Shown here piece after piece: positions 1 to 21,799 of a DNA stretch of 21,799 nt. The stretch is from Octopus sinensis. Lineage: Eukaryota. Position numbers and translations under genes: made by a program. A model generated the notes under the pieces. The model ran no database searches and was not told the origin of the DNA. It saw only the letters and a list, made by a program, of their open reading frames with translations. The stretch covers positions 1 to 21,799 of the forward strand of contig NW_021823593.1 in assembly GCF_006345805.1 (NCBI RefSeq), given 5' to 3'. Position 1 is the first letter of the stretch, and the number at the start of each line of letters is the position of its first letter.

Positions 1-84
1 AGAGAGAAGAGAAATGTTCATAAATGTTATATAGATGTTACACACATACACTTATATATACATCCACGTTTGTGTATATCGATC

Positions 85-118
85 CATCTGCCTGCCTGCT
101 TGCCGGTCTATCTATCTG

Positions 119-175
<57 letters not shown>

Positions 176-338
176 TGATCGATCGATCGATCTGCTTATC
201 TGTATTCCTGCCTGCCAGCCTGCCTGTCTATCTGTCTGTCTGTCTGTCTGTCTCTGTCTATCTCTGTCTCTCTGTCTGTCTCTGTCTGTCTGTCTGTCAC
301 TATCTATCTACCTGATCGATCTACCTGTCTGTCTGTCA

Positions 339-423
<85 letters not shown>

Positions 424-452
424 AATATATCTATCTACCTGCCTGTCTGTCT
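85..452. repeat. Compound microsatellite (TCTA)n/(TCTG)n/(CT)n
   Basis: Directly visible tetra- and dinucleotide runs; they explain ORFs 24..635 and 70..315. Confidence 0.95.
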
Positions 453-713
453 ATCTGTCCGTTTCAGAGAACTGAAAGGATGAAAGTCGAAACACATGGG
501 TTATATAACAAATTTCTTGGAAATATGAACACACATACACACACACACACACACACTCACCCCGCCCCCACCATGCAAACAAACACGCACTTACATGATG
601 GCTGTCTACACGTGTCCGAGGAAGGCCATCACTGACCATTTACAACATTGCACACTCAAACAAATTTATACTTTACACTTGTGATTCGGTTAGCATTTGA
701 TAAACATAAACAC

Positions 714-1128
714 AGGAGTGGCTGTGTGGTAACTAGCTTGCTTATCAACCACATGGTTCCGGGTTCAGTCCCACTGCGTGGCACCTCGGGCAAGATTCTT
801 CTACTATAGCCTCGGGCCGACCAATGCCTTGTGAGTGGATTTGGTAGACGGAAACTGAAAGAAGCCCGTCGTATATATGTATATATATATGTATGTATAT
901 ATGTGTGTGTATGTTTGTGTGTCTGTGTTTGTCCCCCACCAACATCGCTTGACAAACGATGCTGGTGTGTTACGTCCCCCGTAACTTAGCGGTTCGGCAA
1001 AAGAGACCGATAGAATAAGCACTAGGCTTACAAAGAATAAGTCCTGGGGTCGATCTGCTCGACTAAAGGCGGTGCTCCAGCGTGGCCGCAATCAAATGAC
1101 TGAAACAAGTAAAAGAGTAAAAGAGTAT
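714..1128 (+). mobile_element. SINE family A copy 1 (tRNA-like head, CORE-like motif, internal TA/TG microsatellite, 3' module, AAAAGAGT tail)
   Basis: A-box-like TGGCTGTGTGG and B-box-like GGTTCAGTCC. The same ~410-bp unit recurs at 1129, 1540, 5407, 9759, 11758 and 21076. Confidence 0.92.
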
Positions 1129-1539
1129 AGGAGTGGCTGTGTGGTAAGTAACTTGCTTACCAACCACATGGTTCCGGGTTCAGTCCCACTGCGTGGCACC
1201 TTGGGCAAGTGTCTTCTACTATAGCCTCAGGCCAACCAAAGCCTTGCGAGTGGATTTGGTAGACGGAAACTGAAAGAAGCCCGTCGTATATATGTATATA
1301 TATGTATGTATGTGTGTGTGTGTATATGTATGTGTCTGTGTTTGTTCCCCCAACATCGCTTTACAACCGACGGTGGTATGTTTACGTCCCCGTAACTTAG
1401 CGGTTCGGCAAAAGAGACCGATAGAATAAGTTCTAGGTTACAAAGAATAAGTCCTGGGGGTCGATTTGCTCGACTAAAGGCGGTGCTCCAGCATGGCCGC
1501 AGTCAAATGACTGAAACAAATAAAAGAGTAAAAGAGTAT
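1129..1539 (+). mobile_element. SINE family A copy 2 (middle of head-to-tail trimer)
   Basis: Begins directly after the tail of copy 1 (AAAAGAGTAT|AGGAGTGG). Contains ACCTTGGGCAAGT (1198-1210), which resembles the MIR/CORE-SINE core. Confidence 0.92.
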
Positions 1540-1913
1540 AGGAGTGGCTGTGTGGTAAGTAGCTTGCTTACCAACAACATGGTTTCCGGTTCAGTCCCAC
1601 TGCGTAGCACCTTGGGCAAGTGTCTTCTACTATAGCCTCTGGCCAACCAAAGCATTGTGAGTGGATTAGGTAGACGGAAACTGAAAATGTACATATATGT
1701 ATGTATGTATGTAGTATGTATGTATGTATGTATGTGTGTGTGTGTATGTATGTGTGTCTGTGTTTGTTCCCCCAACATCGCTTTACAACCGACGGTGTGG
1801 TGTGTTTACGTCCCCGTAACTTAGCGGTTCGGCAAAAGAGACCGATAGAATAAGTTCTAGGTTACAAAGAATAAGTCCTGGGGTCGATTTGACTGAAACA
1901 AGTAAAAGAGTAT
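1540..1913 (+). mobile_element. SINE family A copy 3 with two internal deletions
   Basis: Same junction as between copies 1 and 2. Lacks GAAGCCCGTCG, and lacks the CTCGAC...GTCAAA block (TG microhomology near 1890). Confidence 0.9.
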
Positions 1914-2415
1914 CTGCTGACCAAGCTTTCCGCATTCACTTCCATTCATTTCTCTGGCGGTGCGTTTTTCGGACAGCTTAAATTGTTCATAAAAAAAGCG
2001 TGTTTTGTTTTCGAAAATATCTATTCTTTCTTTTAATTGTTTCCTCCATTGGTTGCGATGACAAGCATTGCTTCTCTAATTGACCTCCAATATATCTTAC
2101 ATGCTTTCAACGAAGTCTTTACACAATCCTTAAATCGTGATCTTTGTATCCGCTGTTGGTGATTTCCTTAAAGTTCGCCGCATAACATCTGCTTACGGAT
2201 TCTTCTATCATTCATCCGAACAAGATGTCCTGTTCAACGAAAATGGTGCTTTGAGCACCATCAGCTCAATGCTCAGGATGTCGGTGCCCCTCAAGAGCTC
2301 TGAGTCTGGGGACCGCAAGGACCGGCCAACATTCAGAATGGGTCTCAGACATCTCTAATTGGGAGCGTTCAAGGACCCTTACATGATACCCGTAAAGGAG
2401 TGACGTCAGCGCATC
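1914..2415 (-). mobile_element. Decayed RTE-clade LINE, C-terminal (post-RT) part of the ORF
   Basis: Manual minus-strand translation across frameshifts and stops: ALTSLLYG..HVRVLER / RCLRPILNV..DSELLRGTDILSIELMVLK / FR*TGHLVRMNDRRIRKQMLCGEL*..RFKDCVKTSLKAC / QWRKQLKERIDIFE / ECGKL. These follow the RTE motifs LLYG, RCLRxIL, LRWxGHxxRM, LYGEL, RFKD, WR..FE and CGK in the correct order. Confidence 0.88.
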
Positions 2416-2420
2416 TATAT

Positions 2421-2457
<37 letters not shown>

Positions 2458-2885
2458 AGTCAGTACCTACATCCGTACATGTATACATGCATATATACAT
2501 ACATATATTCATACATACATACGTACGTACATACATATAGACATGTATATAAACACATGCATATATACACATACATGCAAACATACGTGTATACACATAC
2601 ATGCGTGTTTCTGTGTGTATGTATGTATGTATGTATGTATGTATGTATGTATGTATGTATGCATGCATGCATGTGTATATGTATGTATACATGTATGTAT
2701 GTCTGTATGTATGTATGAATGTATATATGTATGTATATATGTATGTATATATGTATGTATATACGCATGTATGTATGTATGTATGTATGTATGTATGTAT
2801 GTATGTATGTATGTATGTATGTACGCATGTATGCATGTATGTATGTATGTATGTATGTATGTATGTATGTGTGTATGTATGTTTG
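2416..2885. repeat. (TACA)/(TGTA)-rich microsatellite, switching orientation near 2600
   Basis: Directly visible; explains ORFs 2369..2945. Confidence 0.95.
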
Positions 2886-2984
2886 TACGTCTTCATGGTT
2901 TTAGTTTTCGAATTTTTCACCAATGAAGAAATATTCGGTTTCTAACCTAGAAACAAAATTTTTTTCATTGTAACTTGAAAACAT

Positions 2985-3131
2985 CGACAGACTTCTTTCA
3001 GTTTCCGTCTACCAAATCCACTCACTGAGGCTATAGTAGAATATACTTGCCCAAGGTGCCACACAGTGAGACTGAACCCGAGAACCATGTGGTTGGGAAG
3101 CAAGCTTCTTACCACACAGCCACTTCTGCGC
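2985..3131 (-). mobile_element. SINE family A, 5' half only
   Basis: Reverse complement reads GCGCAGAAGTGGCTGTGTGG...GGAAACTGAAAGAAGTCTGTCG and stops where the internal microsatellite normally begins. Confidence 0.88.
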
Positions 3132-3289
3132 TTGTAGTAAAAAAAAAAATGCAAATTTAAAAAATCCTGGGAAGAAATTAAACAGAGAAATCCCATCTGC
3201 GTTTGGAAGAAAAAATTAGGTTTAATTCACAGAGAAAGAGCAAAATAAAACAGAAGTATGAGGTGTGTATGTACATGTGCGTAAGTGTA

Positions 3290-3437
3290 AATACACACAC
3301 GCATACACACACACATACACACACATTCACACATAGACTCACAAACATATACACACATATATACATATACTTATGGTGGACCCTGAGTAGGTTTATTTCA
3401 CAGGACATTTTGTGGATTCTCTTATAACACACACACG

Positions 3438-3471
<34 letters not shown>

Positions 3472-3740
3472 TGCAAACACACATACACACGCATATACAC
3501 GCAGACACCCTCACAAACTCACATACACACACCTAACTATACACACATGATAAGCATTAGGTAGCTTCATTTCAGAAGTCTTTGTGTTTTGTATTATAAC
3601 ATACACACACACACACACGTATGTATATATAAATTTAGGTGTATATATGCAAATTGTATATACAAAACATAATACATTTATGCATAACTACATGCACATG
3701 CACACACACACACTCAGAAACACACACACACACACACATG
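3290..3740. repeat. (CA)n/(TA)n-rich low-complexity region
   Basis: Directly visible runs interrupted by short unique stretches. Confidence 0.85.
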
Positions 3741-4244
3741 CGTTCATGTATAAATGTATATTCATATATGGCTGAAGAGGGACACTATTTTCATGAGATG
3801 TCTGTCTTTCCTTTGAAATCCTGGTCTAATTCACACGTCCACCACGTCCACGTACTGATACCCGCTCAAGCACATAAGCACACAAACACCATCATTGATT
3901 TAAACACACACACACACGAAAATACCCAGCCTCTCACACACACATACACACACATATACATAAGCATACATACAATGACTCCCATATATATATGTATATA
4001 TATATAAACATATACATTGGTATACGTTTATTTATATATATATACAACCCAAGTAGAACTTGATTATGTAACGCAAGCATGCATTGTCCCATCTGACATT
4101 AAATGACTCAAGAATTTTGCTCCTGCATTATGTATGTTCCCTGTAATTGACTAAACAAACAGACTCAGCCTAGTTTTAATCCCGTACATTTGGAAGTAGT
4201 GTCTGTATTCAGCGGTCGGTGTGTGGGAAGCAAAATTCACACAC

Positions 4245-4385
4245 ACACACGATATATACATACACATATATATGATATATACACACGTACGCACACACAC
4301 ATATATATACATACATAGATACACACATACACGCACACATACACATACTCATATACTTACATATGCATACATATGCACCTACATC

Positions 4386-4444
<59 letters not shown>

Positions 4445-4511
4445 ATATCTGTCTGTCTGTCTGTCTCTCTGTCTGTCTGTCTTTCTGTCTTTATGTCTCT
4501 CTGTCTCTCTG

Positions 4512-4588
<77 letters not shown>

Positions 4589-4690
4589 GCATTCATATAT
4601 ACATATATACGTACGCAGATAGATAGATATATATTCATAGAGAGAGACAAAGAAAAAGGGAAGATTGACAAACAGAAAGAAAGAGACAAT

Positions 4691-4735
<45 letters not shown>
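4245..4735. repeat. Compound microsatellite (CA/TA), (TCTA)n, (TG)n
   Basis: Directly visible. Confidence 0.92.
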
Positions 4736-4739
<4 letters not shown>

Positions 4740-4744
4740 TATAT

Positions 4745-4923
4745 ATGATTAACCGCCAAATCCACAAGTGTTTTTTATTTTCTCTGTATATTTCCTCTTG
4801 TTCATTTCTGTTGAAGAGCGTAGGCTCGAAACGTAAAGGACTTTTTCACCTTCCCGAGCGTAAAACTAATACACCTGCTTGTTGTTTATACATCTGTCTT
4901 CGTCTTTTGTTTTCTGTAAACTT

Positions 4924-4925
<2 letters not shown>
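4745..4925 (+). mobile_element. Probable Penelope-like element terminal (pLTR) relic with hammerhead-like motif
   Basis: CTGTTGA-A-GAGC-GTAG-GCTC-GAAAC-GTA at 4808-4835 has the layout of minimal type I hammerheads known from Penelope-like pLTRs. The element is flanked by TG and TA microsatellites, and its boundaries are approximate. Confidence 0.5.
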
Positions 4926-4965
<40 letters not shown>

Positions 4966-4976
4966 GGAGTAAACAC

Positions 4977-5012
<36 letters not shown>

Positions 5013-5351
5013 TTGGGAGTTTTCAGAAAAGTTTTTTGAATTTGTATTCTACACGCGGGACTTCATATGATTATGGAAAAAAAAATGCAGGGATGCGTGA
5101 TTTAAGGCTTATTTAGCTGTTATTCTTAGAACACCTCACAACGAGCTCAATAAAAAAAAAAAAACCCAAAAACGAGTAAACACATATTTCGTAGTTTTAA
5201 GCATTTAATATACATTTAATACATTTAATGCGATAAACAGGATATTACAAATTAAATATTCCTCAAAATAAGAAACTTATAGCACAAACTTAAAAGATTT
5301 ATCCAAAAACAAAATAACACATTACAAATTAATTATTTTTCAAAAACAAAC

Positions 5352-5564
5352 ATCCCCAACCTTAACTGGATAACGGAGAAAGTCCTTCGCACACACTTCC
5401 CTAACAAGGAGTGGCTATGTGGTAAGTAGCTTGCTTACCAACCACATGGTTCTGGGTTCAGTCCTATTGCGTGGCACCTTGGGCAAGTGAATTCTACTAT
5501 AGCCTCAGGCCGACCAAAGCCTTGCGAGTGGATTTAGTAGACGGAAACTGAAAGAAGCCCGTCG

Positions 5565-5623
<59 letters not shown>

Positions 5624-6137
5624 GTTTGTTTGTCTGTGTTTGTCCCCCCCCTCAACGTCGCTTGACAACTGATGCTGGTGTGTTTACGTCTTCGTGACCT
5701 AGTGGTTCGGCAAAAGAGGCCGATAGAATAAGTATTAGGCTTACAAAGAATAAGTCCTGGGGTCGATTTTCTCGACTAAAGGCAGTGCTCCTGCATGGCC
5801 GCAGTCAAATGACTGAAACAAATAAAAGAGTAAAAGAGTAATCAACAGCTGACCAATAGCTCATCCCCAGTTCTTCAACACAAAACCAGACTGAAGACAA
5901 TTCCTTAATCCATGAGAAAAGTGAAAGAACTACAGTCCTACGAGGAAGGGTGCCACCTTCAAACCATTTGTCTTTCCTCACTGACATAGACTCCAATCAT
6001 CCTTGGTGCGTGCATCACCAATGCATGTTCCCACCACGCTTTCTTGTACTCATAAAATGTTTCTCCGTTTTGCATAGTTTTCTTTTGGGTATAACACCAT
6101 TTTCTTGCAAGTACAAAACCACATTCTCCTCTAGTGC
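5352..6137 (-). mobile_element. Merlin / ISXO2-like (IS1595-related) transposase N-terminal fragment, split by a family A SINE
   Basis: Minus strand 6137-5841 reads ALEENVVLYLQENGVIPKRKLCKTEKHFMSTRKRGGNMHW*CTHQG*LESMSVRKDKWFEGGTLPRRTVVLSLFSWIKELSSVWFCVEELGMSYWSAVD. It resumes beyond the SINE (5406-5352) as VREVCAKDFLRYPVKVG. This matches the Merlin pattern SIRxxxWFE...ELxxSxxxxVDWxxFxREVC...PxKIGG from recall. Confidence 0.8.
5407..5840 (+). mobile_element. SINE family A copy inserted in the Merlin transposase fragment
   Basis: Full-length match to the other A copies; no TSD visible. Confidence 0.92.
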
Positions 6138-6666
6138 GTAATTTAAGGCCTATTTGGCTACTATTTTTAGCACATATGCAACCATCACAATGACTGGAAC
6201 ATATTAGTCAACACGTGTTTTCTCGCAGACAAAAGAGTTCTCATGTTTGGTTTGTTACTATGGAAACAAGCATGAATGTATTTGTGGATCTATATTGGCT
6301 AAAATTATCCCAAATTTTCAAACTTTAAAAGTTAATAACTCTTTATTTATTGATTTATGGCGAAAATGATTTTCCTGTCATTGATTAGACTATAAAAATG
6401 TTTCATTACACTAAATATCAAATCAATTCGGACAGAAATTGACTTTGGCAACCAAACAGAAAATATCCCAATCTGCTATAAAACCAGCGGCACAACAGAG
6501 GTTGCCATAACCAGAGACCAACTGCAATTCAATTTTTTTGGAAAGAATATTATTTGAACTGCTTCTAGAAAGAAGTTCTAGCGAGAACTCGTGGTCCTTC
6601 AGTCTGAGTCGTTCACATGATTATTACCACATAGCTGGGACCATAAGAGATGCTACTAATTCGGAT

Positions 6667-7096
6667 CAGAGAAGATCTGGGAGAGATAGTGGGTAGGAGG
6701 GAATTTCACACGCTACACACGTACCTTCCAAGCACTGCTGTAAACAGCAAAAGTGAGCTAGAATGTTAAAACTTGGTGCACATTCACAGTAGAGTTCAAT
6801 GTGAAACTTTGCCTAGCGGCTTCATAGTGCGTACTTTAGTTTCGTTACTATGGCAACAGTCCGGATCAGTCGTCGTATATACAGAGAAGATCTGGGAGAG
6901 ATAGTGGGTAGGAGGGCATTCCACACGCTACACACGTACCTTCCAAGCACTGCTGTAAACAGCAAAAGTGAGCTAGAATGTTAAAACCTGGTGCACATTC
7001 ACAGTAGAGTTCAATGTGAATCTTTGCCTAGCGGCATCATACTACGTACTTTAGTTTCGTTACTATGGCAACAGTCCGGATCAGTCGTCGTATATA
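6667..7096 (+). repeat. Tandem duplication of a 215-bp unit (6667-6881, 6882-7096)
   Basis: By-eye alignment gives 7 substitutions and no indels in 215 bp. A diverged partial third copy lies at 18154-18293. Confidence 0.92.
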
Positions 7097-7165
7097 CATG
7101 CATACATACGTATATGTGTACATATATGTATATATATTTGTTCATGTAATAGTGCATATATATAT

Positions 7166-7412
7166 AAAATAAATAAATGCGCCCTTTTAAAGCCTAGCCA
7201 AGCCCATGGGCCCGGTTTCCCGGTTTCTATGGCGTATGTGTTCCGTAGCTGGACGAGATGCCAGTCCATCGCAGCGTTACTCATTTTTGCCAGCTGAGTG
7301 GACTGGAGCAACGTGAAATGAAGTGTTTTGCTCAAGAGCACAACGCGTCACCCGGTCCAGGAATCGAAACCACAATCTTACGATTATGATGCTGACACCC
7401 TAACCACTAAGC

Positions 7413-7417
<5 letters not shown>
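7166..7417 (-). mobile_element. SINE family B
   Basis: Reverse complement has A box TGGCTTAGTGG, B-box-like GTTTCGATTCC, CTTGAGCAAAACACTT, GCGATGGACTGGCATC and a GGGCGCATTTATTTATTTT tail. Matches 15255-15510. Confidence 0.9.
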
Positions 7418-7450
<33 letters not shown>

Positions 7451-7649
7451 TGTGTGTGTGTAAGTATATATGAGTGCATATATGAGTGTCTGCGTATGTA
7501 CTTTTGCGCGCGCGTAAGTGTTTACCTGAATAATAACGAGAAGACACACACACACACACTCACGCACACACACACACACATACATACACAGACACACGCG
7601 TACACCCACACATACGCACACAGAGTACGTGTTACGCGTGCCCTCCTGT

Positions 7650-8020
7650 CATTCTTTTTGACTGCCAACAGTCCTTCCTGAAACATTAGAAGCCATGTGG
7701 TTATCGCCCTTCTTTGTTCGTCCTCTTCCTTTTGGTAGTCTTTATCTCAATACTTACAATCTGGCAGGCATACCGATGATTTAGCTGTAATAGAACGTGA
7801 TCTGACCGTCGTAATCTTCATTCTGTTTTGTGTTGGAATCTTCACGACATTAATTTTCTAAACACTTATCTGGTTCTCTATGATCAGGGTACGAAATGTT
7901 CTGGATTTTTCCTCAAGCACTTTCGATGAAAGATATACTTTTTTTGGCGATTTTTGATGCTGTTCTCGCAGTTTTCTCTCCACGTTTCGTTGCATACTGC
8001 GCCATTATACTGCCATTTAT
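7650..8020 (-). mobile_element. Second, heavily decayed RTE-like LINE C-terminal fragment
   Basis: Minus-strand pieces in order: YNGAVCNETW..KKYIFHRKCLRK / KIQNISYPDH / *RLRRSDHVL / PKGRGRTK. These resemble Y..ETW, FHRxCLRxI, I.Y.DH, RRLRWxGHVL and RGRP. Confidence 0.65.
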
Positions 8021-8064
8021 TTTCTTCTAAATATCTCTCTTCCTCTCTCCTTCCTCTATATTTA

Positions 8065-8500
8065 TTTGTACATACATATAGACATACAAACATACATAGA
8101 TACACACGTACATACTTCCATATATACATATATGTATTTGCGTATATGTATGTTGACATGTACATATGAATATACATGTATATATAATATATATATATAT
8201 AGATTATATATATATTATATTATTATTATATAATATATATATATAGTGTGTGTGTGTGTGTGGTGTGTGTGTGTGTGTATACATTCATATATTTGCACAC
8301 ACACACATAAAATATACATACACATGCAGAGACATGTGCATATATGTTTACACACACATGCACACATACTTTTAATTATACACAAGTAAATGTATATATA
8401 TATACATATATATAAAATACATTCATACACACACACACAAACACACACATACATGTATATATATACATATATATGTGCTTGTATACTTATACATACCTAC
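8065..8500. repeat. (TA)/(CA)/(TG) low-complexity region
   Basis: Directly visible. Confidence 0.88.
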
Positions 8501-8942
8501 ACATATACCGGTATGTAATGTTCACATATTTAGTTATAATATTTTCTCATTTATTTATTTAGTTACATTTAAAAAATTCTCGTCTGTTAACAACAAAAAC
8601 CACCACCACCAACAACAACAACAACAGCAAAAAATACCATTAAAAACCCTTTCAAAAAAAATACATACACACACAATCCACAATATCGTTTTAACAAACC
8701 TGTTTTCTGGTAATTCAATGCTAATGGCTGCCTAAGCATAAACAATTTATCTCAAAAGTGACAACTCCTCTTTTTGGAATGTCTATGTTTCAGAGCTAAT
8801 ATAGTTTCCAGTGAAAACTAAAGACGATTAGTCACGACTAATTAAGTTAGTGTTAACGTATTCAATACAGCAGACGATAAATATCACCGAATTGATTTCT
8901 AATATAGGCAAACGTCTCAAATTTATGGAGGTGTAGAATCAA

Positions 8943-8980
8943 TTATTCTATTATTCTATTATTCTATTATTCTATTATCC
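8943..8980. repeat. Short 8-bp tandem repeat (TATTCTAT)x~5
   Basis: Directly visible. Confidence 0.85.
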
Positions 8981-9049
8981 TGTTATCGTTTCTACCTAGA
9001 GGCCATGTTGGTGCACCACCATTAGCACTAATGTTTGTTTATTTCAGAC

Positions 9050-9280
9050 CAGTGTTTGCCAACCATTTTCCCCCCATAGACCCTTTGATACTTGTTTCAC
9101 TTGAGAGGACCTTTATAGTCATTCGATGTTAAAAAAATCCTATTGTATTTTTATAATTAAGTATTATTAGAAATCGGATAAACGAAATTAGAATATTTGG
9201 TGCCTTCTAGAAACATAACCAATTTAATGCACATAATTTTAACGAGCAAAATCTTATACAGACTCCTAGAGATTTCACTG
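9050..9280. mobile_element. Probable hAT (Charlie-like) MITE relic
   Basis: Starts CAGTGTTTGCCAACC and ends CACTG. The flanking 8-mers TTTCAGAC and GTTTAGTC match each other at 5/8 and resemble the NTCTAGAN target typical of Charlie elements. TIR similarity beyond 5 bp is poor. Confidence 0.5.
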
Positions 9281-9758
9281 GTTTAGTCTCACTTTCTGGT
9301 CCCGCCTCCAGGATGCGAAATTTTTTCTCATGAGAGTTCCGAACCCCATTTATAAACTCATTTACATACACCCAATCAGAGCTCAACTATCAAACTAATT
9401 TATGAGCGCATAACAAGCGAAGGGCGATAAGATAAGGTCACTTGGGTAAGGAATGACCATGCTTCTTTTCTCTATTAACAATGCTTCTTGATCTTTCAAC
9501 CATGGCTGCTTCTGCGTAGTTGTGTTGTTGTTTATTTTCTAAAACAGTAAGGGGAGAGGGTTGCTAGCACATCACCCTCTACCCACATTTCTCCCATCCA
9601 CATCTTTACCATATGGGGCCCCTAACAAAATCTGATAATAGGTATAGATGCAAATCTATCTAATTACTTGTCTCCTTCTAAAATCAGGCATAACTTGGCG
9701 ATACAGTGGTATCCAGTTCAGAGACTGGTAGAGCTTTCAATCTCAAAGCTGGTTGATA

Positions 9759-10177
9759 GACGCAGGAGTGGCTGTGTGGTAAGTAGCATGCTTACCAACC
9801 ACACGGTTCCGAGTTCATTTCCACTGTGTGGCACCTTGGGCAAGTGTCTTCTACTATAGCCTCGGGCTGACCAAAGCCTTGTGAGTGGATTTGGTAGACG
9901 GAAACTGAAAGAAGCCCGTCGTATATATTTATATATGTATGTGTGTTTGTGTGTTTATGTGTTACTGTGTTTGTCCCCACCCAACATCTCTTGACAACCG
10001 ATGGTGGTGTGTTTACGTCCCCGTAACTTAGCGGTTCGCGGTTCGGCAAAAGAAACCGATAAAATAAGTACTAGGCTTACAAAGAATAAGTCCCTGGGGT
10101 CGATTTGCTCGACTAAAGGCGGTGCTTCTGCATGGCTACAGTCAAATGATTGAAACAAATAAAAGAGTAAAAGAGTA
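9759..10177 (+). mobile_element. SINE family A copy
   Basis: Full-length match, with a small internal duplication GCGGTTC x2 near 10031-10045. Confidence 0.92.
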
Positions 10178-10237
10178 GACCTTCCAGAATCTTCTTATTA
10201 TATCGATTCCATTATTTGGCTAATACTTTGACTAATA

Positions 10238-10500
10238 ACAACGACAGTATATTACTGATATTTATTTCTCAGTGACGCCATCAGCATGGTAATGCATGGG
10301 TGAAGTTAACGTAGAGTTAGCACCAAGTCTTGTTGATAAGTAGGTCTTTCTCTCTTTGTGCGTATGTCGACGCTTATCCCTTTAAATGAATGCAGCCTGG
10401 CCAAATGGTTAAGAGGTTCGCTTCGCATTCACAATCATCTGAGTTCAATCCCATTGCAAGTTATCATGGACAAGTGATCTTTTTTTAATCACCATAATCT
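10238..10500 (+). repeat. 263-bp segment duplicated at 12218-12480
   Basis: Offset is exactly 1980; 8 substitutions and no indels by eye. Confidence 0.93.
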
Positions 10501-10555
10501 CGTGTCTAATGAAGTCTTTTGAGTGGGAAGACGGAAACTGTATGAAGCCCATCAG
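10392..10555 (+). mobile_element. Old, diverged family A-related SINE (5' half)
   Basis: TGGCCAAATGGTT (A box), GAGTTCAATCC (B box), TGGACAAGTG, and GACGGAAACTGTATGAAGCCCATC, which resembles the family A sequence GACGGAAACTGAAAGAAGCCCGTC. Confidence 0.7.
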
Positions 10556-10857
10556 ATAAATTCCACTAGTAAGTCCAAATCGGAAAGATGAAAGGAAATA
10601 CTAAAGCTGTTACCGCCATTCGAACATAGTACGTAAAGGTCTGTAATTATATACTGCAAGACATTTTTGTTTGGTACTTTAATGATTCTTTCAATCCTCC
10701 AAAAAAGAAAGGTAAAAAAAAAAAAAGAATCATAACATATATTGTGAGGAAAAGATGTTAGCTCACTGACTATTTTAAAATATATCGGCTACATAAGGGG
10801 AGAAAATTACGGATATGTTTTGATCTTATTCCACCGCTTCAGCGAAGCAACAATCGT

Positions 10858-11055
10858 GTGGAGGCGCAATAGCCCAGTGGTTAGGGCACCGGACTCGCGG
10901 TTGTAAGAACGCGGTTTCGATTCCCAGACCGGGCATTGTGAGTGTTTATTGAGCAAAAACACCTAAGTTCCACGAGGCTCCGGCGAAGGGGCGGGGGTGA
11001 ACCCCGCTGTACTCTTTCACCACAACTTTCTCTCACTCTTCCTTCCTACTTCTGC
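10858..11055 (+). mobile_element. SINE family E (B-like tRNA head, different body)
   Basis: GTGGAGGCGCAATAGCCCAGTGGTTAGGG...GTTTCGATTCCCAGACCGGGC..TTGAGCAAAAACAC parallels the B head and then diverges. The 3' boundary is uncertain. Confidence 0.75.
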
Positions 11056-11311
11056 CACAAAGCAGAGGAACCATGGTGTAACCCACAAGTCTAGATTGCG
11101 AATCCTCTGTACCCCAGGATGGTTCATCTCTCCACCCGTTAAAAGCCACCATTTACAGAATGAGAATAACAACGTAGCTTTCGCGCCCGTGCAACCGCTA
11201 GTCTATCGCATGTGGTGGGCGGATCTTCAAGTTTCCACACGCATTCTTAGCTTAGAGTAGGCTCGAATTAGAGATTATATTCTTTATGGCTAATGGCGTG
11301 AGTCCTGATTG

Positions 11312-11389
11312 GAAGAAGAAGAAGAAGAAGAAGAAGAAGAAGAAGAAGAGAAGAAGAAGAAGAAGAAGAAGAAGAAGAAGAAGAAGAAG
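11312..11389. repeat. (GAA)n trinucleotide tract
   Basis: Directly visible. Confidence 0.97.
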
Positions 11390-11523
11390 CAACAACCGTC
11401 GCTGGTGTAGTGACGAAAGAATCATTAAGTTAAAAATCATCCAGCTAGAGTTTATTTTGGTTTACATGGCGTTTAAGCGACTCTTCCTAACGTTACAATA
11501 CTCTTTCGAACGTTAGTCAGAAT

Positions 11524-11713
11524 ACCAGTCCATCGCTGGTGATTGAACCGAAATCTAAGTTGTCGCGGTACAAATTGTTAGATGACTGGACTGAAGCAAG
11601 GTGAAACGAAGTCCCTTGCTGAAGAACACAACATATTGCTCCGTCCGAGAATCGAACTGTCGACTTAAAGGTCGTGAAACCACCCTCACAAACTACTATA
11701 CCACGCATCTTCA
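11524..11713 (-). mobile_element. Old diverged family B SINE
   Basis: Plus strand CCAGTCCATCGC and GACTGGACTGAAGCAAGGTGAAACGAAGTCCCTTGCTGAAGAACACAAC are colinear with the copy at 7166-7417. Confidence 0.75.
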
Positions 11714-11757
11714 GAACCATAAACTAGATGTACAATTTTGTACAAATGTAAGCAATA

Positions 11758-11932
11758 GGTGTAGGAGTGGCTGTGTGGTAAATAGCTTGCTTACAAACCA
11801 TATGGTTCCGGGTTCAGTCCCACTGTGTGGCATCTTGGGTAAGTGTCTTCTACTATAGCCTCGGGCCGACCAAAGCCTTGTGAGTGGATTTGGTAGATGG
11901 AAACTGAAAGAAGCTCGTCATATATATGTATG

Positions 11933-11980
<48 letters not shown>

Positions 11981-12167
11981 AACATCGCTTGACAACCGAC
12001 GCTGGTGTGTTTACGTCCCCGTAACTTAGTGGTTCGACAAAAGAGACCTGTAGAATAAGTACTAGGTTTACAAAGAATAAGTCCTAGGGTAGATTTGCTC
12101 GACTAAAAGGTGGTGCTCCAGCATAGCTACAGTCAAATGACTGAAACAAGTAAAAGAGTAAAGAGTA
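11758..12167 (+). mobile_element. SINE family A copy
   Basis: Full-length match. Confidence 0.92.
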
Positions 12168-12217
12168 ATACTAACAAAAACAAGGAAAATAGCAAGAAGA
12201 GAAAAAGAACAACAATG

Positions 12218-12480
12218 ACAACGACAGTATATTACGGATATTTATTTCTCAGTGACGCCATCAGCATGGAAATGCATGGTTGAAGTTAACGTAGAGTTAG
12301 CATCAAGTCTTGTTGATAAGTAGATCTTTCTCTCTTTGTGCGTATGTCGACGCTTATCCCTTTACATGAATGCAGCCTGGCCAAATGGTTAAGAGGTTCG
12401 CTTCGCATTCACAATAATCTGAGTTCAATCCCACTGCAAGTTATCATGGACAAGTGATCTTTTTTTAATCACCATAATCT
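12218..12480 (+). repeat. Second copy of the 263-bp segment
   Basis: See 10238-10500. Confidence 0.93.
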
Positions 12481-12600
12481 GTCTGAGAATTACATTTAAG
12501 GGTATAATGTACCTGTGGAATACTCGACCGCAAACATTCTAATACACAGAACAAATAATTCGGTTGATAGAACCACTGAAATCACGATCGTTGACACAGA
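12481..12600 (+). mobile_element. Diverged family D-type 3' tail relic
   Basis: TGAGAATTACATTTAAGGGTATAATGTACCTGTGGAATACTC resembles CGAGAACTACGTTAAGAGTACACGTGTTTGTGGAGTGCTC in the reverse complement of 16977-17303. Confidence 0.55.
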
Positions 12601-12750
12601 CTGAGATCCATTTATTTTCTATCTGTCTGTGTGGCCTATGACTGTCTGCTTCTCTGTGCGAATGACAATTTTGGGTTGGCTGTCTGTCTGTTTGTCAGTC
12701 CGTCTGTCTATGTGGTTTTTCAATGTATTCTCCGTTGGAATAACCATTTC

Positions 12751-12979
12751 TTATTTCTTTATTGCCCACAAGGGGCTAAACACAGAGAGGACAAACAAGG
12801 ACAGACAAACGGATTAAGTCGATTATATCGACCCCAGTGCGTAAGTGGTACTTATTTAATCGACCCAGAAAGGATGAAAGGCAAAGTCGACCTCGGTGGA
12901 ATTTGAACTCAGAACGTAATGGCAGACGAAATACCGCTAAGCATTTCGCCTGGCGTGCTAACGTTTCTGCCAGCTCGCC
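12751..12979 (-). mobile_element. SINE family C solo monomer
   Basis: Reverse complement GGCGAGCTGGCAGAAACG...GAGTTCAAATTCC...CTTTCATCCTTTC..GTCGAT..AAGTACC...AAAGAAATAA. The central block resembles Deu/Nin-type SINE domains (recall only). Confidence 0.92.
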
Positions 12980-13039
12980 TTTCTGTTCGTCCGCCTGCCT
13001 ATCTGTCCGTCTGAATGCACCTATCTCAATGTTTGCCTC

Positions 13040-13042
13040 CGT

Positions 13043-13100
<58 letters not shown>

Positions 13101-13237
13101 CAGAGCGCGAGAGAGAGTGAGAGAGAGAGAGAGATTCTGTGTTTTTAATTTTTCTTGTTGTTCAAACCAGATTTGCTTTCAAACAAGTAGACCTTTGATC
13201 AAAGGCTTCTAGTTTGGGCCATAATTCTCTCTTTCCT

Positions 13238-13311
<74 letters not shown>

Positions 13312-13341
13312 TTCCTTTCTTTCTTTCTTCCTTTCTTTCTT

Positions 13342-13397
<56 letters not shown>

Positions 13398-13410
13398 TCT
13401 CCCTCTCCTT
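13040..13410. repeat. (TG)n(GA)n and (TTTC)n(CT)n microsatellites
   Basis: Directly visible. Confidence 0.93.
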
Positions 13411-13959
13411 TCTGAAGACTACATTATCCAATGTGTCTTGTGATCTGAAGGAGATTTGTCATGTTGAGCGAGCACGTACAAGCTCTATCGTTGATTCATT
13501 TATCCATGGGTCTCTGCCTGCGAGTGTGTGTGTGTGTGTTGTTCATGCTTGGCTGTGCGCACGAGTCTGTGTGCATGTATGTGGCAGTATGTATATATAT
13601 GAGTATGTGTGAGGCAGTGTGTGTGTGTATGTGTGTGCATGTCTTTATAAAGACGACCAAACACGAATAAATCAAACGTCACGATCCGCCTCATTGTATG
13701 TCGGTGTATACGTGTGTATGTATGCGCGTTTGTGTGCATGTTTGCCTGCATGTATGTGTGTGTGTGTGTGTGTGTCTGCGTGTTTATGTGTATATCTCTG
13801 AGTATGTCTATGTGCGTGTCTGATTATCTGTGTGTATATCTATGTGTGTGTGTAAGCCTGTGTATTTGCGTGTATGTTTCTGTCTCTGGGTATTTCTTAC
13901 CCTCCGTCAAATCAAGGCAGGACAAAGAACTTCATAACATCATCTCCGGGTACAATAAT

Positions 13960-14068
13960 TCTTTCGAATTTCGACACTAACCCGAAAGGGGTTTGAACTG
14001 AAAACGTAAACAGCCGGAAGAAGTGCTGACAGAAATGTTGTCCGACGTGCTTGAAGATTCACCGCCTT
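13960..14068 (-). mobile_element. Very old family C-related SINE head
   Basis: Reverse complement AAGGCGGTGA...AGCACGTCGGACAACATT...TTTACGTTTTCAGTTCAAA parallels the C head. Confidence 0.55.
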
Positions 14069-14197
14069 ATTTCCAAGTACAATAATATATTAATACTTCT
14101 CTTGGGATCTATAATTCTTAATGGAGTCGTAGGAGCATCATTCTAGTATACATTTTTTCCTGGGTACTTTTAGACGTGGTGGAGCCCAACCATTTCC

Positions 14198-14816
14198 AAG
14201 TCTGATCACGGCGAGCTGGCAAAAACGTAGCAAGCCGGACGAAATGCTCAGCGGTATTTCGTCTGCCGCTACGTTCTGAGTTCAAATTCCGCCGAGATTG
14301 ACTTTGCCCTTCATCATTTCGTGATCGATTAAAAAAGTAGCAGTTACGCACTGGGTCGATACAATCGACTTAATCCCTTTGTCTGTCTTTGTTTGTCTCC
14401 TTTGTGTTTAGCCCCTTGTGGGTAGTAAAGAAATAGGTATTTCGTCTGCTGCTACGTTCTGAGTTCAAATTCCGCCGAGGTCGACTTTGCCTTTCCTCCT
14501 TTCGGGGTCGATAAATTAAGTACCAGTTACACACTGGGGTCGATATAATCGACTTACTCCCTTTGTCTGTCCTTGTTTGTCTCCTCTGTATTTAGCCCCT
14601 TGTGGGTAGTAAAGAAATAGGTATTTCGTCTGCCATTACGTTCTGAGTTCAAATTCCGCCGAGGTCGACTTTGCCTTTCATCCTTTCGGGGTCGATTAAA
14701 TAAGAACCAGTTACGCACTGGGGTCGATATAATCGACTTAATCCGTTTGTTTGTCCTTGTTTGTCCCCTCTGTTTGTAGCCCCTTGTTGGCAGTAAAGAA
14801 ATAAGTCTGATCACGG
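14198..14816 (+). mobile_element. Family C SINE trimer flanked by a 14-bp TSD
   Basis: AAGTCTGATCACGG at 14198-14211 and 14803-14816. Units start GGTATTTC at 14253, 14436 and 14620 (periods 183 and 184). Confidence 0.93.
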
Positions 14817-14871
14817 ATGATTTCTTCCAGAGAGATAAACAGAAAGGGTTAAGGGAAAAGAAATAATTTAC

Positions 14872-15664
14872 TTAACCCATTGCCTGCTATGAGGCTCATT
14901 TGGAGATCTGCCAAAAATAGTTTCACTGCCGGTTGTTCATTAAAGTGAATTACTTATGTACATTGACTTTGCAGAGGTGGGTTTAACAATATTTAGCGTT
15001 TAAAGTTTGTCATATAAAGTTTGTCTGGTTAATTCAAGAGGACATTTCATGTTATAAATCGCAATTTTTGAACTACAAAAATATTGACTGCTTTGAAAAC
15101 GTTTCTTTTTAAATGCATTTCTCGTCTACATCATTCATTGATATTTCATGCACATTCACATTTGATACTATAGCTAAAAAAAACTAAAATGTTTATTATT
15201 GCAATTGAAAAGAAAAGGATAAATATATATTTTTTCCAAGTAATCCCCCCATTTGGTGGAGGCGCGTGGCTTAGTGGTTAGGGTGTCAGCACCATGATCG
15301 TAAGATTGTGGTTTCGATTCGTAGACCAGGCGACGCGTTGTGTTCTTGAGCAAAACATTTCATTTCACGTTGCTCCAGTCCACTCAGCTGGCAAAAATGA
15401 GTAACACTGCGATGGACTGGCATCCCGTCCAGCTGGGAAACGCATACGCCATAGAAACTGGGTCCATGAGCCTGCCTAAGCTTTAAAAAGGGCGCATTTA
15501 TTTATATTTTTAATCCCCATTTTGGACTTTTCAAAAAATTTATTATAATTTCCAAAATAATTCACATATGAAGACAATTTAAATACTCTATATTATTTTA
15601 ACTCCTAAGACACATGGCAAAACCAAAAAATATGAATTTAAAAAATTGGCAGTTAATGGGTTAA
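14872..15664. mobile_element. piggyBac-type non-autonomous element (MITE) with TTAA TSD
   Basis: TTAA|CCCATTGCCTGCTA (14872-14889) and TGGCAGTTAATGGG|TTAA (15647-15664). The 14-bp TIRs match at 11/14; no transposase ORF. Confidence 0.78.
15255..15510 (+). mobile_element. SINE family B inserted in the piggyBac MITE
   Basis: Full head and tail. Imperfect TSD: TAATCCCCCCATTTGG (15241-15256) and TAATCCCCATTTTGG (15511-15525). Confidence 0.92.
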
Positions 15665-15674
15665 GCATAGAAGA

Positions 15675-15790
15675 AATGTTTTATGTTCATACTCAGAAAG
15701 TATGAAAGCGAAATTGACCTCTGTTGGATTTGAACTCACGGCGCGGAGATCTTGGACGATTATCGTAAAGTGATTTACTCGAACGCCCCT
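15675..15790 (-). mobile_element. Old family C-related SINE relic
   Basis: GAAAGTATGAAAGCGAAATTGACCTCTGTTGGATTTGAACTCA resembles GAAAGGATGAAAGGCAAAGTCGACCTCGGCGGAATTTGAACTCA. Confidence 0.65.
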
Positions 15791-16572
15791 GACACATGGC
15801 TGCCTTAAGTGATCAATAATATATTGGAGTTTGAATTCACTCAACTATAACTTTCCATTGCTAAAGCATAGTGTCTGTTTCGAAATGGGAGATTTATATT
15901 TTATGTACATATATTATAGGGAACCGTTTGAAAACATAACAACAAACGCATGAACTGAATATTAGTAAATACCTACCAGTTACCAAACAATAATGATAAT
16001 TATAATAACAACGATGACAGCAACAAAGGTATCAACAACAGCTGTACTGCTGGCGGGTGTCATCAGGAACAAAGGTGATTGAACTATGTACATAGGTGTG
16101 TATATATGTGTATATGTCTATATTCATGTATGAATGTATGTATGTGTGAATGAAAGTATGTACGCCTGTCCGTCTGTATGTATGTGCATATATATATATA
16201 TATATATAATATATATATATTTATATAGGTGTATGTGTGTGTATGTATATTTGTATGGATAGATGTATATATGTGTGTGCGTGTGTTCAAAGGTGTATGC
16301 TGAAAGAAGACTTGGCTCAAGCTGTTCCCCATAGACAATAGTATACAATATGGGTGTCATGTGTGTGATGTGATGTGTATATACGTGTGTGTTATAAATT
16401 CCTTACAAATAGTGTAGAACTTCAAGGTTCCTGAATCATTCGTAGTCTCATCTTCAGACTGAAGCAATGTTGGCGTGTATTGTCATCCCTTTATAGCCGA
16501 CAAGGTCATTATAACTGGCGTAGGCATTATCGTTGAAACACTAATTTTGACTTTTAGATTTATATGTCAATT

Positions 16573-16928
16573 ACAATCCTTTCTATTATAGGTACAAGCC
16601 TGAAATCTGGGGGAGAGGGATAATCAATTACATCGACCTCAGTACTCAAATAGTACTTAATTTATCCACTCCGAAAGGATGAAAGGTAAAGTCAACCTCG
16701 GCGGAATTTGAACTCAGAACATAGCGGCAGACGAAATACCTATTTCTTTACTACCCACAAGGGGCTAAACATAGAAGGGACGAACAAGGACAGACAAACG
16801 GATTAAGTCGATTATATCGACCCCAGTGCGTAGCGGCAGACGAAATCTGTGCATCTGTTCGGGAATCGAACCCACGATCTAACGATAGTGAGTGCAACAC
16901 CCTAACCCCATGGCCATGTGCCTTCGCA
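16573..16928 (-). mobile_element. Chimeric SINE: B-type tRNA head + internally deleted C unit + second C unit with a different 3' tail
   Basis: Head at 16847-16928, then ATTTCGTCTGCCGCTACG joined straight to CACTGGGGTCG, then the canonical multimer junction at 16733-16746. The second unit ends CCCTCTCCCCCAGATTTCAGGCTTGTACCTATAATAGAAAGG. Confidence 0.85.
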
Positions 16929-16976
16929 CAGACACATACACACATGGGGCTGCGTGTATATTATATATATATTCAA

Positions 16977-17303
16977 GGAGCACTCCGTTAGTTGCGACGA
17001 CGAGGGTCCCAGCTGATCAATGGAACAGCCTGATCGTGAAATTAACGTGTAAGTGGCTGAGCACTCCACAAACACGTGTACTCTTAACGTAGTTCTCGGG
17101 GATATTCAGCGTGACACAGTGTGTGACAAGGCTGGCCCTTCTGAAATACAGGTACTACTAATTTTTGCCAGCTGAGTGGACTGGAGCAACGTGAAAAATA
17201 AAGTGTCTTGCTCAAGGACACAACGCGCCGCCGCCGGGAATTGAACTCACGACCTTACGATCAAGAGCCGAATGCCCCTAACCACTAAGCCACGCGCCTT
17301 CAC
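16977..17303 (-). mobile_element. SINE family D (B-type head and centre, different 3' tail)
   Basis: Shares its first ~150 nt with family B up to CTCAGCTGGCAAAAAT and then diverges. Candidate 9-bp TSD TATATTCAA at 16968-16976 and 17305-17313. Confidence 0.9.
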
Positions 17304-17503
17304 TTATATTCAAATACAGGCACACACGTGTATGTGTATTGTATGTGTGTGTGTGTCTGTGTTTGCATTTGTATGTGTTTGAAACAAGGACAAAATAAAA
17401 TGCGTCAGACACCCAGAAGACATGCAAACATGTAACGTGTTGCGCAGGTTTCTTCTTTTTTCTCTTTCGTGGGCGCAATGTCGGACAAGTGTTCAGAAGT
17501 TAC

Positions 17504-17634
17504 TTCCGCTTTTGCAAAGTACTTCTCGCCATAACAAGAATCAACAGCTCTCGAATCAAACTCAACTCTTATTGTTCCGGTCACGTTTATGTTGAAGGGA
17601 GAGAAGGGGTGGCTAGGTGATGGGGATACTGAGC
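17504..17634 (-). CDS. Weak candidate internal exon, product unknown
   Basis: On the minus strand TTAATTTTTCTTCAAG|GC...GCGGAA|GTAACT brackets 131 nt inside a stop-free frame of ~88 codons (SVSPSPSHPFSPFNINVTGTIRVEFDSRAVDSCYGEKYFAKAE). I recognise no homology. Confidence 0.25.
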
Positions 17635-17799
17635 CTTGAAGAAAAATTAACCACTTTTCTCTTTTAGCTTGTTATATCCGGCCAGTACTGTAATATAAGA
17701 TGTCTGATGCATTTGGTGACATTTGGGCGAAAAAAAAAAGGCAGTTGTTTCTCCTTTTTCCGCTTTTCATTCTGACGGTCTTTTCTCTCTTTCTCACTA

Positions 17800-18150
17800 T
17801 ACATACACACATACGTACGTACATACATACGTATGTACGTACATACATACATACATACATACGTACGTACGTACACACATACATACATACATACTCATAT
17901 GCAATCATACATACATACATACATACAATCATACATATATACATACATACATACATACATGCATACATACATACATACATATATACATGCATACATACGT
18001 ACATACATACATACATGTAGCATACATACATATATACATACATACATACATATATACATGCATACATACATGCATACATACATACATGCATACATGCATG
18101 CTCACTTATATACATACACATACACACACATACATATATACATAATACAT
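17800..18150. repeat. (TACA)n-rich microsatellite
   Basis: Directly visible. Confidence 0.95.
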
Positions 18151-18153
18151 ATA

Positions 18154-18293
18154 CTCCAAACACTACTGTAAACAGCGAAAGTGAGCTAGAGCGTTAAAAC
18201 TTGGTGCGCATGCACAGGAAAGTTCAAGGTCAATCGGTGCCAAGCGGCATCACTCTGCGTGCATTAGCTTTGTTACTATAGTAACAGTCCGGA
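18154..18293 (+). repeat. Diverged dispersed copy of the 3' 140 bp of the 215-bp unit
   Basis: Colinear with 6667-7096 from CCAA(G/A)CACT to CAGTCCGGAT. Confidence 0.85.
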
Positions 18294-18321
18294 TACTTAT
18301 TGATCAGACTACGTATCTTCT

Positions 18322-18490
18322 CTACCTGGACGGGAGATCGTTCCATTACAGGATTACTCATTTTTACCGGCTGAGCGGTAAAATGAAGTGTTTTGCTCAA
18401 GAACACAACTCATCGCCCGGTCCAGGAATCGAAACCACAACCTAACGATCATGAGATTAACACCCTAACCACTAAGCCATACGCCTTCAC
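18322..18490 (-). mobile_element. SINE family B, 3'-truncated with internal deletion
   Basis: Intact head (CCACTAAGCCATACGCCTTCAC on the plus strand); the TGGACTGGAGCAAC block is missing. Confidence 0.85.
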
Positions 18491-18583
18491 TTAGAATACA
18501 TATAACCATAGAGAAAATGACTAACACCAAGATAAGGCTAAAAACGGATTCATTTCCGTATTATCTAAATTTAGTTGCATTAT

Positions 18584-18642
<59 letters not shown>

Positions 18643-18677
18643 TAGCTGTGATGGTTGTGGTGGCGGTGGTGGTGGGG

Positions 18678-18716
<39 letters not shown>

Positions 18717-18871
18717 CTGTCGTTTTTGTTATTGTCATTGTTTAACCCCTGACCAGCCTTGACCGAACAAACCAATGATAAAAAGGGCCTCAACCTTTAC
18801 TCTGTACCATCTCCGTCAAGCCATCTTTCGTTTAGATACGAGTTACAACGATATCCGTTCCTTCGACAAGA

Positions 18872-18921
<50 letters not shown>

Positions 18922-19056
18922 TATCTACTACTACTACTAAAACACTACCAATTTCACCATTTCCATTACCACCACCACTACCACCATCACCGTGCCGCTG
19001 CCGTTACCGGCGCCGCTGCCATCACCGCCGCCGCCGCTATCGCCACAACCACCACC

Positions 19057-19119
<63 letters not shown>

Positions 19120-19225
19120 GCTTCTCCTCCTGGTCCTCCTGGTCCTCCTCCTCCTCCTCCTCCTCCTCCTCCTACTACTACTACTACTACTACTACTACT
19201 GTTCCTCTTCCTACTACTACTTGTT
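18584..19225. repeat. Trinucleotide tracts (GCA/GTA/GTG, then CTA/CCA/CCG/CCT) around a 155-bp unique spacer
   Basis: Directly visible; source of the poly-T/poly-Y/poly-L ORFs. Confidence 0.93.
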
Positions 19226-19344
19226 AATCTTCCATTACTTTCCCCACCTCGTGTATCCGCCATCTATAATCTGGGTCCTGTTTCTCTTTGGTCTCTTTAT
19301 TTCCCTTGTAACTAAATATAACCTTCCTCCCACCCGTACACTTT

Positions 19345-19398
<54 letters not shown>

Positions 19399-19534
19399 AA
19401 AGTGTATGTTTGCGAGTGCGTATATATATATGTACACGCGCGAGCTCGTTCACACACATATACGTACATGCACGCCCTTAGACATACATATACGAACTTA
19501 AATCTACATACACGCACACGCTGACATAACAATG

Positions 19535-19860
19535 GGAATCATTGATATAGAGGAGACAGATGTATTATCTGCGTTAGCCAGAATGAAGTGGTTCTCTGCA
19601 ATGAATCCTTGAGGGCTTCCCATCCAGTTTGCCTAAAAGGCATGTTGAAAGAAAGCGTAACCAAACAAAGGCGGATCAAGTCTTAAAATGATATCTTGAT
19701 ATTAAAAGCAGATGCCACAAATTATAAGGCTTGTCTCGGTAACCTTACATATCAGCAAGGTCATGCAACGATGTCAGGGAGAAGCTGATAACATTTATGG
19801 AAAAGAAGCAAATGCTTTAGTGATTTATAGTCAGTACAAGCATCGTGGAGGGTAAAAGTC
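19535..19860 (+). mobile_element. Decayed LINE reverse-transcriptase fragment (CR1/L2/Jockey-like; clade not resolved)
   Basis: Pieces in order: IDIEETDVLSALARMKWFSAMNP*GLPIQF / NY+RLVSVTLHISKVMQR / VREKLITFMEKKQML / SQY / GKS. These follow the RT entry motifs EVxxALxxMKxxKAPGPDG, NYRPVSLTSxxSKxME and SQxGFxxGKS. Confidence 0.68.
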
Positions 19861-19934
19861 CCCCATCCTTGTTGTACAGCAGCAACAGTGCGTAGATATA
19901 TACTAAGGGGGTTCCATGCAAATCACAGTATAGA

Positions 19935-20460
19935 TATGTGGTTAGACGTTAGCTTCCCAACCATATTGTACCCATTTCTTTATTACCCACAAGGGGCTAA
20001 ACATAGAGGGGACACACAAGGACATACATAGGTATTAAGTCGATTACATCGACCCCAGTGCATGATTGGTACTTAATTTATCGACCCCGAAAGGATGAAA
20101 GGCAAAGTCGACCTCGGCGGAATTTGAACTCACAACGTAACGGCAGATGAAATACTGCAAAGCATTTCTCCCGGCGTGCTAACGCTTCTGCCAGCTCGCC
20201 GCCTTCCCAACCATATTGTTCCATGCTCTGTCCCACTGCATGGCACCTTGGACAAGTGTCTTCTACAAGAGCCTCGGGGCCAACCAAAGCCTTGTCAGAC
20301 GGTTTGACCACCGGTACTGGTGTGTTTACGCCATCGTAACATAGCGGTTCGGAACAAGAGACCAATAGAGTAAGAACGAAGCTTAAAAAAATTTCTTCAA
20401 AGAGGTGCTCCGACATGTCTGCAGTCTAATGACTCTGAACCAAGTAAAAGATAAAAGATT
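19935..20460 (+). mobile_element. Old family A SINE lacking the internal microsatellite, interrupted by a C monomer
   Basis: Head fragment at 19935-19969 and remainder at 20203-20460, ending GTAAAAGATAAAAGAT. Confidence 0.82.
19974..20202 (-). mobile_element. SINE family C solo monomer with 17-bp TSD
   Basis: CTTCCCAACCATATTGT at 19953-19969 and 20203-20219. Confidence 0.93.
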
Positions 20461-20473
20461 ACTACTACTACTA

Positions 20474-20521
<48 letters not shown>

Positions 20522-20698
20522 CACCACCACCACCGCCGCCACTACTACTACTACTACTACCACCACCACCACCACAACAACTACAACCACCACAACAACC
20601 ACAACCACCACCACCACCACCACCACCACTACTACTACTACTACTACCACCGCAACCACACCACTACTACTACTACTACTACTACAACCACCACCACC

Positions 20699-20730
<32 letters not shown>

Positions 20731-20780
20731 CACCCCCACCCCCCCACCACAATCACCCCCATTACTACTACTACTACTAC

Positions 20781-20821
<41 letters not shown>

Positions 20822-20822
20822 A
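20459..20822. repeat. (CTA)n/(CCA)n/(CAA)n tract abutting the SINE tail
   Basis: Directly visible. Confidence 0.95.
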
Positions 20823-21075
20823 TGTTGTCCAGCCTTCTTAATAACAAACAGAACAGACACACATGCTATTAATAGACCCATGATTCTGGAGACAGAACAA
20901 TCTCTCATCTCCTATTTCATCTCCCGTTTATGTCTTCATCTATTTATTCATTTTCCCCTTTACTCTTTGGTTCTCTTCGATTCTTGATTAGTTAATATGA
21001 ATTTGTTATATATAATGTATTAGGTTTTTTTTGCGTTAGCTATGGCATGCAAATGCATTGCTATGAACATCTTAG

Positions 21076-21474
21076 ACGAGTGGCTGTGTGGTAAGTAGCT
21101 TGCTAACCAACCACATGGTTCCGGGTTCAGTCCCACTGCGTGGTATCTTGGGCAAGTGTCTTCTGCTATAGCCCCGCGCCGACCAATGCCTTGTGAGTGG
21201 ATTTGGTAGACGGAAACTGAAAGAAGCCTGTCGTATATATGTATATATATATATGTGTGTGTGTGTGTTTGTGTCTCTGTGTTTGTCCCCCTAACATTGC
21301 TTGACAACCGATGCTGGCGTGTTTACGTCCCCGTCACTTAGCGGTTCGGCAAAAGAGATCGATAGAATAAATACTGGACTTACAAAGAATAAAGTCCCGG
21401 GGTCGATTTGCTCGACTAAAGGCGGTGCTCCAGCATGGCCGCAGTCAAATGACTGAAACAATTAAAAAGAGTAT
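21076..21474 (+). mobile_element. SINE family A copy
   Basis: Full-length match; tail runs into (TA)n. Confidence 0.92.
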
Positions 21475-21485
21475 ATATATATATA

Positions 21486-21656
21486 TATATATAAATTATA
21501 AAAATAAGGGTTTTGCAACAAGTTGCTTGACTACATACCGAAAATTTTAGAAATAGCAGCCAAAGGACTACTATGTTGCAAAACCCTTATTGTTAAAATT
21601 TTCGGTATGTGGTCAAGCAACTTGTTGCAAAACCCTCATTGTTATAATTATATATA
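21486..21656. repeat. Fold-back inverted repeat (MITE-like) between TA runs
   Basis: 21507-21549 is the reverse complement of 21594-21636 at 42/43; weaker pairing extends ~20 bp outward. Confidence 0.88.
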
Positions 21657-21799
21657 AAAAAACTTTTTGTATAAGTTTTTACCGAATATGGTCCTTTTCC
21701 ATACCGAAATACTACTAGGTGAAATTTGTTGATTTTATTAAATTAATTATCTTTCACCCTATATCTGTAATGTATATATATATATCTATATATATATAT

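Follow-up and report, generated by a model that had tools for sequence, protein, structure and literature searches.

A head-to-tail SINE trimer within one target-site duplication in octopus, with reverse transcriptase template jumps as a candidate origin

SINEs are annotated over 11.6% of the O. vulgaris genome (PMC13282606) and make up roughly a tenth of octopus genomes. Little has been documented so far on how interspersed repeats become tandem ones. Squamates have SINE-derived satellites, and in the ark clam S. broughtonii SINEs form arrays of the type TSD1-(SINE)n-TSD1, in which a single target-site duplication (TSD) encloses the units (Martelossi et al. 2024, PMC11481361). Head-to-tail units in one retrocopy with one TSD also characterize the dimeric and trimeric SINEs (Alu, and the dimers and trimers of tRNA units cited in PMC4758252). 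Template switching by reverse transcriptase (RT) is an accepted route for the exchange of SINE modules (PMC4758252), and jumps from the end of one template to the end of another by the non-LTR RT of R2 are cited in the literature.

The octopus array described here shares features with several of these systems. Like the clam arrays it comes from a mollusc and has one TSD, a complete head in the first unit and one common head truncation in the later units. Like the dimeric and trimeric SINEs it consists of head-to-tail units within one TSD, and like the template-switch chimeras (U6/L1, Ceph-SINE and mosaic SINEs, R2) it has the 3' end of one RNA joined to an internal or 5' position of another RNA in the same orientation, one TSD and parts of mixed source. 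Head-to-tail neighbours are also seen in the SINEU-3 tandems (PMC4494074), and retrozymes and the partial tandems of Penelope-like elements are likewise tandem non-autonomous retroelements whose junction is possibly formed at the RNA level.

The window, that is, the whole stretch of 21,799 nt of DNA that was analyzed, was picked for containing the array, and the sample is small: the comparison set was formed by the window and five O. bimaculoides loci (L001 to L005, 150 kb), together 172 kb. The five loci were found via O. bimaculoides proteins with SINE-like segments, using a composite query of SINE-frame translations. This query matched no proteins but those of O. bimaculoides, which places the window in an Octopus genome, perhaps that of O. 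bimaculoides or a close relative. The annotated proteins (P0002, P0003, P0007, P0012 and P0014, at L001-L005) contain stretches 62-88% identical to SINE-frame translations and include a "probable lysosomal cobalamin transporter" and actin-related protein 10 isoform X1; these stretches could be exonised SINEs or gene-model artefacts. No copy of the array SINE was found in L006.

The SINE family and the structure of the array

The array element is a member of a SINE superfamily in which the head (positions 1-42) and core (43 to about 150) are shared and the tail is of two homologous kinds. Tail A, which ends ..CCCCTTGTGGGYARTAAAGAAATA, is that of the array element and is rare, with three partial copies in 150 kb, whereas tail B, ending ..CAGGCCTTGTGCCTTTAGTAGAAAGGATT(ATT)n, is common (about 25 copies). 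The elements are non-coding and 224-226 nt long, with TSDs of 14 and 17 bp, and about 35 related copies are present in the 172 kb; an A-box-like TGGCAGAAACG and a B-box-like GAGTTCAAATTCC can be read in every full copy. Neither ARAGORN nor the Rfam tRNA model found a tRNA match for the head, in the array or in a solo head, and region 14190-14820 gave no match to hammerhead or other ribozymes or to any Rfam family at E<=10. Protein searches with an antisense ORF spanning the junction, an exact scan of metagenome and viral DNA collections with a 25-mer of the core, and a literature search on the sequence motifs of the SINE returned no match or relevant paper.

No partner LINE sharing the tail was found in the 172 kb, where the tail matched SINE copies only. 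At L003:22946-23557 (+) a C-terminal fragment of a LINE-like ORF adjoins two tail-B SINE copies. The LINE-fragment query matched only non-octopus ENA contigs; relatives with about 55% identity are present in ENA assemblies and in the coral Montipora capricornis, and the fragment is a candidate partner at most.

The array consists of one full unit followed by two head-less units of about 184 nt (Table 1), as the preliminary description had proposed and as blastn and reading of the sequence confirmed; TRF gave a period of 184 bp with 3.0 copies and 90% matches at 14253-14803. A single 14-bp TSD around the array, with none between units, had also been claimed, and the 14-mer indeed occurs exactly twice in the window (shuffle expectation 0). 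The final A of the unit 3 tail doubles as a TSD base, and the units abut directly, with neither spacer nor repeat between them. Unit 1 starts about 3-5 nt inside the family consensus 5' end and contains an A-box-like TGGCAAAAACG (14217-14227), a B-box-like GAGTTCAAATTCC (14278-14290), a hairpin at 14236-14265 with the loop CAGC (14249-14252) and a complete tail that terminates in AAAGAAATA. Units 2 and 3 are without the first 42 nt of the element, and the order is full/truncated/truncated; breakpoint positions are defined only to within 1-3 nt. These results support the conclusion that the trimer inserted, or at least now sits, as a single piece within one TSD.

Table 1. Coordinates of the array, the second junction locus and the solo elements in the window
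Feature	Position	Strand	Basis
Left TSD copy, AAGTCTGATCACGG	14198..14211	+	exact 14-mer
Unit 1, full element of 224 nt, head present	14212..14435	+	reading, blastn
Unit 2, 184 nt, begins at G43; no A box, B box and full tail kept	14436..14619	+	reading, blastn
Unit 3, 184 nt, begins at G43, full tail	14620..14803	+	reading, blastn
Right TSD copy	14803..14816	+	exact 14-mer
Second locus, downstream piece: tail-B family unit from G43, directly after tail A	16575..16740	-	tail matches B tails of L001, L003 and L004
Second locus, middle piece: positions ~46-63, then 135-226 with complete tail A	16741..16846	-	sequence comparison
Second locus, upstream piece: head from another SINE family, with B box GGTTCGATTCC	16847..16925	-	sequence comparison
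Solo full-length element, tail A	12752..12977	-	blastn
Solo full-length element, tail A, exact 17-bp TSD ACAATATGGTTGGGAAG at 19953-19969 and 20203-20219	19974..20198	-	blastn

Over 184 columns units 1 and 2 differ at 19 positions, units 1 and 3 at 22 and units 2 and 3 at 16, the array units being 88-91% alike (9-12% different). They are no nearer one another than to unlinked copies: the closest relative of unit 3 is the unlinked solo element at 12752, with 10 differences against 16 to unit 2. Unit 2 carries the allele GATAAATTAAG and unit 3 the allele GATTAAATAAG, units 1 and 3 being of the GATTAAA type. GATAAATTAAG and the GATTAAA type differ at two linked sites, and both are widespread in copies of both tail families. 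Eight of the 16 differences between units 2 and 3 lie at family-polymorphic sites, and in control pairs of independent insertions the corresponding values ranged from 7/18 to 13/28. Unit 1 is about twice as far from the consensus as units 2 and 3, with approximately 11 private changes in positions 43-226 compared to 3-5 in each of the others, and either came from a more decayed source or is older. The alleles and distances suggest that the units derive from different source transcripts, with moderate statistics (p of about 0.07 to 0.001, depending on the assumptions).

The junction, the second locus and neighbouring repeats

The 22-mer AAAGAAATA|GGTATTTCGTCTG (= AAAGAAATAGGTATTTCGTCTG), which spans the join between units, has three exact matches in the window, at 14427 (+), 14611 (+) and 16728-16749 (-), and none in shuffles, in agreement with the earlier claim that the junction is identical twice in the array and once at an opposite-strand locus. 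No further copy was found in the window with 3-4 edits tolerated. In the 150 kb of O. bimaculoides DNA, with about 30 related copies, the junction was absent, which places its frequency below about 10% of copies.

The 5' side of the join is the true 3' terminus of the element, which reads ..CCCCTTGTGGGYARTAAAGAAAT: all nine A-type tails, followed by a unit or not, have AAAGAAATA as their last bases. The 3' side is G43, the base with which pairing begins in the 3' arm of a 13-bp hairpin (..GGGCGAAATGCT-TAGC-GGTATTTCGTCTG..) that was predicted by folding in unit 1 and is kept in 14/14 full copies compared. The internal units thus miss a first small hairpin and the 5' arm and loop of the main hairpin. 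The tail closes with GAAATA, six bases whose reverse complement, TATTTC, stands at positions 45-50, and the junction itself folds as a small hairpin with the join in the loop (-6.9 kcal/mol; 1/200 shuffles as good). None of about six solo 5'-truncated copies in the 172 kb clearly starts at G43, the one at L005:19950 being ambiguous, so that a general stop at this base is at most putative, a point against the jump model discussed below.

The third exact match lies in a locus on the opposite strand that is composed of three pieces (Table 1). A foreign head, other copies of which occur in the window at 7355-7442, 15260-15320, 17235-17339 and 18420-18509, is joined to the element at about positions 44-46 (..TGCACAG|ATTTCGTCTG). 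In the middle piece positions 64-134 are deleted between TACG repeats, with the join at 16829/16828, and at 16741/16740 this tail-A element is joined to a unit of the other tail family. The head swap (16847/16846) and the 71-nt deletion, both in one element, look like template-switch footprints. Pairing of the foreign head with the hairpin arm was considered for the chimera and rejected, since it was no better than in shuffles (z = -0.26). No TSD was found around the whole locus or around its last unit. The preliminary description had presented this as an independent locus sharing the junction; the junction is identical, but the locus is chimeric, with pieces from three SINE families and no TSD, and is not a similar multimer. 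The array and the second locus together show three or four breakpoints within 4 nt, with differing partners. The same join with other partners, together with a head swap at the same bases, points to a recurrent breakpoint rather than one master.

Solo monomers had been placed at 12751 and 19974, and both are present (Table 1); no clear TSD was seen around the former. In both, GG(G)T follows the tail GAAAT (12752-12760 and 19970-19974, minus strand) and is similar to the bases with which the following unit opens at the junction. It could be read as the trace of a junction-bearing template, but this is a weak lead, and at 19974 the GG is more simply explained by a 20-bp TSD with one mismatch.

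The window is dense in microsatellites and SINEs. Another head-to-tail trimer, at 714-1914 (+), is formed by a second SINE family, which is very abundant, about 412 nt long and contains a microsatellite; the trimer has direct tail|head joins AAAGAGTAT|AGGAGTGGCTG at 1128 and 1539; its units are full length, the third being internally deleted, and are 90-92% alike, no closer than to the unlinked copy at L002:2058-2462 (92%). No TSD was detectable at this trimer or at solo copies of the same family, and no other tail|head junction of this family was found in the 172 kb. Head-to-tail pairs of tail-B copies are present at L001:18496-18878, L001:35786-36125, L003:22347-22735, L004:1135-1504 and L005:7796-8180. 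Nearly all tail-B copies are preceded by (ATT)n, which suggests insertion into their own tail repeat, and the truncated second copy at L004 lies between two copies of the 12-bp repeat ATAATATGTAAT. A 215-bp unit unrelated to the SINEs studied occurs twice at 6667-7098 (96% identity). Long tri- and tetranucleotide microsatellites, for example (TCTA)88, (TGTA)69 and (TAC)122, lie at 107-456, 2612-2887, 4383-4588, 13225-13400, 17799-18151 and 20460-20821 and gave rise to many spurious sub-threshold microRNA-like Rfam matches.

Possible origins of the trimer

The best reading of the array, one that we hold with middling confidence, is that RT jumped between templates at a hot spot in the course of a single integration. 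A template jump was among three routes proposed in the preliminary description and is the best fit of the three. The RT of a partner LINE, primed at the nicked target, would have copied a SINE RNA from its 3' tail to G43, left the template at that base and carried on from the 3' terminus of a second SINE RNA. A second jump, likewise at G43 of the second RNA, would have been followed by copying of a third RNA to, or almost to, its 5' end, which would yield a full unit and two units starting at position 43 within one TSD, the units being supplied by different source copies. The hot spot may depend on two properties, namely the location of G43 at the apex of the hairpin and pairing of the acceptor tail GAAAUA with UAUUUC (45-50) of the donor, which would set the acceptor 3' end beside G43. 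In a variant of this mechanism, a processed RNA with its 5' end at G43 would be joined either through an end-to-end jump or through ligation of a loop that had been nicked. We infer that the join was made by RT, in one event. The jump model accounts for the order full/truncated/truncated within a single TSD, for joins made at the true 3' terminus and for units that are heterogeneous, as well as for the join between two families and the head swap at the same site. Template-switch products are recognized by one TSD and a 3' end joined to an upstream position in the same orientation; the trimer has all of these features, and the second locus lacks the TSD.

If instead, in line with the heritable, mobilised form inferred in the preliminary description, a multimeric master were transcribed, the junction would be inherited rather than made again each time, an explanation that we consider rather unlikely. 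The single TSD around the array would agree with it, as would the presence of the A box in unit 1 only and the absence of a TTTT terminator from the array and the 260 nt that follow (the first occurs at 15065), and dimeric and trimeric SINE families are well known. The motif GGGTAG is found in all three tails that precede a junction and in none of six other tails (1 in 84 at face value, and post hoc), a hint of the shared junction ancestry that a multimeric master predicts; beyond it, no unit-specific substitution is common to the trimer and the second locus. The twofold higher divergence of unit 1, which may be older, also counts against the jump model. On the other hand, a single trimer was seen, the O. 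bimaculoides DNA contains no junction, and the fusion of a foreign head at the same site is left unexplained. Moreover, the second junction unites two tail families without a TSD and therefore cannot descend from the master of the trimer. The two loci lie only 2 kb apart in inverted orientation, and the 43 bases around the junction, which belong to the most conserved parts of the family, are identical, so that local gene conversion between them is possible.

Amplification of a solo insertion in place, at the DNA level, by unequal crossing-over or replication slippage, a model proposed for the single-TSD arrays of the ark clam and for SINE-derived satellites, seems improbable, even if an outer TSD, a first unit with full head and equal head truncations fit the pattern TSD1-(SINE)n-TSD1 (PMC11481361) and the divergence of unit 1 exceeds that of units 2 and 3. 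Units end at the 3' terminus of the element, which DNA duplication would reach only by luck (the clam units are tail-truncated), and the identical breakpoint is found at a second locus with other flanks. This boundary and its recurrence make a one-off local duplication unlikely, as had been argued in the preliminary description. The different family-wide alleles of the units, which are no nearer each other than unlinked copies, argue against in-place duplication and equally against a single RNA copied by rolling circle. Independent insertions of 5'-truncated copies, one after another, into a resident tail are a process that clearly operates on tail-B copies, which are often found as head-to-tail pairs beside an (ATT)n tail, with the second copy at L004:1135-1504 truncated and flanked by its own 12-bp repeat; TSD-sandwiching SINEU-3 tandems are also known (PMC4494074), and unit 1 seems older. 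As the origin of the trimer they are nonetheless decidedly improbable: there is no inner TSD or spacer, though the family makes TSDs of 14-17 bp, and three events would be needed, in each of which the break would have to be blunt and fall exactly on the tail end and the cDNA would have to stop exactly at G43. A circular 184-nt SINE RNA (43-226) reverse-transcribed by rolling circle, as in retrozymes, would yield exactly this junction if the circle were closed from the 3' end to G43, and pairing of the tail with the hairpin arm can place both ends side by side. This route, also among those proposed earlier, turned out to be a poor fit and is highly improbable, since no ribozyme motif or Rfam family was found at E<=10, unit 1 has a 42-nt head that such a circle would not contain, units 2 and 3 differ at 16/184 sites, including the linked two-site subfamily marker, and the second junction lies between two families.

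A bolder extension of the jump model, which we regard as a long shot, is that the hairpin apex and a tail mimicking the 5' arm constitute a built-in concatenation signal, through which tails would be joined to G43, either by RT jumps that RNA-RNA pairing guides or by ligation of a nicked hairpin resembling an anticodon loop, and the multimers would be retrotransposed and possibly transcribed and inherited. If true, octopus genomes would regularly gain tandem repeats and new chimeric SINE families from this signal.

Comparison with known systems

Under the template-jump reading, the unit boundary at the 3' end and the fixed donor site in a hairpin would preserve, cleanly and in a natural setting, the trace of a non-LTR RT that jumped serially, and the trimer would connect the formation of SINE chimeras with the birth of tandem arrays. 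If the multimer is also transcribed and recopied, it would represent an early stage of a new multimeric SINE family.

The internal units of the clam arrays are truncated in the 3' tail as well, and unequal recombination is discussed by the authors as a possible origin; in the octopus array, by contrast, every tail is complete, the breakpoint coincides with a hairpin apex, and the units, 9-12% diverged, carry different subfamily alleles. Dimeric and trimeric SINE families have many copies of fixed architecture, whereas one trimer and one heterologous chimera were found here, and the internal units have no A box. Compared with the template-switch chimeras, the partners in the trimer are all copies of one SINE, the joins recur at a single fixed donor position, and the product is a tandem array. 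In SINEU-3 tandems and tail-B pairs a TSD or a microsatellite lies between the copies and the heads are usually full, while the octopus array has no spacer or inner TSD. It differs from the retrozymes in that no ribozyme motif was found, the first unit has an extra head and the units are non-identical. Since multimeric SINEs, single-TSD arrays in a mollusc and RT switching between SINE modules are already in the literature, the novelty of the octopus locus is limited. The trimer is a homomeric variant of such concatemers, with complete tails and a fixed hairpin donor site, and constitutes a testable lead rather than a new category.
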